Sequence record: NC_104190.1 | DNA length: 64,000 nt | Reading direction: 5' to 3' (one strand) | Origin: Escherichia phage IME178 | Part shown: piece after piece, positions 1 to 64,000 of the stretch | Layout of the letters: each line of letters starts with the position of its first letter | Numbering within the stretch: the stretch's first letter is position 1 | Notes under the pieces: generated by a model | Told to the model about the DNA's origin: nothing | The model's input: the letters and a program-made list of their open reading frames with translations, nothing else | Database searches by the model: none | Made by a program: the position numbers and the translations under genes

Positions 1-393
1 CCAGATGATTATAAATGGGTTAAGCCTAATGTAATCTTCTTTGGAGAGCATGCCCCTGCATACGCAGAAATGTATAATGTTTTTGATGGTATTACCAGTC
101 AAGATATGATCATTGTGGTTGGTTGCTCTAACCAAGTAATTAACTTCTACTGGGAATTATTTCCTGTTCTTAATAGGACTGCTGCGAAATTTATGGTAGT
201 TAACTACTATGATAGTGCCCTAGCAGCAGAGCCAGGCTATCAAGGTATGACTCGTAGTGAGATGTACCAGTTGGAAGAACGCGGTGTCCCTTACTGGAGT
301 AAAGGTGCGGTAGATGCTTTCAGTGACCCTGATTTTATTGCTCGTGTAGAAGCTCATTTAGAGGGTAGACCTTATGTGTCAGGAAATAAGTAA
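1..393 (+). CDS. Sir2-family NAD-dependent deacetylase-like protein, C-terminal part (5' end lies before the window)
   Basis: Frame is open from base 1; translation PDDYKWVKPNVIFFGEHAPAY...DMIIVVGCSNQV resembles the Sir2 C-terminal region (PNV.FFGE, then hydrophobic stretch + G.S). Confidence 0.55.
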   Translation, partial: PDDYKWVKPNVIFFGEHAPAYAEMYNVFDGITSQDMIIVVGCSNQVINFYWELFPVLNRTAAKFMVVNYYDSALAAEPGYQGMTRSEMYQLEERGVPYWSKGAVDAFSDPDFIARVEAHLEGRPYVSGNK

Positions 394-886
394 TACTCCA
401 ATTATTTTTCTAGATATTGATGGGGTGCTCAATTCGAGCATCTCCCACCATCATGCACCTGATAATGAAAAGATTTTCTTTGGGAGTGACTGGGTTTTCA
501 AACCGCTTCTCAAGGCTTTTCAAGATTTTATTCGTCCTTCCTCGATAATGATTGTTGGGGTATCCTCATGGTTCTCTGTCAGGAATGAGATGGAGAACGT
601 TCAGATTATGACCGGATTAGGTCTTATCGATCGTTTTCTTGGTACAACGGATTTTACTGGGGGTGGGCTATCTAGAGGTAATTCTGTTCTCCGTTTCGTT
701 GAAAAGCATAAGCTCAAACATTGGTGTGTACTTGATGATGCGGGTGCTATGATGTATCAGTACCCAACGGTTATAGTCAACGGTAGGACTGGGATAAATC
801 TTCAGGATTTAAGAGCTGTTAGCTATATGCTAGAATTTAGCCCAGATCTTGAAATGTGTAAATCCTTACAACAATTTAAGGTGTAA
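374..886 (+). CDS. HAD-superfamily phosphatase-like protein
   Basis: 170-aa ORF with N-terminal IIFLDIDGVLN (HAD motif I, DxDG); overlaps the end of the Sir2-like gene. Confidence 0.55.
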   Translation: MCQEISNTPIIFLDIDGVLNSSISHHHAPDNEKIFFGSDWVFKPLLKAFQDFIRPSSIMIVGVSSWFSVRNEMENVQIMTGLGLIDRFLGTTDFTGGGLSRGNSVLRFVEKHKLKHWCVLDDAGAMMYQYPTVIVNGRTGINLQDLRAVSYMLEFSPDLEMCKSLQQFKV

Positions 887-898
887 ATATGTTCAATA

Positions 899-1315
899 AT
901 GTATTCTCTAAAGAAGCTAACCCAGTTTTGGTTAACTTTTGGCGTACTCTCCCAGCTAGTGTATAATGAGGCTATTAACTCTTTGAAAATATGGTGTGAG
1001 AATAACGAAATCTCCTTTGCTTTTAAAGATGATATTGATGAGGCCCCCTGTATTGGTTTAATTGTGCAGGTAGAGGATGGCCTTGAAGAGATTGTGGGCT
1101 GGAAAGAGTTAGACGAAATGGGCTTAGTTTTTGCGTTAAACTATAAGCTGTTTATGCCTGCTAAGCATCGCCTCGTTGTTAACTATAAAAATAGTGAATC
1201 TCCTGGTTTTCAGGTTAATGAACGTTATGGTTGGTCTTACTTACCGGAAGAAGTAAATGAGGGGATTCAGAAACTTCGACGTTTCGGGTATATGATCCCA
1301 GGTTTAACTGCTTAA
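899..1315 (+). CDS. hypothetical protein, tandem paralogue 1
   Basis: 138-aa ORF sharing D(E/D)(A/P)PCIG...W.EL..MGL..ALN...F and C-terminal R(F/V)G..(I/V)PGL with the next ORF. Confidence 0.55.
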   Translation: MYSLKKLTQFWLTFGVLSQLVYNEAINSLKIWCENNEISFAFKDDIDEAPCIGLIVQVEDGLEEIVGWKELDEMGLVFALNYKLFMPAKHRLVVNYKNSESPGFQVNERYGWSYLPEEVNEGIQKLRRFGYMIPGLTA

Positions 1316-1324
1316 GGAGGCAGA

Positions 1325-1714
1325 ATGGAACAAGTATACTGGCGTCAGATTGACCCTAGTTTGGTGAAGCGTGCGGAGAAGCTGCTACAACGTTGGTTGG
1401 GGGTAAGACAAGCCTCCTTCACTTTTCCTGAGCAGCAAACAGATGATCCCTGTATTGGTGTTTTCCTATCCGGCTACGCCGGGGAATGGGAGATGGACTG
1501 GAATGAATTGTCCGCTATGGGTTTAATTGTTGCCCTAAACTTCTCTATATTCCATCCACGTGGTTTGGCCATATGTCGTGTGCCTGATGACGGTTGTTCG
1601 CCCCATCTTTTACAGGTGGAAGATGATACTTGGGAGTATACTCCGGATATTCTTAAAGAAGCTAAAGAACAATTAAACCGTGTTGGGATCTATGTTCCGG
1701 GATTAAATGACTAA
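1325..1714 (+). CDS. hypothetical protein, tandem paralogue 2
   Basis: 129-aa ORF, paralogue of 899..1315; RBS GGAGG immediately upstream. Confidence 0.6.
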   Translation: MEQVYWRQIDPSLVKRAEKLLQRWLGVRQASFTFPEQQTDDPCIGVFLSGYAGEWEMDWNELSAMGLIVALNFSIFHPRGLAICRVPDDGCSPHLLQVEDDTWEYTPDILKEAKEQLNRVGIYVPGLND

Positions 1715-1808
1715 TGATTTTTATTAGCTGAACTATGATTACCGAGTCATTTTGGCTCGGTTTTATCCGTACTCAAGACCAATGATAGCACCATCCGGAA
1801 AATTTTAC

Positions 1809-1837
1809 TTGCAGGATGCCCAAAATCTTGATATAAT
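1809..1837 (+). promoter_or_regulatory. sigma70-type early promoter (TTGCAG, 17-bp spacer, TATAAT) with conserved downstream ATTGAATTGAGAGA
   Basis: Member of a repeated promoter family in this window; sits about 500 bp upstream of the likely start of the 2338..5127 gene. Confidence 0.4.
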
Positions 1838-2337
1838 ATTTATATTGAATTGAGAGACATTAGTAAAAATTGATTTTGCTAATTTTTCTTGTTTACAATC
1901 CGCGATACGGAACAGTTAGGCTGCCCCATTAAGGGTTGTTTTAACTGTTACATGTTAGTTTTTAAACAAATAGTTAATAGAATACTTAGCGATCTGCGCC
2001 CCATAGGAACCCTGGTAAGGCCTCGAAGCAACCTAGTATGAGGTGGTTGTGAAGTGAGATGGGAGGAGTGAAAAACTACCGAGACGTGATTCTGTAAGTT
2101 ATATTGCATCTAGTATGAGCTAGTATATGAAGCATTAGGTGAGCAAATCTGGCTTAGCGGCCATCCTCAAGGATTTGTGCGATATAGCAAAGCAGCAGCG
2201 CAGCGTGAAAGTGGAAGTTGCCACCCCACTTCAGTATTTGCGATTAATTTGTTGAGAAATTGACAGTAACAGTTGTTCTATTCTTTCTGAATAGTCCTAA
2301 AGAAAATTTATTTCATTTCCAACACAGGAGTATTGTT

Positions 2338-5127
2338 GTGTTCTCAATCCTACAAGGTCATGCAGGATTTCATCGCGATTTAGCCACAGGCAATTGGCGA
2401 GAAGTTAAAGCAGAAGATTATCTTTTTGCTAAAAGATTTTCCTCAAAGCATCCTGAAGGTAAACCAGCTTCAATGCCCTTCAAGTTTGATGTAATTGATG
2501 AAGTTGATCCTCAAACCCTAGTAGAAATGCTTCCTCTTATGAGACGTTTAACGTCTGACCCTCATATCGTTGCGGTACGAGGTAGATGTCTTGCACCTAA
2601 AAATAATGTGCGACGTAAGAAGGGCAACTTTAATGTATCTAACCCAAGTCATATAATTGCAATGGACGTGGATGGTATTGTGGATACAGGTGGTTGTAAC
2701 AAGTTTGATCTTGTTGGCATGGCTCGACATATTATTAGAATGTTAAATAGTATTAGTGAGGATATGTTTCCTCTTGATGCAGGGTTTATCGCTCATGCAT
2801 CGTCTTCGGCTGGGCTAAAACCAGGTATCCGAATGCACTTAATACTAGAATCTAATGTTAAAGTAACTCAGGGTCAAATCAAATTCTTATTTACATCTAT
2901 CAATGAAAGTAGTAGACAAAAGTATGGCTTTGATATTGCCGACTTAGCTTATTACTCTTCCGTACAGCTCCATTATTTTGCAGATCCGTTATTTACCGAT
3001 GGTATAGTAGATCCGTTTAAAGCGGAGGGTGCTTCACGTCTGGTATTTGTTAAAGGTTCTAAAGTAAATTTACCAAATAATCTGGTTGACTATGAAACAA
3101 CTAGAGGTGAGTTTAAGGAGGAGTTTTACTCTTTACTCGATCAAATTAAAGGTAAAAAAGCTGCCTCTGATAAAGTAGAGGAAACTATCAGCGAACTAGA
3201 AGAAGCTGAGGATGGGGTGTACTTGCGTATTATCCCCAAACTATACCATAGAGCATTAGAGGATGGTGTTGATTTTGCATGGCTAGAAAAAGAAATCCGT
3301 CCAGCCTTATCAGAATATATCGCAACTAAAGATAACAGTCGTAATATTCAAGATTACTTTAATAACGGTCGTAAACAGGCTCTGAAAGCATTTGTTAATA
3401 ATTCTAAACGCGATATACCTGATGTTTTAAAAGGTATTCCACTTAAAAAGCTAGAAACTAACTCCCTAGAAACTGATAACTTCTTGAAATTAAATACTGT
3501 GCCACCAGAAGGTTATATGACTTTTGTAAAAGCAAGTCTAGGTACAGGTAAAACCACGGCGGTTGTGCGTTGGTTAGATTCAGGAGTTATTAAAGGTAAT
3601 TTCTTAGCAATTACCAATACTAGAGCGCTGGTGTCTTCAAATGCTAAGAAATTCAGTGCAGGACAATATGATAAGTCTGTAGATATGCTTAATTTTAAGC
3701 GTGGTGCTATTGACCGTATGTCCACAACTATTCACTCTTTGCATAAGTTCAAGAGTTTTATTGGTCAAATTGATGCAATCTTTATCGATGAATGTGATGC
3801 TGTAATGAATGACCTGTTATTCGCCCCGGTTGTTAAACAACGTCGTGAGTGTATTCAGGTTCTTCGGGATATTCTTGCAACTGCAAAAATCATTATATTA
3901 TCAGATGGTGATATTAGTGCAGAAACAATTGAAGCATATGGTTCCTTGATTGAGTTTGATAAACCGGTTGCATTTTATAATCACCACCGTAAGATGTTGT
4001 CAAAAGCTCATGCTTATGAGTTCCCTGATGAATCCAGTATTTGGGTTGCACTTCAGACTTCTCTAGAGATGGGTGAGAAATCTATTCTGGTATCTGACTG
4101 TGGCCCTGATGAGCTGAATGAGAAGGGCATGGCATTACGTCGTAATACGGGTGCGTTAGTTAAGGAAATCCACTCAAACTCTACGTCTGATGTAGATATT
4201 CGACGTATTCTGGATTACACAACTAATGAGCTAATTGACCAACAAATTGATTGCTTATTATGTAGTCCATCCGTAACTAGTGGTGTTGACTTCAACTATT
4301 TTGATAACGTATTCGTTATTACTAGAACCAGCAACCAAGCGCCAAACATGCGTTTCCAAGCAATCAGGCGCGACCGTGGTGCTCAGAACATCTATTATTT
4401 TATTGATAAATCTACGAGTGGATTCTCCGCAGGTTCTGAACAATATAACATTGATGAAGGTTGGCTGGAGTTAGCACAGCAATTATACGCACGTCGCAGG
4501 GAGCTGGAATCTAGGAACTATACTAGTACTTTACGTTATTACTTGCTTGATCAGGGTGCAACTATTGATATTTTCAGTGAAAGCTGGGGAACTATCGAAG
4601 GTGCAGGCAAAGAGTATACAGAAGAGCGAATCAAAGCCATTTTGTATTCAACTCCTGATTATTGCGCTCCACGTCATGCGGATGCGTATGAAGCTAAACT
4701 ACTTCTTGTTCGCTACTATCATCTTGAGTCTATTAAAGATGTAACAGTTGAGCATGTTGAACAATATATCAAGGATAAACCGAATGATCGAGCTGCATTC
4801 TTCCATAAAATGCACGAGATGTTCTGGGAAGATATTAAGAAGTGTTCAAACGTCACTATCAAACCATTCATAGAAGCTCTGAAAGGTAAGAAGAAAGATT
4901 TCTTCCTTAAAACAGGTCAGAGTGCTAACCCAAAATATGCGAGAATGTATCTTGGTATGATGGGTATTGGTAAGGATATGAACACTGAAAATATTGTAGA
5001 CTGGTACAGAACCTATTGTAAAATCGAGTGTATGCCAATCCCATATAAGTTTATGACTGATGAGGAGAAACATATGCATGATGAAGCAATGGCAGAGCTA
5101 GGTGCTAGAAATGACAGTGAAGAATAA
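2338..5127 (+). CDS. putative primase-helicase: AEP-like primase domain fused to P-loop NTPase
   Basis: Long ORF (track 2260..5127); likely start GTG 2338 after RBS AGGAG. N-terminal IIAMDVDGI and GIRMHLIL resemble AEP primase motifs I/II; Walker A GTGKT and Walker B IFIDECD follow. Confidence 0.65.
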   Translation: MFSILQGHAGFHRDLATGNWREVKAEDYLFAKRFSSKHPEGKPASMPFKFDVIDEVDPQTLVEMLPLMRRLTSDPHIVAVRGRCLAPKNNVRRKKGNFNVSNPSHIIAMDVDGIVDTGGCNKFDLVGMARHIIRMLNSISEDMFPLDAGFIAHASSSAGLKPGIRMHLILESNVKVTQGQIKFLFTSINESSRQKYGFDIADLAYYSSVQLHYFADPLFTDGIVDPFKAEGASRLVFVKGSKVNLPNNLVDYETTRGEFKEEFYSLLDQIKGKKAASDKVEETISELEEAEDGVYLRIIPKLYHRALEDGVDFAWLEKEIRPALSEYIATKDNSRNIQDYFNNGRKQALKAFVNNSKRDIPDVLKGIPLKKLETNSLETDNFLKLNTVPPEGYMTFVKASLGTGKTTAVVRWLDSGVIKGNFLAITNTRALVSSNAKKFSAGQYDKSVDMLNFKRGAIDRMSTTIHSLHKFKSFIGQIDAIFIDECDAVMNDLLFAPVVKQRRECIQVLRDILATAKIIILSDGDISAETIEAYGSLIEFDKPVAFYNHHRKMLSKAHAYEFPDESSIWVALQTSLEMGEKSILVSDCGPDELNEKGMALRRNTGALVKEIHSNSTSDVDIRRILDYTTNELIDQQIDCLLCSPSVTSGVDFNYFDNVFVITRTSNQAPNMRFQAIRRDRGAQNIYYFIDKSTSGFSAGSEQYNIDEGWLELAQQLYARRRELESRNYTSTLRYYLLDQGATIDIFSESWGTIEGAGKEYTEERIKAILYSTPDYCAPRHADAYEAKLLLVRYYHLESIKDVTVEHVEQYIKDKPNDRAAFFHKMHEMFWEDIKKCSNVTIKPFIEALKGKKKDFFLKTGQSANPKYARMYLGMMGIGKDMNTENIVDWYRTYCKIECMPIPYKFMTDEEKHMHDEAMAELGARNDSEE

Positions 5128-5344
5128 AAAATGGGAAACAAGGAAGTTTCCAGTAAAAGAACGTAAAGTTCCTGTTTACGACACTTCGGAAAAGCTATGT
5201 AGGGTGGTACCGCATAGACTAGCTGGCATCCCTAACATATCCGAGTGGTTACTTAAACAACGGAAAACTAACGTGTCTCTTCGCGTAGGCTTTGAGTTAG
5301 ATAAAGTCTATGCTGAACTTGCTTCTTTGCTCAAGGAATCGTAA
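5111..5344 (+). CDS. hypothetical protein
   Basis: ORF track 5102..5344; ATG at 5111 overlaps the end of the upstream gene. Confidence 0.35.
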   Translation: MTVKNKKWETRKFPVKERKVPVYDTSEKLCRVVPHRLAGIPNISEWLLKQRKTNVSLRVGFELDKVYAELASLLKES

Positions 5345-5352
5345 AAATTTAT

Positions 5353-5381
5353 TTGCATAGTGCAAAAAATTTCTGTATAAT
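5353..5381 (+). promoter_or_regulatory. sigma70-type early promoter (TTGCAT-17-TATAAT) with conserved ATAAATTTGAGAGAGGAG leader
   Basis: Leader/RBS runs directly into the ATG at 5413. Confidence 0.5.
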
Positions 5382-5412
5382 AGATTCATAAATTTGAGAG
5401 AGGAGTTTAAAT

Positions 5413-6117
5413 ATGGCTGGTTCTCGTAGAAAGAAACATATCCATGAAATCCCGGATGAAGTCTTTAAAAAGGTTATAGAGCATCTGGAGAACGGTGGTA
5501 CTAAGAAAGCAGCATGTGAAATGCTCGGCGTATCGTCCAATCCAACTATGGAAAGGATGATTGAAGAATGGCAAGACCGCCAGATTCAGGTTGCCGAAAT
5601 GAAGAAAAAGAAACGTGGCACTCTCATTGAAGGCATTGAGTTAGCCAACGTTATTGAGCAGTATTTATCTGGTGATTCTTTTGAAGAAATTGCCGATCGT
5701 AATTATCGCTCTGTAGCAATGGTTAAATCTGTTCTGGAACGATATGGTGCTCTACTTCGTTTGAACGATATTGTAGATCCATTGAATCCTCCAATTATTC
5801 CTGATGATGCTGTAGCAGAAGAATTTGCAGTTGGTGAGCTTGTTTGGGTTCCTGGATACCAGTGTATCGGTGAAATCAAAAAAGCAATGGATAATCCTGT
5901 TGGTTGTTACCGTGTATGGCTTCTATCAGAAGGCAAACAACAGAACGTTCATTATATGAATTACGAGTTGGCCTCTGTTAAACATCTGGAAAAGTTAGGG
6001 GTTGACGTAAAATCTCTAGGATATAAATGGACTAGTGAAGAAATTATTACGTTGATTAACGAAGCTGTTAAGGCTGCCCTGAAACTTGATAAAGAAAAAG
6101 GAAAACGCCGTGAGTAA
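5413..6117 (+). CDS. helix-turn-helix DNA-binding protein (putative regulator)
   Basis: 234 aa; two HTH-like stretches (GGTKKAACEMLGVSSNPTMERMIEEW and SFEEIADRNYRSVAMVKSVLERYG). Confidence 0.55.
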   Translation: MAGSRRKKHIHEIPDEVFKKVIEHLENGGTKKAACEMLGVSSNPTMERMIEEWQDRQIQVAEMKKKKRGTLIEGIELANVIEQYLSGDSFEEIADRNYRSVAMVKSVLERYGALLRLNDIVDPLNPPIIPDDAVAEEFAVGELVWVPGYQCIGEIKKAMDNPVGCYRVWLLSEGKQQNVHYMNYELASVKHLEKLGVDVKSLGYKWTSEEIITLINEAVKAALKLDKEKGKRRE

Positions 6118-6373
6118 GCTAACAGATTTGCTTAAAGATGGAGATGTAAAATATCTCCAGCGGGATAGCTGGGGTAATTGGGATGCTCGTACTTATTACT
6201 CTACTATTATAAAAGTAGATGTTGATAATAATGATATTATCGAGTTTACCTGGTGGCCCAATGAAGATGGGTATACCAAGTTCGATATAAAAGACGCAAC
6301 ATGGAAGACCACCTCCCTAACCCTAGAAGAAGCTCTGGCGGATGATTGGGAGATCGTTGAGCTAGATGTATAG
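6110..6373 (+). CDS. hypothetical protein
   Basis: ORF track 6086..6373; probable GTG start at 6110 after AAGGA, overlapping the upstream stop. Confidence 0.45.
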   Translation: MSKLTDLLKDGDVKYLQRDSWGNWDARTYYSTIIKVDVDNNDIIEFTWWPNEDGYTKFDIKDATWKTTSLTLEEALADDWEIVELDV

Positions 6374-6393
6374 CAGTTATCGAAAAATTTCAG

Positions 6394-6422
6394 TTGCTTA
6401 ATCCTATAATTCTTGATATAAT
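6394..6422 (+). promoter_or_regulatory. sigma70-type early promoter (TTGCTT-17-TATAAT)
   Basis: Same family; upstream of the gene at 6480. Confidence 0.45.
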
Positions 6423-6479
6423 ATTCTCATAGTTTGAAAGAACTATTCTGTTTAATTCTTAATTAAGGAAATATAAAAT

Positions 6480-6890
6480 ATGACTACTCCAACTCAGTGG
6501 ACTGATGAACTGTTCGAAAAAATGTCTTCCGAATACGTTGCTCGTATGGAACAATTCCCAGAGGATGAACGTCCTGGTGTTAGCATGGAAATTGTTAGCG
6601 AAATTGCCCAGGAAAATGGTGTAACTCCGAACGGTTTTCGTATGAAGCTAACTAAAGCAGGTTTGTATATCAAGAAAGCTGCTGGCTCTGCTTCTAAATC
6701 TAGTGCATCTACTGGAGAAAAAGCTTCTGGTGGTTCTCGCACTTCTAAAGCTCAAGCTCATGCCGACCTTCGTTCAGCATTCTCTGATGCTGGCCTAGCA
6801 CCAGATTTTCTGGATGATGCAATTATCGACAAACTGACCGGTAAAGCGGCTGCTCATCTGGCAGAAGCAATCCGAGCTATCACTAAGTAA
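6480..6890 (+). CDS. A2-like paralogue (small, apparently highly expressed protein)
   Basis: 136 aa with E. coli-optimal codons; shares W(T/N)(D/E)E, EIA(Q/K), KLT(K/S)A and a C-terminal KL(T/E) helix with the 135-aa A2-like ORF at 56311..56718. Confidence 0.6.
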   Translation: MTTPTQWTDELFEKMSSEYVARMEQFPEDERPGVSMEIVSEIAQENGVTPNGFRMKLTKAGLYIKKAAGSASKSSASTGEKASGGSRTSKAQAHADLRSAFSDAGLAPDFLDDAIIDKLTGKAAAHLAEAIRAITK

Positions 6891-6926
6891 TTTTTAGATA
6901 AATCCACCAACAAAAGGAACACAGTT

Positions 6927-7223
6927 ATGACCAAAGCTGAAATTATCGCACAATGTGAAAAATTTGGTGAGTTTTATCTTCATTACGAGAAACTTCGTCA
7001 GAAAGGAACCACATACCTTCAGGGTACGATGGAATTTGATCCAGCCCAAGATAAATATCTAGCTGAGCGTATTAAACGTGAACGTATTCGTAAAGCGAAA
7101 GATGATGAGATCCTTGTCTTCTCTCGTACTAATGATAGTTTCCGTTTTATTCCTGTCGAGAAAGTCCGTCGTGTGACTAGCCTCCAATCAGAGTTAGATC
7201 GTGCTTCTCCAGTAGGCCGATAA
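6927..7223 (+). CDS. hypothetical protein
   Basis: 98-aa ORF followed by a terminator hairpin. Confidence 0.5.
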   Translation: MTKAEIIAQCEKFGEFYLHYEKLRQKGTTYLQGTMEFDPAQDKYLAERIKRERIRKAKDDEILVFSRTNDSFRFIPVEKVRRVTSLQSELDRASPVGR

Positions 7224-7233
7224 GAAACCAATT

Positions 7234-7256
7234 AGCCCCTATATGGGGCTTTTTGT
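7234..7256 (+). terminator. rho-independent terminator (AGCCCCT-ATAT-GGGGCT + T-run)
   Basis: Perfect stem followed by TTTTTG. Confidence 0.6.
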
Positions 7257-7273
7257 GTATTTGGAATATGTAA

Positions 7274-7582
7274 ATGAGCGAACAGGTAAATCAAAACTAT
7301 GAAGGACACGTTGATGACCAGTCCATCATACTTTGGGAGAAGGAGGGAGAACAAGTAAGATTAACAGTATCTGAATTTCGTGGGAATCTATACATGGGTA
7401 TTCGTTACTGGCTTCTTGATATTAATGATGAATGGTTTCCAACGAAATCTGGCTTCTCTTTTCCTTACACCCTAGAAACAACATCACAGCTTTTCTATGC
7501 GTTTACACAGATTCTTAGCGAATCTGAGGTTTTACATGAAGTACAGAAACGAGCTGAAGAACTCAAAGCCAAGAATGCCTAG
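7274..7582 (+). CDS. hypothetical protein
   Basis: 102-aa ORF; stop codon lies inside the terminator stem. Confidence 0.5.
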   Translation: MSEQVNQNYEGHVDDQSIILWEKEGEQVRLTVSEFRGNLYMGIRYWLLDINDEWFPTKSGFSFPYTLETTSQLFYAFTQILSESEVLHEVQKRAEELKAKNA

Positions 7583-7596
7583 TTCTTGGCTTTTTC
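7568..7596 (+). terminator. rho-independent terminator (GCCAAGAA...TTCTTGGC + TTTTT)
   Basis: Inverted repeat followed by T-run. Confidence 0.6.
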
Positions 7597-7609
7597 TTTA
7601 TAAATGTAT

Positions 7610-7638
7610 TTGCTTTCAACTCAGTTTTATTATATAAT
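7610..7638 (+). promoter_or_regulatory. sigma70-type early promoter (TTGCTT-17-TATAAT) with conserved ATAAATTGATGAGAGA leader
   Basis: Upstream of the ligase N-terminal ORF. Confidence 0.5.
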
Positions 7639-7669
7639 ATTTATATAAATTGATGAGAGATATAAATAA

Positions 7670-8640
7670 ATGACTAATGTAAAAGACTTTATTAAACGCT
7701 GTCAAGAAGCATATTATCAAGGTATGTCTTTAATCTCTGACGAAGAATATGATCGTCTGATTAAAAGATTTCCATTAGAAGAAGAGATCGGGCCTAAGGG
7801 TGATATTCCACATCTGTATCGTATGTATTCTTTACAGAAAGTTTATTATAATCGTGGAGATAAACCTCCGTTCAACCCGTTAGGTCAGGTAGAAACTGAT
7901 AAGTTAGATGGTTGTGCGATTTCTCTGTTATATATTAATGGAGAATTTGTTCAAGCACTAACTCGTGGTAATGGTATTCTAGGGAATGATGTCACAAGCA
8001 ACGTAAGATTGCTGAATATCCCTAAAAAGATTTCCCAAAAAGTACCTACTCAAATCACTGGTGAAGTTCTAATTACAAAAGAAGTAGAAAATAAACGTAA
8101 CTTTGCCTCTGGTGCTATTAACCTCAAAGATAGCGATGATTTCGTACAACGTATTGGGGAAGGTGGTTTAATCTTCGTTGCATATGGTATCCAGTGTTCT
8201 GCTGAATCTGTAGGTATTACAGAAGCGTACTTAAAAGATATGCTCTGGCTGGAGAATGAGACTTCTTAACAGTTGTTAATGTGCGTTCCTTCTTTAAGTG
8301 GATTCCGACGGATGGTAAAGTTGTTCGTATTAATGACAACAACAAATTCTTCCGTGAAGGCTGGACTAATAAATTTCCTCGTGGAGCATTCGCTATTAAA
8401 GAAGATGAAGAAGGCGAGATTACAACTCTTACTAAAGTTGAATGGCAGGTAGGGGCTTCTGGTAAAGTAACTCCAGTTGGTTATTTCGAATCGGTAATTA
8501 TTGATGATGCTACAATTGTTAAGGCGACTCTTAATAACGTTGATTATATTAACTCTCTTGATCTAGAGATCGGTTGCCAGATTCGAGTAATTCGTGCTGG
8601 TGGTGTAATCCCGTGCATAGTAGAGCGAGTATACGATTAA
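7670..8640 (+). CDS. NAD-dependent DNA ligase, N-terminal subunit (adenylation + OB domains); frame break near 8260-8269
   Basis: Two track ORFs (7670..8269, 199 aa, KLDG KxDG motif; 8281..8640, 119 aa) in different frames separated by 11 bp; together about 322 codons. Confidence 0.6.
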
Positions 8641-8692
8641 TATATGTAACCCTTTGCTACCCATCTACCATATAGGAATTATAAAGTGGTTA

Positions 8693-8721
8693 TTGACATT
8701 TTCGCCGCTTAGGTATATACT
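8693..8721 (+). promoter_or_regulatory. near-consensus sigma70 promoter (TTGACA-17-TATACT) inside the ligase spacer
   Basis: Followed by a 7-codon mini-ORF (MARVSKVS). Confidence 0.4.
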
Positions 8722-8785
8722 ATTATCATTCAGTTGAGGGATAGAAAGTTATGGCGAGGGTAAGCAAAGTTAGTTAAAATTGTAG

Positions 8786-8814
8786 TTGCTAAATGCTTAA
8801 ATACTTGCTATAAT
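8786..8814 (+). promoter_or_regulatory. sigma70-type early promoter (TTGCTA-17-TATAAT) with conserved leader
   Basis: Same family; leader AAATTGATAAGGAAG precedes ATG 8845. Confidence 0.5.
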
Positions 8815-8844
8815 ATTTATATAAATTGATAAGGAAGAAATTTG

Positions 8845-9615
8845 ATGAAAATCGAAATTCCAACACAATGTCCCTCTTGTGGTTCTAAGCTAGATCTTGT
8901 CAATGGACAATTATTCTGTCGTAATAAGTCCAACTGTCCAGCGCAATCAAGTAAGTTAATTGAGAACTTCTGTACAAAAATGAAGTTAAAGGGCTTTGGT
9001 CCAAAAACTATTGAGAAGCTGGAGCTGACGAAGATTTCAGAACTATTTTACCTAACCGAACAAGATTTGGTTAGAGCCGTGGGTAGCAAGGTTGCCGCTA
9101 AGTTAATTAGCGAATTAAATACTAAAGTTCGCGGAGACATTGACTTTGGTTCAGTTCTCGGTTCTTTAGGAATCCCTCTAATAGGAGAGGTTGCAGCAAA
9201 GAAATTATCCCAAAATTGCAACAGCTTCCATGATGTGAAGGCTGACGGCAAGGCTGGAGAAAACTATAAAGCCTGGCTAAATTCCCCACAAGGCAAGGAT
9301 GTTATCGAACTACCGTGGAAATTCTCAACTGGTGCTAAAGCTAAAACCGTCGTTACTGATGATTTAGTTGCCCAGCCAAATGGAATCGCGGTATGTATTA
9401 CCGGGTCTTTGCAAGACTTTGCAAATAGAACGGATGCAACAAACTATTTAGAAGGTCTAGGATATACGGTTAAGAAATCCGTTACCAAAGACGTCAAATA
9501 CCTGATCTGTGAGGATGAATCAAAACGTTCTTCCTCATCTTATAAGAAAGCCGAAACGAATGGGATAGAAATCCTGTCGATTAAAGAACTATTGGAGAAA
9601 AATAATAATGTCTAA
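8845..9615 (+). CDS. NAD-dependent DNA ligase, C-terminal subunit (Zn-finger, HhH, BRCT-like)
   Basis: CPSCGS...CRNKSNCPAQ zinc-finger motif; ORF track 8842..9615, ATG at 8845. Confidence 0.65.
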   Translation: MKIEIPTQCPSCGSKLDLVNGQLFCRNKSNCPAQSSKLIENFCTKMKLKGFGPKTIEKLELTKISELFYLTEQDLVRAVGSKVAAKLISELNTKVRGDIDFGSVLGSLGIPLIGEVAAKKLSQNCNSFHDVKADGKAGENYKAWLNSPQGKDVIELPWKFSTGAKAKTVVTDDLVAQPNGIAVCITGSLQDFANRTDATNYLEGLGYTVKKSVTKDVKYLICEDESKRSSSSYKKAETNGIEILSIKELLEKNNNV

Positions 9616-10375
9616 ACTGAACTGGAACGTAGAAGGTGTAACCGAGTCTCTGAAAGCAAAAGCCACTGCTCTGGGTGTTTCTGTAATCTCTCAAGAACAA
9701 GTAGCTGCTATCGCTGCTGAACTGGCTGCTGAAACTGGCAAAGATGTTACTGCTCGCTCTGTTGGCTCTAAACTGCGTAAAGAAGGTTTTGAAGTACAGA
9801 AAGCTAACGAAGTACAGAAATCCCCGTGGACTCCTGAGCAGGAAGCTGAACTGGTTGATTTCCTGAACGCTCATGCTGGTCAGTATACCTATGCTGAAAT
9901 CGCTGCTGCTGTAGCTGGTGGTCAGTTCGGTGCTAAGCAGGTACAGGGTAAGATTCTGAGCCTGGAAATGACCGCTTCTGTTAAGCCAACCGAAAAAGCT
10001 GCTGCTGTTCGTTCCTTCACTCCGGATGAAGAAACTGATTTTGTTAATCAGGTTGTTGCTGGTGCTACTATTGAAGCTATCGCTGCTCACTTCGGTCGTA
10101 ATATCAAGCAGATCCGTGGTAAAGCTCTGAGCCTGCTTCGTGAAGGTCGTATCGCTGCTATGCCGGTACAGGAAACTTCAAGTGCTAAAACTCGTGAAGA
10201 TTTGTTAGAAGGTCTGGATCTGGTTAACATGACTGTTGCTGAGATCGCTGAGAAAACTGGTAAGTCTGAGCGCGGTGTTAAATCTATGCTGTCTCGTCGT
10301 GGTCTGGTTGCTAAGGACTATGATGGTGCCGCTAAGCGTGCTAAACTGGATGCAAAAGCTGCGGCTGCTGAATAA
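9608..10375 (+). CDS. D5-like abundant early DNA-binding protein with four internal HTH-like repeats
   Basis: 255 aa, strongly E. coli-optimal codons; repeated module (W/F)TP(E/D)..E...V...(TYAEIAAAV/TIEAIAAHF)G....(Q/R)GK.LSL. Confidence 0.55.
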   Translation: MSKLNWNVEGVTESLKAKATALGVSVISQEQVAAIAAELAAETGKDVTARSVGSKLRKEGFEVQKANEVQKSPWTPEQEAELVDFLNAHAGQYTYAEIAAAVAGGQFGAKQVQGKILSLEMTASVKPTEKAAAVRSFTPDEETDFVNQVVAGATIEAIAAHFGRNIKQIRGKALSLLREGRIAAMPVQETSSAKTREDLLEGLDLVNMTVAEIAEKTGKSERGVKSMLSRRGLVAKDYDGAAKRAKLDAKAAAAE

Positions 10376-10392
10376 TCTGGTAAATTAAACCT

Positions 10393-10425
10393 AAGGGGAG
10401 GGGGCTATGCTCCTTCCCCTTTTTG
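10393..10425 (+). terminator. rho-independent terminator (GGGGAGGG...CCTTCCCC + TTTT)
   Basis: GC-rich hairpin and T-run directly after the D5-like stop. Confidence 0.6.
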
Positions 10426-10457
10426 CATTTAGAAGGCACGAAAGCGTGCAAAGGAGA

Positions 10458-11930
10458 ATGACCTTGTTTAACGTGCAAGCTGTAGTGTTGAAGATGCTTC
10501 TAGCTTCTGAACAGAAGCAAATAGCATTGGAAACATTCTCAAAACTGCATAAAGATCATTTTAATGACGCTTTCTCCTCAATTTACCAAGCCGTCCAGAA
10601 TTATTATAAAAAATATAACACAATGCCGTCCATTGACGCACTGATGCTTGAAGCTAATAGGAACGCCCGCCTTTCTCAAGCTCTAGTCGTCTTAGCTAAC
10701 ACTCAAATTCCAGAAGTGAGCATGGAACAGGCACTTGAAGTCCTAGAGGCTGAATATACACAGGATTTATTCCTGAAGCTTCTAGAAACAGACGTGCTTC
10801 AAGATTTAACAATGCTGGATCAGGGAGAAATTCTCAACCGAGTTGCCTCCCTTCACTTAAAATTAGAAGAGAAAGTAACGAATACTGGAAAAGTATTCAA
10901 CGCAGATAACATGCGTATTTTCCAGAGAGAAGAAGATACCAAACTGAACCTAATCGCTCTTGGTATTTGTAATGAGTTTGACGCTCAAATTGGTTTAGCT
11001 CGCACAGAAACGTTACTGCTTGGTGGTTGGCGTGGTACTGGTAAATCCATTATCTGTTCAAACATACAGGTTCAGCAATATTTGAATGGAGATATTGCTC
11101 CATACTTCTCAATTGAGATGAAAGAACATGAAGTATTTAGACGTAATCTAGCCATGTTAGCTGGTGTATCCGCACTAGCAATGCGTAATAATACTCTAGA
11201 AGGTGCAGCTCTGCTGAGATTAGCCAGAACTAGAGCTAGAATGTTTAATGGCGGTGAAGAGCTTTTCGATAACTTCGTTAAACAGTACACAATGGCTAAG
11301 ATGAGTGATTTCTACGATATGGAGAGTAAACTAATAGAAGGGTATGAACTACATACTCCTATGATTATCGTTTATGACCCTGAACTGTCCATTACAACAG
11401 TTGATGTAGAATTAAATAAATTAGTTGCTAGATATGGTGATAAAGTTACAGTAGCTTTATTGGACTATATTAACCAAACCCGACTTCCAGACTCTAAAAC
11501 CATTGATATGTATGACTGGAAAGAACAGATGGTTGTTAGCTCGTCTTTCAAATCTATCTGCCAGAAACATAACGTGGCTGGCGTAGCTCCTTACCAGATC
11601 GATCAAGATGGTAGAACACGTATGTCAAAGGGTATTCTTGATTCCGCAGACATGGCTGCTAATCTTAATGCTGCAAAAGCTGATAATGGTCAAGGTGCTA
11701 TTATGTTTGACTTCGTTAAGACTCGTTCTTCTGATAGCGTGAAGTTTATGCCTAAAATGAACTGGGAAACCTTGCGGATGGATAACACTACCAACCTAGC
11801 GATGGAAGATATATCTCAAATGGAAGCTGAGTTCGTTATCCCTATTGAGAAGGATAAGCCGGCTCAACCTAAACGTGCTAAGAAAGACAAAACCGAAAAT
11901 TCAACAGGTGAACAGGCCAGCGATATATGA
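10458..11930 (+). CDS. DnaB-like replicative DNA helicase
   Basis: Walker A GGWRGTGKS and FSIEM motif; track ORF starts at 10407 inside the terminator, ATG 10458 follows RBS AAGGAGA. Confidence 0.65.
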   Translation: MTLFNVQAVVLKMLLASEQKQIALETFSKLHKDHFNDAFSSIYQAVQNYYKKYNTMPSIDALMLEANRNARLSQALVVLANTQIPEVSMEQALEVLEAEYTQDLFLKLLETDVLQDLTMLDQGEILNRVASLHLKLEEKVTNTGKVFNADNMRIFQREEDTKLNLIALGICNEFDAQIGLARTETLLLGGWRGTGKSIICSNIQVQQYLNGDIAPYFSIEMKEHEVFRRNLAMLAGVSALAMRNNTLEGAALLRLARTRARMFNGGEELFDNFVKQYTMAKMSDFYDMESKLIEGYELHTPMIIVYDPELSITTVDVELNKLVARYGDKVTVALLDYINQTRLPDSKTIDMYDWKEQMVVSSSFKSICQKHNVAGVAPYQIDQDGRTRMSKGILDSADMAANLNAAKADNGQGAIMFDFVKTRSSDSVKFMPKMNWETLRMDNTTNLAMEDISQMEAEFVIPIEKDKPAQPKRAKKDKTENSTGEQASDI

Positions 11931-12818
11931 GTAGAATAACAGAACTACTTGATCTGAAAGGCATTGAATATAAAGACACAGGTGGGGACATCCTCATCTG
12001 TTGTCTCAATCCAGATCATGACGATAAACACCCAAGTTTGCGTATTGATCCTGAAACAGGTATTATGCACTGCTTGAGTTGTGGCTTCGGTAAAGGTATA
12101 CCGAGCATTTACCATTATTTTAATGAGACTCAGTACCGACAGTCCCCAAGGCTATCGCAAGTACGTAAAAAGATTTCAGAGATTAGGAATGGGTCAACGA
12201 ATCTTGCAATTCCTGAATCTGCTTACCTTTTCGAAGGTGATTTCCGAGGTATAAGTTCTAAGACCTTGAAGAAATATTTTGCTTTCCAACACCAAGCAGA
12301 CTGGGAAGGCAGAATTGTATTCCCAATCACAGATGCTGTTGGACGCAATATCCTATTTTTGGGTCGTTCTATAAACAGTTCTGCCCCTCCTAAATACTTA
12401 GTAAAACCAAAACAAGTTTCACCACCAATTTTTCCTGTACGATATAATACCCCAATTCTTATTCTAGTTGAAGGTATCTTTGATATGCTGAATCTAGAGG
12501 ATAATGGTATAGACTATGCTTCTTGTTGCTTCGGTACACATCAGTTTACTTCAGATAACATTGCAGATAAGTTTAGTCCGTATATTATTGCTGGTGTTAA
12601 AGTTGTTGTTATCTTACTAGATAATGATGCTTCTGGTAATAAAGCTGCACAAGCACTGGCTAAGCTAATTCGTACAAAAAACGCGTTTAACACCTGTAGT
12701 TGCTAACTTTCTTCTGCCTGAAGGTAAAGACCCAGGTGACTTAAGTAAAGAAGAAATTGATATGTTAGCAAAACGTATTGAAATTTTAGTTGCTGAATCG
12801 CTTAAAGATTTGGTATAA
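11927..12818 (+). CDS. DnaG-like DNA primase (zinc-binding + TOPRIM); frame break at A6 run near 12676-12681
   Basis: CCLNPDHDDKHPSLRIDPETGIMHCLSCGFGKG zinc motif; track ORF ends 12706 but the +1 frame continues with LPEGKDPGDL (TOPRIM-like) to stop at 12818. Confidence 0.65.
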
Positions 12819-12867
12819 TAGTCCTAAATAACTGAGGAGCTACTATGGAATATGTATATATATTTAT

Positions 12868-13176
12868 GTGGATGTTCCAGTGTATGATAGTATAACACAC
12901 AAAGAGGTTAAACTAGAGCGGTTTACAACACTGGAGTCCCTTAATAAACGAAAGAATTTCCATTTATTTGGTGATCCTAAATTACCTGCATCTTATATTT
13001 ACTTTAAAGTAAAAGATACAGGTCAAGAGGTATACCTAACATATGATTGGGCTGTTGTAGAAAATACTGAGCAATCTATGAAAGCGCTAGATGCTTTTCT
13101 GCGTATAGATGAAGAATTTCGGGTACTAGAAAAGCAGCGCAATGAAATGCGTAAATTACTTCACACCTATAAATAG
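12868..13176 (+). CDS. hypothetical protein
   Basis: 102-aa ORF with alternative start; an RBS-preceded ATG at 12845 is in another frame, so the start is uncertain. Confidence 0.4.
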   Translation: MDVPVYDSITHKEVKLERFTTLESLNKRKNFHLFGDPKLPASYIYFKVKDTGQEVYLTYDWAVVENTEQSMKALDAFLRIDEEFRVLEKQRNEMRKLLHTYK

Positions 13177-13179
13177 TAT

Positions 13180-13208
13180 TTGCTATTATCCCAATATTTT
13201 GATATAAT
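13180..13208 (+). promoter_or_regulatory. sigma70-type early promoter (TTGCTA-17-TATAAT)
   Basis: Upstream of the polymerase gene; leader carries GAGGAG. Confidence 0.5.
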
Positions 13209-13269
13209 ATATTGGTAAGTTAGAGAAGAAACACTGAAGTTATACTTACTTACCAAGAGGAGATTAAAT

Positions 13270-15837
13270 TTGAAAATCGCAGTAGTTGATAAAGCTCTAA
13301 ATAACACTCGTTATGATAAACATTTCCAGCTATACGGCGAGGAAGTTGATGTATTCCATATGTGTAACGAGAAGTTATCTGGTCGTTTGCTTAAAAAGCA
13401 CATTACTATTGGAACACCAGAAAACCCATTTGATCCGAATGATTATGATTTTGTTATACTAGTAGGTGCTGAACCTTTCCTGTATTTCGCAGGTAAGAAA
13501 GGCATTGGTGACTATACTGGTAAACGTGTAGAGTATAATGGATATGCTAACTGGATTGCGAGTATCAGCCCAGCCCAGTTACACTTTAAACCTGAAATGA
13601 AACCAGTTTTCGATGCAACAGTAGAAAATATCCACGATATTATCAATGGTCGTGAGAAGGTTGCAAAAGCTGGTGATTATCGTCCTATTACTGACCCTGA
13701 GGAGGCAGAAGAATATATCAAGATGGTGTATAATATGGTTATCGGACCTGTCGCATTCGACTCCGAAACCTCAGCACTATACTGTCGAGATGGTTATCTG
13801 CTTGGTGTTTCTATGTCTCACCAAGAGTATCAGGGTGTGTATATCGATTCTGATTGTCTCACAGAGGTTGCAGTATATTATCTCCAGAAAATTCTGGACA
13901 GTGAAAACCACACTATTGTTTTTCACAACTTGAAGTTCGATATGCACTTTTATAAGTACCATCTGGGGCTTACTTTTGATAAAGCGCATAAAGAACGCAG
14001 GCTCCATGATACCATGTTGCAGCACTATGTTCTAGATGAGCGTCGTGGTACTCATGGCTTAAAATCTCTAGCTATGAAGTACACCGATATGGGTGACTAT
14101 GACTTCGAACTAGATAAGTTTAAAGATGATTACTGCAAAGCACATAAAATTAAGAAAGAAGATTTCAGCTATGATCTGATTCCTTTTGATATTATGTGGC
14201 CATATGCTGCAAAAGATACAGATGCTACTCTACGTCTTCATAACTTCTTCTTACCAAAAATTGAGAAGAATGAAAAACTTTGCAGTCTGTATTATGATGT
14301 TCTAATGCCTGGTTGTGTATTTCTCCAGCGTGTTGAGGATCGTGGTGTACCTATTTCTATTGATCGTTTAAAAGAAGCTCAGTACCAGTTAACCCATAAT
14401 CTGAATAAAGCTCGTGAAAAGCTGTATACTTATCCAGAAGTCGTTCAGCTAGAGAAAGATCAGAACGAAGCATTTAATCCTAACTCTGTTAAGCAGCTAC
14501 GTGTTCTTCTGTTTGACTATGTTGGCTTAACTCCAACAGGTAAACTGACGGATACTGGAGCAGACTCTACAGATGCAGAAGCTCTGAACGAATTGTCTAC
14601 GCAGCATCCAATTGCTAAGACTCTACTAGAGATTCGTAAGCTGACTAAGCTGATCTCTACTTATGTTGAGAAAATTCTTCTGAGCATTGATGCAGATGGT
14701 TGCATTCGTACTGGCTTCCACGAACACATGACTACTTCTGGTCGTCTGAGTTCTTCTGGTAAACTGAACCTGCAACAGTTACCTCGTGATGAATCTATTA
14801 TCAAGGGTTGTGTAGTAGCTCCTCCGGGGTACCGTGTAATCGCGTGGGACTTAACAACTGCGGAAGTTTATTATGCTGCTGTTCTATCTGGTGATAGAAA
14901 TATGCAACAGGTATTTATCAACATGAGAAATGAACCTGATAAATACCCGGACTTCCACTCTAACATCGCACACATGGTATTTAAGCTCCAATGCGAACCC
15001 CGTGATGTTAAAAAGCTGTTCCCAGCTTTGCGTCAAGCAGCTAAAGCAATCACCTTTGGTATTCTGTATGGTTCTGGCCCAGCTAAAGTAGCTCATTCTG
15101 TTAACGAAGCTCTTCTGGAACAGGCTGCTAAGACAGGCGAACCGTTTGTAGAATGTACGGTTGCAGATGCTAAAGAGTATATCGAAACTTACTTCGGTCA
15201 GTTCCCACAGCTTAAGCGTTGGATTGATAAGTGCCACGATCAGATCAAGAATCATGGATTTATCTATAGTCACTTTGGTCGTAAGCGTCGTCTGCACAAT
15301 ATCCACTCCGAAGACCGTGGTGTTCAGGGTGAGGAAATCCGTTCTGGATTTAACGCAATCATTCAGTCTGCTTCTTCTGATAGTCTCCTTTTAGGTGCTG
15401 TAGATGCAGATAATGAGATCATTTCTCTTGGCCTAGAACAAGAGATGAAGATTGTTATGCTAGTTCACGACTCCGTAGTTGCTATTGTTCGTGAGGATTT
15501 GATCGACCAATACAATGAAATCTTGATTCGTAATATTCAGAAAGACCGCGGTATTAGTATTCCTGGCTGTCCGATTGGTATTGATTCAGATTCTGAAGCT
15601 GGAGGTTCTCGCGACTACTCTTGTGGTAAGATGAAGAAACAGCACCCATCAATCGCTTGTATTGATGATGATGAATATACTCGTTATGTCAAGGGTGTAT
15701 TACTTGACGCAGAATTCGAGTATAAGAAACTAGCTGCAATGGATAAAGAGCATCCAGATCATAGCAAATACAAGGATGATAAGTTTATTGCTGTATGTAA
15801 AGATTTGGATAACGTGAGAAGGATTCTCGGTGCTTGA
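13270..15837 (+). CDS. family A DNA polymerase with 3'-5' exonuclease domain
   Basis: 855-aa ORF, the length known for T5 DNA polymerase; TTG start 8 nt after GAGGAG. Confidence 0.85.
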   Translation: MKIAVVDKALNNTRYDKHFQLYGEEVDVFHMCNEKLSGRLLKKHITIGTPENPFDPNDYDFVILVGAEPFLYFAGKKGIGDYTGKRVEYNGYANWIASISPAQLHFKPEMKPVFDATVENIHDIINGREKVAKAGDYRPITDPEEAEEYIKMVYNMVIGPVAFDSETSALYCRDGYLLGVSMSHQEYQGVYIDSDCLTEVAVYYLQKILDSENHTIVFHNLKFDMHFYKYHLGLTFDKAHKERRLHDTMLQHYVLDERRGTHGLKSLAMKYTDMGDYDFELDKFKDDYCKAHKIKKEDFSYDLIPFDIMWPYAAKDTDATLRLHNFFLPKIEKNEKLCSLYYDVLMPGCVFLQRVEDRGVPISIDRLKEAQYQLTHNLNKAREKLYTYPEVVQLEKDQNEAFNPNSVKQLRVLLFDYVGLTPTGKLTDTGADSTDAEALNELSTQHPIAKTLLEIRKLTKLISTYVEKILLSIDADGCIRTGFHEHMTTSGRLSSSGKLNLQQLPRDESIIKGCVVAPPGYRVIAWDLTTAEVYYAAVLSGDRNMQQVFINMRNEPDKYPDFHSNIAHMVFKLQCEPRDVKKLFPALRQAAKAITFGILYGSGPAKVAHSVNEALLEQAAKTGEPFVECTVADAKEYIETYFGQFPQLKRWIDKCHDQIKNHGFIYSHFGRKRRLHNIHSEDRGVQGEEIRSGFNAIIQSASSDSLLLGAVDADNEIISLGLEQEMKIVMLVHDSVVAIVREDLIDQYNEILIRNIQKDRGISIPGCPIGIDSDSEAGGSRDYSCGKMKKQHPSIACIDDDEYTRYVKGVLLDAEFEYKKLAAMDKEHPDHSKYKDDKFIAVCKDLDNVRRILGA

Positions 15838-16327
15838 TTTCAAATTGCCCGTATATGCTTTACGGGCTTTTGTATCAATTGAGCAAGAAGGTGATTATTC
15901 CGTAATTACAACAAGATATAATAAATATGTGCTAGATAACAGGAAGTTGCCTGGCACTTTTTCTCAACGTAGGCTTATTCTATTTGAGAAACGGAAAGAA
16001 TTACCATATAAGCTCTATCCTATTAGAGGTAGAATATCAATGTTGTCTCAATTAGTTGGGTCAAAGCGTAGCCAATTTATAGATTCTGATGGAAATCTTA
16101 TTAACTGGAAGAAAACTACGTTCTATGATGTTGTCACCTCTAAAGTTTTGCATTCAGCTAGAATTTATAACGGAAAATACCAATGCTATGTAGCTAAAGT
16201 TCCGTATCCATTTGTATTATCCTATGTTCCAGCTTATATAAGCTATATTCTGGTAAATAATAGCCCTGTTATTTATCAAGTCCATCAAGAGGAGCCTGAA
16301 ATTCCTAGACTTAGAATAAAATTATGA
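15830..16327 (+). CDS. hypothetical protein (start uncertain, possibly ATG 16039)
   Basis: 165-aa track ORF begins inside the polymerase terminator; a shorter ATG-initiated version is more plausible. Confidence 0.35.
   Translation: MLDFKLPVYALRAFVSIEQEGDYSVITTRYNKYVLDNRKLPGTFSQRRLILFEKRKELPYKLYPIRGRISMLSQLVGSKRSQFIDSDGNLINWKKTTFYDVVTSKVLHSARIYNGKYQCYVAKVPYPFVLSYVPAYISYILVNNSPVIYQVHQEEPEIPRLRIKL
15847..15872 (+). terminator. rho-independent terminator (GCCCGTA-TATGCTT-TACGGGC + TTTTG)
   Basis: Perfect 7-bp stem directly after the polymerase stop. Confidence 0.55.
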
Positions 16328-17676
16328 AGGTTGTTATATCTAATAAAGCCTATTTCAAGCCCGATGATGAACTTTGGGATTATTGTAGTAAGCAAACCAC
16401 TTATCACATAGAGACAATGACTAGTAAATACCCTATTATGTATAAGAATAGTGGTGTTGTTGCCAAAGAGATTAAGTGGATTCCTATTACACGTCTGGAC
16501 TTACTAGATGCTAAAGGAGTAAAATACGAATTAGTAGATAAACGTACATTAGCTCCGGTAGATATACCAAAACCTAAGTTCAAGCTGCGTGAAGAAGACC
16601 AGCTCCCAATATATGAAGAGTGCGATGATACCTGTATTATTAATGGTAAGCCTGGGTTTGGTAAAACTATCCTAGCCCTTGCACTTGCGTATAAATTTGG
16701 CCAGAAAACTTTGGTAATCTGTACGAATACATCCATTCGTGAAATGTGGGCGGCAGAAGTTCGTAAATGGTTTGGGTTTGAACCGGGCATTATAGGTTCT
16801 GGGAAATACAATATTGATCCACCAATTGTGGTCAGTAATATTCAAACAGTGAATAAACATGCGAATAATCTTTCTAAAGTATTCGGTACTGTTATAGTTG
16901 ATGAAGTTCACCATTGTGTGGCTACAACTTTCACTAACTTCCTAGAAATATCATGTGCTCGCTATAAAATTGGACTATCCGGCACATTAAAACGGAAAGA
17001 TGGTCTACAAGTTATGTTCAAAGATTTCTTTGGATATAAGATCTTTAGCCCCCCGGTTAATAATACTGTTGCACCTACAATCCATAGGTACTCCGTACCT
17101 GTTGAGTTATCAGGAAACCAAAACGTACCATGGGCATTACGTGCTAACGATGTGTATAATCATCCTAAATATCGAGAGACTATTATAAACCTGGCACATT
17201 TATACGTGAATATGGGGCATAAAGTACTCATTGTAAGTGATAGAACAGAGTTAATCCAAACAGTATTAGAAGCTCTTGCACAGCGTGGTGTTACAACATA
17301 TGAAATTATAGGGGCAACCCACTTAGATGACCGATTAAAAATTCAGGAAGATATAGCAAAAGGTGGACCTTGTGTACTTGCAGCAGCTCAAAGCATCTTC
17401 TCTGAAGGTATTTCTCTTAATGAGTTGTCTTGTTTAATAATGGGAAGTCTCATTAATAATGAGTCTCTCATTGAACAGCTTGCAGGTCGTGTTCAACGTA
17501 TTGTCGATGGTAAACTCGACCCTATTGTTGTAGATCTAATTATGAAAGGTGGCACTGGACTAAGACAGGCTTCTGGACGTATGGCAGTATATCGTAACAA
17601 CGGGTGGAAAACTATTACCATGACTCCTGAGAAAGCAGTTCAATTAGCTAAAATTGCATTTGGCAACAGCTCATAA
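16324..17676 (+). CDS. SF2 ATP-dependent DNA helicase (D10-like)
   Basis: 450 aa; Walker A GKPGFGKT, DEVH box (VIVDEVHHC); ATGA start/stop overlap with the upstream ORF. Confidence 0.7.
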   Translation: MKVVISNKAYFKPDDELWDYCSKQTTYHIETMTSKYPIMYKNSGVVAKEIKWIPITRLDLLDAKGVKYELVDKRTLAPVDIPKPKFKLREEDQLPIYEECDDTCIINGKPGFGKTILALALAYKFGQKTLVICTNTSIREMWAAEVRKWFGFEPGIIGSGKYNIDPPIVVSNIQTVNKHANNLSKVFGTVIVDEVHHCVATTFTNFLEISCARYKIGLSGTLKRKDGLQVMFKDFFGYKIFSPPVNNTVAPTIHRYSVPVELSGNQNVPWALRANDVYNHPKYRETIINLAHLYVNMGHKVLIVSDRTELIQTVLEALAQRGVTTYEIIGATHLDDRLKIQEDIAKGGPCVLAAAQSIFSEGISLNELSCLIMGSLINNESLIEQLAGRVQRIVDGKLDPIVVDLIMKGGTGLRQASGRMAVYRNNGWKTITMTPEKAVQLAKIAFGNSS

Positions 17677-17760
17677 ATGATGTATAATATACACATAAAT
17701 TTGAGAGAGAAAGTTTCGGATTGATAAGAAAGTCCGAAGCAGAAAAATAAAAAATTTTAG

Positions 17761-17790
17761 TTGCTAAATTCTCTCGAAATCTAGTATAAT
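17761..17790 (+). promoter_or_regulatory. sigma70-type early promoter (TTGCTA-18-TATAAT) with conserved ATAAATTCGAGGAG leader
   Basis: Second of two tandem promoter-like elements; the first has TATAAT at 17683-17688. Confidence 0.45.
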
Positions 17791-17897
17791 ATATACATAA
17801 ATTCGAGGAGAAAATAAAAATTAAATTCTTCGATTATGAAAAGCTATACTTACTAGCTAGAGGAAATTCCGACCTAATTATTAAGCTATTCAAAAGA

Positions 17898-18182
17898 ATG
17901 CTTACAGAGCCTGATGCTCACCAATTATTGGTCGGTTCCTCATTCATTTTGAATGAATCAACAATAGTTGATAATCCAAATAAATTGTCTAATAGACAAC
18001 TGGCAGAATATCTAGGAATTTTAAGTCTACGAAATTATGCCGAATACAAGTTTACAAACGATCCTAGTTTGGACATACAATATGTTCCAGTATGGATACC
18101 ACGTTTAGTAATCGACACTAACCCACTAATCGCAATTAACAAATCGAAATTAATCTTTAAAGAGGAAATAAAATATGGCTAA
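17898..18182 (+). CDS. hypothetical protein
   Basis: 94-aa ORF between the promoters and the SSB-like gene; weak RBS. Confidence 0.35.
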   Translation: MLTEPDAHQLLVGSSFILNESTIVDNPNKLSNRQLAEYLGILSLRNYAEYKFTNDPSLDIQYVPVWIPRLVIDTNPLIAINKSKLIFKEEIKYG

Positions 18183-18948
18183 GTCTTGGGGCGAAACTAC
18201 TGGCGGTTCTAACGATAAAATCGAATTCCTGAAGTTCAACAACGGTATCACTCGTGTTCGTATCGTTTCTGGTGTTCTTCCACGTTATGTCTATTGGCTG
18301 ACTAATAAAGAGGGTAATGTAGCTCCTTTCGAATGTCTCCGTTTTAACCGTGACAAAGAGAGCTTTGTTCGTGGTAAAGCTGATCCGGTTCATGAGATGG
18401 GCTTTTTCGAGAAAGAGCTGGATAAAGACGGTAATCGTGTTCCGCTGAAACCGAAGAAAAACTATATCGCTTTTGTTATCGACCGTTCTGATAACAAACT
18501 GAAAGTAATGGAAGTCAAGGCTACTATTCTGAAAGGCATCCAGTCTATCATGAAGCAGTTGAATCTGGCAACTCCGTTTGATATTGATATTTCTATCGAG
18601 AAAAAAGGTAAAGGTTTCGATACTGAGTATGATGTACAGCAGATTGCTGCTATGCAGTTCCAGATTAAGCTGCAAGATCCCAACAGTGCAGAATCTAAGC
18701 AATACGCTGCAGATGTAGATCTGATCGGTGAAGCTATGTGTGATGGAGATGGCGACATCATTAAGTTCGAAAAAGTTCCTTCTCTGGAACAAACTTATCC
18801 GGTTCCTACCTATGAAGAGCAGAAAGAAGCAATTCAAGCCTTCATGGAGGGTCGTGAGAATAAAGATGATGATGCCAAATCTGGTAATAGCAATGCAGGC
18901 TCCCAGAAAGGTATTGACACAGAAGCTGCAAGCGATCTGGACGACTAA
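18175..18948 (+). CDS. putative single-stranded DNA-binding protein (acidic C-terminal tail)
   Basis: 257 aa with optimal codons; C-terminus DTEAASDLDD is acidic as in phage SSBs; strong terminator follows. Confidence 0.5.
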   Translation: MAKSWGETTGGSNDKIEFLKFNNGITRVRIVSGVLPRYVYWLTNKEGNVAPFECLRFNRDKESFVRGKADPVHEMGFFEKELDKDGNRVPLKPKKNYIAFVIDRSDNKLKVMEVKATILKGIQSIMKQLNLATPFDIDISIEKKGKGFDTEYDVQQIAAMQFQIKLQDPNSAESKQYAADVDLIGEAMCDGDGDIIKFEKVPSLEQTYPVPTYEEQKEAIQAFMEGRENKDDDAKSGNSNAGSQKGIDTEAASDLDD

Positions 18949-18954
18949 TAAATA

Positions 18955-18979
18955 GAGGGGCTTCGGCCCCTTTCTTTTT
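18955..18979 (+). terminator. rho-independent terminator (GGGGC-TTCG-GCCCC + TTTCTTTTT)
   Basis: GC stem with tetraloop and T-run. Confidence 0.65.
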
Positions 18980-18984
18980 AACCA

Positions 18985-19962
18985 ATGAGAATATTATTTA
19001 GTGCTGATCATCATATCAAACTAGGACAAGATAAAGTTCCAAAGGAATGGCAGAAGCGTCGCTTCCTGATGCTGGGAGAACGGTTAAATGATATATTCCA
19101 TAATCATAACTGTGATCTTCATATTGCTGGTGGTGATATACTTGATGTTGCCGATCCGTCGTCAGAAGAAATAGAACTGCTTGAACAGTTCATGTCAAGA
19201 CTTGACCATCCAGGCAAAATCTTTACTGGAAATCATGAAATGTTAACGAAAACTATTTCATGCCTATATCATTATGCGGGGGTTATTAATAAAGTAACGA
19301 GTGGGAAGTGGGAAGTAGTTACCAAACCATATCGTTCCCCTGAATTTGATATTGTTCCGTATGATGAAATCCATAAGTCTAAGTGGAAACCATCTGAATC
19401 AAAACTATGTTTCACGCATGTTCGTGGTGAAATCCCTCCACATGTAAAACCAGAAATTGATCTAACTAAGTACAACTGTTATGATACTGTAATTGCTGGC
19501 GATTTACATTCTTATACTAATAGCCAGACTATCGGGTCTACTAGACTCCTCTACCCAGGGTCCCCATTAACTACATCGTTCCATAGAGAACGCACAAAAG
19601 GTACAAATGGTTGCTTTATCGTTGATACCGACACATTAAAAGTAGAATGGATTGAACTCGGTGATTTACCACAACTGATTCGTAAAACAATCGGAGCTGG
19701 TGAAGAGATGGAACCTAGTGATTATGATCGTGTAGTCTATGAAGTTACTGGTGACGTTGTTCAACTAAAGTCTATCAAAGACTCTGATTTATTAGATAAG
19801 AAGATTAACCATCGAGTTACTAAAGATGCTAAGTTAAATCTTGTTGATCTTGATATGTTGGGCGAACTTGAACTTTACTTCCGTGAAGTCGAGAAGCTAT
19901 CTCAAGGCGACATTGATAGAATCTTGGCTAGAGCTGCGAAATATGTCAAAGATTACAATTAA
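18985..19962 (+). CDS. SbcD/Mre11-like nuclease (D12-like)
   Basis: Calcineurin-like phosphoesterase motifs (SADHH, GGDILD, GNHE). Confidence 0.7.
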   Translation: MRILFSADHHIKLGQDKVPKEWQKRRFLMLGERLNDIFHNHNCDLHIAGGDILDVADPSSEEIELLEQFMSRLDHPGKIFTGNHEMLTKTISCLYHYAGVINKVTSGKWEVVTKPYRSPEFDIVPYDEIHKSKWKPSESKLCFTHVRGEIPPHVKPEIDLTKYNCYDTVIAGDLHSYTNSQTIGSTRLLYPGSPLTTSFHRERTKGTNGCFIVDTDTLKVEWIELGDLPQLIRKTIGAGEEMEPSDYDRVVYEVTGDVVQLKSIKDSDLLDKKINHRVTKDAKLNLVDLDMLGELELYFREVEKLSQGDIDRILARAAKYVKDYN

Positions 19963-21781
19963 GACACTAAAATTTAGTAACGTTATGTCTTACGGTAAGG
20001 ACATCGTAATTCATTTCGATAAGAATCCAGTTACCCAACTAATTGGTGGCAATGGGTTAGGGAAATCCACTATTGCTACTGTTATTGAAGAACTATTTTA
20101 TAATAAGAACTCTCGAGGTATCAAGAAGGATGCTCTGTTCTCTTGGTCTTCTCAGAAAAAAGAGTATGATATGCACGCTTACTTCTCGAAAGATGAAGAT
20201 GAGTATGAACTACACAAAGTAGTTAAATCAACTGCTAAAGTAACTCTTATTAAGAATGGAGAAGATATTAGTGGACACACGGCAACCCAAACATACAAGA
20301 TGATTGAAGAGATTATGGGTGGTGACTTCCAAACATTCACCAAACTAATTTATCAATCAGTGGGTTCCAATCTAGACTTTCTAAAAGCAACAGATGCAAC
20401 ACGTAAGGCTTTCCTTGTTAACTTGTTTAATCAAGAACAGTACAAAGAAATGTCAGAAACTATTAAGGCTGACCGTAAAGAAATAGCAAATACCTTAAAT
20501 AATTTGCAGGGCCAAATGGCTGTAATTACGAAAATCCTTAATGGAAAGAATAACTTGGGAACCTTACAAGAACCAGTCGAAGTGCCTGAGTTTGATGAAG
20601 AGCCATTAGCACAAGAACTTACTGAATCGAAAATTAAGGCGGCATTAGCCAAGTCTCAAGAGGCTAATATTACTAAATTGCGTAATTTGGACAAAGCTGT
20701 ACAAGTTGCCGAACAATCTTTCGAGCCTTTCAAAAATTTACCCGCGCCCACTGACCAAAATGAAGAGATCTCGAGTGTTACGCGTGACCTAACGATTGTG
20801 ACCTCACGTGCGGGCGAAGTCAAGAAACGTTATCAGAAGTTCAAGCAAGAAGCTTCAAATACTGAATGTCCTACTTGTGGTACTCATCTGGATACAACTG
20901 CTGCTCAAAAAGCAATGGATATGGCCAGAATAGAATATGACCCCCTGTTCAAAGAGAAGCAATCTCTTGAAGCTAAGCTAGAACAGTTGAAGAAAGAACA
21001 ACTTGAGTACGTTGCGTATACTAGAGCAAAGGATGCTTTGGATAAAGCAGTAGCAGCTAGAGACGAATTCAAAAATTCAATGAGTGATACTTCTTTTGAA
21101 GAACTCAATGTGCAAAACCTACAGGTGCAAATCCGACAATTAGAACAGGAAATAGCTGATGGCCGTTCTAAGGTTGCAATTGCCAAAGAGCATAATGCAA
21201 ATATTGAACTAGCCAATGCAAAATATAAAGCGAAACTAGAACAGATTGAGAAAGCTGAGGCAGAAATGTCTGAGATTACTTCCAAACTGGATGGAGTATC
21301 AGAAGCTGTTGCTGATCTCGATATTCTGATCGCCGCATTGAAAAATCTGGTAGGGTATAAACTAGAACATAGTGTGAAAGTATTTGAAGAACTAATTAAT
21401 AAATATCTTTCTATTATGACTGGTGGTAAGTTCGCACTTGGATTTGAACTTGATGAAACGAAATTACAAGTAGTAATCTTCAATGATGGAAACCGTACTA
21501 GTATGGAGAACTGCTCTACTGGTCAGCAAAGTCGAATCAACCTAGCAACTCTGTTAGCTATTCGAATGCTACTAACATCTATTAGTAAAGTTAATATTAA
21601 TCTTCTATTCCTTGATGAAGTAATTAGCTTTATTGATACGAAAGGACTTGACACTCTTGTTGAATTATTAAATGAGGAAGAAAGTCTAAATTCTATCATT
21701 GTTTCTCATGGGCATACGCATCCATTAGCCCATAAGATTACTGTCAAAAAAGATGCAGAAGGATTTTCCTACTTAGAATAA
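19943..21781 (+). CDS. SbcC/Rad50-like ATPase (D13-like)
   Basis: Walker A GGNGLGKST, long coiled-coil, CPTCG zinc-hook, Walker B LLFLDEV; track 19841..21781, ATG 19943 in the same frame. Confidence 0.7.
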   Translation: MSKITIKTLKFSNVMSYGKDIVIHFDKNPVTQLIGGNGLGKSTIATVIEELFYNKNSRGIKKDALFSWSSQKKEYDMHAYFSKDEDEYELHKVVKSTAKVTLIKNGEDISGHTATQTYKMIEEIMGGDFQTFTKLIYQSVGSNLDFLKATDATRKAFLVNLFNQEQYKEMSETIKADRKEIANTLNNLQGQMAVITKILNGKNNLGTLQEPVEVPEFDEEPLAQELTESKIKAALAKSQEANITKLRNLDKAVQVAEQSFEPFKNLPAPTDQNEEISSVTRDLTIVTSRAGEVKKRYQKFKQEASNTECPTCGTHLDTTAAQKAMDMARIEYDPLFKEKQSLEAKLEQLKKEQLEYVAYTRAKDALDKAVAARDEFKNSMSDTSFEELNVQNLQVQIRQLEQEIADGRSKVAIAKEHNANIELANAKYKAKLEQIEKAEAEMSEITSKLDGVSEAVADLDILIAALKNLVGYKLEHSVKVFEELINKYLSIMTGGKFALGFELDETKLQVVIFNDGNRTSMENCSTGQQSRINLATLLAIRMLLTSISKVNINLLFLDEVISFIDTKGLDTLVELLNEEESLNSIIVSHGHTHPLAHKITVKKDAEGFSYLE

Positions 21782-21784
21782 AAC

Positions 21785-22267
21785 ATGGCTGTAGATAGTA
21801 GAGAGAAAGGCAAACGTGGTGAATATCAAGTAAGAGATATTTTACGTGAACGTACAGGTCTTGAGTGGGAACGTGTTCCTGGCTCTGGTGCTTTTGGCCA
21901 GAGCCATGGACTGAAGGGTGACATCTACCTTCCACCACAAAGCGGACACATTAGTAAATACTGCTTCGAAGTTAAGTGGTATAAAGATGATGCATTATCA
22001 AGTAATTTATTTAATGTTGGTGAATCTACTCTAGAGAAGTGGTGGCAGCAGTGCTCACGTGAAGGTGAGCAGATGAACTCCAAACCTGCATTAATATTCA
22101 AAAAAGACAGAGGACAGTGGTTAATAGCTTTGGATAGTTCAGACCCGATGGTTGACAACTTAATGAGTCGTACCCATATGGTGTTAAATAAGAAAGACAT
22201 GGAGATCGTAATTGGTTTATTTGAGCCGTGGCTACATCATGCATCTGTTGAGGACTTAATTAAATAA
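21785..22267 (+). CDS. Hjc-like Holliday-junction resolvase / PD-(D/E)xK nuclease
   Basis: KGKRGEYQVRDILRERTG...ERVPGSGA...GDIY...FEVKWYK matches the Hjc-type resolvase pattern. Confidence 0.5.
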   Translation: MAVDSREKGKRGEYQVRDILRERTGLEWERVPGSGAFGQSHGLKGDIYLPPQSGHISKYCFEVKWYKDDALSSNLFNVGESTLEKWWQQCSREGEQMNSKPALIFKKDRGQWLIALDSSDPMVDNLMSRTHMVLNKKDMEIVIGLFEPWLHHASVEDLIK

Positions 22268-23142
22268 TGAGTAAATCCTGGGGAAAATTTATTGAAGAAG
22301 AGGAAGCTGAAATGGCTTCCCGTCGTAATCTAATGATTGTTGATGGAACTAACTTAGGCTTTCGCTTCAAGCATAACAATAGTAAAAAACCATTTGCCTC
22401 AAGTTATGTTTCTACGATTCAATCTCTAGCAAAATCTTATTCTGCTAGAACTACAATAGTTTTAGGAGATAAAGGGAAGTCTGCATTCCGCTTAGAGCAT
22501 CTTCCAGAGTATAAAGGGAATCGAGATGAGAAATACTCTCAGCGTACGGAAGAGGAGAAAGCGTTAGATGAGCAGTTCTTCGAGTATTTGAAAGATGCTT
22601 TCGAACTATGTGAAACTACATTTCCAACCTTCACTATTCGTGGCGTAGAAGCAGATGATATGGCAGCTTATATTGTTAAGCTGATTGGGCATCTTTATGA
22701 TCATATTTGGCTAATTTCTACCGATGGTGACTGGGATACTTTATTAACTGATAAAGTATCTCGCTTCTCTTTCACAACACGTCGTGAATACCATCTTCGT
22801 GATATGTATGAGCATCATAATGTTGACGATGTAGAGCAGTTTATCTCTCTGAAAGCAATTATGGGTGATTTAGGAGATAATATCCGTGGTGTTGAGGGTA
22901 TTGGGGCAAAACGCGGGTATAACATTATTCGTGAATTTGGTAACGTTCTGGATATTATTGATCAGCTTCCACTGCCTGGAAAACAGAAATATATACAGAA
23001 TTTAAATGCTTCGGAAGAGTTGCTTTACCGAAACCTAATTCTGGTTGATTTACCTACCTACTGTGTGGATGCTATTGCTGCTGTAGGTCAAGATGTACTA
23101 GATAAGTTTACAAAAGATATTTTGGAGATTGCAAGACAATGA
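22267..23142 (+). CDS. flap endonuclease / 5'-3' exonuclease (D15-like)
   Basis: 291 aa, the length known for T5 D15; acidic metal-binding clusters and H3TH-like region. Confidence 0.8.
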   Translation: MSKSWGKFIEEEEAEMASRRNLMIVDGTNLGFRFKHNNSKKPFASSYVSTIQSLAKSYSARTTIVLGDKGKSAFRLEHLPEYKGNRDEKYSQRTEEEKALDEQFFEYLKDAFELCETTFPTFTIRGVEADDMAAYIVKLIGHLYDHIWLISTDGDWDTLLTDKVSRFSFTTRREYHLRDMYEHHNVDDVEQFISLKAIMGDLGDNIRGVEGIGAKRGYNIIREFGNVLDIIDQLPLPGKQKYIQNLNASEELLYRNLILVDLPTYCVDAIAAVGQDVLDKFTKDILEIARQ

Positions 23143-23585
23143 TTAAAATTAAGTTAACCCATCCAGATTGTATGCCTAAGATTGGTTCCGAAGATGCCGC
23201 AGGTATGGATCTACGAGCATTCTTTGGTACTAACCCTGCTGCAGATTTACGTGCTATTGCACCAGGCAAATCCTTAATGATTGACACCGGTGTCGCGGTA
23301 GAAATTCCGCGAGGTTGGTTCGGTTTGGTAGTTCCTCGCAGCTCTTTAGGTAAACGCCATCTGATGATTGCAAATACCGCAGGAGTGATCGACTCAGACT
23401 ATCGTGGAACTATTAAGATGAACCTTTATAACTATGGTTCTGAAATGCAAACTCTGGAGAATTTTGAAAGACTTTGTCAACTAGTAGTAGTACCACACTA
23501 CTCAACGCATAATTTTGAAATAGTTGATAAACTAGGGGAGACTGATCGTGGAGAAGGCGGATTTGGAAGCTCAGGAAGTAAATAA
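23139..23585 (+). CDS. dut: dUTP diphosphatase (dUTPase)
   Basis: 148 aa with conserved dUTPase motifs (AAGMDL, PRSS, IDSDYRG, RGEGGFGSSG). Confidence 0.85.
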   Translation: MIKIKLTHPDCMPKIGSEDAAGMDLRAFFGTNPAADLRAIAPGKSLMIDTGVAVEIPRGWFGLVVPRSSLGKRHLMIANTAGVIDSDYRGTIKMNLYNYGSEMQTLENFERLCQLVVVPHYSTHNFEIVDKLGETDRGEGGFGSSGSK

Positions 23586-23605
23586 TTTACATATCAAATA
23601 AATAA

Positions 23606-23641
23606 TAAACCCCAATGGACAAAATCCATTGGGGTTTTTAT
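23606..23641. terminator. bidirectional terminator hairpin between convergent early (+) and late (-) blocks
   Basis: AACCCCAATGG-ACAAAAT-CCATTGGGGTT flanked by T-runs on both strands. Confidence 0.65.
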
Positions 23642-25789
23642 TTACTTACTTGCCTTTAATTCCGCAATCTCAGCTTCCATCGCTTCGATCCTCTGCATTA
23701 ATACCTGCACAACGTGCATGGTATCCAGAAGCATCGGCGTGGTGTCCAGCTCCTTCTGCTCCACAACCTCTCCTGGATTATTGCCAACATATTTGCGCGT
23801 CTTAACATATAAAGGCTCAACAACCTCTGCTTGCTGTGCAATCACGCCATGCCGAACTCGATTTTGTTCGTCATTGTCATAAATGAACTCTACAAATTCC
23901 AGCCCTTTAATATTAGAGTATGATTTGTCAACTCCAACAGGGGCGATGCCGTGTTTTACACGTGAGTCAGAAGTACCATTTTTTGTATAACTAAAGTTCC
24001 CGTAATCAGTCGAACCATATATTTGACCATCAATATCAAAAAAGTAACGACAGAATTTTCCATTATCTCCACCGACCACCATGCAAGCTGTACCGAAGGC
24101 ATTATTACCTGGTATGTACATATGGAGCCCTATCTTGGTGGGATATCCGTTGGGGCGATATCCACCAATAGAATAACCACGAACTAGTGTGTCTGAACCG
24201 CTAGCAATGGCTACCCGATCCATGCCGTTGGTAGTCAGGTTGTCTATTCCAGCATCCGTAATGCCATTCCATGTGCCCATAGGCGTATTCATACGGAAGG
24301 TATTAATCTTACCCGATTGGCGGAAGTCTGCCGTACCATCTTCGTAAAACTTATAAGAGTGCTTAGCGGAGCCCTCAGCCTCAATAATCGCAGCCCCCGA
24401 GGAGCCCCAGATAGTATCAGAGTATAGACGAGCAAACCGCTTACCTGCTGGGTTGGAATATTCAGATACTACTTCACCACCACGAACGGAGGTATTCTGC
24501 GGAGGTGCGCTACTATCTGCATTCTTAACACTCCATGATGTATTTGCTGCAACGAAACCACCCGACGCACGGATTACCCACACACCGACAAAGTTTCGTG
24601 TAAGAATTTCATCATTTGATGTTCCGTAAATTGGACTTGAACGTGAGGCGTCAAAATTTAGTGTATTATAGCGCCCAGATAATGCAATATTTCCTGTACT
24701 TGGAATCGCATCCCCATCACCATTAGGAAAAATCGCATTATCAACAAAGAATGCACCACTAGCAGTAGAGCCAAATACCTGGGCGTAGCTAGTACTTGAG
24801 TAGCTAGGAACAGCAGCAGTAATATTAGGTGCAGCAGATTCAAATAGCTGGCCATTTGCACCACTATTTCCACCATCTCCACGACCATAAAGAGCGCGTA
24901 TTGATCCCTCCTGCACCCCATTCTTATCTGGAACACGAAAAGTTGTTGTCCCATTTCCTGATGAGTACTTACCGCGCTGAAATTTATCAGCCAGCCATTT
25001 AGAATCATCTATAGCACCCACCATTTGAGCGTAAGCCCAAAGCTCCGGCCAGTCAGCCCTGTTAAGAAGCTGCCCATCAGAAACTACCTCATAAGGTTGA
25101 ATATACGCACGACTATCGCGAAGGTGAAAATCACCTACACCATAGTTCATGACACCATTCATTGTGGGTCCTACTGTGCCAGTATTAATTTTGTTCTCCA
25201 CCCAACGCTTAGTTACAGCATCATAATCATTAACGGGGTCTCCCGCAAGGGGAGTAGATCCAATAGGTCGCACATTTAGCCACGCAGCTGCGCGATCTGC
25301 TAAATCTGATAAATTATTTTCAGTCAATAGGCTTTCGTCTTTTGTTGGCACATTATAACTTTGTCTAAAAGCTTCTTTTGATACTACTCCAGTACCTCCT
25401 TGTTCTATAGAAAGTGCAGTGGTTAAACCTGTTAAAGATTTAATAGTTGAGTTGGCACCATCCATGTCTATACTAGCAAATCTTGACCATGCAGTCCATG
25501 AATTGTAAAAAGATCTACTATATATCTCATTACGATTATAAGGTAAGTAAATTTGAGTACAAGAAGTCGCTAAATTGCTTGCATTATTTTTTAAAACTAG
25601 TAATGTACCTGCAGCCGCAACAGGATAGTTAAGAGAAGTAGGAGAGTTAGCATTTTCAGATTGCCAATACTTTCCATACACACTCCCATCAAGTGTATTT
25701 AAATTTGTTCCTGTAGTAATTAAACCATATACAGGTAAAGCGGCTACATCAGTAGCCTTTAAGTTAATTTTATCAATTCTAAGAGCCAT
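23642..25789 (-). CDS. L-shaped tail fiber protein (LtfB-like) with C-terminal intramolecular chaperone domain
   Basis: 715 aa; C-terminal ~130 aa resembles the self-cleaving chaperone of T5 pb1-type fibers. Confidence 0.65.
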   Translation of the reverse strand: MALRIDKINLKATDVAALPVYGLITTGTNLNTLDGSVYGKYWQSENANSPTSLNYPVAAAGTLLVLKNNASNLATSCTQIYLPYNRNEIYSRSFYNSWTAWSRFASIDMDGANSTIKSLTGLTTALSIEQGGTGVVSKEAFRQSYNVPTKDESLLTENNLSDLADRAAAWLNVRPIGSTPLAGDPVNDYDAVTKRWVENKINTGTVGPTMNGVMNYGVGDFHLRDSRAYIQPYEVVSDGQLLNRADWPELWAYAQMVGAIDDSKWLADKFQRGKYSSGNGTTTFRVPDKNGVQEGSIRALYGRGDGGNSGANGQLFESAAPNITAAVPSYSSTSYAQVFGSTASGAFFVDNAIFPNGDGDAIPSTGNIALSGRYNTLNFDASRSSPIYGTSNDEILTRNFVGVWVIRASGGFVAANTSWSVKNADSSAPPQNTSVRGGEVVSEYSNPAGKRFARLYSDTIWGSSGAAIIEAEGSAKHSYKFYEDGTADFRQSGKINTFRMNTPMGTWNGITDAGIDNLTTNGMDRVAIASGSDTLVRGYSIGGYRPNGYPTKIGLHMYIPGNNAFGTACMVVGGDNGKFCRYFFDIDGQIYGSTDYGNFSYTKNGTSDSRVKHGIAPVGVDKSYSNIKGLEFVEFIYDNDEQNRVRHGVIAQQAEVVEPLYVKTRKYVGNNPGEVVEQKELDTTPMLLDTMHVVQVLMQRIEAMEAEIAELKASK

Positions 25790-25798
25790 TTTAATTCC

Positions 25799-26104
25799 TC
25801 ATGCCCACATGCGAACAGGTGTTTCTGGGTTTACTATAAATTTATCTAGTATAGAGAGATCAAAATCATCAATATTCATAATACGCAGATTAACGTGATA
25901 TCCTTCTTGCACTACATACTCAATATCCTCTATATTTTGGTACTCTGTTAAGGGTTTTACAGGCTGACTAATAGTACCTATAAAATCAATACTGACATTT
26001 TCACAGTATAAACTACCTGTTTCTTCATCTAAACTAAAGCCAAATTTTATCAAATTAATTTTCATTTCATCAGCATTAGTAAATTTTAGATATAAATCTT
26101 TCAT
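25799..26104 (-). CDS. hypothetical protein between the two fiber genes
   Basis: 101-aa ORF. Confidence 0.45.
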   Translation of the reverse strand: MKDLYLKFTNADEMKINLIKFGFSLDEETGSLYCENVSIDFIGTISQPVKPLTEYQNIEDIEYVVQEGYHVNLRIMNIDDFDLSILDKFIVNPETPVRMWA

Positions 26105-26150
26105 TATAGAATCCTTAATTTTATGGGAGCATTATATAATGCTCCTGTAC

Positions 26151-28340
26151 TTACCGTAAGCCATTAATCTGATCATTATTTAAGGCCCTATACCATACTC
26201 GGAAATTCTTAATATGATATACAAATTTAGAAGGGGTAGGAGATGGTGATGCACCTAACCTAGACGGAATACCTGTCAAACTCACGGGAGTACTAGTAGA
26301 TTTAGCAGTTTTACCATTAAAATAGTTGCTTATTTCATTTCCAACTATTTTTTGAGCATAGGTCATAGGAGGTAGACTTTCTATATCTGGAATAGCTAAG
26401 GTTGGCCCTGTACTAGATCTATATGTTCTTATAGTGGCATTATCATCGCTATCACAGCGGCAGATAATGTCATACCTAGAACCTCTTACTTGCATAACTT
26501 CTACATAACTAGTATAAGGTCGTACTTTACAATTAAATTCAAAAGATACTGTGCGCTCAAAGTAGTCTGCTAGGGTTCTATAGCCGGCATTATCTGGTAT
26601 ACACCACCATTCATCTGCTGTTCTAGTAGTAGTGGTATTAGTACTATTACGGATGTAAGAAGTTGGAGCTATGCCTTCCTCAACCTGTATACCCCAAATG
26701 TAGAAACCAGAAACACCATCCCCCTCATAGACAGCAGTAGTAGTAGTTTTAGCCATCTGGAGTCTAAATATAGTGCTTTGACTTGCAGTGGCTGCAAAAG
26801 AAATCCAAATTCTATATATACCTCCAGTTAATCTCTCATACCCCCCTCTAATATTACTAGCAGAACCAGTTGTTACAACAGTTTCATTTTTAATATCAAA
26901 AAACATACCAGCAGTTGTACCAGAAGCTACACGTAGATATACTAAACGATTTGCAGTATCATCTTTAACGTAGGCAGAGTAACAATAAAAAGTATCAGCA
27001 GTCAAAGATATTCCTTTATCGTTGCAGTAGTGCTCGCTGTTACTGGTACTCTCGGTAAATTTAGTCATCAACATTTCGCCGGTAGGACAAGCCGAAGCAT
27101 TAGGGGTTGTAATAACTAGATTACCACCAGTAATTGCTTCTGAATTAGTATATAAATTAGTACACTGAGACTCCATTAATAAACCTTGCTTTTCAAATCT
27201 AGGTTCATTAATATCTGCAAAACACATTTTACCACTTTTATCTATATAACTGGCGGTAGTTGAGCGAGTAAAATTTGCAGATTTTGTTGGCAATTCCAGA
27301 GTTACATCATTAATTGTTGCTAAATCGTAAGGGGCCATACCAGATAATAATCTCATATCATCAGTTAAAGGTACCCAAACATCCGGATAGGGGACAGGTT
27401 CATATATAATAATACTAGCAGCAGAAGCAGCGGCGGCAGCTTCAGAAGCTTTAGCATTAATTTCAGAAGCTTTAGCATTAGTTTCAGATGTTTTAGCATT
27501 AGTTTCTGATGTTTTAGCATTAGTTTCTGATGTTTTAGCAGCATTTTTACTTGCTAAAGCATCTGCGGCACTTCCAGCAGCTGCATTTTTACTTGCTAAT
27601 GCGTTAGTTTCGCTAGTAGCAGCATTCGTCTCAGATGTTTTAGCATTAGTTTCAGAAGTTTTTGCTGCTGTTTGTGATTTAGCAGCAGCATTTTTACTTG
27701 CTAATGCATTAGTTTCGCTAGCAGCAGCATTCGTAGCCGAATTAGCTGCAGCTAATTCGGAAGCTTTAGCATTAGTTTCAGAAGTCTTAGCGTTAGTTTC
27801 AGAAATTTTTGCTGCTGTTTGTGAAGCTGCTGCTGCAGTTTTACTTGCTAATGCATTAGCTTCACTAGTAGCAGCATTCGTCTCGGAGGCTTTAGCTTTG
27901 GTTTCACTAGTCTTTGCATTAGTCTCAGAGGTTTTTGCATTAGTCTCAGAGGTTTTAGCCTTGGTTTCACTAGTCTTTGCATTAGTCTCAGAGGTTTTAG
28001 CTGCAGCTGCTGATTCTGCAGATTTAGTAGCTGATGCAGCAGACTTAGTAGCGGACGTAGCAGATTGAGTAGCAGAAGCTTCAGAAGCTTCAGCAGAAAT
28101 AGCAGCTTCCTGTTCAGAGTTCTTAGCATTAAGCTCTGAAGTCTTAGCAGCTATTTCGGAGTCTTTTGCAGCTGCAGCAGACTTAGCTGCAGCCTCAATA
28201 GATGATACTAACTCACTTGCAGTAATAGAGCTAATAGAGTTACCAAGAGTTACTGTATATCTAGGAAATTTACTAGCAGTAGCTTTAGTATCATCAATAT
28301 TTAATATCTGTTGTACAATAATCTTAGTAATTACTGCCAT
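26151..28340 (-). CDS. L-shaped tail fiber protein (LtfA-like): Ala/Ser/Thr-rich repeat shaft plus C-terminal lectin-like domain
   Basis: 729 aa; long (AKTSETN)n-type repeat tract then a globular C-terminal domain. Confidence 0.65.
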   Translation of the reverse strand: MAVITKIIVQQILNIDDTKATASKFPRYTVTLGNSISSITASELVSSIEAAAKSAAAAKDSEIAAKTSELNAKNSEQEAAISAEASEASATQSATSATKSAASATKSAESAAAAKTSETNAKTSETKAKTSETNAKTSETNAKTSETKAKASETNAATSEANALASKTAAAASQTAAKISETNAKTSETNAKASELAAANSATNAAASETNALASKNAAAKSQTAAKTSETNAKTSETNAATSETNALASKNAAAGSAADALASKNAAKTSETNAKTSETNAKTSETNAKASEINAKASEAAAAASAASIIIYEPVPYPDVWVPLTDDMRLLSGMAPYDLATINDVTLELPTKSANFTRSTTASYIDKSGKMCFADINEPRFEKQGLLMESQCTNLYTNSEAITGGNLVITTPNASACPTGEMLMTKFTESTSNSEHYCNDKGISLTADTFYCYSAYVKDDTANRLVYLRVASGTTAGMFFDIKNETVVTTGSASNIRGGYERLTGGIYRIWISFAATASQSTIFRLQMAKTTTTAVYEGDGVSGFYIWGIQVEEGIAPTSYIRNSTNTTTTRTADEWWCIPDNAGYRTLADYFERTVSFEFNCKVRPYTSYVEVMQVRGSRYDIICRCDSDDNATIRTYRSSTGPTLAIPDIESLPPMTYAQKIVGNEISNYFNGKTAKSTSTPVSLTGIPSRLGASPSPTPSKFVYHIKNFRVWYRALNNDQINGLR
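27420..28200 (-). repeat. in-frame tandem repeat tract of about 21 bp (7-aa) units inside the LtfA-like gene
   Basis: Repeated gtttcagatgttttagcatta-type units on the + strand encoding SETNAKT-like heptads. Confidence 0.6.
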
Positions 28341-28762
28341 TATTTAGTTACCCCATCACTGATAAATACTTTACCCTCCATTATACGAAAGGAGCTAATT
28401 GCGGATCCTATAACATCTCTAGTCATAATTATATCATAGTATCCTGCGAATCGCTGACGGGGGTTATATTTATCTCTATCTTTAGATGCTTTAGCTCCTA
28501 TATTTTCTACAGATTCTACCGGTAAACTTATAGCTACAGCCCCTTGAGCAGCATCAATAATACTAGTAGTAAAGGATGCTAATATCTCCGCATTCTCATC
28601 TAGGCTATTTTTTATTGTACCCCTTAGAGAATATCCGGTTAAATTAACAGGAGTATTTGTAGGCGGATAAGTAGTATCATCAACATCTAAGAATTGCATC
28701 ATTAGACCATAGGGTACTTTCTCATCTATCACTAAGTCTATAACTCTATTTTCAGTACTCAT
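28340..28762 (-). CDS. collar/fiber-attachment protein (p132-like)
   Basis: 140 aa, same length and position as T5 p132 between the pb4-like and fiber genes. Confidence 0.5.
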
Positions 28763-28766
28763 TATT

Positions 28767-30840
28767 TTACCTTATGTGAATATATCCATTTACTAGATCT
28801 ATCTTCATTTTGTACGCAGCTTCTGGATTTCCTGATAATGCTGCATTTCTATCATAAATAGTGTTAACCCCTATCTGGGATAAGAAAGCATTACCTGCCA
28901 CTATTTTATCCGCAGTAATAGTGCCATTAACTACCATATTACCATGCAGTACCATGGCCGGGTTGATCCAACCATAGCCATTCCATTGTCTAGTAAATGC
29001 TGTCTGCGGAGCACCACTATTAAATTGAGTTAGCACATCATATTTAACAGGAGGGGAGCCAAAGTTACTTTGGAAGAATGCATTAGCTTGGTTATCATCC
29101 CACCCGCCTAGCCCAGCTATTCCAACGGAATACATGCCAGGACCCCTTTGACCATCTGCACCAATCGTACCTTCAGTACCGCTCCATTGAACTACATCAG
29201 ACCAGCTAGTACCTTCTAATAGCTTATTAGTAACAGGATCTAGAGTACCAGTAGTAGCGTAGATATTCTGAGTCATATCAGTACGATTAGGAGGTGTTTT
29301 AGACCAACCAGGGGGTGGATAATCCTGTTCTAAGGGCTTAGCAGGTAGATTCTTACCTAGTTTGTAAACAAATACTGTTTGCTTACCCTGCATCCCAGTA
29401 CCAATATCTACGTCTCCATTAGGAGTACCAATAACAACTCCACTAGAAATACGAAGAGTATCGCCATCATAGCGTATCCACTGAGTAGCATTACCTATAT
29501 CTAACTTTGGCTTAGCAGAAGTGTTATCCATTCCCATCCAGATACCAGATTTTGTATCCCCCCAAGTTTTACCCTGAGTATATATTGCAGGGTTATCTTG
29601 GCCAGTTAGATTGGTCATTACAAAGTTAGCAGCATTGATAGTTTTAGTTATAACACTACCATCAACGTTAACTATCTTTTTAACCGGATCAAAAGATATT
29701 GGTGCTTTTCCTTCAGCATCTAGAAGACCTATATTAATAGCACCGGTAGCGGCATCAATTAAAAAATGTTTGTTTCCAAGTAGATCCATCTTTGATCTTA
29801 CCCTTAATATACGCATAGTTTACTTCAATACCCGTTTCATTAACAAAACTATTGTCAAGAGGAGTATCCTCATTTAGTGTAAAAGTCTGTACTGCAGAAT
29901 CTGTAACATCTTGAGCATCTGGTCCCCATGCTATAGAAGAGACTTTAAATTTATGCTCAATTTTCCACGGAAACGATATAATAGTTGCCGCTTGTGCAGC
30001 ACCTACGTTAATTTTTTGAGCTTTAGTCCATCCAGTTTTTTTGAATTCTACTGAATCTATATAAGAAACAACAAATTCGCGAACGTTAGCGCCAGCTCCT
30101 CTATACCATTCCCATTGTACACGGAGATCATATCTTTCTTTACCATCAGCAATCCTTGCAGCTTTGAAAGTAATGTTGTTAGGAGCAGTAGGAGGTACAA
30201 AGTTATACTCTACAGTAAGAACTTTGGAAAATTCAAAGTATCCAGAAGAGTCTACAGTTACACCATCTGGCATGGTAACTTGCCCAGATATGCGTACTTT
30301 GTAATCCCCAACAGGAACACCCCCAAATCTAATAGTGGGAGATAGTGGACCTATATAATACTTTACCCACGGGCTATTTGAAGGTTGAGTACTTTTTAAC
30401 TCAATAGTACAATAACTAGCTTCTCCTGTAGTCTCTATAACTACTATAGGGGCACCTACACCCACATCTACTGGATCAGCCTCTGATCTAGCGGCAGTAA
30501 TAGTAGGTTTTCTCTTAGTACTAAAGGTAGTTTTATTGGATAAGTTTATGCCAATTTTAGCCTCTAATAGCTCAGAGTCTATAATAGAGTCATAGAAAGC
30601 CCCTTGAACCTCATAAGAAGTTGAAGGGGTTAGATTATTAATCATTACAAAGAAAGTATCTATACCGGTATAGTCACGTCTATCAATACTTTCTCCTAAC
30701 TTTAACCAAAAGGATCTACCAATAACGTCATAATCAGTATATATAGAGTGCTGGACATACGCCATTGTATATCCAGTCATTATACTATTTAAGACCATTT
30801 TGGCTGGTGCATTATTCGAAATCATTAAATGGATGCCCAC
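28767..30840 (-). CDS. baseplate/tail-tip protein pb4-like; frame break near 29755-29816
   Basis: Two overlapping track ORFs (30840..29755, 361 aa; 29816..28767, 349 aa) in different frames; total span about 690 codons, close to T5 pb4. Confidence 0.5.
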
Positions 30841-33674
30841 TCCACAGACTGTTCCCCCTCATCTCCTTCTGCTCTAATACGAAAATATAGTTTTCTATTG
30901 ATCCCTAGAGCATCACTGTTATGGAGAGCAAAATCTGCCTTATTATACATTAATAAATAGTCATAAGTATACTGATTTTCAATACGTACACTTCTTAGCA
31001 TTCTATTCTGGGAGTCATAGATTTCCAGAGTATAGAATATACTTTCTATTATATCTTCTTCTGGTATCCTATCCCAAGCTAGTTTTACATCTGGGCCTAC
31101 AAATTCAGTTACATCCCTGGAAGCCGTATTAGTTACCCTAAAATTAGATACTACACTTAGGTTTTTAGCAGAGTTAAGTTCTATAGATAATGTTACTGGA
31201 GAACTTCTTCTACCATTTATATCCACAGCCCTTATTTCAAATATCGCTAAGCCTGCAGGCTCTCCAATTATCTCTTGGATCATGCGTTCATTGGGATTTG
31301 TTTCTAGTTGCTGCACAATATAAGGTTCAGCATGACCGGAATGCACGATAGAGTAATAAACTACGTTATTAGTTAAGCTTGGAAGCCAAGATAACTCACC
31401 ATTTTTTCCTATAGAACCAACTAAACCACCAGGTGTAGGGGTATATTTAAAATCCCTAGGAGGAAGAACGTTGTTACTAATATCTGGTATATCATTACCA
31501 CTATTATCTACTTGATCAGAGTTGATAAATACATCTTCCCCATACTCCTGTAGGGTAACATTTATCTTTCCTTCCCTAGAGTTTTCGACTTCATCTACTA
31601 AAAAGTACTTCTTATCCCATCCGTAACGGTCGTAGGTAAATGCAATAGCATCGTTAGGCTCAATACCAATGAATTGATATGGTAAAGAAAATGAGAGGGT
31701 TCTAGAATACCTAGATTTCTTAAGTTCTCTGTCTGCAAAACTTCTAGCAGTATAGTAGTTAGTTATATTTGCAAAAGATAACTGTAATTTTTGTCTAAAT
31801 TTTTATCTTGCTCTTTATATTTAGAGTTGTAAAAGGTAATAGAGTTAGTTTTCCAGCTAAGAGCTGGGTCTACGATGGATGCTTGAACTGAGTTGAATTT
31901 ATTTCTACCAGTAGTATCTGATAGCTCTAAATCACCATAAGTATCCAGAAAATTAATCTCTAATGGAGTATTAGAATATTTTTCTACAGTAATCCTATAT
32001 TGACCAGATAAGTTGTTAATAGCCCCACCGTAGGACTCTAGCAAACCTTGCACGTTTTTTAAATACTGATTCAGATGTGTCTAGAATAGTATTCATTTGT
32101 ACTATTTGTCTATTTTCTGCTAATGGATCAGTCCACCCAACATATCTCCAGTATGGCTGCCAGGATACTTGGTAAGATTCATCTATAATATCTAAGATAG
32201 CAGCTTCTTGTACCAATTGTTGGAGAGGGAACTGATCAATAGCAATGTTTGCACCATACCTATCTGAAGTTAAGTAGTCAAGTGTTTGCCAAATACCATT
32301 TAAACTAGTACTATTAGCAGTTACTCTACCATCAGAATGATAGATTTTTATCTTCTTACCCTGAATCTCAGCACTAACTTCTGGAATCTCAGTTCTATTT
32401 TCATTAATAGTAAAGCGTACTACCGCGTATGCAGTATCTAATAGTTTATATCTAGCATCCCAGTACTCAGGTCCATTGCCGTTCATATTTTGGAGATAGA
32501 ACCCACGTTCCTTCGCTATATTTACTAATACTTCAGAAGCCGTTTGATCAGCTTTTCCATGATAAGTCCAAATCCTTATATCACCATTACCATCGTTATA
32601 CTTATATTCCTGGCCATGCACAGAAGGACTACTAGAAGATATTCCTGATGCTATTCTTTGCATGGTGTCTCCGGCTACTTTTTTAACACCGAAACAGGTT
32701 CTAGCAGAACTATCATTAGAGTCCATACAAATCATGGGGTTATCCCCAAAGGAAAAGTCAAGAAAACCGTCTATCTCTCCTTCAGCAAAAGCATATACTA
32801 CATAAACTATATTAGGATTGTGTAATTCCGTATCCGCAAAAATAGGTATTCCCGGTATTTTCTGTACACCATAAACTACTGGTATATACTTAGCAGCAAG
32901 GTTAAAATCTATATCTACTTCTTTAGTAACAGTCTCATAATACTTTTTAAGACTATAACTTCTAGATAGTCCAAATAGCTTTTTCTTAGACTTTAGCTTG
33001 TATCTTTCTTCCTGTACCTGATACTTTGCTAGAATAGAGATACTTTTATTGGCGTGAAAGAAACCGTAGTCTTCTTGGTACTCAAGTCTTTTAGCCCCGT
33101 TAGATGGAACTAATTGTCCTGCTACAACCTCAAGCCCTCTATGAGAAGCATCATCAGTAAATCTACCGTTAACCCTATCAAAATCATAGAATTGGTTAGA
33201 ACAATTCCAAGTAATTGTAGAGGTTCCAACCCCAGAAATACTAATGTTGTCCTTAATACCTCCACCAGTAATTCTCCCTCTAAAGTATAATAAAGGGCCA
33301 TTTGTGTCTGGGTCTACAGGTAAAATAGAACCATCCTCTGTAATAATTGCTTGGTGGATTGATACTAGTCTATCTAAAAAGGACACCCCATTCTGCACTA
33401 GTTTCAGTACTTCATCCTGCGCTGTACCTGTAATAGTAAAAGATAGACTGCCAATAGATAAATCTCTGTTTTGTTTATGTGTGCTAATAGACTTAACTTT
33501 ACCGGCCTGGTACAAAATACCATTATATAGTACATCTCTAAAATAGTCAGTTAAGTAAATAAAAGCAGTACTAGTACCAGTAGAGCCGGGTAATTCTAGA
33601 GAAATTAGACTAGCAGTTTTTATTCTGCTATTATTTTTTAAGTAGTTTCTAGCACTATCTAATATTTTTTTCAT
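30825..33674 (-). CDS. baseplate hub protein pb3-like; two compensating frame breaks
   Basis: Span is exactly 950 codons (T5 pb3 is 949 aa). Frame holds 33674..32016, shifts for 32053..31763, then returns to the original frame from about 31802 to 30825 (hand translation is open and coding-like). Confidence 0.6.
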
Positions 33675-34284
33675 AGACTTTCCCGTAAATTTAATGAGAT
33701 GTTGGAGTATGTTCCGTTATTATTTAGTGTAGATCCAAAAGCATCACCATTCATGAGTTTTGTTCTAAATAGTATTCCATTAAATACTGGCTTCTCCGCT
33801 CCAGTAGTAGTTATAAATAAATCAGGGTATAAGTTTATGGACCATGTATTACCTGATTTGTTAAATGATGTTATTTTATATACTTTTGGGTGGTTAGATA
33901 GCTTAAATAGATCCCCTGGTTTTGGAGTACCTGTAAGAAGCCCTTTTGTATCCATAGTTATATTAGAACCCTTCTGTCCAGCAGGTATACTTACTAGACT
34001 AGTATTACCTCTAACTCTAAAAGCTTCGTATTGGGGTAATATAACGTCTATATAACCACCAGTCCTTTTGTATTCTAGAATAAAAGCATCTAGAACACTA
34101 TATTCATCTGGAAATAATTCTGGATAAGAAATATTTATACCCCAGTATTGAGCAGATACCTTACTTCGTTAACTTTACCATTTGGTAACTCATCACGAAT
34201 TACTGGGTCATTGTCAATCAGGTTAACACTTTCGAATCCTAAGCCTGAAAGTTCTGGATTCGTGTATGGGTCTGGTAATCTCAT
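33671..34284 (-). CDS. distal tail protein pb9-like; frame break
   Basis: ATG 34284 after AGGAG opens a frame that stops near 34090; C-terminal part is track ORF 33955..33671 in another frame; span about 204 codons as in T5 pb9. Confidence 0.5.
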
Positions 34285-34393
34285 AGTTAATTTCTCCTCT
34301 TTAATAACAATATTATAATAGTATTAGAAAATTTTATCAAGAAATTTTTATTTTTCCATAAAGAAAAGGAGGACTCAAAGTCCTCCTCCAGTT

Positions 34394-37300
34394 TTAAGAA
34401 TTTCCTAATGTTTTCAGACTAGCACCGTTCTCATTCAGAGCTAATTCTACTGCGTCTCTTAGAGCACTACTATTACTAGAAGCAAATTCTCTGAAACTTG
34501 CAGCATCCATAGCACTAATATTCAGGATGATAGGTCTTCCTGAAGTTGAGTTAGATGAAGTTTTTAGCTCATCATTAGGTGTAGCTTTCATAGGAACCAT
34601 AGGGGTAACTACTTCTGTACCATGCTCACCCATTTGATAGCTAACCCCAGGGTACATATTACCACCCTCAGCACGAGGAACGAAGGAGTTAGCACCGCCT
34701 ATACCTTTATCGCCTCGAATATAAGATAATTCACCTGCGTTAGCAGACATAGACACATCTATATTCTTTTGACGCTCTCCTAAGGTTAAGTAACTAGTTG
34801 TATCCGCTCCAGAATCTGCAATACTTGACATACCAGATGCAGAAGATGCTTGAGCAAGAGCTAAGGCACCTGCCAAACCTGCCGCCACCATCAAAGGAAT
34901 AGAGAACGGGTACGGTACAGCTGTCGCCGCTTGCATTACAGCTACTGCAGTTTGGATGATGATCTGCTTCTTAGCTGCGTCTTGTTGAATCTTCAACTTT
35001 TCAGCTTCTAGTTTCTTCAACTTAGCTTTAGATGCTTCTGATTTACCATCACGTTTCTGCTCTGCTGCAATAGCCTGATCAATTGCACTAACCTGTTGAC
35101 TAGTACTATATTGAATCATAGAGGCCACAGTCTGCATACCTGCTGCGATCGTGGAAGTAGTGTCTAAAGACCCCATAGAGAACTGAATCATAGCATTGGT
35201 TAAATTACCCATGCTTTGAGCTACAGCAGTTGCTTCGGAATTTAACTCAGATAGTTTAGAAATTGCCTGATCATAAGAAGCCATTCTATTTCCCATATCA
35301 GCAAAATCTTTATCTTCTCCAGATAGTCCAGTTGTAGGAGTGTACACAGCACCTAAAGAAGATCCAACAGAAGCTTGCATCTCCGCATTTCTCTGTGCCC
35401 TTAAACCTGCTAGTTGTGCCCTAGTTTCAGCTATCTTTTTATTATATTCCGCTTGTGCCGCAGCATTACCTAATGTTTTCTGCTTTAAGTCTTCATATAA
35501 TTTTAGCTGTTCCTGTAAGCGCTCCGCATTTCCCATTAATGGTTTAGCAGTAAATTGTCTTTGCTGTTCTTCCTCTCTACCAGCAGCCATTGAAGCAATC
35601 TGATCTTGGCGGAATTTCCAGATTTCACGTTCAATTTGGGCTTGAGCACGTCTAGACTGTTCCGCCTCTTTCTGTTTATCAGCTTGTTTTGTGTACCATT
35701 CGTACTTCTCTTTTTCAACGGTCAATTCAAGATTTAACTGTGCTAGACGATACTGAGTATCTGTCATAGTACGGTTATTTAAGAGGGCTATCTCACGATC
35801 TACACCCAGAATTTTATCTGTGTAATCCTTAACCTTCTTCTGAGCCTCCATACCCTGATTGGTAAGTTTAAGTTTCTCCAGCTGAATTTTTTCAATTTCT
35901 TTCTCAACAGCTTTATTTCCCTGATTAGTTTGAAGTACACGGCGTAAAGCAGCTTCTTGCTCTTCTAACTGTTGGAGTTCTAAACGCCTACCGGCTTCCT
36001 GTGCCTTTTCTTTATCTTTAGTTTGATTGTATACGTCAGCTATCTTCTGTTGAACTGCTAACTGGTTCTTAGTCTCATTACCAGTTAGTTTAACGTACTC
36101 AGATAAGGCCTGAGACGCAGTTTTCATTTCAGACAGAGTATTGTAGCCTAGGTTAAGATTTTTAACATATTCATCAGCACTCTTACCAGTACCTAGAGAT
36201 AGAGATTCTATGTTTTTTATAGCATCTGCTAAAGTAGCACTAGTTTTAGCAGCAGTATCTGTATTCTGAGCAACGTTCTGTATATCATTAGCTAAGTCAC
36301 TAGCAGTTTTCTTAGTCTGATTGTACGCTTTCTGCTGCTCAGTTAGTCCTTTTAATACAGTAGAGTTAAAATCGTATACAGCGCCAGGATCTGTAGAATC
36401 TCTCTGTAGATTAATCTGTTTCTGAAACTGTGGATTAGCTTTTGCAGCAGCAGCTCCAGCAGCTTGATACGCTGATTTCCAAGCATTGAGGTTCTCTGTA
36501 GAATCCTCTACTTCCTTACCAAGTCTAGTTACTTGTAGACCCATAGCTGCAGTTTCTGCTACAAATTGCTTATTGGCCTCCGAAGCACCTGCTGCTGCAA
36601 GACCAATAGGAATACCTTCGCCAACTTGACGTATAGCTAGTTTTGTATAGAAATCTGCTTGTTCCATTCGTTTATCGAACTCAGATTTTAGCTTATTACG
36701 CTTATCAAGAGATTCCTTATACATATCTAGAGCTTTATTATAGCCTTCTTCAGAAGCAGCTAAACTTAAAGCAACAGCACCAACGTTGGTAGGGTCTATC
36801 TGTCTATTAGTTTTTTCTTGAGCTCTAGCTGCCTCCGCAGATATAGAAGCCTGAGATGTATAAAATACTGTATTGATAGCATCAATTACCGGCCCTAAAT
36901 ACTTAGCAGCAGCTTGTTGTATTTTTCTTAGTGCAGCATCTGCATTAGCAGCAAATTGCTCCCATGGAGTTGCACGTAGTACTTCATCTAGGTAGCCAAA
37001 CCGCTTAGTAGATTCAGCAATTACCGCGTTAGCGTATGCTTGTTGTTTCTGGAAAGTGGTAAGACTATTAACATTATATGTTATACCTGTGTTTGCAGCA
37101 TTTAACTGTTTAACATAATCAGCATATGCGTCATTAAGACGGATGGTGACACCAAGTTCATCCAGAAGTTCGATTTCTTGTTTAGATACGCCCTTAATTA
37201 CACGGTTAAGTGCATCAGTCATATCAACACCAAGAACAGCAGCAGCACGACGAGCTACTAAACCAAATTTATTAAGTTGTTCGGCATCAAATCCATAAGC

Positions 37301-38074
37301 AGATGCTGAAGATGCCTGTCTCATTGCTTCCTCAAAAGAAATAGCATATCCAGCAGCTTCTTGTAGTGATCTAGCAAGGGTCTGAACAGGAGTACCTGTC
37401 TGAGTACCTACTATAACACCAAATTTTTCTAGACGATTTAGCTGATCACCTAGTTTAAGTTGTTCAAATGCTGATTGCAAAACGAAGATGTTGGAAGCAA
37501 GAGCTGCGTACATAATAGGTAAACTACCACCGATCTTAGCCATTGCCGCAAAATCACGAGTTGCACCACGTGCTGAACCAGAAGTATTACCAATAGCTCT
37601 AGAAGCTCTACCAGCGGCACCAGCAGTATCATTAAAACCCCTAGCTGTGCCACCTAATGCTCTATTAGTATCATATAATCTATCCTGGACTTTTTCTGTT
37701 GCAGCTGCAACATCATTACCCATTGTTTTAACAGATCTAGAAACTCCATCGAATCCAATTTCTAGTTTATCTGTTACTTCAATAAGCTGGATAGCCAGGT
37801 AGTCTAGCTTATCACCAATACCATCAATGGATTTAGTGATACCAGCCATACCCCTACTAGCTTGCATTTTAGTAAGACTTTTCGCTGCTCTGTCTGCTGC
37901 CCTCTCAATGGAATAAAGAGTTCTGGGCATTTTACCTAACTGCTCATTTGTCAGTTCGGAAGCAGCAGCAGCATTTTCCAACGCATCAGATACGTTTTCA
38001 ATAGACTTTGCAGTACGAGTTGCCCCCTTCTGTTTAACGTCTATTAGTAATTCTCGTATTAGCTTATCAGTCAT
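34394..38074 (-). CDS. tail tape-measure protein (pb2-like)
   Basis: 1226-aa ORF, coiled-coil rich with hydrophobic segments and Gly-rich C-terminal region; sits between chaperone and tip genes. Confidence 0.8.
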   Translation of the reverse strand: MTDKLIRELLIDVKQKGATRTAKSIENVSDALENAAAASELTNEQLGKMPRTLYSIERAADRAAKSLTKMQASRGMAGITKSIDGIGDKLDYLAIQLIEVTDKLEIGFDGVSRSVKTMGNDVAAATEKVQDRLYDTNRALGGTARGFNDTAGAAGRASRAIGNTSGSARGATRDFAAMAKIGGSLPIMYAALASNIFVLQSAFEQLKLGDQLNRLEKFGVIVGTQTGTPVQTLARSLQEAAGYAISFEEAMRQASSASAYGFDAEQLNKFGLVARRAAAVLGVDMTDALNRVIKGVSKQEIELLDELGVTIRLNDAYADYVKQLNAANTGITYNVNSLTTFQKQQAYANAVIAESTKRFGYLDEVLRATPWEQFAANADAALRKIQQAAAKYLGPVIDAINTVFYTSQASISAEAARAQEKTNRQIDPTNVGAVALSLAASEEGYNKALDMYKESLDKRNKLKSEFDKRMEQADFYTKLAIRQVGEGIPIGLAAAGASEANKQFVAETAAMGLQVTRLGKEVEDSTENLNAWKSAYQAAGAAAAKANPQFQKQINLQRDSTDPGAVYDFNSTVLKGLTEQQKAYNQTKKTASDLANDIQNVAQNTDTAAKTSATLADAIKNIESLSLGTGKSADEYVKNLNLGYNTLSEMKTASQALSEYVKLTGNETKNQLAVQQKIADVYNQTKDKEKAQEAGRRLELQQLEEQEAALRRVLQTNQGNKAVEKEIEKIQLEKLKLTNQGMEAQKKVKDYTDKILGVDREIALLNNRTMTDTQYRLAQLNLELTVEKEKYEWYTKQADKQKEAEQSRRAQAQIEREIWKFRQDQIASMAAGREEEQQRQFTAKPLMGNAERLQEQLKLYEDLKQKTLGNAAAQAEYNKKIAETRAQLAGLRAQRNAEMQASVGSSLGAVYTPTTGLSGEDKDFADMGNRMASYDQAISKLSELNSEATAVAQSMGNLTNAMIQFSMGSLDTTSTIAAGMQTVASMIQYSTSQQVSAIDQAIAAEQKRDGKSEASKAKLKKLEAEKLKIQQDAAKKQIIIQTAVAVMQAATAVPYPFSIPLMVAAGLAGALALAQASSASGMSSIADSGADTTSYLTLGERQKNIDVSMSANAGELSYIRGDKGIGGANSFVPRAEGGNMYPGVSYQMGEHGTEVVTPMVPMKATPNDELKTSSNSTSGRPIILNISAMDAASFREFASSNSSALRDAVELALNENGASLKTLGNS

Positions 38075-38156
38075 GTTTTATTTTTCCCAATAAAAAGGCT
38101 CTGGGCAAATCACCCAGAGCCAAGCCTCATCGTGGAACGCCCATTGGAGGAAAATT

Positions 38157-38525
38157 TTACCGTGCACGAGATCTAGCATGTGGCTTAACGTTAGGAATCC
38201 TCCCGTTTTGCGGTTTATGCTTCTCAGCACGTTTACGTGCAGCATCTACAGCTTTAGCATCAAATATATTGATAATGTGTAGAACAAATTCTTTTTCTAT
38301 GGGATCAGTAATCCCATAAATATCAAATAAAACACCTAGAGCAGCTTTGTCTTTACCTATAAAGATAGGAAAGTCACCCGGTATGAAACAGTCAATCAGA
38401 CTGTTATAAATATTCATACTAATAGATACAATAGGTGGAAAATCCTCAAGTTCAACGGGCATAGCCTTTGGATCAGGTTCTATACCCATTGACTCGCAAA
38501 GTATTAAATATTGTTGTTTAGTCAT
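38157..38525 (-). CDS. tail assembly chaperone, downstream frame (possible G-T fusion segment)
   Basis: 122-aa frame is open upstream to about 38600 and overlaps the end of the 134-aa ORF by about 23 nt in a +1 offset. Confidence 0.5.
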   Translation of the reverse strand: MTKQQYLILCESMGIEPDPKAMPVELEDFPPIVSISMNIYNSLIDCFIPGDFPIFIGKDKAALGVLFDIYGITDPIEKEFVLHIINIFDAKAVDAARKRAEKHKPQNGRIPNVKPHARSRAR

Positions 38526-38586
38526 TTTAGATGCTGAGCTTTTAATACATTTGTCTGCAAAATCAGCAACAGCATCTAGAAGTTCT

Positions 38587-38991
38587 TTACGCTTTTGAGC
38601 TACGAAAAGTGTCTAAGTGGAACACTGTCTGGTTGATCCAAGAATCAAACGCAGCAGAGTTCTGCATGAGCATTACAGCATTGTCGCGGCTAAAAGGAAC
38701 TTCAGTAGCAGGATCAGCATCTGTTTCAATCAGCATCAGTTTTTCAACGTCACCTACAGTCAAACCAGTCCAACCTTTAATAGCTGCGTCAACAAATGCT
38801 TCAATGAACTTATCATCATCCTGGACTTGCATCAGCGTACCATTAACCCATTCATCACGTTTAGCAGAAGAAATAACACGTTTAGAGGTAGCACGAGACA
38901 TATAGTTAAGTTCTAGTTTAAAGTTCGGCATACCTGGGTAGGAAAGAGTAATAGTACGAGTATCAAGAGTAATATCTTTTAAATTAATCAT
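38587..38991 (-). CDS. tail assembly chaperone (G-like)
   Basis: 134-aa ORF immediately upstream of the tape-measure operon position. Confidence 0.55.
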   Translation of the reverse strand: MINLKDITLDTRTITLSYPGMPNFKLELNYMSRATSKRVISSAKRDEWVNGTLMQVQDDDKFIEAFVDAAIKGWTGLTVGDVEKLMLIETDADPATEVPFSRDNAVMLMQNSAAFDSWINQTVFHLDTFRSSKA

Positions 38992-39888
38992 TTTTTAATT
39001 TCTCCAAAGAAATCTATTCTCACTGGGTCTGAAGAAGCAGTAGGTATAATATCCCACTCAACTCTATACACATCTGAGAGATCTAGGCGTTTTGTAATAC
39101 GTGCTGAAGGAAAATCTATAGAAATATTATTATTTCTTATATTTAAAGGTACATCTGTCTCCGGTTCGATATTGTAAACCATATCTCCTGCAAAACGTTT
39201 TTAAGTAATATAGAGAAATGGTTGCCGAAGCATTCATTTCATTTACATAAGCTCTTTTATTATTATAAATTTTATTTATATCAAAAACACTCTTATCTTC
39301 TCTCCAAGAGCACTGCTGCTGGAAAGATAAGGAGGCAGAGATAAGACCGGGTAAGATGCTACCATTAGTAGAAGCTATTACTGGGCTATAAGACATTACT
39401 TCACCCTGTATAATAGAAGCTGCTTCTCTATAGGTAGATACTTCTGAGAATTTCCCAGACTCAATACCAACATTAAGAATTGGTATGTTCTTATCTAAAG
39501 AAAAATCTACCGTAGATACATAACAGTTTTCAAAATATACACAGTTACTATCTTTGTTTACTATATAGATATTGAATATAATAGGTTCAATATTACTACT
39601 ATATAGTGGGAGTAAGAAAGTATTACCTTTTCTATCAAAACCTAACCATTCAAAGAAGTTAGCCTCTGTAAGAGTATTACTGAAATTTACGGCTAGAGAG
39701 ATAGAAGAGGGGGTTTGAGCATTTATAATAGAGTCTGCATAGTTAGTTCTACGATGAACAGTCCTACGAAGAGTCTTGAATTCCTCGTAGGAAGTCTGTA
39801 TATCATAGTTTGATAGGGCATCAAAATGAAATGCCCTACCATCATACTCAACTATAACTTTTGACTCTCTCATTAGAGAGTAGTACAT
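38988..39888 (-). CDS. tail protein p140-like; frame break near 39130-39182
   Basis: Track ORFs 39888..39130 (252 aa) and 39182..38988 (64 aa) overlap in different frames; span about 300 codons (T5 p140 is 298 aa). Confidence 0.5.
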
Positions 39889-39892
39889 TTAA

Positions 39893-41287
39893 TTAACCAC
39901 CTGTTGTTACAGTAATCTGTTTAGTACCTTTAACTCCAGAACCATCCTTAGCTGTAGCTTCAACAGTTACCGCACCTGTTTTACTAGCATGGGCTGTTAA
40001 TAGTCCTGCTGCATTGATAGTAGCTGCATCACCAGCAGTGATAGCCCAAGTAACTTCTTTATTCTTTGCGGAAGAAGGAGTAATTTCAACACTCATCTGA
40101 AGAGTAGCCGAGTTGTTTACTGTAGTAGCATCACCAGCAGATTTAACAGTAATTGCGGTTACAGCATTAGTAGCACCATCACCATTAACAATCAAGTTAT
40201 TAATAGTTGTTTTGGTATATTTACTAGAGAAGCCTAAGTAACCTTCATCACCAGCATCCAGATCAGATGGAATAGCTTTAAACTCTACTGAAGTACCAAG
40301 TACATCATCAGTTTCAATAGTAGGAATATTAACGTGTGCTTGTTTAGCTACCAAAATAGCCGCAGGACGTTCTTCATCGTATTCACCACCAAGTACTAGA
40401 GCAATTTCGAAGCGGTTAACTACCTTCAGAGTTTTGATAAGATCTTTATACAGCTCCATAGAACCAAGAGATTTATCATTCAGATAGGCAGTTAATGAAC
40501 CAGTTAGTTCAAATGCGCCAGTAAATGAACCGATCGGAATATTTACACGGGACATAATATTCGGGGTTAGATACGTGATGTTATTATTAATGGTGAAAGT
40601 ACCACCAGTAATAGGTATGTCATAAGACTTATTGGTATCCATATCCTTGATCTTCAAGATCGTTAGTTTGTTCTTAATATAAGAACCCTGGATAGTCATA
40701 TAAGTTTCATCATCAATACCTAACTCATCTGGGTCAAATGGTTGCTCATCCAGAGGAATAAGCTGATTACCATTACCGGACCAAGTTACACGGCCAATAT
40801 CTTCGATATCAACGTTAACTTCTGCCTGATTAATCTGACAGGAATCGATATAACTCCATGCTTTATCAGTCAGAATATAAATATGTAACATTGCTAACTC
40901 ATGATAGGAGTTATCTTTGAAGTTAACCATGAAGTTAGCCTCGTTATTGTGTGCCCCTGTATTACCTTCTAAGTTAATAGCTTTACCACTAGAAAGTGCA
41001 TGCCATAACATATAGTCAGGAACGATTTGCTTCTGATCATCTTTATTGATATAGGGCAGGATGTAAGTAGAGAAACTCCACTCAGCCGCGTTTAAAGAGT
41101 CGTTAAAACGTTTAGAACCACGAGTTGGACGCGGACCAGCTTCATTAACAGTAATATCTGTTGAGTTACTGTCCTGACCCCAAGAAATATCATCCTGAAC
41201 TAGAATCTCTTGCGTGTTGGTCTTATTATGACCAGTCTTAACCGTAGACACGAAGATTCGAGTATTACGTAATAGTTGTAAAGACAT
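39893..41287 (-). CDS. major tail tube protein (pb6-like) with C-terminal Ig-like domain
   Basis: 464 aa, the length of T5 pb6; C-terminal Ig-like segment (TWAITAGDAATINAAGLLTAH...). Confidence 0.8.
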   Translation of the reverse strand: MSLQLLRNTRIFVSTVKTGHNKTNTQEILVQDDISWGQDSNSTDITVNEAGPRPTRGSKRFNDSLNAAEWSFSTYILPYINKDDQKQIVPDYMLWHALSSGKAINLEGNTGAHNNEANFMVNFKDNSYHELAMLHIYILTDKAWSYIDSCQINQAEVNVDIEDIGRVTWSGNGNQLIPLDEQPFDPDELGIDDETYMTIQGSYIKNKLTILKIKDMDTNKSYDIPITGGTFTINNNITYLTPNIMSRVNIPIGSFTGAFELTGSLTAYLNDKSLGSMELYKDLIKTLKVVNRFEIALVLGGEYDEERPAAILVAKQAHVNIPTIETDDVLGTSVEFKAIPSDLDAGDEGYLGFSSKYTKTTINNLIVNGDGATNAVTAITVKSAGDATTVNNSATLQMSVEITPSSAKNKEVTWAITAGDAATINAAGLLTAHASKTGAVTVEATAKDGSGVKGTKQITVTTGG

Positions 41288-41313
41288 TTAATTATTTTCT
41301 CCTAATCTGTAAC

Positions 41314-41799
41314 TTATCTGCGAAGTGACCTACGTGGAGGCTGATACCTCACTGTTACATTTATTTCTGCTAAACCATATGGGGCCAGTAGACCCTCATC
41401 TGTACTAACTGATGTAATGATCATATCAGTTGCCTCACATGGGAAGGTCGATCCATTAGGTTTACTAACAGTATATTCTAAATTTCCACCTGTGTCAATA
41501 ACGGTTTTTATATCCGCTACGAGTTTTTCAAGTTGCTCTTGAATGTCTGTTTTCTCTTTATCGTACACCAGGATTGGAAGTTCTAAAAACATCCACTGTT
41601 GGCCCGAAGGAAGATACTGCCCAGTTTCAGTTCCGATATGAACTGCCACATAAGGAAACTCTCGTATTTCCTCAAATTTATAAGTTTGACGAGAAACGTT
41701 TCCATATAGGTTATTAAAATATTCGTCAGGTTGAGAACCATCCAACTGTTTAGATATACGGTCAACCAGAGCTTGTGCAATACTTGTTCTATGATCCAT
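41314..41799 (-). CDS. tail completion protein (p142-like)
   Basis: 161 aa, same length and position as T5 p142. Confidence 0.55.
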   Translation of the reverse strand: MDHRTSIAQALVDRISKQLDGSQPDEYFNNLYGNVSRQTYKFEEIREFPYVAVHIGTETGQYLPSGQQWMFLELPILVYDKEKTDIQEQLEKLVADIKTVIDTGGNLEYTVSKPNGSTFPCEATDMIITSVSTDEGLLAPYGLAEINVTVRYQPPRRSLRR

Positions 41800-41802
41800 T
41801 TA

Positions 41803-42571
41803 TTAGGTTCCTTGATTAACCTTGATTTTATATCTAGAGTGAATCAGGTCTCTTGCAGCTTTTGCTATAGCCTCACCAATAAGTTTTTGGGGGTTTCTAG
41901 CGCCTGGGTAAGGTCGTAGAGATAATCTTTGATATGTAGATACTGCTGGATTAAATACAGAATATGGACGTACCATATAATTATACGTCACGTTTAATTC
42001 AGGAGCACCTTTACTAGTCTCTGCATCTCTAAGCATAACATCCTTAATTTTCAGAGAATTTGCAAACCTGCCAGTTCTAAATTTTAATGGCGCTCCTGTC
42101 TTTTTCATATCCTTTATTAAGTACTCTTTAGCAACTATCTCTAATATAACCTTCATATTGCTATTTGATACAAAACGTCCGGAAGCACCTGTTACTGCAC
42201 CTGAGTATCCATCCTCTACGTCTCTAGGATCCCCAAAGTTTACCTGTACTCTGCCTGTAGAACGTTTTTTTACCTACAGAGGATTTTTTACCCGCGGTTG
42301 CTTGTATTAAGTTCTCTAGAGCACCTAAATCCCCCGAAAGATCTAAACTAGAGGATACTGCTTTTAGTATAGAGGCTGTTCTAACATCAAGAAGATCTTG
42401 TGATACGGGTTTTGAAAACTTAAAAGATACTTGAGCAACAGTACCATCTCTGGTAGGATCTTTTAACCCTGTCTCAACAGAATACACAACAGTATTCTTA
42501 TTATTTTCAGATCGTCCTGCAGTATCTAGCTGCTCTTTAATAATTTGTTTAGCTAGATCGGAAAGAGACAT
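41803..42571 (-). CDS. head-tail joining protein (p143-like); frame break near 42156-42224
   Basis: Track ORFs 42571..42224 (115 aa) and 42156..41803 (117 aa) in different frames; T-runs in the gap; span about 256 codons. Confidence 0.45.
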
Positions 42572-43083
42572 TATACTCTCCTATACACTTCAATAATAGT
42601 ACGAATATGCTCTGGGATACCAGACTTAGTGCTATTGAAGGTTACTGTTTCACCACCAATTGTTTTAGCTTGGCGGTAATCTTGTTTGTGCCAATGATCT
42701 ACTAACATACATGCTGCAAGTTTGAGATCTTCAGGTATTGGATTGAATCCACCTTGTGTATATGCTACATCCATATAACCTTCTGGAGGATTAAATTTGA
42801 GAAGGATAATACCATCAGAGTATAGCTTATACTGCTCTGGGTCAATCTCATTATCGTTAATCGTCACTTTAGTTACGGAGGTAGCAGATGGTGAGCTCAG
42901 AAAATATTTCCTACGTGTAGGTTTTGTATTGATTAACTGGTCTACCGCATCAGCATCATCCATGCCTAGAAGGCTCGTAATCAGCGCATTGGCAGCAGTA
43001 ATCATCATTTCTACACCAGATTCTAATTCAGGTCGTTTTAAACCACCATATAATCTATAATCTTCGGCTGTGATGATTTGCAT
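42571..43083 (-). CDS. head completion / adaptor protein (p144-like)
   Basis: 170-aa ORF between capsid and tail-joining genes; ATGA overlap with the downstream gene. Confidence 0.55.
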   Translation of the reverse strand: MQIITAEDYRLYGGLKRPELESGVEMMITAANALITSLLGMDDADAVDQLINTKPTRRKYFLSSPSATSVTKVTINDNEIDPEQYKLYSDGIILLKFNPPEGYMDVAYTQGGFNPIPEDLKLAACMLVDHWHKQDYRQAKTIGGETVTFNSTKSGIPEHIRTIIEVYRRV

Positions 43084-43142
43084 TTATTTTTCCCAATAAA
43101 AAAGGAGAGCCGAAGCTCTCCTTATCGGCTGAAAAGCCTGTA

Positions 43143-44519
43143 TTAAGATGCAGCGTAAGTACCGGATACAACGCCGTTATTAAAGTAACGTTGCAGGTTA
43201 ACACGCTGGGTAACGTAGTACGCGTCACGCTGTTTACCAGCTTGGCGCTCACGTTCAACAGTAACAGCACGCTGACGCGGCATTACAAAGTTATCTTTAT
43301 AAACGATAACTGCGAATTCTGCGGAAGCAGCTTTAGCAGGGAAGTATTCAGAAACTACAACTGGCAGACCATAAATACGACCAACCTGACCTTGCAGTTT
43401 AACAGCATCGTTACCAACCTGTGCAACATCCTGCCATTCTTCATCTTCCAGCAGATCGTAATAAGCATCCATAGATACGATCAGTACTAGTTTGCTAAGT
43501 TTCAGACCATGACGGCCCAGTTTACGACGCAGTTTAGAAATAGTTTTAGCAGTTACTAATACAGAACCATCAGCTTTAGCCTCGGTAACAACCTTAGCAC
43601 TATCTTCGCTAGCAAGGGTCAGCAGACCTTTCGGCTTACCAGAACCATCACCAGTCATGAAAGCTTCTTCGATAGAAACAGCGTGTGCTTCAATCAGGCG
43701 TTTACGCAGCAGAGGCAGCAGAGAGAAGATTGCATCTTCTTCAGTTTCATCAGTAATGAAGGACTTAGCAGCTAATTTGTAAGTACTGAAATGAATTTCA
43801 GTCAGAGCACCTTTAACTTCTTCACCAGTAGTTGCATCAGTACCATAAGTAGAAGCAGCAACCCAAGTAGCTTTACCAGCATCTGGTTCAACTAGCATAG
43901 TAAGAATCTTACTAGACATCGGCAATTCTTCGAACAGTGCACCAACTACCAGCTCTTTCTGCAGATCACGAATGATACGCTGGGAGAAAATAGTTTCATA
44001 GTTTTCACTAGAAACCTGAACTGAAGAAGAGGTGTTTACAGCTTTAAGGTGATTCTGACCATGTTCAGTTTCGAATACGCCTTTTTCCATTACATAAGAT
44101 AGCAGAACTAGTTTTTCAACTTCATCTTCGAAAGCTTCCTGAGTACCATACAGTGCTTTAGCTACGCTATCACCGACGAAGGAACGTCCTTCACGAGCTG
44201 CCAGTAGAGATTTGATTTCGTCCTGAAGACCAACAATAGTTTCCTGTTGTTTTTCTACAGTCTGTGCAAACAGTTCTGCGCTCTTTTTAGATTTTTCATC
44301 CAGGGATTTAACCAGTTCCAGAGCTTCTTCTAGCTTCTGACGATCTTCGCCAACTGCTTTAGAAACCAGATCATTCATACGAGCCAGTTCTTTTTCTTCC
44401 TGCTCTTTACGCATACGTTCAGCTTCAGCAGCTTTCTGAGCAGCGGTCAGACCTTCCAGAGATTTAGCCAGATCACCCAGACCAAGTTCTTCTTTCAGCT
44501 TATTAATATCAATAGTCAT
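43143..44519 (-). CDS. major capsid protein (pb8-like) with N-terminal scaffolding delta domain
   Basis: 458 aa (the length of T5 pb8); coiled-coil N-terminal ~150 aa, HK97-fold-like remainder; strongly optimal codons. Confidence 0.85.
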   Translation of the reverse strand: MTIDINKLKEELGLGDLAKSLEGLTAAQKAAEAERMRKEQEEKELARMNDLVSKAVGEDRQKLEEALELVKSLDEKSKKSAELFAQTVEKQQETIVGLQDEIKSLLAAREGRSFVGDSVAKALYGTQEAFEDEVEKLVLLSYVMEKGVFETEHGQNHLKAVNTSSSVQVSSENYETIFSQRIIRDLQKELVVGALFEELPMSSKILTMLVEPDAGKATWVAASTYGTDATTGEEVKGALTEIHFSTYKLAAKSFITDETEEDAIFSLLPLLRKRLIEAHAVSIEEAFMTGDGSGKPKGLLTLASEDSAKVVTEAKADGSVLVTAKTISKLRRKLGRHGLKLSKLVLIVSMDAYYDLLEDEEWQDVAQVGNDAVKLQGQVGRIYGLPVVVSEYFPAKAASAEFAVIVYKDNFVMPRQRAVTVERERQAGKQRDAYYVTQRVNLQRYFNNGVVSGTYAAS

Positions 44520-44536
44520 TTTTAAATAATTCTCCG

Positions 44537-45168
44537 TTATTCTTTAACGTAGCCTAAAGCTATCGCAAGTTTTTCTAGTTCAGAAAGATTACGTTCTTGA
44601 GCTGGGACAGCTTTAGAACTTATTGCAGTAAAAGATTTACGCCATTCAGTGTAATCATGACCATTCATGCTCTTAGCGAGATTGAATGTTGAGTCCTGAT
44701 TACAAGGTACAGAAACTACCGAACTTCGTATAGTTCTAAATCTTTAATAATAAATATATCAGTAGCTTCATCCCACTCTGCATCTAGGCAGCGGAATCCG
44801 ATACTAAAAGTTTTCAGTACACCGTTTCTAATTAGTGAAAAGATAGCCGGATCAGAACTTTCATAGATCTCGCATTCGATTTCGAGACCCATTTCAGTAG
44901 GGTTAAGATCAATACACTTGCCGATTGGACGACGATGGTCGTGTCCGAAAAGAATAATCGGGTTTTTCATATAGTTAGCAAGTGCATTAGATGTTTTCCA
45001 TGCCGAAGCAGGAATTACATCACCAGCACGATCTTTACTAATTGTATTAGCGAATCCACGGATCTTTACAACACCTTCTTTGGATTCGCTATCAATAGAT
45101 TTAATATAAGCATCTAAATGAACCGGTGCTGATTTTAACTTGTTATAGTCAATAGCAGCTTGTGTCAT
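44537..45168 (-). CDS. prohead protease (pb11-like); frame break near 44716-44730
   Basis: Track ORF 45168..44716 (150 aa, GHDH motif); coding continues in another frame to a stop at 44537; span 210 codons + stop less one base. Confidence 0.55.
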
Positions 45169-45171
45169 TTA

Positions 45172-45657
45172 TTAGCCTCCAGGAACAGTAGGATTAACTG
45201 TTACAGCACATGCAGTAGAATCCTTACTTACTTGCTTACTATCTGTTACAGTTACTTTATAAGAGCCGGCATCCTCAGCTGCTGCTGTAGGCTTAGTATA
45301 GGTAGCTCCTGAAGCATCCGGAATCGGAGAACCATCTTTAGTCCATGCGTAAGTATATGGACCAGTACCACCAGCTGCAGTAACAGAAAGTGTTAATGCT
45401 GCTCCCTCTTCAACGGACGTGCTAGCAGTTAAATCTTTAGAAAGAGTTAATGGGGGAGCAGGAGGAACTGCTTTACCATATGCCTCTACAAATTTCTTCC
45501 ATACTTTGCGGTTAGTATGCGCAGATGAAAGTCCTAGTTCTCTACGCAGAAAAGCATAGCTAGGAACATATTTATGCGCAGCAACCGTAGCAAAGAAGAT
45601 ATGAGATTCTGGTAGTTTTTCACCAAAAATGGTCTTTAGACCACTATAATCAATCAT
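45172..45657 (-). CDS. capsid decoration protein with Ig-like domain (pb10-like)
   Basis: 161 aa; C-terminal Ig-like segment (LTLSVTAAGGTGPYTYAWTKDGSPI...SYKVTVTD). Confidence 0.6.
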   Translation of the reverse strand: MIDYSGLKTIFGEKLPESHIFFATVAAHKYVPSYAFLRRELGLSSAHTNRKVWKKFVEAYGKAVPPAPPLTLSKDLTASTSVEEGAALTLSVTAAGGTGPYTYAWTKDGSPIPDASGATYTKPTAAAEDAGSYKVTVTDSKQVSKDSTACAVTVNPTVPGG

Positions 45658-46871
45658 TCTTTATCTCCCTCGGTGGAACCTTGAGGTCTACCACCTTCTT
45701 GACCGGATACGCCTGTTGCAGAACCAGCGACGTTAGCAGGAATACGAATCTTATTCATCTGCTCATCATCTAAAGGCTCAAGGTTCAGCTCTAAACGAGC
45801 TTCGTTACCAGTTATAATACCATTATTAACCAATGAGGTTAAATGTTTAGCCTCAGATTCTTTATCTGGTGTTAATGCAGCTACTTCCTTAGTATTAGGA
45901 GTAATCTTATAACCAAAAAAGAAAGTAAGAGAACTAGTCAGCTTGTTCAGCATAGGGATGATAGTCATGTAATAGAACAGTTCGATGTTTGGTCGAATGT
46001 TCGCGTTATTACCACCATCAAGTAGCACTTGCGGAACACCAAAGGCTAGACAGATAGATTTATTAAATCCTTCGATGTCTTCCTTAAAGTCTAGATCTTT
46101 AAAAGAGGATATTTGGGAGTACGGTTTAGCTTTCATACCACCATCTAGAATCAGGACAGAAGACTGACCCGTACTAGGATTATAATCGAGTTGTAATTCT
46201 TCTTGTTTACGCTCACGCAATTTCTTGTTCAGAATTTCATCCGTCTCAAGAATAAGACCAATCACGGTTCCGTTATCGAGAAACTTCTCTTTAAAGTTAA
46301 GCATCTTGGAACGCTTCTCAAGAGAATCAATAACAGTAGCAACACGAGATTGTCCAGAAATTTGAGAATTTGTGCCACACACGTAACTGTTATCCTTTAT
46401 AAAGATAATCTCATCTACGCGATAGTCTATCTGGTTATTAAATATAAATTTTTTGATAAACTTATTGGCATCTGCCTCTACTTGCATTAGTGCAGCAGGG
46501 ACATGATAAAGTGCTGTGCCATCCCAATAGATGTATGCACAACCTTCAAAAAGTAGGTCAGTGACTACAAGTCTACGGAATGTGCTTATATCCATGAATG
46601 GATTAGGTCGTACATTTAAGAGAGTGTCTAGAGTCTTTGCCTTGATGCCATTGGCATACGTGACAATATTATATTTATCTCCGACAGTATAAGAACACTC
46701 CGCCGCACTATCTATAACCATATTAGCAGTTCTATTGAGAATCTCAATTTTACTGTAGGCTTGTCCAGTGGTAAAAGGCTTACGGTTAGTGCGATGACTA
46801 ACTGGTTCCATGTCTCTTATAATACGTTGACCCGGATTTAGCTTTTCAGTAATCCAGCTTTTAAAACCCAT
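45654..46871 (-). CDS. portal protein
   Basis: 405-aa ORF between terminase and protease genes; acidic C-terminus. Confidence 0.75.
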   Translation of the reverse strand: MGFKSWITEKLNPGQRIIRDMEPVSHRTNRKPFTTGQAYSKIEILNRTANMVIDSAAECSYTVGDKYNIVTYANGIKAKTLDTLLNVRPNPFMDISTFRRLVVTDLLFEGCAYIYWDGTALYHVPAALMQVEADANKFIKKFIFNNQIDYRVDEIIFIKDNSYVCGTNSQISGQSRVATVIDSLEKRSKMLNFKEKFLDNGTVIGLILETDEILNKKLRERKQEELQLDYNPSTGQSSVLILDGGMKAKPYSQISSFKDLDFKEDIEGFNKSICLAFGVPQVLLDGGNNANIRPNIELFYYMTIIPMLNKLTSSLTFFFGYKITPNTKEVAALTPDKESEAKHLTSLVNNGIITGNEARLELNLEPLDDEQMNKIRIPANVAGSATGVSGQEGGRPQGSTEGDKE

Positions 46872-47308
46872 TATAAGAACCTTGCGAATCCTGATTTTGT
46901 TTCAGTCTTGACTTGTGTCTTTTCTTGAGGATTCTGTAATTTGTCTTTCTGCTTTTGAACCCACACTTTTTGCTTATTAGCAGAAAATAAAGGAGGTTCT
47001 TTTGTGTAAACCTTATGTAATAATTGGTGATGGTGTACACAAAGGGTAACAGTGTCTTCTACTAGCTCATGCCTATATCGATCATAGAATGCCGTCCTAT
47101 TTGAAAGGACTATTTCTTCGTCAGTGAAATCCAATTGGAGTTCTTTAGCAAATTTTTTAACTAGTAGAGACACCGTATGGTAATGATGAAGCTCTAATTC
47201 TTCAGCACAACCGCAGATAGCACATTGAGAGTCTTTTTTATATTGACTTTTTATTCCGTCTCTCATAAGGGATATAGCATCGCGTTTATATTTTATATTG
47301 CTTGCCAT
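46871..47308 (-). CDS. HNH endonuclease-like zinc-binding protein
   Basis: CAICGC...HHYH...CVHHHQLLH motifs; ATG at 47308 follows RBS GAGGAG (track ORF 46871..47395). Confidence 0.6.
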   Translation of the reverse strand: MASNIKYKRDAISLMRDGIKSQYKKDSQCAICGCAEELELHHYHTVSLLVKKFAKELQLDFTDEEIVLSNRTAFYDRYRHELVEDTVTLCVHHHQLLHKVYTKEPPLFSANKQKVWVQKQKDKLQNPQEKTQVKTETKSGFARFL

Positions 47309-47422
47309 AGTGTTCTCCTCAACTGTATGAATATAGTATACATAATCGTATCGAATTTGTAAAGGGGATTTTAAAATGCAGGAATGGGATACCAACTGAG
47401 TAGTATCCCTTCCTATACTTAT

Positions 47423-48739
47423 TTATTTACCACGGGAAATAGAGTAAATTCCATAGCGCAGAGCATCACAGAGGTGAGAGTTAGCATCATGACGTGGTTT
47501 TTCACGTGATAATTTTTCTTCACCTTCTTGGAAATCCCACTTGTAATTCTGCAATGCGTGAATTAATGAGGAACATGAAGCATCCACAATAATCTTGCCT
47601 TGTTGGAATAGTGCTTGCAAGCATGCTAGACCATCTAGGACAGATTTTTTAGCTGGAGCTGATGCAATTTCATGTTCATAAGCTAAGTCCTGACGGAACT
47701 GAGCTGCTGCAGAGTCAACAAAAATACGATCAACTTTATAACGATCTATACAGTGCTGAATATACGCAGCATGTTGCGCTGTAGTTTTCTCCGCCTGCTG
47801 GTACTCTTCTAATACATAGTAAGTATCTGTATCATAGTGGTACTTAATAGTAAGAACTGCTGTAGGATCACGATAACCAACGTCAATACCAAGCAACGTT
47901 TCGAATGCTTCATCATCTTTAAAGAAGTGACGCATACCTTTGAGATCTTTAACATGGTCGATGGCATTAAAGGTATCGAAGATCTGACCTTCGAATACAG
48001 AAAAGTCAGCCTCATATTCCTGGCGGAAGTAGTTTTTACTAACTGTGCGACGTGCTTCTTCGATATCATTCAGATCAGCACGTGGGTTATCACGATATGT
48101 ACCATGAATAGATACCCAGTTAGGTAATGTATCATCAAATCCATAGGCGTAAAACTCTTTAAACCAGTTACCCCCACGAGGAGTGGAAATAAATAGAGCC
48201 TTAGAATTAGGCTTATCTAGAGTAGGACGCAACTGAACTCTAAAGGCATCACCACCCACATCTGAAATTGCCGCCTCATCGAATATGATAAAGTCATATG
48301 AACGTCCAACTGCGGAGTCAGCCTGCGCCGCAGAAGCTAGTTTAAACAGAGAACCATTAGCCAACTCTATTTCTTTATCTTTAGCGTTTTCACGTTCAGT
48401 TTGTAGGCCATACTTCTTAATAAGACCACGAATCTGAGACCATCCAATGTTGGCCAGTGAGTAGTTAGGAGCAACTACTAGCACCTTTACGTTAGGCTCC
48501 AGCAATTTTAGGAATCCAAGTGTATATGCTATAAAGGATTTGCCTACACGGCGTGACACACACGCCGTTACAAAACGATGTCTAGGGTCCTCTAAAGCAT
48601 TGATGATTGCTATTTGAGGACCATTAGGTGTAATACCTTCTTGTGCTAGTATTCCTGAAACAGGTAGACGAAAGAAACGTTTATCTATCCCGAAATCAAT
48701 AACATCTACTGTGTTAACGTAGGGTCTTGATACTTCCAT
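47423..48739 (-). CDS. terminase large subunit
   Basis: 438 aa (the length of T5 TerL); Walker A-like VSRRVGKS, Walker B IIFDEAA, C-terminal nuclease-like region. Confidence 0.85.
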   Translation of the reverse strand: MEVSRPYVNTVDVIDFGIDKRFFRLPVSGILAQEGITPNGPQIAIINALEDPRHRFVTACVSRRVGKSFIAYTLGFLKLLEPNVKVLVVAPNYSLANIGWSQIRGLIKKYGLQTERENAKDKEIELANGSLFKLASAAQADSAVGRSYDFIIFDEAAISDVGGDAFRVQLRPTLDKPNSKALFISTPRGGNWFKEFYAYGFDDTLPNWVSIHGTYRDNPRADLNDIEEARRTVSKNYFRQEYEADFSVFEGQIFDTFNAIDHVKDLKGMRHFFKDDEAFETLLGIDVGYRDPTAVLTIKYHYDTDTYYVLEEYQQAEKTTAQHAAYIQHCIDRYKVDRIFVDSAAAQFRQDLAYEHEIASAPAKKSVLDGLACLQALFQQGKIIVDASCSSLIHALQNYKWDFQEGEEKLSREKPRHDANSHLCDALRYGIYSISRGK

Positions 48740-49221
48740 TACTTCTTACCTCCAGTAGCTAGGGAAGTAATTAAGTCCATGTAGTTTTGATCCCCAGCTC
48801 CAGCAATAATATTATTCTGGATATTGGTCTGGTTAGCTGGAGTACGGGCTGCTGCCTTCACTTTCTCCAATTCTACCATCATTTTCATTTCTTCCATCTT
48901 CATCTTGTGTGCCTTCCAGAGAATGTCCATAATATCCTGGTCAGAACCCATGCCGGTTTCTTCTAGTTCCTCTAGTTTACGCTTAATAACTTCATCTAGA
49001 ACACCAAACAAACGATCTCTGTTACGGAATCCACTTTCCATAAAAATATCGTTTAAGTAGTTCTTAACTTCGCTACGATTCATAATATCTCGGAAAGCAA
49101 TTTCGGACATTCCAAGACTACGTGCGGCAGAAGGCACATCACTCCCGCACTGTAAATAAGCTTCAATCACATCCATCCCTTCAGGGGACATAAGATCTGG
49201 TACTAATACATCATTTGCCAT
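48739..49221 (-). CDS. putative terminase small subunit / DNA-binding protein
   Basis: 160 aa with N-terminal HTH-like segment ([22 protein letters not shown]); directly upstream of TerL with start/stop overlap. Confidence 0.45.
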
Positions 49222-49231
49222 ATTTCCTCCT

Positions 49232-50989
49232 TTAGGTAAGGCGTTGAACTGTTACTCTTAATCTAGGTAGGAAAACTGCACTACCTAAACTTACGTGCAT
49301 AACTACCCCTAACTCTACATTTCCGTTCCCCAGATTTTTAGCAGTGTATATAAAACTATTTCTACTTAGGGCATTGTTAGGTGTGTATCTAAAAGCAGAT
49401 GTAGTATGAAAAGGTACTAAATACCCTACTGGTAGTGTTAAAATCTGGTGGAATATCGCGTCTCCATTGCTATAACTATATGCTCTTCTTCCTTGCACTT
49501 GAAACACACCGTTATTCCATGTATTAGCAGGAACACCTGCACAGTTAAGATTACCTGATATAACTTCAGTGGTAAGAATTACTGTAGCATTGCCACCCGG
49601 TATACCTAGCCCAATAGTTGATAAACCAACGTATCTATCTCCTGTTCCCGGGTAGCTAGGAGTAATATCATCTCCCATATAAGAACTACCTACATTTCCA
49701 CCAAAAAGTCGTAATGGAACTGCTGAAGGCCCCCAAACAACCCCGTGTTCATTACCGATAGTATTATCATTAGAGTTTACGTACCATTGCTTACCAGCTC
49801 CGAATTTGTAAATACTAATTTGAGACTTAGCCCCTCCATAGTCTACAGGAGACCATAAACTCCCGTTACTAGAACCTACAAGTTCACACCTTGCAGTGGT
49901 ATCCCCAAAGGCCCCAGTGTACGCTGCATTATTTCCAATATATTCCATATCTGGTCTATAACCTAAGTTACCGAAAGCGTTCTGGTTAATAAACTTGTAT
50001 CCAGTATTGGGAAGACTAACCCCTTTAATTATGAAATTAGAAGGAGATATAAGAATATCTGAACCAGTAAAAGGATTACCAGAGATACTCATACCACCAT
50101 TTGAGTATCTTAAATTCAAAACGTACCAAATAACTTTAGTAGGGGTTATGTTATACCAATCCTGTAATATTGTAGCGTTACCAGATTGGTTAGCTAAATT
50201 AGTTGTAGAACCCCTACAAACAAATCTGTTACCTCCATCATGATACATAGTATTTACATTACCAGGAAGACCTTGTCTTACCCCACCATACCCACGTATG
50301 TTAGAGTTACAAACATAAAACCAATCGTGCCCTCTGTGTGCTGATCCTAAAGGAGACATCCATCCTGGGTCCCAGTAATATTGGTTATTACCATCTATAG
50401 GTACTGTACTACTATTAGTAGGGAATCCTAACTGTGCAAAAGCTTCTGCAACAGTAATACCTACTGGAGCTCCTGCACCTGGCCTAACTATACCATGATA
50501 CGTACTATGTAAGGTAGTACCCCCTGTACCATTCCTAGAAATAGATTCTTCATGTCCTATAGATGGATTATAGTTATATGTACCAGATGCCAGGCTATTA
50601 CCAAATGCAAATCCACTAGTCTGGGAAACACTAGCAAAAGATCTAAAAGGATCTGCTTGAGTGGCAACTATAGTTTGACCCACCTTACTCTGAGTACCAT
50701 TAAGAAAAGCCCTATGAGTACCATTTATCTCAATAGCAGTTAGTATAACTCTACCAGGATCGTTAGATTTAATATTTATTATGTCAGCGGGCATTTGACA
50801 TACAAAAAACCCATTACCGGCATCACCTAACCCAGACTCATAAGTACCATCAACTAGGACAAATGGCATGTCACTATGAAAAATACTATTGGCATTTGGA
50901 CTATAGTGACGATTAATGTCACCACCAGATTCAGTATTTAAAGATAGTACGGTCTTACCATCGCTATATTTTCCAGCGAAAAAACCCAT
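49232..50989 (-). CDS. receptor-binding tail protein (pb5-like)
   Basis: 585-aa Gly/Asn/Ser/Thr-rich protein encoded divergently from a lipoprotein gene, the arrangement known for T5 oad(pb5)/llp. Confidence 0.6.
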
Positions 50990-51014
50990 ATAATCTCCTA
51001 TTATAAAAATGTAT

Positions 51015-51043
51015 TTGCTTTCATCCCTCTATTTTGCTATAAT
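51015..51043 (+). promoter_or_regulatory. sigma70-type early promoter (TTGCTT-17-TATAAT) with conserved ATAAATTAGAAATGGAGAGA leader, driving llp
   Basis: Same promoter family as the replication genes, in the divergent pb5/llp intergenic region. Confidence 0.5.
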
Positions 51044-51074
51044 AGATTCATAAATTAGAAATGGAGAGATAAAT

Positions 51075-51341
51075 ATGAAAAAGTTTGTGATTGCACTAGT
51101 TGCCGCAGTTATGTTATCTGGTTGTGCACCTGCTCCCAAACCATTTTGTACTGGATTTGTAAAATCTTTTGGGGGTGCGGGAGAAGAACATTATGGCCTC
51201 AAGGTTCAAAAAGTTCGTATTAAGGGAGATCGCTTCCCAGTAGTACAACTCCGTACTAAATTTGGGTGGTGGGATCTCAGTCAGTTTGACCTTAAATATG
51301 GTGATTGTAAATTTAAACTAGAGCAATCTAACTACCTGTAA
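51075..51341 (+). CDS. llp: Llp-like lytic-conversion lipoprotein
   Basis: 88 aa with signal peptide and lipobox LSGC; divergent from the receptor-binding gene. Confidence 0.65.
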   Translation: MKKFVIALVAAVMLSGCAPAPKPFCTGFVKSFGGAGEEHYGLKVQKVRIKGDRFPVVQLRTKFGWWDLSQFDLKYGDCKFKLEQSNYL

Positions 51342-51518
51342 TTAGTATAAAGCAAAAAGACATCTAAGTAAACTAAATTTTTTATTTTTTGGACGGTATA
51401 TTGGCAGAAACCACTATGTAAGAAAAGTAGAAGTCCTTCTAGGAAGTCACAAGCATGGTTGGTTGTGCACAAATTATAAAATAATTTAAAATACCACATT
51501 TATTGGAGCATGAAAGAT

Positions 51519-51647
51519 ATGTCAAATAAAAGAAAGAACAGGCGTGGAGAAGTTTACGAAGCGTGGATTAATATTTACGGATTTGGTTTTGTATTATTCC
51601 TAATCTTCGTAGGTTTTTGGTTAGCAGCTATGGCGGGGTGGATCTAA
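51519..51647 (+). CDS. small single-pass membrane protein (42 aa)
   Basis: MSNKRKNRRGEVYEAW then hydrophobic helix; below the ORF-track length cutoff. Confidence 0.4.
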   Translation: MSNKRKNRRGEVYEAWINIYGFGFVLFLIFVGFWLAAMAGWI

Positions 51648-51802
51648 TGGAATGGGTAATTATTGGCATATTCGTCTTATTGATACTTATCTTTGTAGGC
51701 TTACGTGTAATAGATACCTCTATAACCCAAACAGAGATTAAATTAATGCAGTTGAGCAATAGATTATCTAGAATTGAGACTTTATTAGAGGAGCGTAAAT
51801 AA
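51647..51802 (+). CDS. small membrane protein, MEWVII family member 1
   Basis: MEWVIIGIFVLLILIFVG...RIETLLEERK; ATG overlaps previous stop. Confidence 0.5.
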   Translation: MEWVIIGIFVLLILIFVGLRVIDTSITQTEIKLMQLSNRLSRIETLLEERK

Positions 51803-51909
51803 TGGAATGGGTAATTATTGCACTACTAGGGATTGTGATTATCGGGCAGTGTATTTTAGATAATCATCTAGCTAGAATTGAAACCTTATTATTGGAGAAA
51901 CGTAAATGA
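51802..51909 (+). CDS. small membrane protein, MEWVII family member 2 (35 aa)
   Basis: MEWVIIALLGIVIIGQ...RIETLLLEKRK; paralogue of the preceding ORF. Confidence 0.45.
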   Translation: MEWVIIALLGIVIIGQCILDNHLARIETLLLEKRK

Positions 51910-52100
51910 TGGAAGCGGCAATTACACTAATGGTAATATTAGTTTGGATAATCTTTATTGCCTCTCGTATTGTGTACGTTCGCCTAAAAACTCTAGAAGC
52001 CCAGGTAAAACAACAACAAGTTGCTCTAGAAAAGCTAGTATTACTCCAACGTTGTGATAGCACCCGTATTCTGCAAATTGAGAGGGAATTAGATGTTTAG
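51906..52100 (+). CDS. small membrane protein (64 aa)
   Basis: N-terminal TM helix then coiled charged tail; ATGA overlap. Confidence 0.5.
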   Translation: MMEAAITLMVILVWIIFIASRIVYVRLKTLEAQVKQQQVALEKLVLLQRCDSTRILQIERELDV

Positions 52101-52338
52101 TATTGTAATTGCTTTTATTATCGGGATACTCGCGGGAGTTTTCGGAACAACTGCGGCAATTAACAAGCATCGGGAATATATTGCGGGAGTGACGCGGGAG
52201 ATTGCGGAAAGGGAGCGGAAGTTTGACGAGAAACGTGCGGAGTTTGAACGAGAATGGTCGGATGGTTCTCGGGCGTCGCGGAAGAGATTTCGCATGTCAG
52301 AATCAGGAGACAAGCCGGTAGACAGGAGAAGCTCATGA
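52093..52338 (+). CDS. small membrane protein with charged C-terminal tail (81 aa)
   Basis: TM helix MFSIVIAFIIGILAGVFG then Arg/Glu-rich tail. Confidence 0.5.
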   Translation: MFSIVIAFIIGILAGVFGTTAAINKHREYIAGVTREIAERERKFDEKRAEFEREWSDGSRASRKRFRMSESGDKPVDRRSS

Positions 52339-52538
52339 AAGAATTCGGGCAGTTTAAAATAACCCAAGAAAAACTAGAAAAGATGGGTATCACCCAAAAG
52401 ATGCTACAGGTTTTTCCTAAGTCTTCGGAAATTCCAGAAGGATTTATGAGGTTTTATGAAGCTATAGAGTACATTAATAATCTTGTTAAAACGGACCCTA
52501 CGTGGCAATCAGTTCTCAAGCAGTTAGCCCATAAATAG
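52335..52538 (+). CDS. hypothetical protein (67 aa)
   Basis: ATG 52335 six nt after AGGAG (track 52254..52538). Confidence 0.45.
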   Translation: MKEFGQFKITQEKLEKMGITQKMLQVFPKSSEIPEGFMRFYEAIEYINNLVKTDPTWQSVLKQLAHK

Positions 52539-52695
52539 CGCTAATTACCAATCCTCCAAATTTCATAAGATTACACATGGAGGTGTGTCCAGTGGCCCCC
52601 CAGATGAGAATGAGTCTCATTACCGCCCGGTACTTAGCAGGCTAATAGTCACGGCATGTTACCATTACACACCGTGACTATTTCAACTTTAATTA

Positions 52696-53430
52696 TTACG
52701 CAACTTTTAATTTCTCAATATATTGTTGCGGGCTGCAACTATATTCTGCGCGTTCTTCCTCGGTCATACCTTCCCAGCATAATTTCAAACGATCAGCTAG
52801 GAACTGATAATCATTATCATCGTCGAGAGATTCATCAATAAAGGTTTCACCTATCAATGCCACGCCGATTGATAGAATATCATTAACGGCTTGTGCGTCC
52901 AGCGTTTTAAATCCGTATGACGCTGCCGCTGATAACACGCCTTTATGATCATCAATCATTGTAAATTCAGCGTTCGGATATAACTGTTTAAATAACTCAA
53001 AATAATAAGATTTATATACTGCGTCTTTACTATGGTAAATTTCGCTAACCTTATCAGCTTTAAAATATTTATGCAGTGTATCACGGGAAAATACGCGAAT
53101 ATTGCTTTTATCACGACCGCGTAAACCTTGTTTGCGCAGGAAGTAATAATCTGATTTGCTCATTAGTCGAGCGGTACAAATAATGTTTAAAGTATTTGCG
53201 TCATTCATGCACTGGCGCATGTATTCAACTAATGGTAATAATGTATCTTGCATTATTAAATGATGTTTGCAGGCTTCATTTTTATATTTATTTAAATCTA
53301 AATTGCCCTCATTATCAAAGCAAGGCGCTACACGATGGAAAGAATTAACGATAGTGCCGTCTAAATCCCAAATCATAACGCGGGAAATATGCGGGAAGCT
53401 GCGGGAAATGTTCATAATAGCTTTATTCAT
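52696..53430 (-). CDS. dmp: 5'-deoxyribonucleotidase (dmp-like, HAD family)
   Basis: 244 aa with HAD motif I WDLDGT; same length as T5 Dmp; lies in the pre-early block. Confidence 0.7.
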   Translation of the reverse strand: MNKAIMNISRSFPHISRVMIWDLDGTIVNSFHRVAPCFDNEGNLDLNKYKNEACKHHLIMQDTLLPLVEYMRQCMNDANTLNIICTARLMSKSDYYFLRKQGLRGRDKSNIRVFSRDTLHKYFKADKVSEIYHSKDAVYKSYYFELFKQLYPNAEFTMIDDHKGVLSAAASYGFKTLDAQAVNDILSIGVALIGETFIDESLDDDNDYQFLADRLKLCWEGMTEEERAEYSCSPQQYIEKLKVA

Positions 53431-53516
53431 TTGTTACGTTCTCCATTTAAGGGATTAGATTAATTCAATCTAGCCCACTAATTATATTTTATTAGTGGGC
53501 TATGTTCAATTAACTA

Positions 53517-53915
53517 TTAGAACGCCAGACCAAAAGCAAGAGCATCAGCGATAAAACTAACATCCTCACCTGATACATGGGAACGAATACCCGCGCAGGT
53601 ATATACTTTTGCGCTGATCAATTGATCATCGAGGCAAGCGAGGCAAGGCGCGACAACTGCAAAGGCTAGACCGGATTTTACGGCGTCAATGATAATCGTT
53701 TCTTGTTTCACTGTGTCAACATAAACACCTGCGGCCTTAATGTAGCTACTTGCGCGGCCTTGCGCATAGGCAAAGGTAGTAACCTGCAAAGCGTCATTGA
53801 AATCTAACAGATCATCAATAACGTGCCCCGCCTCGACGTGGTAACGTTCACCATTAGAATAAACCAGAACAATGGAAGACTGAGCGCGGTCAAATGGAAT
53901 ATTTTGCTTTTTCAT
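53517..53915 (-). CDS. hypothetical pre-early protein
   Basis: 132-aa ORF flanked by intergenic stem-loops. Confidence 0.45.
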   Translation of the reverse strand: MKKQNIPFDRAQSSIVLVYSNGERYHVEAGHVIDDLLDFNDALQVTTFAYAQGRASSYIKAAGVYVDTVKQETIIIDAVKSGLAFAVVAPCLACLDDQLISAKVYTCAGIRSHVSGEDVSFIADALAFGLAF

Positions 53916-53953
53916 GTTTATAAAACTCCAATTAGTTTAATAATGGATTTAAT

Positions 53954-54211
53954 TTATTTGATAATAATCTGCATCTGGTACGGCGTTAATTCACCGTTTA
54001 CGGGTAAATTATTATCGCTTAGCCACTCATAAAAAGCGCTATCGTCATCAAAAGGAACAACATCATTATCACGGGAATCGACGGAAATAATGCCATCAGT
54101 ATTAGTTTTGGCGGCTAGGATAGGCCCGAAGCTGTAAACTTTATCGGATTCCATTTCATCCGGTGAAATGAATACTTTTTCGTCCAATGTTTTGGGTAAT
54201 GTAACTTTCAT
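53954..54211 (-). CDS. hypothetical pre-early protein (acidic)
   Basis: 85-aa ORF. Confidence 0.45.
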   Translation of the reverse strand: MKVTLPKTLDEKVFISPDEMESDKVYSFGPILAAKTNTDGIISVDSRDNDVVPFDDDSAFYEWLSDNNLPVNGELTPYQMQIIIK

Positions 54212-54267
54212 TTTTTGTGACTCCTGTAATAGCGGCTGTATTTCAAGCCGCTAGGGAAATAATTTAA

Positions 54268-55932
54268 TTACGCAAAGAATTTACCATTCTTAAAGTCAAT
54301 CAAAGTGCGTTGACCGTTTGCATAGGTAATTAAATGCGTTTGCGTCCAGCTTGACGCGCCAACGTTGTAACCCATATCCAGACTACCCGCTACGCCAGCG
54401 GTATATACGCCACCGTAAATGCTGGCGGTATGGGTGTGCCCCGTGTTCAATTTACCCAATTTCTTAAATTGTTTCGGGTTGCCACGGCTGCCGTTAATGC
54501 CGTTGTGACCGTGTACGCCGCATTCAATACCTGCAATCTTGAAAGATTGGTCAGTGGTTAGGAAAATGGCGTTAAACTCACAACCTGCAACCTTGCGCAA
54601 CGCATAATCTAGCACGTTGAAGGTATCGTCATGCTCACCGATTGCCGCATAGATTGCAGCATTCAGGCGGTGATACAGTTCCGCGTTCGCGGGATCGTCT
54701 TTGATGTTAGCATTACGATCATCAAGCCAACGGGATAACGCTAGATCGTGATTTGATTCAACAATGATTGTTTGACTAAAATCACGTTCCATTGACTCCA
54801 GCACGCGACCGGTATCGATAAGGTCATCCAGAACTTTATCACGTCCGGCGGCATACTGTTTCGCTAGGAATACACCCGAAGCGCGGTTATGATGATTGCG
54901 CGATGTAAAATCGTGAACGTCATGGATAAACTGATATTTTGGTTTAAGAATATCAAGCAAGCTATTTTCGCCAGCCCAAGATGCGGCGGCGCACTCTTCA
55001 TCTAATTTTTCGGCGTGAATATCACCATACTGCAAGCCTAAAACATGCCCCGATGTCTCATAGCATCCGGCAGGAGTAGCGCACACATTCAGATCATAAA
55101 ATACCCCGCTTTCGTCCATCGTTTCGAGCTGGCGTACAAAAAATTCCCCGTCCTCGTCGAACTCAACAATCAGCGCACCGAAGTTATGCAGTGCTTCCGC
55201 TTTTTGTCCTGCTTTCTGCTGAATGTAGTTTTTGAGCGTTGCCGTTCCGGTTGAGTACATACGGCGCACTACTTCACCTTTTAAAGCTGGTACGCTTTCA
55301 GCGGTAATTTTAGCGTGACCAATTGCCAGACCTTCAATATTTAAAGCCGTTGCAGTTTCTGCGAATCCAGAAAGCGGATAATCTGCGGTAGGCAAAACAT
55401 TAATTTCAGCCATGAAAGCAAAACGGCGGTTATTTAAAAACACGTTTTTGCTGCAAATATATTTATCAAACGCAGAATCATATTTGATTCCGTCTGCACC
55501 TTCTCCATTTTGGAAGCCGTTTTTATTATAAATATACTTAGAAACAAGCAAATCGGCACCGATATATTCAGCGAATTTTTCCAGACTTGCTAAAAAGTTT
55601 TTATGCGGGAAAGTATTATTCTGAATCGACGTAATAATAAAACGTTTACCCTGTTTTACTTCCCATTGCTCAACCGTACTAGAAACAATCCCAGCCGCTT
55701 CGGGGCGCTCGTCGTTTTTAATGGCTTTTGCTACTTTTGCCGCTTTCGGTTTAGCTGGTTTGTTTGCTTCCAGCCAATCACAAATGGCGGTGGAATGTTT
55801 CGTTGTATCGTAGACTGCTTTTGATATATCGTCGCAGACCTCCAGTTTAGTAGCGCGCAGACGTTTACCATAGAAATTAAAGTCAGCGGCCATTTTCAGA
55901 ATAACGGTTTGTTTTTCTGCGGAAATAATCAT
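54268..55932 (-). CDS. A1: A1-like pre-early protein (metallophosphoesterase-type nuclease)
   Basis: 554 aa (T5 A1 is 556 aa); metallophosphatase motifs GDIHAE, GVHGHNG, GHTHT. Confidence 0.7.
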   Translation of the reverse strand: MIISAEKQTVILKMAADFNFYGKRLRATKLEVCDDISKAVYDTTKHSTAICDWLEANKPAKPKAAKVAKAIKNDERPEAAGIVSSTVEQWEVKQGKRFIITSIQNNTFPHKNFLASLEKFAEYIGADLLVSKYIYNKNGFQNGEGADGIKYDSAFDKYICSKNVFLNNRRFAFMAEINVLPTADYPLSGFAETATALNIEGLAIGHAKITAESVPALKGEVVRRMYSTGTATLKNYIQQKAGQKAEALHNFGALIVEFDEDGEFFVRQLETMDESGVFYDLNVCATPAGCYETSGHVLGLQYGDIHAEKLDEECAAASWAGENSLLDILKPKYQFIHDVHDFTSRNHHNRASGVFLAKQYAAGRDKVLDDLIDTGRVLESMERDFSQTIIVESNHDLALSRWLDDRNANIKDDPANAELYHRLNAAIYAAIGEHDDTFNVLDYALRKVAGCEFNAIFLTTDQSFKIAGIECGVHGHNGINGSRGNPKQFKKLGKLNTGHTHTASIYGGVYTAGVAGSLDMGYNVGASSWTQTHLITYANGQRTLIDFKNGKFFA

Positions 55933-56022
55933 AGTAATAAAACTCCATTAAAGGGATTAGATTAATAATGGCAATATTGCCAAATATAACGCCTCAAATA
56001 ATAGGCGTTATAATTTGCAACA

Positions 56023-56220
56023 TTAATTTAAAGGCACTAGGCTAGAACTAACACCACAAGCAACGGCAGCGATAAAACAAAGCAGACCTAAACGTTTTGC
56101 TAACTTAGATTTACGTTTAAAATAATACGAATCTAAATCATTTTGAAAATAAGCGAACAATAATGAGGCCGCCATAATAAACAAGCCTAGAATCAAAGAT
56201 TCAGTAGGGAAGAAAACCAT
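56023..56220 (-). CDS. small two-helix membrane protein
   Basis: 65 aa, two hydrophobic segments. Confidence 0.45.
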   Translation of the reverse strand: MVFFPTESLILGLFIMAASLLFAYFQNDLDSYYFKRKSKLAKRLGLLCFIAAVACGVSSSLVPLN

Positions 56221-56310
56221 TTTTAAAACTCCTGATTTAAGGGAAGAAAATAACTATCGCTAAACAGTTATATTATTGCCCCCTCACTAGAAGGGGGCAA
56301 GGTATAACTA

Positions 56311-56718
56311 TTATTCGCCTGCGGCTTGTTTTACTTCATCAGCAACGCCTAACAATTGCGCTACTGCGTCCAGCGTTTCAAGTTTTGCACTTTCAAGGCT
56401 TGCCAGATCATCGGCGTCTTTGATAATACCGGAATCGATAGCGTGTTTTGCAATTACTCGCACATAGTGAGCTTTACGCACAGAGCTACCGCCGCCAACT
56501 TTACGCGGCTTATCGCTTTTTTGATAGGCTTTTGCACTGGTCAATTTTGAGCGAACGGATACAGGGGAAGCCGCGCCTACTGCTTTTGCAATCTCTTTCA
56601 GGCCGTCGCTATTTGCGAAATCTAAACCGTTTTCATTGATTAACTGCTGGTACATAGAAACAGCTTTCTGAGTGTTTTCTTCGTTCCATGCGAATTTTGC
56701 GGTTTTAGCGTTAGTCAT
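56311..56718 (-). CDS. A2: A2-like pre-early DNA-binding protein
   Basis: 135 aa, adjacent to A1 as in T5; paralogous to the ORF at 6480..6890. Confidence 0.55.
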   Translation of the reverse strand: MTNAKTAKFAWNEENTQKAVSMYQQLINENGLDFANSDGLKEIAKAVGAASPVSVRSKLTSAKAYQKSDKPRKVGGGSSVRKAHYVRVIAKHAIDSGIIKDADDLASLESAKLETLDAVAQLLGVADEVKQAAGE

Positions 56719-56816
56719 GATAAAAACTCCTATTAGTTTAATTTAAGGGATTAGATTAACTTAATGTTAATCGTTATATCCCCCTGAAATAAGGGGGATA
56801 TAAAGTTAACACTAAA

Positions 56817-57068
56817 TTACAACACAGCTTCCCATTTTTCGTTGCGTTGAACAACCTTTACAACATCGCCGGATTTAACGCGAACGCTAAAAACGGGCTT
56901 GCCGTTGTTACTGCGTTCATTTTCAGCATATACCGCGTCGATTGTATCGAATGGCATAAGCGCCGCACCTTTAATACGTTCGGCCTTTCCGGTTAATTCA
57001 TCCGTTTTAGTAACGAAAGGAATAAAGACGGATTGACCAATTTTAGGCGCGGTAATAACGTTTTGCAT
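56817..57068 (-). CDS. hypothetical pre-early protein
   Basis: 83-aa ORF followed by stem-loop and leader motif. Confidence 0.45.
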   Translation of the reverse strand: MQNVITAPKIGQSVFIPFVTKTDELTGKAERIKGAALMPFDTIDAVYAENERSNNGKPVFSVRVKSGDVVKVVQRNEKWEAVL

Positions 57069-57829
57069 AATATAGACTCCAGTTATTTGATGGATTGTTC
57101 CGCATTACCTGCTAGAAGGTAGCAGGTAATAAGTAACAATCCGCTCGCCAGTTTAATCAATTTAAAGAACTCCACGTAGGCCGCTATATCCCGTTAGGGG
57201 GCGGGGCGCATTATGGTAAGCACCGACCGTCAAATTTTATCAAGTTATCGCTCTTATCGAACTGGGTACATCTTAAAACCTATCGGCTAGGTTGTCAAAT
57301 AATTTTTTGCAGTTTTTTATGATTTTCTTTCAAGTCAATCATAATGTTTCGCCAGATCATTTCCAGACCTTGCTGGCGACCTTTCTTGTACTGCGTGAAT
57401 CTATATTTTACTGATCTTTGAGCTACTGTCAACAAATTTTTTTGTTTTGCTATCTAGTGCCTTAATAGGCTTGCCAGTGATCAAAAGCGTTTGTTTCATA
57501 TCGTCGATTCCTTATAATGAATAAGTTTACCGCCGATAGGCTTTAAGATATACCCAATTTTTTAAAGAGCGCGGCGGTAAACTTTCCGCCGTGTAGTTCG
57601 TCATTGCCGCCCTACGAGATAAATAATAACAAACAACGAAAAAAGGCGCAACCTTATTTTTGTAAAGAAATGTAAAGACACGATCCACCGAACGGCGTGC
57701 GGCGACGGCCTAAAATTAAAAGAAACGGGCGCGCGAATACCACAAAACAGAGCAAATAGGCAAGTAATTTTTTCATTTATATTTGCTTTGCCCTACTTGA
57801 CAAAATCTAAAAAGCTCGTGGCAGCGATA

Positions 57830-58320
57830 AACGGCTTATCCCCTTATGATGGGATGGCTAAAAACTTTATTGCGTTCTGGAGCGTTTTAGACGCATTCTA
57901 GCCCTGTTGATAACTTATCCCCAAAAGCAAAAATGAAATTTTCCTAGTTATCCACTTGACTTTTATTTTCCAGTGGATAACTACTTATTTTATGAAATAA
58001 ATTAATTGACTTTTGTTTGCTAGTATGTATCGGAAAGATAGCAGACTAATAATTGCTAGAATGATAATCATGCTGGTGGATTGTAACAGCGTAAACTATT
58101 AGCAGACTATTAATCACGGAAAATCTCATTAGCTAACTAACTATTTCATGTTATATAATATACATATAAATTAATGAGAAATAATAACTACAAGAAATCA
58201 TCTAGCTAAGTGAGAACCACTATCATTTAAGTTATCCACAACGTTATCTACAGCACAAAATAACTTGACACGATAGGCGGCGATATAAGGACTTTTGCAC
58301 AGACTTATCCACAGGTTATT
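57830..58320. promoter_or_regulatory. non-coding region with DnaA-box cluster and inverted repeats
   Basis: Exact TTATCCACA at 58232-58240 and 58305-58313; inverted TTATCCACT pair at 57948-57956/57972-57980; TTATCCCC half-boxes nearby. Confidence 0.55.
58131..58159 (+). promoter_or_regulatory. early-family promoter-like element (TATAAT at 58154-58159, conserved ATAAATTAATGAGAAA leader)
   Basis: Matches the conserved -10/leader motif; weak -35; about 450 bp upstream of 58608. Confidence 0.35.
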
Positions 58321-58607
58321 CCACTGTATAAATATACAGGGTAAAAAGGTAGTGTTAACAACTGCAATCAATTTTAAGCGGCCTAAATCGCATTCTAACG
58401 AGCTAAACGCTGCAAGGTAATAGTAAAGTAAAGCCTCAATGTTGCGGCCTGGTGGCTTCACCGTGTTTTGCTCTTTACTACACCGCTGCGCGGTTATCAT
58501 AAAAGTAGGCGCTAGGCAAGGAATAAAAAACATTTTCTTTTTTCTTGCCCCTAGTGAACAAATATCTATATCATTCACCTACCGATTAACGAGGGGGACA
58601 AAATAAA

Positions 58608-59612
58608 ATGTCTACTGTAAGAATTGCAGTACCAGCAAACGCCACTATTATTAAAGGCAGTTTGCGCAATCTGTTAGATGGTAGTAGCGTGGCAAGCGTA
58701 CAGCATACCGCTACTATTATCGAAAAGATTCATGATAGAATTTTAGACGATGAGGATACTCATTATTCAGTTGAAGATTTCACACAATTACTAGACCAGA
58801 AAAGGGCGCTAGTAATTTTCAACCGTGATTATCACATTTTCCGCAATCAACGTGGAAGTGATATTGATTTTATCATTGTTGGTTATAGTGAGTCTAATAG
58901 TGGTTACATTGCGCGATTATATAACGTGCGAGAAAAAGAGCAAGTAACAGCAACAAAAGTAAGTAATATCAGGACTGATAGTGTCGGATCGTTATTAACT
59001 AGCATTTGGCGTGAACTATCAGCTAATTACAAAAGTGCTGATAGTGATGTAATTTCTACAACTGGCGTGTTATGTTTTGAACGCGCTAGTGGCAACATGT
59101 TGATCCCTAGTGATTATTTAGAGTATGGGAATGAATCAAACGTTGCAAATGCTGGATTTACACTAAAACCAGTTGACAATATTGAAAAACATGCTGTAAA
59201 TTCTAACACTCAAAGCGTTAATACTCAAACTACTGAAAACAAAGGAAAAAACACCATGACCAAGATTGCTAACATCGTTGCCGCTAATAAATCCGCTGTT
59301 GTAAATGCTGCAAAACTGGAAGCGGGTAAAATTGCATTAACTCAAATCACGAAAGTAGCGGCTAAAAAAGCACCGTTCATGATCAAAGGTTATATCGATA
59401 CGCCTATTGGTCGGGTAGTGATTGCTAACCTGCTGAGTGTAGCGGTTGACCAGTACGCACCGACTAACCAAAAAGCGAAAGCGGTAGCAGGGGCGGCTAT
59501 GGAAGCGGCAATGCTGGAAATGGTGCAAAGTTTTAACATCGCTGAAATGATTGATGAAATGGTGAAAGGTATTGATATTTCTACTTTTACCACTAGCACC
59601 GAAATCGAGTAA
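58608..59612 (+). CDS. hypothetical protein
   Basis: 334-aa ORF with RBS GAGGGGGA; no recognisable motif. Confidence 0.55.
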   Translation: MSTVRIAVPANATIIKGSLRNLLDGSSVASVQHTATIIEKIHDRILDDEDTHYSVEDFTQLLDQKRALVIFNRDYHIFRNQRGSDIDFIIVGYSESNSGYIARLYNVREKEQVTATKVSNIRTDSVGSLLTSIWRELSANYKSADSDVISTTGVLCFERASGNMLIPSDYLEYGNESNVANAGFTLKPVDNIEKHAVNSNTQSVNTQTTENKGKNTMTKIANIVAANKSAVVNAAKLEAGKIALTQITKVAAKKAPFMIKGYIDTPIGRVVIANLLSVAVDQYAPTNQKAKAVAGAAMEAAMLEMVQSFNIAEMIDEMVKGIDISTFTTSTEIE

Positions 59613-59677
59613 TAATATTTAGTGGGGATTATTTCCCCACTTTACTATTCCCTTGTTAATTAATAGGAGGCTAATAA

Positions 59678-60172
59678 ATGGCTGAGGAAAAATACGGCTT
59701 CTCGCTAGGAGAAGTGAGCACGGCTAAACATGATATGATCATTTTAGTCGATTGTCATACTGGCTATTGCGGGGAAGGGAATACCGAGGAATATTTTGTT
59801 CCTGCTGGTACGGATCTAGACGCTTTAGCTCACGAAATGGCTATTGATAATGCTTCTCGTTTTGGTAGCGATGGATATGAGGATGAGGAAACGGGCGAAT
59901 GGTATGAGAATGAAAACGTATATGCAAGCCTTTATCATTATCAGTTAAGTAAATCCGGCACATATGTAAACGGCGGCGATCCTATTAATTCCGTCATGAA
60001 ATTAATTATTAAATATGGCGGCGTCGAGATAGTTGGTAACAAAGCGGTAATATACGCAAATCGACTAAAACAGCTTGTTTATATTCCTGATAGTACCCGA
60101 TGGGAGGAATACGCTGTTTTGCATGACGAATTGAAACGATGTTTCAATGTTGAATCCTTACAAGTAGTCTAA
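59678..60172 (+). CDS. hypothetical protein
   Basis: 164-aa ORF, RBS TAGGAGG. Confidence 0.55.
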   Translation: MAEEKYGFSLGEVSTAKHDMIILVDCHTGYCGEGNTEEYFVPAGTDLDALAHEMAIDNASRFGSDGYEDEETGEWYENENVYASLYHYQLSKSGTYVNGGDPINSVMKLIIKYGGVEIVGNKAVIYANRLKQLVYIPDSTRWEEYAVLHDELKRCFNVESLQVV

Positions 60173-60276
60173 TGTAAAGTTTTGTAAAGGTCGCCTTTTA
60201 TGGCGGCCTTTTTTGTTATAATGCCTTTACACCAAAACGGTGGATTGAAAATTTCCCAAAAATTTGGAGGCTTAAA

Positions 60277-60507
60277 ATGGTTGCTTATTCTTCTGCTAGT
60301 CATCTGTTCACCGCTCAAGGTTGGGTGTCCAATCGCGTTGTTATCCATGAGATGGTGCAGGAGTTCGGTATTGCTAAAACTTATAATACCATTCAGGAGC
60401 TTTATAACGCCGATAAAATCGATCAGCAAACGGCTGGCTTTTTACTGGATACCCTGAAAGCGGAACACTGTACCAAAAAACAAGCTGCAAAAATTGTTTT
60501 AATGTAA
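60277..60507 (+). CDS. hypothetical protein
   Basis: 76-aa ORF, RBS GGAGG. Confidence 0.5.
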   Translation: MVAYSSASHLFTAQGWVSNRVVIHEMVQEFGIAKTYNTIQELYNADKIDQQTAGFLLDTLKAEHCTKKQAAKIVLM

Positions 60508-60553
60508 TTAGTAACGGGGGATATTATATCCCCCACTGACTAGGAGAATAAAA

Positions 60554-60703
60554 ATGATTATTTTTCGAGCTATTCTGGCGGGTATCTTGGGCGCTATTTT
60601 ATCGTTGTTTGCAATAGCTTTCGGTGTTCACGCCGTTATTATCGGCGCTGGCATTGCTGCGTTTTCTTATCTGCTGGGCTGCATGACTAGTAAAGGAGAA
60701 TAA
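60554..60703 (+). CDS. small hydrophobic membrane protein (49 aa)
   Basis: MIIFRAILAGILGAILSLFAIAFGVHAVIIGAGIAAFSYLLGCMTSKGE; RBS TAGGAGAA; below the ORF-track cutoff. Confidence 0.45.
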   Translation: MIIFRAILAGILGAILSLFAIAFGVHAVIIGAGIAAFSYLLGCMTSKGE

Positions 60704-60705
60704 AA

Positions 60706-60918
60706 ATGATTCGTAACGTTTCCCTTGCGCGTTCGAAAGGTTTTAAGCTGGTGGATGTTAACACGTTCGAGCGGGAAGATTGTAAAATCGAATATGTAGC
60801 ACGTAACAAAAATGCCTTTCGTGTTACTGAGAAAAAATTCGACAAGCGCGGCAACGTGATAGCTGAAACAGTTAAACACTTTGCCACCTTTTACGCTGCG
60901 TTTCGTGGGGTATTATAA
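60706..60918 (+). CDS. hypothetical protein
   Basis: 70-aa ORF, RBS AAAGGAGAA. Confidence 0.5.
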   Translation: MIRNVSLARSKGFKLVDVNTFEREDCKIEYVARNKNAFRVTEKKFDKRGNVIAETVKHFATFYAAFRGVL

Positions 60919-60919
60919 A

Positions 60920-61264
60920 ATGGTTATTTATGAGGGCAATCGTTTTGTTGCTAATTGCCGTCCGGCATTATTAGCAAACTACTTAAACCAGCTTTCACCA
61001 GCTTATAAGGGCGTTATTAATATTTATGAGGGCAAGGCGCATTATAAAGTCAATGCGGTTGTTGCCCGTGAACTAGCGTTTCAATTTTTGACCTTTGCAT
61101 CTTGCGACGTTCAGGTTATGGGTGAAGCATTAATTGCAGAAAATGATGATGATTTTATTAATATTTTCCGCAAGGTATGTACCGAGCGCCTGATAATGAA
61201 AGGCGCGTATATTCAATCCACTGCGGATAGTATTGAAACAGCGTTTCGAAAGGTGGCGCAATGA
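60920..61264 (+). CDS. hypothetical protein
   Basis: ATG 60920 in frame with track ORF 60881..61264. Confidence 0.5.
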   Translation: MVIYEGNRFVANCRPALLANYLNQLSPAYKGVINIYEGKAHYKVNAVVARELAFQFLTFASCDVQVMGEALIAENDDDFINIFRKVCTERLIMKGAYIQSTADSIETAFRKVAQ

Positions 61265-61476
61265 GCGAAATTACTTGGGGTACACTGCTGAAGGTTAAAC
61301 GGGTAAAATTAACACAAGATTTATGGGGAGTAGGTAAAACAGGGGATGTATTCAATGTGTTTAAAGACTCACATCATAGGTTTATAAGAAGAAATAACAA
61401 TATGGGCACAGCGTTTTATTTAATTGATTTAATCAAGTTATATGGTGAGGATATTTTCGAGCTAGAATATGAATAA
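61261..61476 (+). CDS. hypothetical protein
   Basis: 71-aa ORF with ATGA overlap. Confidence 0.45.
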   Translation: MSEITWGTLLKVKRVKLTQDLWGVGKTGDVFNVFKDSHHRFIRRNNNMGTAFYLIDLIKLYGEDIFELEYE

Positions 61477-61609
61477 CTATATAATTTTTTTGAGGTATTG
61501 CAATGAGATTATATATTTTCGTTGGTAATGTTGAGGCAGCTAATGATTCCGCTGGTGGCGATAACGTTCGCCGCTATTGACAAAAATATATTTACTAGGA
61601 GTTATTATT

Positions 61610-61804
61610 ATGGTTACGCTGATTTGCATTAAAGCCGATGGCGACACGATAGCACGGAAAGGGCAAAAGTATAAAGCCCAAAAAGATCGACTACTCAAAA
61701 CAGTTGAGCGTTACACAGTGCCCGATCTCAAATATTCAGTAGTTGGGCGCGAGGGGATTCTAAGGGCGACACTTGAGAACGCTATTTTTGAGATAGTCAA
61801 CTAA
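61610..61804 (+). CDS. hypothetical protein
   Basis: ATG 61610 after AGGAG (track 61577..61804). Confidence 0.45.
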   Translation: MVTLICIKADGDTIARKGQKYKAQKDRLLKTVERYTVPDLKYSVVGREGILRATLENAIFEIVN

Positions 61805-61819
61805 TAACGGGGCGTTACT

Positions 61820-62014
61820 ATGAGCAATAAAATTGTTGTAACCAAAATCAGTACAATGGTTGATGTTTTTTACGTGCCCGATACGCCGGAAAACCGACAA
61901 GCGGTCGAGCGTGGTGAGTATGATAAGGTGATTTATGATCACGATGGTTATTATCAGCATTTAGTGGATTCCTACGGGGAGGAGGAGAAGATCACGCATC
62001 GACTACCCGACTAA
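61820..62014 (+). CDS. hypothetical protein
   Basis: 64-aa ORF. Confidence 0.45.
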   Translation: MSNKIVVTKISTMVDVFYVPDTPENRQAVERGEYDKVIYDHDGYYQHLVDSYGEEEKITHRLPD

Positions 62015-62291
62015 TAATCACGGGGCGCAACTATCAGGAAGTGCCCCCAATTGTCAAATGAGAATGCTTCTCATTTGACCGCGCCCGCGATGGTTAGCCT
62101 GCTAATGGTTAGGGTGTTACGTGTCGCCTTGTGTGATCGTTAGCGAGCTAACTAATTTCTAAGCCTCCTCCAATTTTGCCCCTGTTTTAGTATCCCCAAC
62201 AAAATTAAACGCGTTAGAATGCGATCTAGGACGTTTTAGCGGTATATTAGAATTATTCACTGCGTAGGAATACTGTATATTTGTACAGTAG

Positions 62292-62381
62292 GATAAGCTG
62301 TTGATAAGTCTGTTGATAACGCTTCAAAATGGCTAGGATTTTGTCAAGTCAAATCGTGCTGTTGATAAGTCTGTGGATAAC
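62292..62381. promoter_or_regulatory. duplicated GCTGTTGATAAGTCTGT(T/G)GATAAC element with exact DnaA box on the reverse strand
   Basis: Two copies about 60 bp apart; TGTGGATAA at 62372-62380. Confidence 0.5.
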
Positions 62382-62614
62382 TTAAATAATAGTGTTTCTC
62401 ACTTCCATTCTTGAATGATTCTCATTATCATTCGCATTTCACTATCTAACTAATAATCATTTCACTTTTTAAATGAGAATCGTTTCACTTCCTGAATAAT
62501 TTTTATTTCACTTTCTAAATACAAATCATTATCATTCGCATTCCGCTTTTTAAATGAGAATGATTCTCATTTTTATTCGCATTCAGGCGAGCAGGGCAAT
62601 TGCCCTGCGCTTTT

Positions 62615-63264
62615 GTGCAAAACCGACATTTGCCCCCATGGATTACGCGTGGGCGTGTATGTGCGAATCCGACAATTTTTGGTAGTGTGCAAATCCGACC
62701 CGAAAAATTTTCATAGTGTGCGAATCCGACAATGAATTTTCCTAAAAACTCCAGCAATCCGATGCTGCGCATCAATCCTGTGGAATTAGCTAGAATATGT
62801 GCAAATCCGACATGGGTTTATTTGTGCGAATCCGACAAGATTTTTGTGACTTCGATGAGAGGGTGTGTGATTGTGTGGGTTTGGGGAGAAGTTGAGAGAG
62901 CGAGAGAAAATTAGGGGAACTGCGAGAGGGGCGCATGTTTGGTGCGGAGCACCCGATTTGCGGGGGTTTTGGAGAAGAGTTGAGAAGATTTGGGTTAATT
63001 TGAGATAAGTGCAGATAAAGTAAAATTTTATTAGCTAAATTGGGTTAATTTGAGATAAGTGCAGATAAAGTAAAATTTTATTAGCTAAATGGGGCAAAAT
63101 AGCTTGACAAGTGAAAATTTCTGTGGCTCTAAAAACTCAGGCAATCATGGGCCTTCGGCCCGAAATAATGCTGCCATTTTCAGGAGATTATATATTCCTA
63201 AAAACTTAGGCAATTGTGCAAATCCGACCATAAATTTCTAGAAACACAATGTGCAAATCCGACA
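62615..63264. repeat. array of eight irregularly spaced copies of GTGC(A/G)AA(T/A)CCGAC(A/C)
   Basis: Copies at 62615, 62661, 62687, 62718, 62799, 62824, 63216, 63251; an 18-bp perfect palindrome GCAGGGCAATTGCCCTGC at 62591-62608. Confidence 0.6.
62991..63090. repeat. perfect 50-bp tandem duplication
   Basis: TGGGTTAATTTGAGATAAGTGCAGATAAAGTAAAATTTTATTAGCTAAAT occurs twice back to back. Confidence 0.7.
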
Positions 63265-63728
63265 GTAATTTCTGGAAATGTGTTTTCAAAAAATGTCTCC
63301 TAGAAATAACCGCCCTCCCTATAACCGCCCTGTATTAAACCGCCTAGTATATGTTCCTAGAAACTTAGGAGAACCGCCCACTAGAAGTGTGATATCTCGT
63401 GAGAACTCTGGAGTTTCTAGGAAAGTGTTGTGCCATCCTAGCAGATGAGCGGCAACAGGTGTATCATCTTGAACACAGATATTGCCTTTAAATATTATAA
63501 AATAAATTAAAAGTAAAGTAGCCCCCATTACATGTGTGCTTACTCGTGGGGCGCGTGATTAATTACGTAAGTCCTCGACTGTCATACCTCTGTTGCTCGG
63601 TCGCAAAGAGTTAACGAAGTCTCGTGTAATAATCATCGCCCCTAGAGTTCAAAACAAGAGTTGTTTTTAATCTATGTGATTATTATAACATGTGCCGCAA
63701 TGAGTTGTCAAGAAGATTTTGTTAACGT

Positions 63729-64000
63729 TTATACATCCCCTTCGAGATTGGTATTGGGATCGTAAATCTTCTTGGCTCCTGTATTTAATAGGAATCGCTC
63801 TGCAAGTTGTGGGTGAATATCAAAGAACTCTGTGCATCCTTCGAATCCCTTTAAATTACAGCGGTATTTCTTAAAGTAGATATGAGCAGCGGCTTCTAGA
63901 TCTCTAGGATTATGGGTTTCATAGATCCCATACACGTATAAATCATCAAAACCACGATAGACTATCTTATCTAAGTTTAGTGTTTGAATCCTATTATGTG
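63729..64000 (-). CDS. hypothetical protein (5' end beyond window)
   Basis: Minus-strand frame is open from the window edge to stop at 63729; track ORF 63729..63935. Confidence 0.4.
   Translation of the reverse strand, partial: HNRIQTLNLDKIVYRGFDDLYVYGIYETHNPRDLEAAAHIYFKKYRCNLKGFEGCTEFFDIHPQLAERFLLNTGAKKIYDPNTNLEGDV

Follow-up and report, generated by a model that had tools for sequence, protein, structure and literature searches.

The side (L-shaped) tail fiber locus of Escherichia phage IME178 is situated on the minus strand of the analyzed window, a stretch of 64,000 nucleotides, and according to the ORF list consists of a collar gene, the gene of fiber protein A, an ORF of 101 aa and the gene of fiber protein B (Table 1). 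It is the lateral tail fiber operon of a Tequintavirus and has the three-gene layout of phage AKFV33, a layout that is already known in relatives. Taken as a whole, the locus probably encodes a fiber with two receptors, in which A is anchored in the collar and B is hung on A.

The operon lies between the pb4/pb3 genes and the convergent D13-D15/dut block, and the same ORF order is found in HMD-P3, fp01, DT57C and AKFV33. This position, the LtfC/p132 gene upstream and a pb1/LtfA-type N-terminus followed by a coiled coil are the features of a T5-like lateral tail fiber. The collar protein holds the N-termini of the side fibers and is 84% identical to LtfC of DT57C, the structure of which has been solved as a dodecameric ring (PMC10713586). 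As the first-pass annotation of the sequence had proposed, two fiber genes (729 and 715 aa) downstream of a collar gene replace the single gene of the pb1 type, which is borne out by the coordinates and by the PF23926 match. In T5, pb1 (Ltf) is encoded at the same locus and shares the collar attachment, the heptad-rich proximal shaft and an S74 domain at the C-terminus of the distal part (PMC4728585). However, pb1 is a single polypeptide of ~1400 aa, whereas the window encodes two fibers and a small protein, with A ending in a lectin module where pb1 goes on into the distal fiber.

The genes of the locus are tightly linked: the stop codon of the collar gene overlaps the start codon of A (TAATG), the small ORF is preceded by AGGA, and the gap of 9 nt between the small ORF and B contains GAGGA. 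A bidirectional terminator lies between the 3' ends of B and the dUTPase gene, which are convergent. A promoter scan detected 27 sites compared to 27.1 in shuffled sequence, which is no excess. The neighboring pb4 and pb3 genes of the record contain frameshifts (near 29765 in pb4, near 31790 and 32060 in pb3), which are probably sequencing errors.

Table 1. Features of the side tail fiber locus and its gene products (positions in the window)
Feature	Position	Strand	Basis
LtfC / p132 collar protein, 140 aa	28340-28762	-	Pfam PF23926 LtfC, E 1e-14
Fiber protein A, 729 aa, LtfA-like	26151-28340	-	ORF; 100% identity to the IME178 'tail fiber protein'
A residues 1-39, collar-insertion N-terminus common to DT57C LtfA and T5 pb1	28224-28340	-	PDB 8hqz_d, BLASTP
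A residues 40-312, 39 heptads, consensus SETNAKT, 21-bp repeat tract	27405-28223	-	Repeat analysis
A residues 313-352, conserved junction (YEPVPYPDVWVPLTDDMRLL...), coiled coil to lectin module	27285-27404	-	Candidate docking site
A residues 353-576, RcGTA head-spike-fiber-like domain (β-sandwich, sugar-binding type)	26613-27284	-	NCBIfam NF048003, PDB 6tb9
A residues 577-729, second β-sandwich, LamG / ConA-like	26154-26612	-	Laminin_G_3 PF13385, Foldseek
Small partner protein, 101 aa	25799-26104	-	phrog_18574 / phrog_1361 family
Fiber protein B, 715 aa, LtfB-like	23642-25789	-	phrog_6921 tail fiber, E 2.8e-204
B residues 1-20 (MALRIDKINLKATDVAALPV), conserved start of the protein, putative docking peptide	25730-25789	-	Motif conservation
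B residues 22-108, possible knob-like domain	25466-25726	-	Weak pyocin-fiber likeness, phrog_6578
B residues 441-606, variable distal part, putative receptor-binding tip	23972-24469	-	Divergence from homologs
B residues 607-715, Peptidase_S74 intramolecular chaperone	23645-23971	-	PF13884
Bidirectional intrinsic terminator	23607-23637	both	13-14-pair stem, T-runs on each strand

Fiber A is composed of three parts: a collar-insertion N-terminus, a shaft of 39 heptads and a tandem lectin-type module. Residues 1-219 match LtfA of DT57C (PDB 8hqz_d, E 7.8e-38). In a BLASTP comparison the two proteins are 52% identical over 212 aa, the first 60 residues being nearly identical. Since LtfC and the N-terminal ~40 residues of A both have close homologs in the DT57C proteins for which the structure of the complex has been solved, A can be assigned as the collar-anchored protein.

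The heptads of the shaft run without stutter. Position 1 is Ser in 38 of the 39 and position 5 is Ala in 33 of the 39; Ala occupies core position a and Ser core position d. Ala, Ser and Thr together constitute 62.6% of the shaft. This regularity is far beyond chance. The shaft is predicted to be a trimeric coiled coil with a length of ~40 nm, and in LtfA of DT57C a three-helix coiled coil starts at residue T40 (PMC10713586). In the DNA, Tandem Repeats Finder reported 21-bp arrays together with super-periods of 42, 63, 105 and 147 bp within 27441-28073. The units are degenerate: the 39 include 36 distinct 21-mers, and exact non-overlapping repeats do not exceed 38 bp. The suggestion that this ~21-bp repeat tract is a site of length variation agrees with the natural variation among relatives: the shafts of close relatives always differ by whole numbers of heptads, although part of this variation may reflect collapsed repeats in short-read assemblies; the GenBank assemblies of two relatives are damaged exactly in this tract. 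Recombination in the repeat would change the length of the shaft by whole heptads. The split A genes of HMD-P3 and fp01 were rejected as biological variants because the repeat is interrupted by a run of N in fp01 and by foreign sequence in HMD-P3.

The C-terminal part of A begins after the junction, which has a low pLDDT in the monomer model. Its first domain was recognized by NCBIfam NF048003 (GTA_spike_fiber; E 3.6e-31, score 109 compared to a cut-off of 36), and residues 354-576 match Rcc01080 of the RcGTA head spike (PDB 6tb9, E 4.8e-20); the AF2 pLDDT of residues 353-576 is ~90. The second domain matches Laminin_G_3 (PF13385) with an E-value of 6.5e-5, which is under the Pfam cut-off, and the same family is found precomputed on two homologs of A. 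Zero Pfam matches at E <= 0.01 were obtained for A, and it has no S74 domain. The Foldseek matches of the module include pairs of laminin LG domains (LG4-5), sialidase lectin domains and pairs of CBM22 domains. The top matches come from the baseplate/tail fiber complexes of Pa193 and E217, and for these chains only the tandem β-sandwich is taken to be the shared trait. The best TM-scores are low (0.40/0.35), so the likeness is at the level of domains only. The folded module at the end of A is complete and closes with the conserved residues ...NGLR. Thus both the Ala/Ser/Thr-rich heptad shaft and the lectin-like C-terminal part that had been noticed in the 729-aa protein were recovered.

The RcGTA head-spike fiber binds capsule (PMC10218006). 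Rcc01080 and residues 354-576 of A are homologous, and both belong to distal, flexible parts of appendages that face polysaccharide. However, Rcc01080 is positioned on the capsid vertices by a 10-residue N-terminal anchor, whereas the domain of A is fused to a long tail coiled coil and, unlike in RcGTA, precedes both a second domain, which is LamG-like, and a partner ORF. The hypervariable lectin module appears to be the first glycan-binding tip of the fiber. A lectin fold is no proof of sugar binding, and polysaccharide binding is predicted here from the fold and the hypervariability alone.

Fiber B begins with MALRID (MALRIDKI), the type I motif, as in the cassettes of Leclercia and P1-like phages. 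Pfam gives no match in the N-terminal 150 residues, but residues 26-120 match phrog_6578 (E 1.7e-28), and the knob region weakly resembles the R2 pyocin fiber (6ct8, E 0.015; 6cl6, E 0.095; range E 0.015-0.18). Residues 111-715 are 42% identical to LtfB of DT57C in an alignment that starts at residue 111 against 116, and residues 150-473 are 74% identical to ORF135 of AKFV33. Beyond about residue 440, B parts ways with both homologs. Phage fp01 has the locus in common only down to ~25022, and the distal part of B is present with 74-80% DNA identity in the unrelated phages BRET and WFC. The C-terminal chaperone that the first-pass annotation had placed on the 715-aa protein is a Peptidase_S74 domain (PF13884 on residues 607-659, E 3.4e-8, 34.1 bits compared to a cut-off of 22). 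The conserved Ser607 in GT^SDSRVK aligns with the site GT^SGRDFKK of DT57C LtfB (PMC4728585), suggesting that B cleaves itself before Ser607 and loses its last 109 residues. The predicted mature B has 606 aa.

AKFV33 encodes the same gene order at the same position between the collar and dUTPase genes: ORF137, ORF136 and ORF135 (ltpA, the small ORF and ltpB). This layout is also present in IrisVonRoten (Bas32), mar004NP2, EC100 and L6jm. ORF137, which was detected in virions by mass spectrometry (PMC3326045), is 40% identical to A over the full length, and both proteins have the pb1/LtfA N-terminus, the coiled coil and the GTA-spike-like and LamG module; the lectin modules are only ~26% identical. 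The small ORFs are homologous (34%). However, the window has a small protein of ~100 aa that is of type I, whereas those of AKFV33 and Bas32 have 88-92 aa and are of type II (M.T.T.IP.DITKLK). Furthermore, B of the window has an additional ~150 residues at the N-terminus and a different distal tip.

The elements that define the AKFV33-type cassette are all present in the window, namely a fiber with a GTA-spike-like and LamG end, an adjoining ORF of 85-105 aa from phrog_18574/1361 and a B motif of the matching type. The fiber with the lectin module and the small ORF are paired in 70 of 72 loci found through the small ORF and in 78 of 79 found through the A module, counts that do not represent independent events since most of the IMG/VR loci belong to enterobacterial prophages that are related to one another. 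The 101-aa ORF, which had been described as separating the two fiber genes, is therefore not a mere spacer but encodes an obligate, dedicated partner of the lectin-module fiber. The motif M-x-x-R-x-D is present in all 52 second fibers that follow type I small ORFs and M.T.T.IP.DIT.LK in all 7 that follow type II, so that the first ~10 residues of B track the cassette type in 59 out of 59 cases despite unrelated B bodies. Among the 59 distinct cassettes the pairwise identity is 80% in the junction, 83% in the small protein and 70% in the first 10 residues of B, compared to 41-42% in the lectin domains and 33% in the rest of B.

The cassette is also found behind unrelated tails: in a Leclercia prophage it sits behind a gpJ-like gene, and further cases are P1 gp16/R, phage 21, a T5-like BASEL phage and a Seuratvirus. 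In the loci of lambdoid phages (phage 21) and prophages, Seuratvirus (KurtStettler, JenP1/2) and P1-like phages the lectin-module fiber is directly followed by the small ORF and often by a second fiber of the matching type, and each type of tail has its own N-terminal adaptor of A. Many loci of this kind lack B and instead encode a small membrane protein downstream of the small ORF. Fibers without B that end in the A module occur in phage 21, in 13 loci of the myovirus type and in 44 E. coli prophage loci. In the P1-like phage, B itself terminates in the same lectin module, which is followed by a second small ORF (A-s-B-s2).

The small protein has an α/β fold in the AF2 model (pLDDT 84.5), for which the structural neighbors are not informative. 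Sequence searches of Pfam, NCBIfam and the PDB gave nothing meaningful, a match to NF002615 being far under its cut-off. The family comprises 426 clusters at 50% identity. Among 1.84 billion representatives no fusion of the small protein to a fiber protein was found; a lone fusion match of 784 aa (P0279) was rejected as a chance match to a translated tandem repeat. Most likely, the small protein is an assembly factor that works at the conserved junction of A. It could possibly, though with less likelihood, be a structural adaptor, not a transient factor, that resides in the virion and connects the A junction to the N-terminal peptide of B. The small protein is as conserved as these two regions, and its divergence does not follow that of the lectin domains; its type agrees with the B motif in all 59 cassettes, and it is never fused to another protein. 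Nevertheless, it is kept in more than 57 loci without a second fiber, where an adaptor serving B alone should be dispensable, and it also follows the terminal module of the P1-like B. Furthermore, a place directly after a fiber gene that lacks S74 is typical of fiber assembly proteins. In either role, the small partner protein represents a concrete, testable gap in the assembly of such fibers.

In the proposed two-receptor fiber, B, which is not homologous to any of the tail proteins of T5, would hang on A by its N-terminal ~10-20 residues. The docking site would be formed by the junction of A (residues 313-352), the small protein, or both, as suggested solely by co-variation and conservation. 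B would supply a second tip that is exchangeable independently of the first. Functionally, the fiber would resemble the branched, two-receptor fiber of DT57C, but with a different, portable joint. The wider proposal that a portable fiber-on-fiber joint is made up of the ~40-residue A junction, the ~100-aa protein and the N-terminal ~10-20 residues of the following fiber is tentative. In this proposal unrelated tails (T5-like, lambdoid, Seuratvirus and P1-like) would use the joint to plug in, swap and chain fibers, the small protein would be an undescribed kind of structural adaptor, and types I and II would be mutually incompatible.

Alternatively, A and B could replace pb1 of T5 end to end, the lectin module of A being an elbow or dock and B the sole receptor-binding part. 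The operon order of A, small ORF and B, the conserved N-terminal peptide of B and the L shape of T5 fibers are in line with such a serial fiber, and the Pa193/E217 matches make a structural role of the module conceivable. This arrangement is nevertheless unlikely, because the low identity of the lectin domains (41-42% compared to 80% in the junction) is the signature of a receptor tip and not of a dock, the same module terminates fibers in loci without any B, and its RcGTA homolog binds capsule (PMC10218006).

Side fibers decide which O-antigen types a T5-like phage gets through, and thus set the host range of phages for therapy and biocontrol. As the cassette is of the AKFV33 type, two variable pieces should be swappable without breaking assembly, namely residues 353-729 of A (the lectin module) and residues 441-606 of B (its distal part), whereas the small protein would have to stay together with the A junction and the N-terminus of B in engineered fibers. 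The variation by whole heptads would be a natural means to tune the reach of the fiber.

The locus had also been likened to the branched fibers reported from certain T5-like phages. This likeness stands in part: AKFV33 has been placed among the phages with two ltf genes (Golomidova 2016, PMC4728585), but the three features that underlie the branched model of DT57C, S74 on both proteins, a gp14-like region and a gp15-like region, do not apply to the window. Like DT57C and DT571/2 (Golomidova 2016; Ayala 2023), the window has two fiber genes, a collar-insertion N-terminus and coiled coil in A, and a homologous B body with S74, and, as in DT57C, its two fibers would carry separately exchangeable receptor-binding parts. 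However, LtfA of DT57C (1076 aa) has its own terminal S74 domain, whereas A has a LamG-like end instead. The phiEco32 gp14-like region of LtfA (residues 223-471), which is the proposed holder of LtfB, is absent from A, of which only residues 1-212 align with LtfA apart from low-complexity Ala/Ser/Thr stretches. LtfB opens with 45 residues that resemble phiEco32 gp15 and are unrelated to the N-terminus of B, and DT57C has neither a small ORF between the fiber genes nor a lectin-type module. It is therefore highly improbable that B is mounted on the middle of A by gp14/gp15-like modules as in DT57C, even though B and LtfB share a homologous body (42% over ~600 aa) and A and LtfA a homologous N-terminus: the holder region is lacking in A, the first 110 residues of B fail to align with LtfB, and S74 is missing from A. 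Finally, it is excluded that a sequencing error split one pb1-like gene into the two fiber ORFs, despite the frameshifts in pb4 and pb3 nearby, because each of the three genes (A, small ORF and B) has a separate start codon and ribosome-binding site, each matches full-length homologs in a three-gene layout conserved in many phages and prophages, and A ends in a complete module.

The fiber locus of IME178 consists of four closely packed genes on the minus strand (23642-28762, by ORF calling), which encode a collar protein (LtfC), an LtfA-like fiber protein (A), a small protein and an LtfB-like fiber protein (B). The stop codon of the collar gene and the start codon of A overlap (TAATG), the small ORF has a Shine-Dalgarno-like AGGA in front of it, and the 9-nt gap between the small ORF and B contains GAGGA. 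Genes for an SbcCD-like nuclease, a resolvase, a flap endonuclease and dUTPase lie on one flank, and pb4 and pb3 on the other. These surroundings, together with megablast matches of the window to 217 phage records, identify the phage as a Tequintavirus. ORF calling and Pfam confirmed all the elements described in the first-pass annotation, namely two fiber genes, a collar gene, a 101-aa ORF and a chaperone on B. The domain searches that it had proposed placed Pfam families in the collar protein and B, and an NCBIfam family, GTA_spike_fiber, in A.

Genes and terminator of the fiber operon in the window
Feature	Position (nt)	Strand	Basis or remark
LtfC, 140 aa	28340-28762	minus	ORF call; LtfC by Pfam PF23926
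A, 729 aa	26151-28340	minus	ORF call; 100% identical to the IME178 'tail fiber protein'
Small protein, 101 aa	25799-26104	minus	ORF call
B, 715 aa	23642-25789	minus	ORF call; Peptidase_S74 by Pfam PF13884, residues 607-659
Bidirectional hairpin terminator	23607-23637	both	end of the operon; the dUTPase gene converges on it from the other side

Residues 1-219 of A match the solved DT57C LtfA chain 8hqz_d (PDB sequence search, E 7.8e-38). By BLASTP, A and DT57C LtfA are 52% identical over 212 residues, and far more so in the first 60, while LtfC of the window is 84% identical to its DT57C counterpart. In DT57C, LtfC forms a dodecameric ring into which the N-terminus of LtfA is woven, and from T40 onward LtfA is a three-helix coiled coil (PMC10713586). 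Because both partners are homologous, there is good support at the sequence level for A being anchored in the collar. Residues 40-312 of A form 39 unbroken heptads with the consensus SETNAKT and an Ala(a)/Ser(d) core; position 1 is Ser in 38 heptads, position 5 is Ala in 33, and Ala, Ser and Thr make up 62.6% of the shaft. In the DNA, Tandem Repeats Finder reports 21-bp arrays from 27441 to 28073 with super-periods of 42, 63, 105 and 147 bp, so that the Ala/Ser/Thr-rich heptad shaft and the ~21-bp repeat tract described at first pass are both real. The repeat is degenerate at this level, with 36 distinct 21-mers among the 39 and a longest exact repeat of 38 bp.

The tract had also been proposed as a site of length variation, and this is seen among natural relatives. 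Eleven homologs match the C-terminal module of the window at 88% identity or more; ten are intact and the eleventh, from phage fp01 (P0008), is a broken CDS. In nine of the ten intact homologs the conserved YEPVPYPDVW motif is found at residue 313, 264, 250, 215 or 103, the offsets (0, -49, -63, -98 and -210 residues) being exact multiples of seven, that is, whole heptads; several of these homologs come from short-read metagenome assemblies, in which a collapse of repeats would likewise preserve the 21-bp register. The tenth (P0012) has an offset of -99 and a T5-type N-terminus that is one residue shorter. The tract is hard to assemble: in fp01 it is interrupted by a run of Ns, and the HMD-P3 tract has a foreign insertion that translates to RSEERRVGKECFLRCRSRWSPYH. 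In these two closest GenBank relatives A is annotated as two CDS with the break inside the tract (HMD-P3, locus L001, 5660-7755; fp01, locus L002, 5130-7033), and the split genes were rejected as artefacts of this assembly damage.

The heptads are followed by a 417-residue module. Its residues 388-575 match the GTA_spike_fiber family (109 bits, cut-off 36), residues 354-576 match the RcGTA head-spike fiber Rcc01080 (PDB 6tb9, E 4.8e-20), and the far C-terminus gives a Laminin_G_3 match below threshold. Capsule binding has been described for the RcGTA protein (PMC10218006) and is a feature of that homolog. The AlphaFold2 model of the module, built with 35 homologs, is confident and all-beta (pLDDT 85.9, pTM 0.82); only the first ~50 residues, corresponding to the junction with the coiled coil, are poorly defined. 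Foldseek finds first chains of the Pa193 and E217 baseplate/fiber complexes, then laminin LG4-5 pairs, trans-sialidase lectin domains and CBM22 tandems. The predicted fold is a tandem ConA/LamG-type sandwich, and the earlier term 'lectin-like' is therefore fair at the level of the modeled fold.

B aligns with DT57C LtfB over residues 111-715 (42%), with AKFV33 ORF135 over residues 150-473 (74%), and also with the C-terminal half of DT57C LtfA (E 5e-135). Neither DT57C LtfB nor AKFV33 ORF135 has anything corresponding to the first 110 residues of B; residues 27-104 weakly resemble R-pyocin fiber knob domains (E 0.015-0.18). The S74 domain starts at Ser607, and the surrounding GT^SDSRVK lines up with the site predicted in DT57C LtfB (PMC4728585). 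From about residue 441 to 606, the distal part of B departs from DT57C LtfB, DT57C LtfA and AKFV33 ORF135. Its DNA is instead common to the unrelated phages BRET and WFC, and the stretch of the locus shared with fp01 reaches no lower than about 25022. Judged from these alignments, this is horizontal exchange of a putative receptor-binding part across unrelated phage groups, and such a mosaic is what a receptor-binding tip would be expected to show. The distal ~560 residues of B (23642-25100) have 74-80% DNA identity with BRET (MK165087), a 59.5-kb phage, and vB_EcoM_WFC (MK373777), a 72-kb myovirus (Wifcevirus).

The C-terminal module of A has 256 relatives at E <= 1e-5, mostly ~555-aa proteins of Leclercia and other enterobacterial prophages. 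The cassette of lectin-module fiber, small ORF and second fiber follows a gpJ-like tail-tip gene in Leclercia and P1 gp16/R in P1-like phages; phage 21, Seuratvirus KurtStettler and T5-like IrisVonRoten have it too. The A-module is directly upstream in 70 of 72 IMG/VR loci found through the small ORF, and the small ORF directly downstream in 78 of 79 found through the A-module (68 by strict pattern, 10 more on inspection). Type I cassettes (window, Leclercia, P1-like) have a small protein of ~100 aa and a B that begins MALRxDxI; in type II (AKFV33, IrisVonRoten, KurtStettler, phage 21) the small protein has 88-92 aa and B begins M.T.T.IP.DITKLK. A second fiber follows in 52 of 66 evaluable type I loci and always begins M-x-x-R-x-D (52/52). 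Thirteen other evaluable type I loci lack B and have next an unrelated 356-aa ORF (MDDNVTLRVNG...), which we take to be a tail gene like P2 gpD from a tail cluster of the myovirus type. Among 80 further loci found through type II small proteins, all seven second fibers carry the type II motif and 44 loci have a small membrane protein in place of B. Thus the N-terminus of B and the type of cassette agree in every one of the 59 cases, despite unrelated bodies; this count, like the others here and the identities below, describes a pattern among loci related by descent and carries no test statistic.

The membrane protein, of ~97 aa with two predicted transmembrane segments (...FIAREHTQAEYRW...), directly follows the small ORF, where the second fiber would be, in phage 21 (L010, 5292-5585), a P1-like contig (L009, 6368-6655) and the 44 IMG/VR loci (among L171-L250). 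Its carriers are a P1-like phage and numerous lambdoid prophages of E. coli; the window lacks it. The same contig (598-6260) has a chained order of A (711 aa), small protein (93 aa), B (982 aa) and a second, homologous small protein (95 aa), in which B has the type I docking motif at its start and the same lectin module as A at its end, suggesting that fibers can be stacked. A search of one paper library found none treating the portable cassette with its small partner, an absence that is not proof; portability and the obligate partner may be under-described.

Mean pairwise identity among 59 distinct type I cassettes is 80% in the junction (A residues 313-352), 83% in the small protein and 70% in B residues 1-10, against 42.5% in the GTA-spike-like and 40.7% in the LamG-like domain of A and 33% in B residues 21-60. 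The junction, small protein and B N-terminus thus form a conserved core between two fast-evolving parts. The low definition of the junction in the monomer model would be expected of a segment that folds only in the assembly. The small protein has a predicted alpha/beta fold without an informative structural neighbor and is a separate protein in every case (426 clusters formed at 50% identity; the one long match is a spurious repeat). It accompanies lectin-module fibers with or without B, which favors a role in assembling them; it tracks the motif type of B and does not co-diverge with the lectin domains, which also fits a component of the joint. We lean slightly towards an assembly factor acting at the junction over a retained adaptor.

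By homology, LtfC forms the collar, where A is anchored and from which it extends as a coiled coil. The 273-residue heptad tract would be a rod of ~40 nm, its length shifting by whole heptads. The lectin module is probably a first glycan-binding tip, since it is hypervariable, ends fibers that lack B and has a capsule-binding GTA homolog. B, which is not homologous to any tail protein of T5 and by homology carries an S74 chaperone predicted to cleave itself, would be attached to A by its conserved N-terminal peptide, in or close to the junction, and add a second tip. The result would be a branched, two-receptor fiber like that of DT57C with a different joint. A purely serial fiber, in which the lectin module is only an elbow, is disfavored because the module is variable and used as a stand-alone tip.

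Docking of the DT57C type does not pass the sequence tests. The branched model of Golomidova et al. rests on S74 domains on LtfA and LtfB alike, a stretch resembling phiEco32 gp14 at LtfA residues 223-471 and a gp15-like stretch in the first 45 residues of LtfB (PMC4728585). None of the three holds for the window. The first-pass match to a known branched T5-like arrangement therefore does not hold for DT57C; the layout is instead that of AKFV33, whose ORF137, ORF136 and ORF135 (784, 88 and 557 aa) are all homologous to the window proteins. AKFV33 'ltpA/ltpB' were noted earlier (PMC3326045), a list of phages with two ltf genes has been given (PMC4728585), and side fibers are described in the BASEL paper as 'a single large polypeptide or 2 (or more) separate proteins' (PMC8594841). 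The locus, part of an already published phage, is thus another member of a kind noted since 2012; the earlier description was mostly right, yet the arrangement is not new. A single fiber gene split by an error, the objection anticipated at first pass, is excluded by the conservation of three separate genes, each with its own translation signals.

A perfect 8-bp-stem hairpin, GGAGCATT-ATAT-AATGCTCC, without a T-run, lies at 26125-26144 between the A stop and the small-ORF ribosome-binding site; it could be a transcript-stabilizing or attenuating element, or chance. The straight-fiber gene pb4 (28767-30840), a single 685-aa gene in relatives, is broken into a 361-aa ORF with three Fn3 domains and a 349-aa ORF with a spike domain. 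The break, at about 29762-29767, has one surplus T (T6 here, T5 in HMD-P3 and fp01) and is probably a homopolymer sequencing error in the record. The baseplate-hub gene pb3 (30825-33674) is in three ORFs of 552, 96 and 173 aa, with junctions near 31790 and 32060. With DT57C pb3 as query, tblastn gives a continuous match of 94-97% identity that passes from frame -3 to -1 and back to -3, and the two frameshifts in this essential tail gene are probably record errors as well.

Follow-up and report, generated by a model that had tools for sequence, protein, structure and literature searches.

A candidate programmed +1 frameshift at UUU_CGU between the two tail assembly chaperone genes of T5-like phages

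Xu, Hendrix and Duda reportedly described, in 2004, a conserved frameshift in tail assembly chaperone genes. In phage lambda the gpG/gpGT pair depends on a −1 shift on G_GGA_AAG. Recoding in phage tail genes can also take directions other than −1, as in phage Mu gpGT (−2) and in Listeria PSA and Bacillus SPP1 (both +1), at sites that differ from the one considered here. In PSA and SPP1 the shift takes place at CCC next to a stop codon, and the proteins affected are tube or capsid proteins, not a chaperone. A +1 shift on UCC_UUU_CGU is known from influenza A PA-X (PMC5009743, PMC3498833), and UUU_CGN is the prevalent +1 motif in plant amalgaviruses (PMC5052127). In bacteria UUU_Ynn is +1-prone, and a site of this kind is found in YopN-TyeA (PMC5009743). 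In haloviruses of the HF1 group, the tail chaperones are proposed to use a conserved TTT-CGC for their +1 shift (PMC7230728). T5 is a model phage whose chaperone is described in the literature as lacking a frameshift signal, with none predicted for either T5 or Sugarland (PMC6256483, citing Zivanovic 2014).

We analysed a 64,000-nucleotide stretch of DNA (the window) that comes from a T5-like siphophage (Tequintavirus) and is 97.6% identical to Escherichia phage vB_EcoS_MM-1 over the query region. The region has DNA-level matches in 441 phage records, 439 of which cover at least 80% of it. The tail genes lie on the minus strand, as do all features described below, and follow the order seen in T5: pb6, p140, G, T, terminator and pb2, where the names G and T are assigned by analogy with lambda. 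The gene for the tail tube protein pb6 (41287-39893) is followed by that for the baseplate tail tube protein p140 (38988-39888), directly upstream of G. The G-type gene (38587-38991), a homologue of T5.143, is preceded by a good Shine-Dalgarno sequence and encodes a putative tail assembly chaperone of 134 aa and 15.1 kDa (phrog_313, E = 9e-34). The T ORF, a homologue of T5.142, spans 38157-38525 as annotated in relatives and encodes 122 aa (phrog_3914, and positions 170-258 of phrog_313), with a computed mass of 13.75 kDa for the stand-alone protein. In T5, both T5.143 and T5.142 carry the RefSeq label 'tail assembly chaperone'. A terminator-like intrinsic hairpin (38097-38121) lies at the boundary between the pair and the tape measure protein gene, and a terminator is annotated in T5. 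The tape measure gene itself, the pb2 homologue (34394-38074; 1,226 aa), is immediately downstream. The two small ORFs are thus flanked by the tail tube genes and the tape measure gene, as in a G/GT-type pair.

The G gene ends with ...CAC TTA GAC ACT TTT CGT AGC TCA AAA GCG TAA (protein ...HLDTFRSSKA), and 61 nt separate this TAA from the annotated ATG of T. The T frame is +1 relative to G and opens at 38612, just after a TAG at 38615-38613, to run to its stop at 38157, forming an ORF of 151 codons plus stop (38157-38612). It overlaps the G frame by 23 nt (38590-38612; ACACTTTTCGTAGCTCAAAAGCG). An earlier, sequence-only reading of this DNA gave 23 nt as the length over which the second frame is open upstream of its ATG; that figure is correct for the overlap with G, whereas the open stretch itself measures 87 nt. 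The same reading described the offset as +1 (or −2), and a +1 offset holds in the window, in T5 and in every Demerecviridae genus sampled. Its statement that the overlap has no classic heptamer also stands, as inspection of the 0 frame of the overlap, in the window and in all +1 lineages, found no X_XXY_YYZ. It left the shift site unnamed; the invariant UUU_CGU sits inside the overlap that it quoted.

On comparative evidence, we propose that G and T are probably a pair of the lambda G/GT type, expressed in part as a trans-frame fusion through programmed +1 slippage at UUU_CGU (38602-38607). Most ribosomes would translate G as far as its TAA and release the 134-aa G protein. In a fraction, expected to be small as for lambda G/GT, the peptidyl-tRNA-Phe on the UUU codon for Phe129 (38607-38605) would slip one base forward in the P site and re-pair with UUC, so that C 38604 is skipped, GUA is decoded next and both the linker and the downstream ORF are read in the +1 frame. 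The predicted product is a G-T fusion of 277 aa and 31.1 kDa, to which the +1 ORF would contribute 148 residues from the shift site and in which ...HLDTF would be followed directly by VAQKRKELL.... Its junction peptide is predicted to be DTFVAQKRKELL after AspN digestion and DNAVMLMQNSAAFDSWINQTVFHLDTFVAQK (residues 103-133; 3542.9 Da) after tryptic digestion. By analogy with lambda, such a fusion would attach to the tape measure protein through its G part and bring in the tail tube protein through its T part.

The resemblance to lambda extends over several features. In both phages the pair has tail tube genes on one side and the tape measure gene on the other. Sizes agree as well, at about 135-140 aa for the first product and about 277-279 aa for the fusion, here predicted. 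The 3' end of the first ORF is overlapped by the second, which in neither phage has its own ribosome binding site, and the shift, here proposed, falls a few codons before the stop. The two differ in direction and site, with +1 on UUU_CGU here in place of the −1 heptamer of lambda, and no sequence similarity to lambda G or T was detected. The earlier suggestion of a G/GT-type fusion layout upstream of the tape measure gene has strong comparative support.

This layout is widely shared. Gene lengths or frames, and the gap between the genes, are as in the window in T5, VEc33, JLBYU40, MM-1, Stitch and rokbiter; comparison with the T5 chaperone genes, a step that the sequence-only reading had recommended, shows that T5.143 and T5.142 are arranged identically. 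In 36 close genomes (34 distinct) the frame layout is identical and there are no gaps across both genes. The +1 offset also recurs in all 16 divergent lineages of the +1 type examined. These comprise, with the codons at the proposed site in brackets, T5 and Epseptimavirus (ACT TTT CGT, common to Tequintavirus and Epseptimavirus), Pantoea AAS21 (ACC TTT CGT), Sugarlandvirus (ACT TTT CGT), Pogseptimavirus (AAC TTT CGA), Novosibvirus (AAC TTT CGT), Thalassavirus (AAC TTT CGA), Vibrio 70E37-3 (AAC TTT CGT TAA), Shenzhenvirus (TTT CGA), about six or seven metagenomic cluster representatives (TTT CGA, CGT or CGC in seven that belong to separate 50%-identity clusters) and locus L082 (TTT CAG). In the metagenomic relatives, synteny matches the tail gene order of the window. 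Judged by sequence comparison, conservation of the layout on this scale is far beyond chance.

Within the overlap, UUU_C is invariant in 16/16 of the +1 lineages and UUU_CGN is present in 15/16. The first codon of the site is always TTT and never TTC, and the second is CGN and never AGR, with CAG in a single lineage. The surroundings are variable: lineages differ in the codons that flank TTT CGN on either side and in how far the G tail extends beyond the site (0 to 17 residues). In Vibrio 70E37-3 the overlap amounts to only 11 nt (ACAACTTTCGT), and a shift in that phage is therefore confined to the TTT CGT spot. Aeromonas Akh-2 looks at first like an exception, as its +1 frame contains stops. 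All of the interrupting codons are TAG, which interrupts the G gene as well, and Akh-2 conforms if TAG is a sense codon.

The persistence of TTT is not what the codon usage of the window would lead one to expect, because Phe-Arg dipeptides in its ORFs are more often encoded by TTC_CGN (14) than by TTT_CGN (7), and TTT_Ynn is under-represented, at 75 occurrences where 121 are expected. Among the seven in-frame TTT_CGN sites in the window, only UUU_CGU leads into a long homologous +1 ORF, of 148 codons; the six others are without a meaningful +1 ORF. One of those six opens 92 codons inside a 715-aa gene and shows no sign of a real product.

The site has the UUU_CGN core of PA-X and the amalgaviruses, with TTT CGT at 38607-38602 and a +1 ORF that is open across it. 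Common to all three are the identical core, an ORF2 in the +1 frame and a proposed slip of the P-site tRNA-Phe from UUU to UUC that requires no downstream structure; a metagenomic relative (L075) even has TCC_TTT_CGA. The differences concern the ribosomes, which are eukaryotic in those viruses, the E-site codon, which is not conserved here (ACU, ACC, AAC, CAG, UCC and others), and the A-site codon. CGU is rare in the eukaryotic systems, whereas in the present locus the A-site codon is not rare: CGT is the commonest Arg codon in the window (300/668) and CGU is common in E. coli (20.2 per 1000; PMC3498833). A 'hungry' A-site codon is therefore not obvious here. The Yersinia YopN-TyeA hybrid and argI, where UUU_Y supports +1 shifting in E. 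coli, share with the T5-like phages the use of enterobacterial ribosomes (PMC5009743, PMC4914553). YopN-TyeA differs in being a cellular type III secretion regulator, with a site that lies in a T-rich stretch and is not UUU_CGN. In the HF1 group and HSTV-2, TTT-CGC adjoins the stop of the first ORF and the case was made by comparison only (PMC7230728, PMC5009743); these viruses of archaea have contractile tails and show no detectable homology. The T5 family, by contrast, consists of bacterial siphophages, counts a classic model phage among its members and provides −1 homologues for comparison.

A prfB-type +1 frameshift was considered and rejected, as the A site is occupied by CGU and there is no upstream Shine-Dalgarno-like element. 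No such element was found upstream of the site, where the sequence CAC UUA GAC ACU is not conserved, and no stimulator was found at a functional distance from it.

The −1 homologues come from uncultured relatives in IMG/VR and other metagenomes. Their G proteins are 28-39% identical to that of Vibrio PG07, and each is followed by a homologous T ORF (blastp E values of 1e-8 to 1e-18) that lies in the −1 frame. The PG07 G query gave the productive scan of IMG/VR; the Klebsiella, Proteus, Quinn and 70E37-3 G queries added few loci. At the Phe codon that aligns with the proposed +1 site, 15 loci (L047, L049-L059, L071, L083 and L086), the majority, have the classic heptamer A_AAT_TTT or A_AAT_TTC. 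A U-run occupies the codon in L060 (GTT TTT T) and in L061-L065 (TCT TTT A), again with T in the −1 frame. One of the −1-frame contigs is 105 kb long, the size of T5. Whether the second frame is −1 or +1 thus goes without exception with the motif at one Phe codon, a correlation that is hard to explain unless ribosomes change frame at that codon in both groups. In a neighbour-joining tree of the G proteins the −1 clade falls among the +1 lineages. The proteins are short and the rooting is uncertain, and we therefore draw no conclusion as to whether −1 or +1 was the ancestral state.

The leading competitor to the fusion, although in our judgement an unlikely one, holds that G and T are two independent genes, that T starts at the ATG at 38525 with no fusion formed, and that the sequence between them is conserved for RNA structure or regulation. 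This is the model adopted in all of the annotations inspected: GenBank and RefSeq records for 14 loci give separate genes and no slippage feature. It agrees with the lack of a predicted frameshift signal noted above (PMC6256483), and it has recent functional data in its favour. A 2026 study identified T5.142, cloned from the annotated ATG and treated as a stand-alone protein, as the direct trigger of the Schlafen nuclease RorSlfn5, with the escape mutations D18G, D68G and I72T (PMC13056530). The 122-aa ORF expressed alone from a plasmid gave a folded, active protein in that work (PMC13056530), and a separate product is therefore physically possible.

One argument against two separate genes is the evolution of the 61-nt stretch that is annotated as intergenic (38526-38586; linker ...KELLDAVADFADKCIKSSASK), which contains no ATG, GTG or TTG. 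We counted variable sites by codon position among 34 distinct Tequintavirus and Epseptimavirus sequences. In the T frame, the linker has 5, 2 and 15 variable sites at positions 1, 2 and 3, a pattern similar to that of both gene bodies (27, 4 and 89 for G in the G frame; 18, 13 and 76 for T in the T frame). The part of the overlap 3' of TTT has only two variable sites. Both are third positions in the T frame and synonymous there, and both alter the G protein (Ser to Pro and Ala to Thr). The linker peptide VAQKRKELLDAVADFADKCIKSSASK is nearly invariant. Amino-acid conservation also reaches across genera: in tblastn comparisons with Pantoea, Klebsiella, Vibrio and Proteus phages (35-52% identity) alignments of the extended ORF begin at residues 1-3, ahead of the annotated Met, and conceptual fusions from eight genera are collinear through the junction, with Phe129 invariant. 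The 'intergenic' stretch thus shows the substitution pattern of a coding sequence read in the +1 frame.

The annotated start of T is also a poor candidate for independent initiation. Its Shine-Dalgarno:anti-Shine-Dalgarno pairing has a dG of −0.1 kcal/mol (22 nt upstream), against −4 to −9 for 11 of 12 neighbouring genes. The ATG is conserved only in the Markadamsvirinae, Novosibvirus and one Vibrio phage, and the Met is replaced by Val, Ile, Leu or Phe in Pantoea AAS21, Klebsiella Spivey, Vibrio PG07 and Vibrio Quinn. In most lineages the first canonical start lies 73-145 nt past the site; in Pantoea AAS21 it is 145 nt downstream, within conserved sequence. Because the start is weak and not conserved, annotators have chosen very different ones, and the annotated products of the second ORF include proteins of 58, 105 and 153 aa. 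The second ORF thus overlaps the 3' end of G in another frame with no conserved start or ribosome binding site of its own. Two independent genes also fail to account for the relatives with the −1 layout, which carry a textbook heptamer at the matching codon.

A conserved RNA structure in the linker is the remaining point in favour of two genes. A 9-bp hairpin (UAGAUGCUG/CAGCAUCUA; 38528-38578, with arms 38578-38570 and 38536-38528) has a z-score of −2.4 and forms in 21/21 distinct Markadamsvirinae sequences folded, and its pairs are all standard in the 15 distinct sequences counted, among which there is one compensatory change from U:A to C:G (L039) and one G:U change. Covariation support is weak (39/500 shuffles), the hairpin is not clearly present in genera outside the Markadamsvirinae, and Rfam has no match in 38050-39050. 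The hairpin starts 29 nt 3' of UUU, which is too distant for a conventional stimulator of frameshifting. Only 3 nt separate the end of its 3' arm from the annotated ATG, and the hairpin may therefore mask that codon and suppress internal initiation.

A second possibility is that the extended second ORF, of about 150 aa, is made alone, by re-initiation or from a non-canonical start in the overlap. The G stop is near the site, some lineages have a GTG or TTG close by, with GTG exceptions to the usual spacing in Klebsiella (+4) and PG07 (+25), and the AAS21 ORF is annotated from an upstream TTG. However, such candidate starts are not positionally conserved, and the stretch from 38612 to 38526 is free of ATG, GTG and TTG in both the window and its close relatives. 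The sole invariant feature, UUU_C, has no role in initiation. We regard this possibility as very improbable.

Equally little weight attaches to the formation of the fusion by another route, either a ribosomal shift of −2, for which phage Mu is the example, or slippage during transcription of the T-run. A shift of −2 arrives in the same frame as one of +1, and the window has TTTT within ACTTTTC. However, Vibrio, Proteus and several metagenomic lineages have only AAC TTT CG, with three T. In these, tRNA-Phe would find no codon with which to re-pair two bases back, and polymerase slippage usually needs a longer run than three or four T. Re-pairing from UUU to UUC, as +1 slippage would require, is perfect in every lineage, which favours +1 over −2 as the probable direction.

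Finally, the suggestion in the sequence-only reading that a sequencing or assembly indel in the window hides a standard −1 site is refuted by the comparative data and has practically no chance of being correct, since, despite 1-nt homopolymer differences nearby, alignment with MM-1, VEc33 and T5 reveals no window-specific indel within 38157-38991, the frame layout is the same in the 36 close genomes and the +1 offset recurs in all of the divergent genera. The homopolymer differences lie just outside these two genes, at ~39200 (an extra A) and ~38097 (one T fewer, in the terminator T-tract). Because of the extra A in the A-run near 39200, p140 is split in the window into two ORFs of 252 aa and 64 aa.

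Programmed +1 slippage at UUU_CGU could apply well beyond the window. With only a slight leaning in its favour, we suggest that stimulator-free +1 shifting on UUU_CGN may operate in the whole of the Demerecviridae and in many uncultured relatives, with UUU_CGN as a universal +1 signal, a minimal cassette also used on eukaryotic ribosomes (PA-X, amalgaviruses) and proposed for archaeal ones (HF1 haloviruses), that −1 (A_AAU_UUY) and +1 (UUU_CGN) may have been switched at one Phe codon, and that T5.142 may occur during infection chiefly, or even solely, as the C-terminal domain of the fusion. Neither the chaperone function nor the shift cassette is novel when taken singly, and the two together have been proposed for archaeal viruses; for a family of bacterial phages with a classic model among its members, a +1 chaperone shift on UUU_CGU appears to be new. 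Full-text literature searches, of incomplete coverage that leaves room for a prior description, gave no proposal of a +1 frameshift for T5-like phages. If the fusion is real, the rule that two chaperones are made by frameshifting would reach a family thought to be an exception, and UUU_CGN would gain a natural bacterial example that can be dissected genetically. The −1 and +1 pairs at one codon would then constitute a natural experiment on the evolution of recoding direction. Native T5.142 would be a domain of a low-abundance fusion, which bears on how sensing by RorSlfn5 and escape from it are read; in the numbering of the fusion, D18, D68 and I72, where the escape mutations lie, would become residues 173, 223 and 227.

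Both phrog_313 and phrog_3914, each named 'tail assembly chaperone', match the pair, and phrog_313 is a single profile of 258 positions to which G aligns at 12-141 and T at 170-258. Neither G nor T has a match in Pfam, a profile search of the PDB gave only a chance match (E = 0.077), and single-sequence AlphaFold2 folding of the fusion gave an uninformative model (pLDDT 44). A word-indexed protein search with the 277-aa fusion was without hits. With phmmer, the conceptual fusion matched 425 clusters at E < 1e-3 among 1.84 billion representatives, and the second ORF has homologues in about 900 phage genome records. The best 150 of the 425 clusters are all separate G-type or T-type ORFs, with no natural in-frame G-T fusion among them. 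In these 150, many of the G alignments end at residue 129-136 and some of the T alignments begin at 128.

Across all 46 long ORFs of the window, TTT followed in frame by a codon beginning with a pyrimidine is depleted (75 observed versus 121 expected), and TTC is favoured over TTT in front of CGN codons, with 14 occurrences of TTC_CGN versus 7 of TTT_CGN. This depletion and codon preference fit an avoidance of +1-shift-prone UUU_Y sequences in ordinary genes. The coding linker between the G chaperone and the second ORF contains a conserved 9-bp hairpin (38528-38578, minus strand), the 3' arm of which stops 3 nt before the second ORF's annotated ATG. Comparison of relatives reveals one compensatory pair change in this hairpin, which may serve to mask the internal ATG.

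The gene for p140, the baseplate tail tube protein (39888..38988, minus strand), lies directly upstream of G. Alignment with the window shows that p140 is a single 299-aa ORF in the relatives MM-1, VEc33 and T5. The window's copy is divided at around 39198-39202 into ORFs of 252 aa and 64 aa because an A-run is one A longer (AAAAA versus AAAA). Either the homopolymer was misread during sequencing, or the extra A is genuine and an essential tail gene carries a frameshift. A second window-specific difference in homopolymer length occurs in the terminator that separates the chaperone pair from the tape measure gene, where the T-tract at around 38097 is one T shorter than in the aligned MM-1, VEc33 and T5 sequences. 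Salmonella phage GSW6 is annotated in GenBank with a single 1,299-nt CDS that comprises both p140 and the G chaperone (614-1912 of comparison locus L007). In relatives, p140 and G are separate genes that occupy different frames and overlap at an ATGA, and the joint CDS is likely to be caused by an indel in the GenBank record.

In T5, a 753-nt endonuclease gene, T5.141 (2436-3188 of locus L004), sits downstream of the chaperone terminator and ahead of the tape measure gene. This gene is missing from the window (compared region 38075-38096), MM-1 and VEc33, and has the appearance of a mobile homing-endonuclease insertion.

A Pfam scan of the window's G protein returned no match. Several metagenomic G-type homologues (loci L076, L078-L080, L083, L084 and L086) carry the precomputed Pfam label PF27119 (Phage_YdaY), with matches that are mostly weak.

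In Shenzhenvirus, the T5-like phages of Aeromonas, the chaperone region is either left without annotation in GenBank or split into annotated fragments. The G and T homologues of Akh-2 (L014), vB_AdhS_TS3 (L073) and AhSzq-1 (L074) contain many in-frame TAG codons, with one to six in the G homologues and two in the linker of T. This pattern suggests that TAG is decoded as a sense codon in Shenzhenvirus late genes.

Follow-up and report, generated by a model that had tools for sequence, protein, structure and literature searches.

Which outer-membrane receptor is recognised by the 585-aa receptor-binding protein (RBP) of Escherichia phage IME178, and does the small lipoprotein encoded divergently beside it block that same receptor? 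The window, i.e. the whole stretch of 64,000 nucleotides analysed here (NC_104190.1), was examined around this gene pair. Very probably the pair serves a T5-like (Markadamsvirinae) phage as its BtuB-specific module for host recognition and lytic conversion, BtuB being the bacterial vitamin-B12 transporter. Our own results cover the anatomy of the genes, their homologies and identities, the family of the promoter and the boundaries of recombination; for BtuB dependence and Llp-mediated exclusion we draw on what others have shown with identical or near-identical proteins.

Locus layout and the divergent control region

The features of the locus are as follows.

47423-48739: terL, flanking the module on the same side as terS
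48739-49221, minus strand: terS, terminase small subunit (phrog_3802, E 6.5e-91), a conserved flank
49232-50989, minus strand: RBP gene (pb5/Oad/Hrs homologue), 585 aa, ATG start preceded by AGGAG
50990-51074, no strand: divergent intergenic control region, 85 bp between the RBP gene and llp
51015-51055, plus strand: llp promoter, early-type sigma-70 (TTGCTT, 17 nt, TGcTATAAT, then AGATTCATAAAT)
51075-51341, plus strand: llp, 88-aa lipoprotein precursor, ATG start preceded by GGAGAG

Both divergent open reading frames, of 585 and 88 aa, were found where a preliminary description of this DNA had placed them. Neither is a chance reading frame, since the RBP matches phrog_4815 ('receptor binding tail protein') with E 1.3e-274 over residues 1-585 and the full lipoprotein matches phrog_1119 ('Cor superinfection exclusion protein') with E 1.8e-26. 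The RBP gene is the first in the late oad-terS-terL transcription direction, while llp is followed by four ORFs for small membrane proteins and, after these, by a homologue of dmp. The same layout, with the RBP gene adjoining terS-terL and divergent from llp, is present in T5, BF23, DT57C and SPC35. Megablast of 48700-51900 matched 437 phage records, all of them T5-like (Markadamsvirinae); the best relatives were Salmonella phages PK7 and PK8 (97.2% identity), followed by SP01, ECOP18 and EC148. Base composition gave no foreign-DNA signature across the module.

Several observations concern the surroundings. Just past terL, the ORF at 46871-47395 (minus strand, 174 aa) matches phrog_3497, of unknown function, strongly and the HNH-endonuclease family phrog_8048 weakly (E 7.8e-6), and it contains CxxC...HH motifs. 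Its product is a putative homing or nicking endonuclease, and endonucleases are annotated at the matching position in T5 and BF23. Downstream of llp, a segment of about 200 bp (51623-51823) did not align to BF23, DT57C, SPC35, T5, Cit2 or SelmaRatti. The ORF at 51647-51802 (51 aa from the ATG) encodes a single transmembrane segment with a C-terminal extension and matches phrog_6369, which has 35 positions; it is thus a longer variant of a T5.160-like small membrane protein. It appears to be common to PK7, SP01 and ECOP18, whose matches span the whole query (100%), whereas the many records with 96% query cover in two pieces probably lack it. The dmp homologue (5'-deoxynucleotidase; 52696-53430, minus strand) has 'polynucleotide kinase' as its PHROG label. 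The right terminal repeat of BF23 has dmp as its first gene; the position of the homologue here therefore places the border between the late region and terminal-repeat/pre-early DNA inside the window, at about 52.4-52.6 kb.

The 85-bp intergenic region holds the Shine-Dalgarno sequences of both genes together with the llp promoter. The promoter core lies at 51015-51043 (TTGCTT, 17 nt, TATAAT, with TG at -15/-14), and the A/T-rich element upstream of it overlaps the ribosome-binding site of the RBP gene. The region is 94-100% conserved with BF23, DT57C and SPC35; the promoter is kept in these three phages and is recognisable in T5. Divergent promoters are annotated at the matching intergenic position in the T5 and BF23 records. 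Within the window, 14 copies of the core TTGCT-N18-TATAAT were counted where 4.0 ± 2.0 would be expected, with exact copies at 6394, 7610, 8786 and 13180 (all on the plus strand) in addition to that at 51015. The full 41-nt pattern recurs just once elsewhere in the window (at 5353; 0 expected). These statistics bear out the earlier proposal that llp is driven by an early-family promoter: the motif is present and belongs to an over-represented family clustered in replication genes. Genes of the early class, for helicase, ligases, primase, D5 regulator and polymerase, are found between 1.5 and 14 kb. In T5, llp was shown to be expressed early (Decker 1994, as reported in a citing paper), and by analogy early expression would be expected for llp here.

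Plus-strand members of the TTGCT-N18-TATAAT family stand in the early replication cluster at 1809, 5353, 6394, 7610, 8786 and 13180. The copy at 5353-5393 has the whole TATAATAGATTCATAAAT box in common with the llp promoter, and it resembles the classic T5 P_N25 promoter. The llp promoter escaped a generic promoter and terminator scan, its -35 hexamer TTGCTT scoring only 3/6, and the scan found no terminator after llp; the promoter call is based on motif-family statistics and conservation across phages.

The receptor-binding protein and its probable receptor

Homology places the RBP among the pb5/Oad/Hrs homologues of the BtuB-binding clade, in the subtype of AKFV33 and T5_ev212. A PDB sequence search retrieved the T5 pb5 structures 8b14_B and 8a8c_B with E 1.8e-50, while no model matching the RBP was found in Pfam or NCBIfam. 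In MAFFT alignments, the identity was 68.5% with BF23 Hrs (595 aa), 73.7% with the RBP of DT57C (586 aa), 73.3% with that of SPC35 (595 aa) and 34% with T5 pb5 (640 aa). Similar values were obtained by tblastn: 73.5% for DT571/2, about 72% for SPC35, 67-70% for the large Epseptimavirus class, 55.8% for Yersinia phage phiR2-01, 30% for T5, and 27-29% for the Klebsiella and S124 types (27.5% for the FepA-type S124). The RBP thus clusters with the BtuB binders, at 56-74% identity, versus 27-34% to the T5 (FhuA) and S124 (FepA) types.

Within this clade, AKFV33 provided the first description of the 585-aa form (2012). About 100 GenBank phage records carry it at ≥95% identity, AKFV33, chee24, L6jm, OSYSP-like, Cit2 and JLBYU40 among them, and by tblastn it is 100% identical in Salmonella phage PK7. 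The RBP of Escherichia phage T5_ev212 (LR597659) is identical at 579 of 585 residues (99%), and the Llp of that phage is identical to the one encoded here. In many of the roughly 100 records, both the RBP and llp are labelled 'hypothetical protein'.

BF23, DT57C, DT571/2, SPC35, EPS7 and phiR2-01 all use BtuB, and the BASEL collection showed that T5-like RBPs form three clusters which predict BtuB, FepA or FhuA (PMC8594841). The closest evidence comes from RB-TnSeq data released in 2026 preprints. EV212 of the 255-phage study is T5_ev212 according to the supplement, with a matching genome length (108,546 bp), and in BW25113 btuB was its top hit with fitness of 14.7-14.8 in two replicates; btuB was the top hit in the O157:H7 libraries too. 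In the same 255-phage study, the RBP of the 23 BtuB-binding Demerecviridae is stated to share about 30% identity with pb5, and FhuA was used only by T5 and CEV2. That BtuB is also the receptor in IME178 is supported by the 99%-identical RBP of T5_ev212 and by relatives down to 56% identity. For the 585-aa subtype, no receptor test was found in the BASEL 2025 paper or in the JLBYU FhuA paper. SelmaRatti (Bas34 of BASEL) was considered as an experimental proxy and rejected, its RBP being of 595 aa and of the SPC35/BF23 type.

These data also settle how the RBP length should be read. The preliminary description had set 585 aa against the 640 aa of T5 pb5 and had taken the difference as a sign of an outer-membrane receptor other than FhuA. 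The lengths are right, and the departure from FhuA found support in the btuB dependence conferred with the 99%-identical RBP of T5_ev212, the receptor now being named as BtuB; near-identity to pb5 over the full length, which would have told against that view, was not found, the comparison giving 34%. Length itself, however, does not predict the receptor, because forms of 585, 586 and 595 aa all bind BtuB.

Where the length differences fall is informative. Among the four BtuB subtypes, residues 1-100 and 281-420 are conserved, while conservation is low at residues 101-120, 161-220, 241-280, 481-500 and 521-540. Every indel with respect to BF23 and SPC35 comes after residue 115, 251, 536 or 539, the BF23 protein having insertions of 1, 3, 6 and 1 aa, and its divergent patches (about 101-120, 161-280 and 481-540) correspond to the predicted receptor-contact loops. 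The large insertions of T5 pb5 follow RBP residues 257, 266, 529 and 536. When the pb5 loops were mapped by alignment, which at about 30% identity is approximate, L1 (Gln115) fell at about residue 114, L2 (Phe170) at about 172 and L4 (570-590) at about 529-539. The conserved segments correspond to the apical, pb4-binding subdomain of pb5, as judged by alignment against structural descriptions. To this approximation, the subtype differences and all length differences appear to sit at positions homologous to the receptor-inserting loops of pb5, and the length difference flagged earlier would accordingly lie in the receptor-contact loops. According to published work, AF2 models of the distal half of pb5 and of Llp are unreliable.

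Could the subtype-specific loops direct the RBP to a different TonB-dependent transporter or to a porin (FepA, YncD or CirA, for example), leaving Llp as a relic? The RBP and BF23 Hrs differ by 31%, and the differences cluster in the loops predicted to contact the receptor; the AKFV33 authors left the receptor open. Nevertheless, the EV212 RB-TnSeq result names btuB, and BtuB is still used by DT57C, whose RBP is 71% identical to BF23 Hrs, and by phiR2-01, at 56% to the RBP of the window, while FepA-type RBPs are only about 27% identical. Moreover, the llp gene is kept at 99-100% identity beside the 585-aa RBP in about 100 genomes, which argues for a continued functional fit between the two proteins. 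We regard retargeting as very unlikely, and BtuB remains the preferred receptor.

A different assignment has been published for Citrobacter phage Cit2 (PMC12980165). Its RBP was reported to be 96.9% identical to T5 pb5 and to cluster with T5, and FhuA was inferred as the receptor. The Cit2 RBP (1658-3415 of the locus extracted from OP745948, L002) was compared with 49232-50989 of the window and is 97% identical to the RBP studied here, which would then bind FhuA as in T5, with the BF23-type Llp acting as a 'decoupled' exclusion protein against competitors. By direct comparison, however, the Cit2 RBP or that of the window is 34% identical to T5 pb5 (NC_005859), and the value of 96.9% was not reproduced. 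The 67-73% identity to S126, SPC35, BF23 and DT57C given in the Cit2 paper itself agrees with our values and is incompatible with 97% to pb5. Furthermore, T5_ev212, with its 99%-identical RBP, needs btuB, and fhuA is needed only by T5 and CEV2. The FhuA reading was rejected because both the 34% identity to pb5 and the 67-73% values clash with near-identity, and it retains hardly any credibility. Cit2 was probably mis-assigned to FhuA, and the published inference looks like a mix-up.

The lipoprotein and its probable target receptor

The preliminary description had also proposed that the 88-aa protein is a lipoprotein with lipobox LSGC and that it is an Llp; both proposals are confirmed. The N-terminus reads MKKFVIALVAAVMLSG and then C, and Pfam LPAM_1 scores 23.9 bits against a cutoff of 20. 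Residues 1-16 form the signal peptide, Cys17 is the predicted lipidated residue and the mature protein has 72 aa. The protein is identical to BF23 Llp at 88 of 88 residues and is identical also in SelmaRatti and Cit2, while it is one residue off the Llps of DT57C, SPC35 and JLBYU40. About 180 records carry it at ≥95% identity, against about 100 that carry the RBP at that level.

The function of this Llp type is known from two phages. BF23 Llp is a characterised BtuB blocker (Mondigler et al. 2006, as described in citing papers). Golomidova et al. (2016; PMC4728585) cloned llp of DT57C and observed that plating of BF23 and DT57C fell more than 100-fold while T5 plating was unaffected, and that btuB mutants were resistant. 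Both llp primers of that study have a site in the window, at 51063-51103 and 51504-51524, each with a single mismatch. Llp-mediated exclusion has thus been demonstrated for the BF23 and DT57C RBP subtypes. By its identity to BF23 Llp, the 88-aa product is assigned as a BF23-type Llp and would block BtuB.

The relationship to T5 Llp (77 aa) is much weaker. The identity is only 26-30%, and BLASTP of the two mature proteins is marginal (E 0.009). A PDB sequence search with Llp returned nothing meaningful, T5 Llp was undetectable by pairwise phmmer, and NCBIfam has no Llp model. Mature Llp matches phrog_1119 with E 2.6e-16 and mature T5 Llp with 1.4e-11, in a family that may hold both Llp types as members. 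As the pairwise searches are void or marginal, the relationship is read from the PHROG profile matches only, and we hold the kinship to a distant family relationship because the pairwise BLASTP is marginal and phrog_1119 may contain both types. Published accounts describe the Llps of T5 and BF23 as non-homologous (PMC4728585). The cysteines of the mature protein stand at positions 1, 9 and 62, parallel to 1, 11 and 58 of T5 Llp, in which Cys11 and Cys58 form a disulfide; by analogy, a Cys9-Cys62 disulfide may tie the termini of the present protein.

The best family match might be taken to mean that the ORF encodes a generic 'Cor' protein which blocks FhuA rather than BtuB, T5 Llp being labelled alike, but this is most improbable, as the label is family-level only, the identity to T5 Llp is low, the protein is identical to BF23 Llp, and the DT57C variant differing by one residue spared T5 (FhuA) and excluded BtuB phages (PMC4728585). 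'Cor superinfection exclusion protein' is applied in RefSeq and PHROG both to the FhuA-blocking T5 Llp (gene at 2188-2421 of the extracted T5 locus) and to the BtuB-blocking BF23-type Llp; as a family-level label, it is silent on which receptor is blocked.

Exchange units, mechanism and meaning

100-bp DNA identity profiles against comparators including T5, BF23, DT57C and SPC35 revealed how the module has moved. The terL and terS genes are 88-100% identical to all comparators including T5 (95-99% for terS), and identity falls sharply at the RBP stop codon, the drop in the profile standing at 49223; the left recombination boundary lies between the terS start and the RBP stop codon. Relative to T5, DNA identity is 25-62% across the RBP gene and llp and recovers at about 51420-51520. 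Relative to BF23 and DT57C, it recovers to 86-98% already at about 50920-51020, the intergenic region and llp being 94-98% identical. Relative to SPC35, high identity (93-100%) extends further, over the first 270 nt or so of the RBP gene. Two nested exchange units emerge: the RBP gene plus llp, which distinguishes the FhuA from the BtuB class, and the RBP body, which distinguishes the BtuB subtypes. The larger number of records with a near-identical Llp than with a near-identical RBP agrees with this nesting. The same modular exchange was proposed for DT57C by Golomidova et al. (PMC4728585), and BF23 Hrs is reported to replace T5 pb5 functionally (Krauel and Heller 1991, as cited in PMC10644984). 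The pair had been described earlier as a natural swap cassette for host range. Exchange of the pair is indeed evident from the identity profiles and from the replacement of pb5 by Hrs, but the cassette is not a single unit, because the RBP body also recombines independently of llp.

Several characterised systems can be compared with the module. The hrs-llp pair of BF23 (Mondigler et al. 2006; OR083247) has the same position, the same divergence and the BtuB receptor, with an identical Llp, and differs in its Hrs. The pair of DT57C and DT571/2 (Golomidova et al. 2016) has a 586-aa RBP, uses BtuB and encodes an Llp with one different residue; set against BF23, DT57C and the window are both mosaics whose junction separates the hrs body from llp, and the RBP of DT57C represents a different mosaic subtype. 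In AKFV33, T5_ev212, Cit2, JLBYU40 and PK7 the RBP is 95-100% identical over the full 585 aa and is accompanied by the same Llp; with essentially no difference from these, the window is another member of the group of about 100 phages with the 585-aa form. The oad (pb5)-llp pair of T5 (Decker 1994; PDB 8a8c, 8b14 and the FhuA-Llp structure) has the same architecture, flanks and promoter layout, an RBP of homologous fold family and an Llp of the same Cor/Llp family with the conserved Cys pair, and serves as the mechanistic template. It differs in its FhuA receptor, in the 640-aa pb5 and in the 77-aa Llp, the whole RBP and llp block being replaced. The novelty implied by the preliminary description was consequently not borne out. 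The module is already known and was described from 2006 to 2016; both exact proteins are in GenBank at 100%, and their function has been tested in near-identical phages. Nothing in the oad/hrs-llp module is new in concept: the module itself, its divergent early/late expression, its exchange in modular fashion and its specificity for BtuB had all been established before.

The following mechanism is proposed. The RBP would be monomeric and placed at the end of the central straight tail fibre, with its conserved N-terminus and apical half docking onto the pb4-like fibre, and would bind BtuB by loop insertion. Transcribed early from a strong host-sigma-70 promoter, llp would yield a protein that undergoes export, receives its lipid at Cys17 and ends up in the inner leaflet of the outer membrane; outer-membrane sorting is predicted by the Lol-avoidance rule from Ala at +2. 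Llp would then bind the periplasmic face and plug of BtuB, upon which the extracellular loops of BtuB would become unable to bind the RBP, in analogy to the 'reverse allostery' of T5 Llp and FhuA. Superinfecting BtuB-dependent phages would thereby be excluded, and progeny would be spared adsorption to debris. Among these steps, we infer lipoprotein sorting, periplasmic jamming of BtuB and the loop-insertion binding mode.

The model for the jamming step is T5. T5 Llp is a periplasmic outer-membrane lipoprotein whose binding partner is the FhuA plug in a non-native conformation, and its binding folds EL7 and EL8 of FhuA inward over the pb5 site. The authors of the FhuA-Llp study proposed a general way of jamming TonB-dependent transporters. 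The jamming mechanism has been solved for T5 Llp-FhuA only, and PDB searches retrieved no complex of BtuB with Llp or with Hrs. With T5 as the guide, the BF23-type Llp would be expected to jam BtuB from the periplasmic side. If jamming holds, one near-invariant Llp could serve at least four RBP subtypes because Llp would address the conserved periplasmic face of the receptor and the RBPs its variable extracellular face.

It is conceivable, though we consider it unlikely, that the RBP subtypes engage different sets of BtuB loops and that the 585-aa subtype partly escapes exclusion by the BF23-type Llp. Should this be true, the RBP subtypes would be the products of an arms race between phages over superinfection exclusion and not of variation in host BtuB. 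For the BtuB-specific module itself, the analysis allows confident BtuB annotation of the RBP of this phage and of about 100 near-identical RBPs, many of them in records with 'hypothetical protein' or the misleading 'Cor' as label, which is useful for phage cocktails that avoid cross-resistance through a shared receptor.

What the first reader, a model, noticed from the sequence alone, without database searches (positions are those of the whole stretch)
51519..52538. Cluster of five or six tiny membrane proteins, including paralogous MEWVII peptides, between llp and dmp
Tightly overlapping small ORFs (42, 51, 35, 64, 81, 67 aa), most with a single N-terminal TM helix; two begin MEWVII and end RIETLL(L)E(E/K)RK, and a third has a related helix and coiled tail. 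Several are below typical gene-calling cutoffs. Their position beside the lytic-conversion lipoprotein and at the edge of the pre-early block suggests roles in membrane remodelling, superinfection exclusion or DNA-transfer control.
Basis: partly seen in the sequence, partly recalled or inferred. Interest (0 to 1): 0.55.

Follow-up and report, generated by a model that had tools for sequence, protein, structure and literature searches.

The report
Small membrane-protein genes beside T5 llp
The six tiny genes are real, conserved genes of T5-like phages: five encode single-pass membrane peptides, one a small soluble protein, and four are the already annotated T5.159-T5.162. They are non-essential accessory genes of unknown function that most likely act at the cell membrane alongside the receptor-blocking protein Llp.

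Summary
Six same-strand ORFs of 42, 51, 35, 64, 81 and 67 aa lie at 51519-52538, with overlapping start and stop codons and ribosome-binding sites. They sit between llp and the terminal repeat that carries dmp. All are under purifying selection (dN/dS 0.13-0.40) and only the annotated frame is always open.

They are not new. Four are orthologues of T5.159-T5.162, annotated in the T5 reference as single-transmembrane proteins, and all six match PHROG families of unknown function.

o42 and o81 occur in about 430-440 T5-like phage records. An o35-type gene was in 30 of 31 loci compared, and o64 is in about 308 records. The second MEWVII paralogue (o51, 33 records) and the soluble o67 (60 records) are optional.

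The genes lie outside the terminal repeat, so they are not pre-early. Bas33 RNA-seq shows the locus transcribed at 20 min, and not when second-step DNA transfer is blocked. CRISPRi-ART scores T5.159-162 and llp as dispensable.

The peptides look like membrane-anchored leucine zippers with cytoplasmic tails. No homologue exists outside T5-like phages.

Best guess (low confidence): an accessory operon led by llp that acts at the inner membrane, for example in superinfection exclusion. Interest is low to moderate.

The parts
51015..51043 (+). llp promoter (-35 TTGCTT, 17-nt spacer, -10 TATAAT); probable promoter of the whole llp/small-ORF transcription unit
   Evidence: Read directly from the sequence. 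The promoter annotated upstream of llp in T5 has the same hexamers and spacing.
51075..51341 (+). llp, the lytic-conversion / receptor-blocking lipoprotein (88 aa, lipobox LSGC)
   Evidence: PHROG 1119 'Cor superinfection exclusion protein' at 1.8e-26 and Pfam LPAM_1. dN/dS 0.16.
51342..51518 (+). llp-o42 spacer with no stable hairpin, no terminator and no consensus promoter
   Evidence: Fold z-score +0.76. The scan finds no terminator or promoter here. The first ~60 nt are nearly invariant among phages that share this llp type.
51519..51647 (+). o42, orthologue of T5.159: tail-anchored peptide with a basic cytoplasmic N-terminus (MSNKRKNRRGEVY) and a C-terminal TM helix at residues 21-42
   Evidence: PHROG 8596 at 6e-31. 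Found in 427 phage records. dN/dS 0.13. Topology inferred from the positive-inside rule.
51647..51802 (+). o51, the long MEWVII paralogue: N-terminal TM helix (3-19) and a 32-aa heptad-repeat tail ending NRLSRIETLLEERK; an optional gene
   Evidence: PHROG 6369 at 2.8e-16. Found in only 33 phage records. Flanked by an exact 21-nt direct repeat. dN/dS 0.30 from 6 sequences.
51802..51909 (+). o35, orthologue of T5.160: N-terminal TM helix and a 16-aa tail; GQC.LDN.LARIE is conserved
   Evidence: PHROG 6369 at 1.7e-25. Present in 30 of 31 loci. dN/dS 0.20. Alignment.
51906..52100 (+). o64, orthologue of T5.161: N-terminal TM helix that continues into a ~40-residue heptad helix; the C-terminus QR.D..RI.Q.ERELDV is invariant
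   Evidence: PHROG 5851 at 1.2e-31. AF2 predicts one continuous helix over residues 2-63, pLDDT 87. Found in 308 phage records including a 36-46% identical variant. dN/dS 0.40.
52093..52338 (+). o81, orthologue of T5.162: N-terminal TM helix (1-23) and a highly charged helical tail (REIAERERKFDEKRAEFEREW); the last 14 aa vary with the downstream insert
   Evidence: PHROG 6447 'membrane protein' at 2.3e-48. Found in 442 phage records, all T5-like. The exhaustive HMMER search returned only 5 close clusters. dN/dS 0.33.
52335..52538 (+). o67, a small soluble protein that is optional cargo in the variable slot between o81 and the terminal repeat
   Evidence: PHROG 20937 at 1.5e-39. Found in 60 phage records and 14 protein clusters. 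Absent in T5. The same slot holds HNH endonuclease genes in other relatives. AF2 pLDDT 65 and no fold match.
51645..51665 (+). Exact 21-nt direct repeat, copy 1 (TAATGGAATGGGTAATTATTG), at the o51 start
   Evidence: family D2. Recombination with copy 2 would delete o51 precisely.
51800..51820 (+). Exact 21-nt direct repeat, copy 2, at the o35 start
   Evidence: family D2.
52586..52594 (.). Inferred first bases of the terminal repeat (TGTCCAGTG), aligned to position 1 of the T5 genome
   Evidence: Alignment with the T5 left end and with annotated RTR/DTR starts of T5, MM-1 and Kenya-K15.
52644..52682 (.). Conserved hairpin just beyond the dmp stop; possible end of the llp/small-ORF transcript
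   Evidence: Inverted repeat I1. The 52530-52700 fold has z-score -3.98. T5 and MM-1 carry a different hairpin at the same place.
52696..53430 (-). dmp (deoxynucleoside-5'-monophosphatase), first gene of the terminal repeat, convergent with the cluster
   Evidence: 92% identical to T5 dmp. T5 annotation.

Best explanation
Shown, or strongly supported (about 0.9).
- The six ORFs are real protein-coding genes of a T5-like phage (Markadamsvirinae).
- Four are orthologues of T5.159, T5.160, T5.161 and T5.162. o51 is an extra paralogue of T5.160, and o67 is optional soluble cargo.
- Five encode single-pass inner-membrane peptides. By the positive-inside rule, o51, o35, o64 and o81 are N-out/C-in with cytoplasmic heptad-repeat or charged helical tails. 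o42 is tail-anchored with a basic cytoplasmic N-terminus.
- The genes lie in unique DNA just left of the right terminal repeat. They are probably read from the strong early-type llp promoter as one translationally coupled operon.
- They are expressed only after second-step DNA transfer and are dispensable for lytic growth in the laboratory.

Inferred (about 0.3).
- Conservation sits in short cytoplasmic motifs as well as in the TM helices: RRGEVY, LARIE/LSRIETLLEERK, RI.Q.ERELDV, FEREW.DGSRASR.
- The peptides therefore most likely act as membrane-anchored zipper adaptors. They would bind each other and/or a membrane-embedded partner.
- Together with Llp they would form an accessory envelope-protection module. 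Llp blocks the outer-membrane receptor from the periplasm. The peptides would act at the cytoplasmic membrane, for example to hinder channel formation or DNA entry by secondary phages, as T4 Imm and HK97 gp15 do.
For: Coding status: ORFs and Shine-Dalgarno sequences; intact in all 31 loci; dN/dS 0.13-0.40; the sense frame is the only frame open in all sequences and has the lowest omega.

Orthology: T5 annotation; PHROG hits at 1e-16 to 1e-48; synteny.

Topology and architecture: hydropathy and flanking charges; o64 modelled as one continuous helix, pLDDT 87; a/d heptads read from the sequences; motifs invariant even in 36-63% identical variants.

Transcription unit: TTGCTT-17-TATAAT upstream of llp, identical in layout to the annotated T5 promoter; no hairpin, terminator or promoter in the spacer.

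Expression: Bas33 RNA-seq at 20 min gives llp 219/127 TPM, o51 162/137, o64 462/408 and o81 22/13. With daunorubicin, which blocks second-step transfer, all drop to 0-1 reads (PMC13250531 Dataset S1).

Position: outside the terminal repeat.

Dispensability: T5.159-162 and llp are all 'Not Fit' in CRISPRi-ART (PMC11879866 supplement).

Accessory, mosaic character: o42 in 427 and o81 in 442 records against o64 308, o67 60 and o51 33.

Positional analogue: in Klebsiella Sugarlandvirus, N-terminal-TM coiled-coil proteins of 74 and 151 aa follow the receptor-binding gene directly.

Functional theme: the only characterised gene of the unit, llp, is a superinfection-exclusion / receptor-blocking factor (PMC9586334).
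Against: - No sequence or profile similarity to any exclusion, holin, spanin or defence family.
- No experiment addresses function, and none was found in the literature.
- Cassette composition does not co-vary with the llp / receptor-binding type. T5 (FhuA-type, unrelated llp) and this phage share o42, o35, o64 and o81. There is therefore no sign of direct cooperation with Llp.
- Topology is only predicted.
- Per-gene RNA-seq counts are erratic. o42 and o35 get about 1 read, probably because the genes are shorter than the reads, so translation of each peptide is unproven.
- The CRISPRi-ART T5 screen also scored some virion genes 'Not Fit', so its negative calls are weak.
Confidence: 0.35

Rival explanations
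1. The peptides are host-takeover or anti-defence modulators rather than exclusion factors. Each would bind and switch a larger inner-membrane protein (transporter, protease, sensor, or membrane-anchored defence effector), as bacterial small membrane proteins such as MgrB, AcrZ and MgtS do.
For: Sizes of 35-81 aa with a single TM helix and short conserved juxtamembrane or cytoplasmic motifs. Dispensable on a laboratory K-12 host yet under purifying selection, and mosaic in gene content. This pattern is typical of host-range or counter-defence accessory genes. PHROG places o81 in the 'moron, auxiliary metabolic gene and host takeover' category.
Against: No identified target and no similarity to known anti-defence proteins. 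PADLOC, which models defence rather than anti-defence proteins, is also empty. o42 and o81 are near-universal in about 430-440 Markadamsvirinae genomes whatever the host genus. That argues against a strain-specific counter-defence role.
Confidence: 0.25
2. The peptides tune lysis timing. They would act as membrane-anchored antiholin-like or holin-accessory factors for the T4-gpt-type class III holin of T5, by analogy with T4 RI and RIII.
For: The T5 holin is a homologue of T4 gpt, which is controlled by small partner proteins (PMC12894885). The T5 lysis cassette shows only holin and endolysin, with no annotated regulators. The peptides are membrane-bound with cytoplasmic helices.
Against: The cluster lies about 90 kb from the lysis cassette. 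No PHROG or Pfam similarity to holins, antiholins or spanins. Lysis inhibition is not a described T5 trait (my own knowledge). Knock-down gave no fitness signal. The Center for Phage Technology annotators of phage Sugarland identified spanins in that genome but left the two genes at this position as hypothetical.
Confidence: 0.1
3. The peptides tether phage DNA or replication/packaging complexes to the membrane, like phi29 p16.7. The basic N-terminus of o42 and the charged tail of o81 would bind nucleic acid near the genome end.
For: Same gross layout as p16.7, a TM helix followed by a coiled coil (my own knowledge of p16.7). o42 has a net +3 N-terminal segment rich in K/R, and o81 is net +4. 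The genes lie next to the terminal repeat and near the terminase genes.
Against: The tails are too short to hold a DNA-binding domain. There is no fitness effect on knock-down. Position next to the repeat is equally explained by this being a recombination-prone accessory slot that takes HNH insertions.
Confidence: 0.06
4. Some or all of the ORFs are not translated, and the conservation reflects an RNA or DNA element or an antisense gene.
For: Long open antisense stretches of 74-127 aa exist across the region in all loci. One antisense frame of o81 is stop-free with omega 0.35. RNA-seq counts for o42 and o35 are about 1 read.
Against: The low-omega antisense frame is the one that shares third codon positions with the sense frame, which is a known mirror effect. 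The sense frame has the lower omega in every family and is never interrupted. The sense ORFs have ATG starts, Shine-Dalgarno sequences and coupled junctions. Indels are in multiples of three. No Rfam match.
Confidence: 0.03

Closest known systems
Phage T5 genes T5.159, T5.160, T5.161, T5.162 (YP_006987-YP_006990; PHROGs 8596, 6369, 5851, 6447)
   Same: Orthologues at 78-94% identity, in the same order and strand, in the same position between llp and the right terminal repeat. All are annotated 'contains single transmembrane domain'.
   Different: The window carries two extra genes that T5 lacks. These are o51, a longer paralogue of T5.160, and o67 (PHROG 20937), which is inserted between the T5.162 orthologue and the repeat. 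The last 14 residues of o81 differ from T5.162.
T4 Imm and Sp, and HK97 gp15 (inner-membrane superinfection-exclusion proteins)
   Same: Small, non-essential, membrane-anchored phage proteins that protect the infected cell at the cytoplasmic membrane. Here the genes share a transcription unit with a known exclusion gene. This is a resemblance of working mode only, and it rests on my own knowledge of those proteins.
   Different: No sequence or profile similarity. Imm has two TM helices, and Sp and gp15 have periplasmic domains. The T5-type peptides are predicted to have cytoplasmic tails, and no exclusion phenotype has been tested.
Llp / Cor receptor-blocking lipoproteins
   Same: Adjacent, co-oriented and probably co-transcribed; accessory; envelope-located.
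   Different: [quoted passage not shown] The peptides have no lipobox and are predicted to sit in the inner membrane. Their variants do not track the llp type.
phi29 p16.7 and bacterial TM-plus-coiled-coil proteins (FtsB/FtsL, ZapG/YhcB, LapA)
   Same: N-terminal TM helix continuing into a heptad-repeat helix. Weak sub-threshold hits of o81 to LapA_dom (7e-4, 19.9 bits against a cut-off of 28) and FtsL (0.022).
   Different: All hits are below the curated cut-offs. The tails are far shorter and carry no additional domain. The predicted orientation (C-in) is opposite to FtsB/FtsL.
Bacterial small membrane-protein regulators (MgrB, AcrZ, MgtS, SgrT class)
   Same: A single TM helix in 30-80 aa, function through helix-helix binding to a larger membrane protein, dispensable under standard conditions (my own knowledge).
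   Different: No homology, a phage-encoded array of several different peptides, and an unknown target.

Membership tests
T5.159-T5.162 orthologous groups (PHROGs 8596 / 6369 / 5851 / 6447) | Significant full-length profile match | tested here: met
   E-values 6e-31, 1.7e-25 (o35), 2.8e-16 (o51), 1.2e-31 and 2.3e-48, each covering the whole profile.
T5.159-T5.162 orthologous groups (PHROGs 8596 / 6369 / 5851 / 6447) | Synteny: + strand between llp and the right terminal repeat, in the same gene order | tested here: met
   T5, MM-1, Kenya-K15, Stokescottia, Es2 and 25 IMG/VR loci.
T5.159-T5.162 orthologous groups (PHROGs 8596 / 6369 / 5851 / 6447) | One predicted transmembrane helix | tested here: met
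   KD-19 maxima of 2.3-3.1 for o42, o51, o35, o64 and o81.
PHROG 20937 (o67 family) | Significant profile match | tested here: met
   E-value 1.5e-39. 14 close clusters, all from T5-like contigs.
T5 pre-early (first-step-transfer) genes | Located inside the terminal repeat | tested here: not met
   By alignment with the T5 left end and annotated repeats, the repeat starts at about 52586, 47 nt after the o67 stop.
T5 pre-early (first-step-transfer) genes | Transcribed when only first-step DNA is in the cell | tested here: not met
   Bas33 orthologues give 0-1 reads under the daunorubicin block, whereas pre-early genes stay on (PMC13250531).
Superinfection-exclusion proteins (T4 Imm/Sp, HK97 gp15, Cor/Llp) | Sequence or profile similarity to a described exclusion family | tested here: not met
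   PHROGs, Pfam and NCBIfam give no such hit for the six ORFs. Only llp itself hits the Cor family.
Superinfection-exclusion proteins (T4 Imm/Sp, HK97 gp15, Cor/Llp) | Expression protects cells from secondary infection | not testable with these tools
   Needs plating, DNA-entry and mixed-infection assays.
Holins / antiholins | Profile similarity and position in the lysis cassette | tested here: not met
   No hits. The T5 holin and endolysin lie at 19.9-21.0 kb, far from this locus.
Two-component spanins (Rz/Rz1 type) | i-spanin with N-in/C-out topology and a long periplasmic coiled-coil domain, partnered by a lipoprotein o-spanin | tested here: not met
   Flanking charges predict C-in. Tails are only 16-58 aa. 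There is no embedded lipobox ORF. The Sugarland annotators reported spanins in that genome but left the two genes at this position as hypothetical.
Known anti-phage defence proteins (PADLOC) | Profile match | tested here: not met
   No family at E <= 1 for any of the six ORFs.
MEWVII paralogue family (o51 / o35 / T5.160) | o64 belongs to the same family | tested here: inconclusive
   hhalign probability 29%, P = 6e-4, aligning 30 columns that cover the TM helix and a few juxtamembrane residues. The shared 'RI..(I/L)E' tail motif and heptads were seen only by eye.

The most novel reading that the evidence does not exclude
The core peptides (o42, the o35 family, o81, with or without o64 and o51) assemble through their TM helices and cytoplasmic zipper tails into one hetero-oligomeric inner-membrane complex. 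This complex would be an Imm-like immunity device of T5-like phages. It would block inner-membrane channel formation or DNA translocation by the tape-measure protein of competing siphophages, independently of the outer-membrane receptor, and so complement Llp. Gene content (o51, o64 variants) would tune which competitors are excluded.
Probability: 0.12. Interest if true: 0.55.

Novelty: already known. Interest (0 to 1): 0.25.

Why it matters
T5 is a model phage, yet a block of tiny membrane-protein genes still has no assigned role. Two of them are present in about 430-440 sequenced T5-like genomes. An o35-type gene was in 30 of 31 loci compared.

If the peptides prove to be an inner-membrane exclusion or host-modulation device, they would explain how T5-like phages protect infected cells beyond receptor blocking. 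They would also add to the short list of characterised phage micro-proteins.

As it stands the finding re-identifies annotated hypothetical genes. Its practical value is a cleaner annotation. That means correct start codons and recognition that o35 and o42 are real genes often missed by gene callers. It also means correcting propagated names such as 'tail assembly protein'. The work also yields a defined, non-essential, small target for experiments.

Tried and rejected
- **Family libraries.** Pfam, NCBIfam, PADLOC, PDB sequence search and Rfam gave nothing at or above threshold. The only hits were weak ones to LapA_dom, FtsL and SecE, all below cut-off.
- **Remote homologues.** The exhaustive HMMER search with o81 returned 5 clusters, all more than 80% identical. 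Profile searches with the o64 and MEWVII alignments, and a single-sequence search with o67, returned only proteins from T5-like phages.
- **o67 structure.** AF2 gave pLDDT 65 and Foldseek against the PDB gave no match at E <= 0.001, so no fold was assigned.
- **Homology of o64 with the MEWVII pair.** Not established.
- **Spanin idea** (lipoprotein plus TM/coiled-coil neighbours). Rejected on predicted topology and tail length, and because the Sugarland annotators left the two genes at this position as hypothetical while reporting spanins in that genome. T5.038, next to the lysis cassette, was checked and is not a spanin either.
- **o67 as a remnant of the HNH endonuclease genes that occupy the same slot.** Rejected: no similarity.
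- **Antisense ORFs as the real genes.** Rejected.
- **Separate promoter or terminator in the llp-o42 spacer.** None found by scan, folding or conservation.
- **Literature.** Searches by locus tag, accession and topic found no functional study. They did find the CRISPRi-ART fitness table and the Bas33 RNA-seq table.
- **Positional conservation in distant Demerecviridae.** Present in Sugarlandvirus and absent in Proteus phage RP7, which has soluble small proteins there.
Full report
**What the window is.** The 51000-52700 stretch matches 362 phage records, all T5-like Demerecviridae (Tequintavirus and relatives), at 80-97% identity. The local order is receptor-binding tail protein pb5 (49232-50989, -), llp (51075-51341, +), the six small ORFs (+), then dmp (52696-53430, -) followed by the other pre-early genes. 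This is the junction between the unique region and the right terminal repeat of a T5-type genome.

**The observation.** The six ORFs are as described:

| ORF | Coordinates | Length |
|---|---|---|
| o42 | 51519-51647 | 42 aa |
| o51 | 51647-51802 | 51 aa |
| o35 | 51802-51909 | 35 aa |
| o64 | 51906-52100 | 64 aa |
| o81 | 52093-52338 | 81 aa |
| o67 | 52335-52538 | 67 aa |

- Each starts with ATG, has a GGAG-like ribosome-binding site, and overlaps its neighbour by 1-8 nt. This is the signature of translational coupling.
- Hydropathy gives one TM helix in five of the proteins. It is N-terminal in o51, o35, o64 and o81, and C-terminal in o42. o67 has none.
- o51 and o35 are clear paralogues. 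Both begin MEWVII and end in N(R/H)L(S/A)RIETLL, and both hit PHROG 6369.
- At DNA level they share an exact 21-nt repeat at their starts and a 29-nt repeat (83% identical) at their ends. Unequal recombination can therefore add or remove o51.
- Profile-profile comparison does not establish that o64 belongs to the same family: probability 29%, aligning mainly the TM segment.

**Are they genes?** I compared 31 loci: the window, five GenBank phages and 25 IMG/VR contigs.
- Every copy that is present is intact.
- Pairwise dN/dS is 0.13 (o42), 0.30 (o51), 0.20 (o35), 0.40 (o64), 0.33 (o81) and 0.20 (o67), against 0.16 for llp. Third codon positions vary most in all families except o51, which has only six near-identical sequences.
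- Among all six frames, only the annotated one is stop-free in every sequence, and it has the lowest omega.
- The long open antisense stretches (74-127 aa) are the usual mirror-frame effect.
- No Rfam family matches the region.

**They are already known as hypothetical genes.**
- The T5 reference genome annotates T5.159 (= o42), T5.160 (= o35), T5.161 (= o64) and T5.162 (= o81), each noted as 'contains single transmembrane domain'.
- All six ORFs hit existing PHROGs of unknown function at E-values of 1e-16 to 1e-48.
- Identical or near-identical proteins are already in public databases.
- Some records name the o64 family 'tail assembly protein'. Nothing supports that name.

**Distribution.** Counts are from tblastn against 50,697 phage records.

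| Gene | Records with a match |
|---|---|
| o81 | 442 |
| o42 | 427 |
| o64 | 308 (116 below 60% identity) |
| o67 | 60 |
| o51 | 33 |

- About 440 records carry a dmp at least 80% identical. o42 and o81 are therefore core genes of the T5-like subfamily.
- An o35-type gene was present in 30 of 31 loci. The other three genes are optional.
- Searches of billions of proteins found no relative outside T5-like phages.
- The cassette is mosaic. In my loci, the nine with the 34-aa o35 variant (tail ARIERKLR...) all lack canonical o64. The 21 with the 35-aa form all have it.
- The slot after o81 is empty in T5. In other relatives it holds o67 or one of three unrelated HNH endonuclease genes. The last 14 residues of o81 change with the occupant.
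- Cassette type does not follow llp or receptor type.
- A positional analogue exists in Klebsiella Sugarlandvirus. There, proteins of 74 and 151 aa with an N-terminal TM helix and a coiled coil follow the receptor-binding gene directly. Proteus phage RP7 has soluble small proteins at that position instead.

**Position and expression.**
- Alignment with the T5 left end and with annotated repeats of T5, MM-1 and Kenya-K15 puts the first base of the terminal repeat at about 52586, 47 nt after the o67 stop.
- The cluster is therefore in unique DNA that enters the cell last, not in the pre-early block.
- llp is preceded by TTGCTT-17 nt-TATAAT (51015-51043). The promoter annotated in T5 has the same hexamers and spacing.
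- The 177-nt llp-o42 spacer has no stable structure (z = +0.76), no terminator-like site and no consensus promoter. T5 annotates no regulatory feature there.
- In contrast, the 52530-52700 stretch folds strongly (z = -3.98), with a conserved hairpin at 52644-52682.
- I infer a single unit running from llp through o42, o51, o35, o64 and o81 to o67.
- Public RNA-seq of the close relative Bas33 at 20 min after infection gives the following TPM in two replicates: llp 219/127, o51 162/137, o64 462/408, o81 22/13, and about 1 for o42 and o35.
- All drop to 0-1 reads when daunorubicin blocks second-step transfer (PMC13250531 Dataset S1).
- The near-zero values for the two shortest genes most likely reflect read assignment, because those genes are shorter than the reads. 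That is my inference.
- In the CRISPRi-ART screen of T5, T5.159-162 and llp are all 'Not Fit', meaning knock-down does not impair the phage (PMC11879866 supplement). That screen also missed some virion genes, so the result shows dispensability only weakly.

**Architecture.**
- Flanking charges predict N-out/C-in for o51, o35, o64 and o81. The N-terminus is acidic or uncharged, and there are 2-4 K/R residues after the helix.
- They predict N-in for o42, which has a basic N-terminus and ends with its TM helix.
- AF2 models o64 as one continuous helix over residues 2-63, pLDDT 87.
- The tails of o51, o35 and o64 show regular a/d heptads (L/I/V at 3-4 spacing), read from the alignments.
- Conservation is not confined to the hydrophobic segments. 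Short soluble motifs are invariant even in variants that are only 36-63% identical. They are RRGEVY (o42), LARIE/LSRIETLLEERK (o35/o51), QR.D..RI.Q.ERELDV (o64) and FEREW.DGSRASR (o81).
- This points to specific protein-protein contacts rather than generic membrane damage.
- o67 is soluble. Its model is poor (pLDDT 65) and has no fold match.

**Mechanism.**
- What is shown: real, coupled, conserved genes for five inner-membrane peptides plus one soluble protein. They are expressed after full genome entry, are probably read from the llp promoter, and are not required for lytic growth in the laboratory.
- What is inferred: they work as membrane-anchored zipper adaptors.
- The role I consider most likely is envelope protection at the cytoplasmic membrane that complements Llp, that is an Imm- or gp15-like exclusion (about 0.3).
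- The support is only contextual: a shared unit with the one known exclusion gene, accessory and mosaic behaviour, and location.
- Rivals are modulation of host membrane proteins or counter-defence (0.25), lysis-timing control of the T4-type holin (0.1), membrane tethering of DNA (0.06) and non-translation (0.03).

**Verdict.** The feature is already annotated in the T5 reference and in PHROGs, and its function remains unknown. Interest is low to moderate.

Noticed in passing
window 52539-52690: Strongly structured segment (fold z = -3.98) that spans the inferred start of the terminal repeat (~52586). The sequence just left of the boundary, CCAAATTTCATAAGATTACACATGGAGGTG|TGTCCAGTG, is conserved in all relatives including T5. 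It may be part of the signal that defines the genome end during packaging.
   Followed up: partly
window 52644-52682: Hairpin (AATAGTCACGG...CCGTGACTATT) directly beyond the dmp stop. T5 and MM-1 carry a different hairpin at the same place (gtttcaccctgca...tgcagggtgaaac). Structure is therefore conserved while sequence is swapped. It is not a canonical intrinsic terminator, as it has no clean T-run.
   Followed up: partly
window 52339-52585; loci L006, L008, L009, L023, L024, L030: The slot between o81 and the terminal repeat is a variable insertion site. It is empty in T5, holds o67 here, and holds one of three different HNH/AP2-type homing endonuclease genes (157, 165 or 178 aa) in other relatives. 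The last 14 codons of o81 co-vary with the occupant.
   Followed up: yes
window 51645-51665 and 51800-51820: Exact 21-nt direct repeat at the starts of o51 and o35, plus a 29-nt repeat (83% identical) at their 3' ends. This gives a ready route for gain or loss of o51 and fits its presence in only 33 phage records.
   Followed up: yes
window 51342-51400: The first ~60 nt after the llp stop are almost invariant among phages sharing this llp type, more conserved than the neighbouring coding DNA. This probably marks the right edge of the exchangeable pb5/llp receptor module. A weak minus-strand promoter-like site (TTTACT-17-TATACT) lies there.
   Followed up: no
window 51015-51043: The llp promoter TTGCTT-17-TATAAT with an A/T-rich upstream region. 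From memory, the hexamers and the downstream 'AGATTCATAAATT' closely resemble the classic strong T5 early promoter PN25.
   Followed up: partly
loci L009, L010, L012-L014, L016, L017, L023, L029 versus the rest: Complete linkage between the o35 tail type and o64. Loci with the 34-aa ARIERKLR... form lack canonical o64, and loci with the 35-aa ARIETLL.EKRK form have it. This could reflect interaction between the two peptides, or simply a recombination breakpoint inside the 3' end of o35.
   Followed up: partly
public annotations of relatives: Propagated mis-annotations. The o64 family is often called 'tail assembly protein', o42 is sometimes 'tail fiber protein', and dmp is called 'polynucleotide kinase' in pharokka-style records.
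   Followed up: no
L032 4991-5674 (Klebsiella phage IME260); L035 14345-15034 (Sugarland): Sugarlandviruses have no llp-like lipoprotein after the receptor-binding gene. They have instead a 74-aa protein (MEVVIGALVLLSIV..., TM helix plus coiled coil) and a 151-aa N-terminal-TM protein with a Ser-rich tail. These are possible distant analogues of the MEWVII/o64 peptides.
   Followed up: partly
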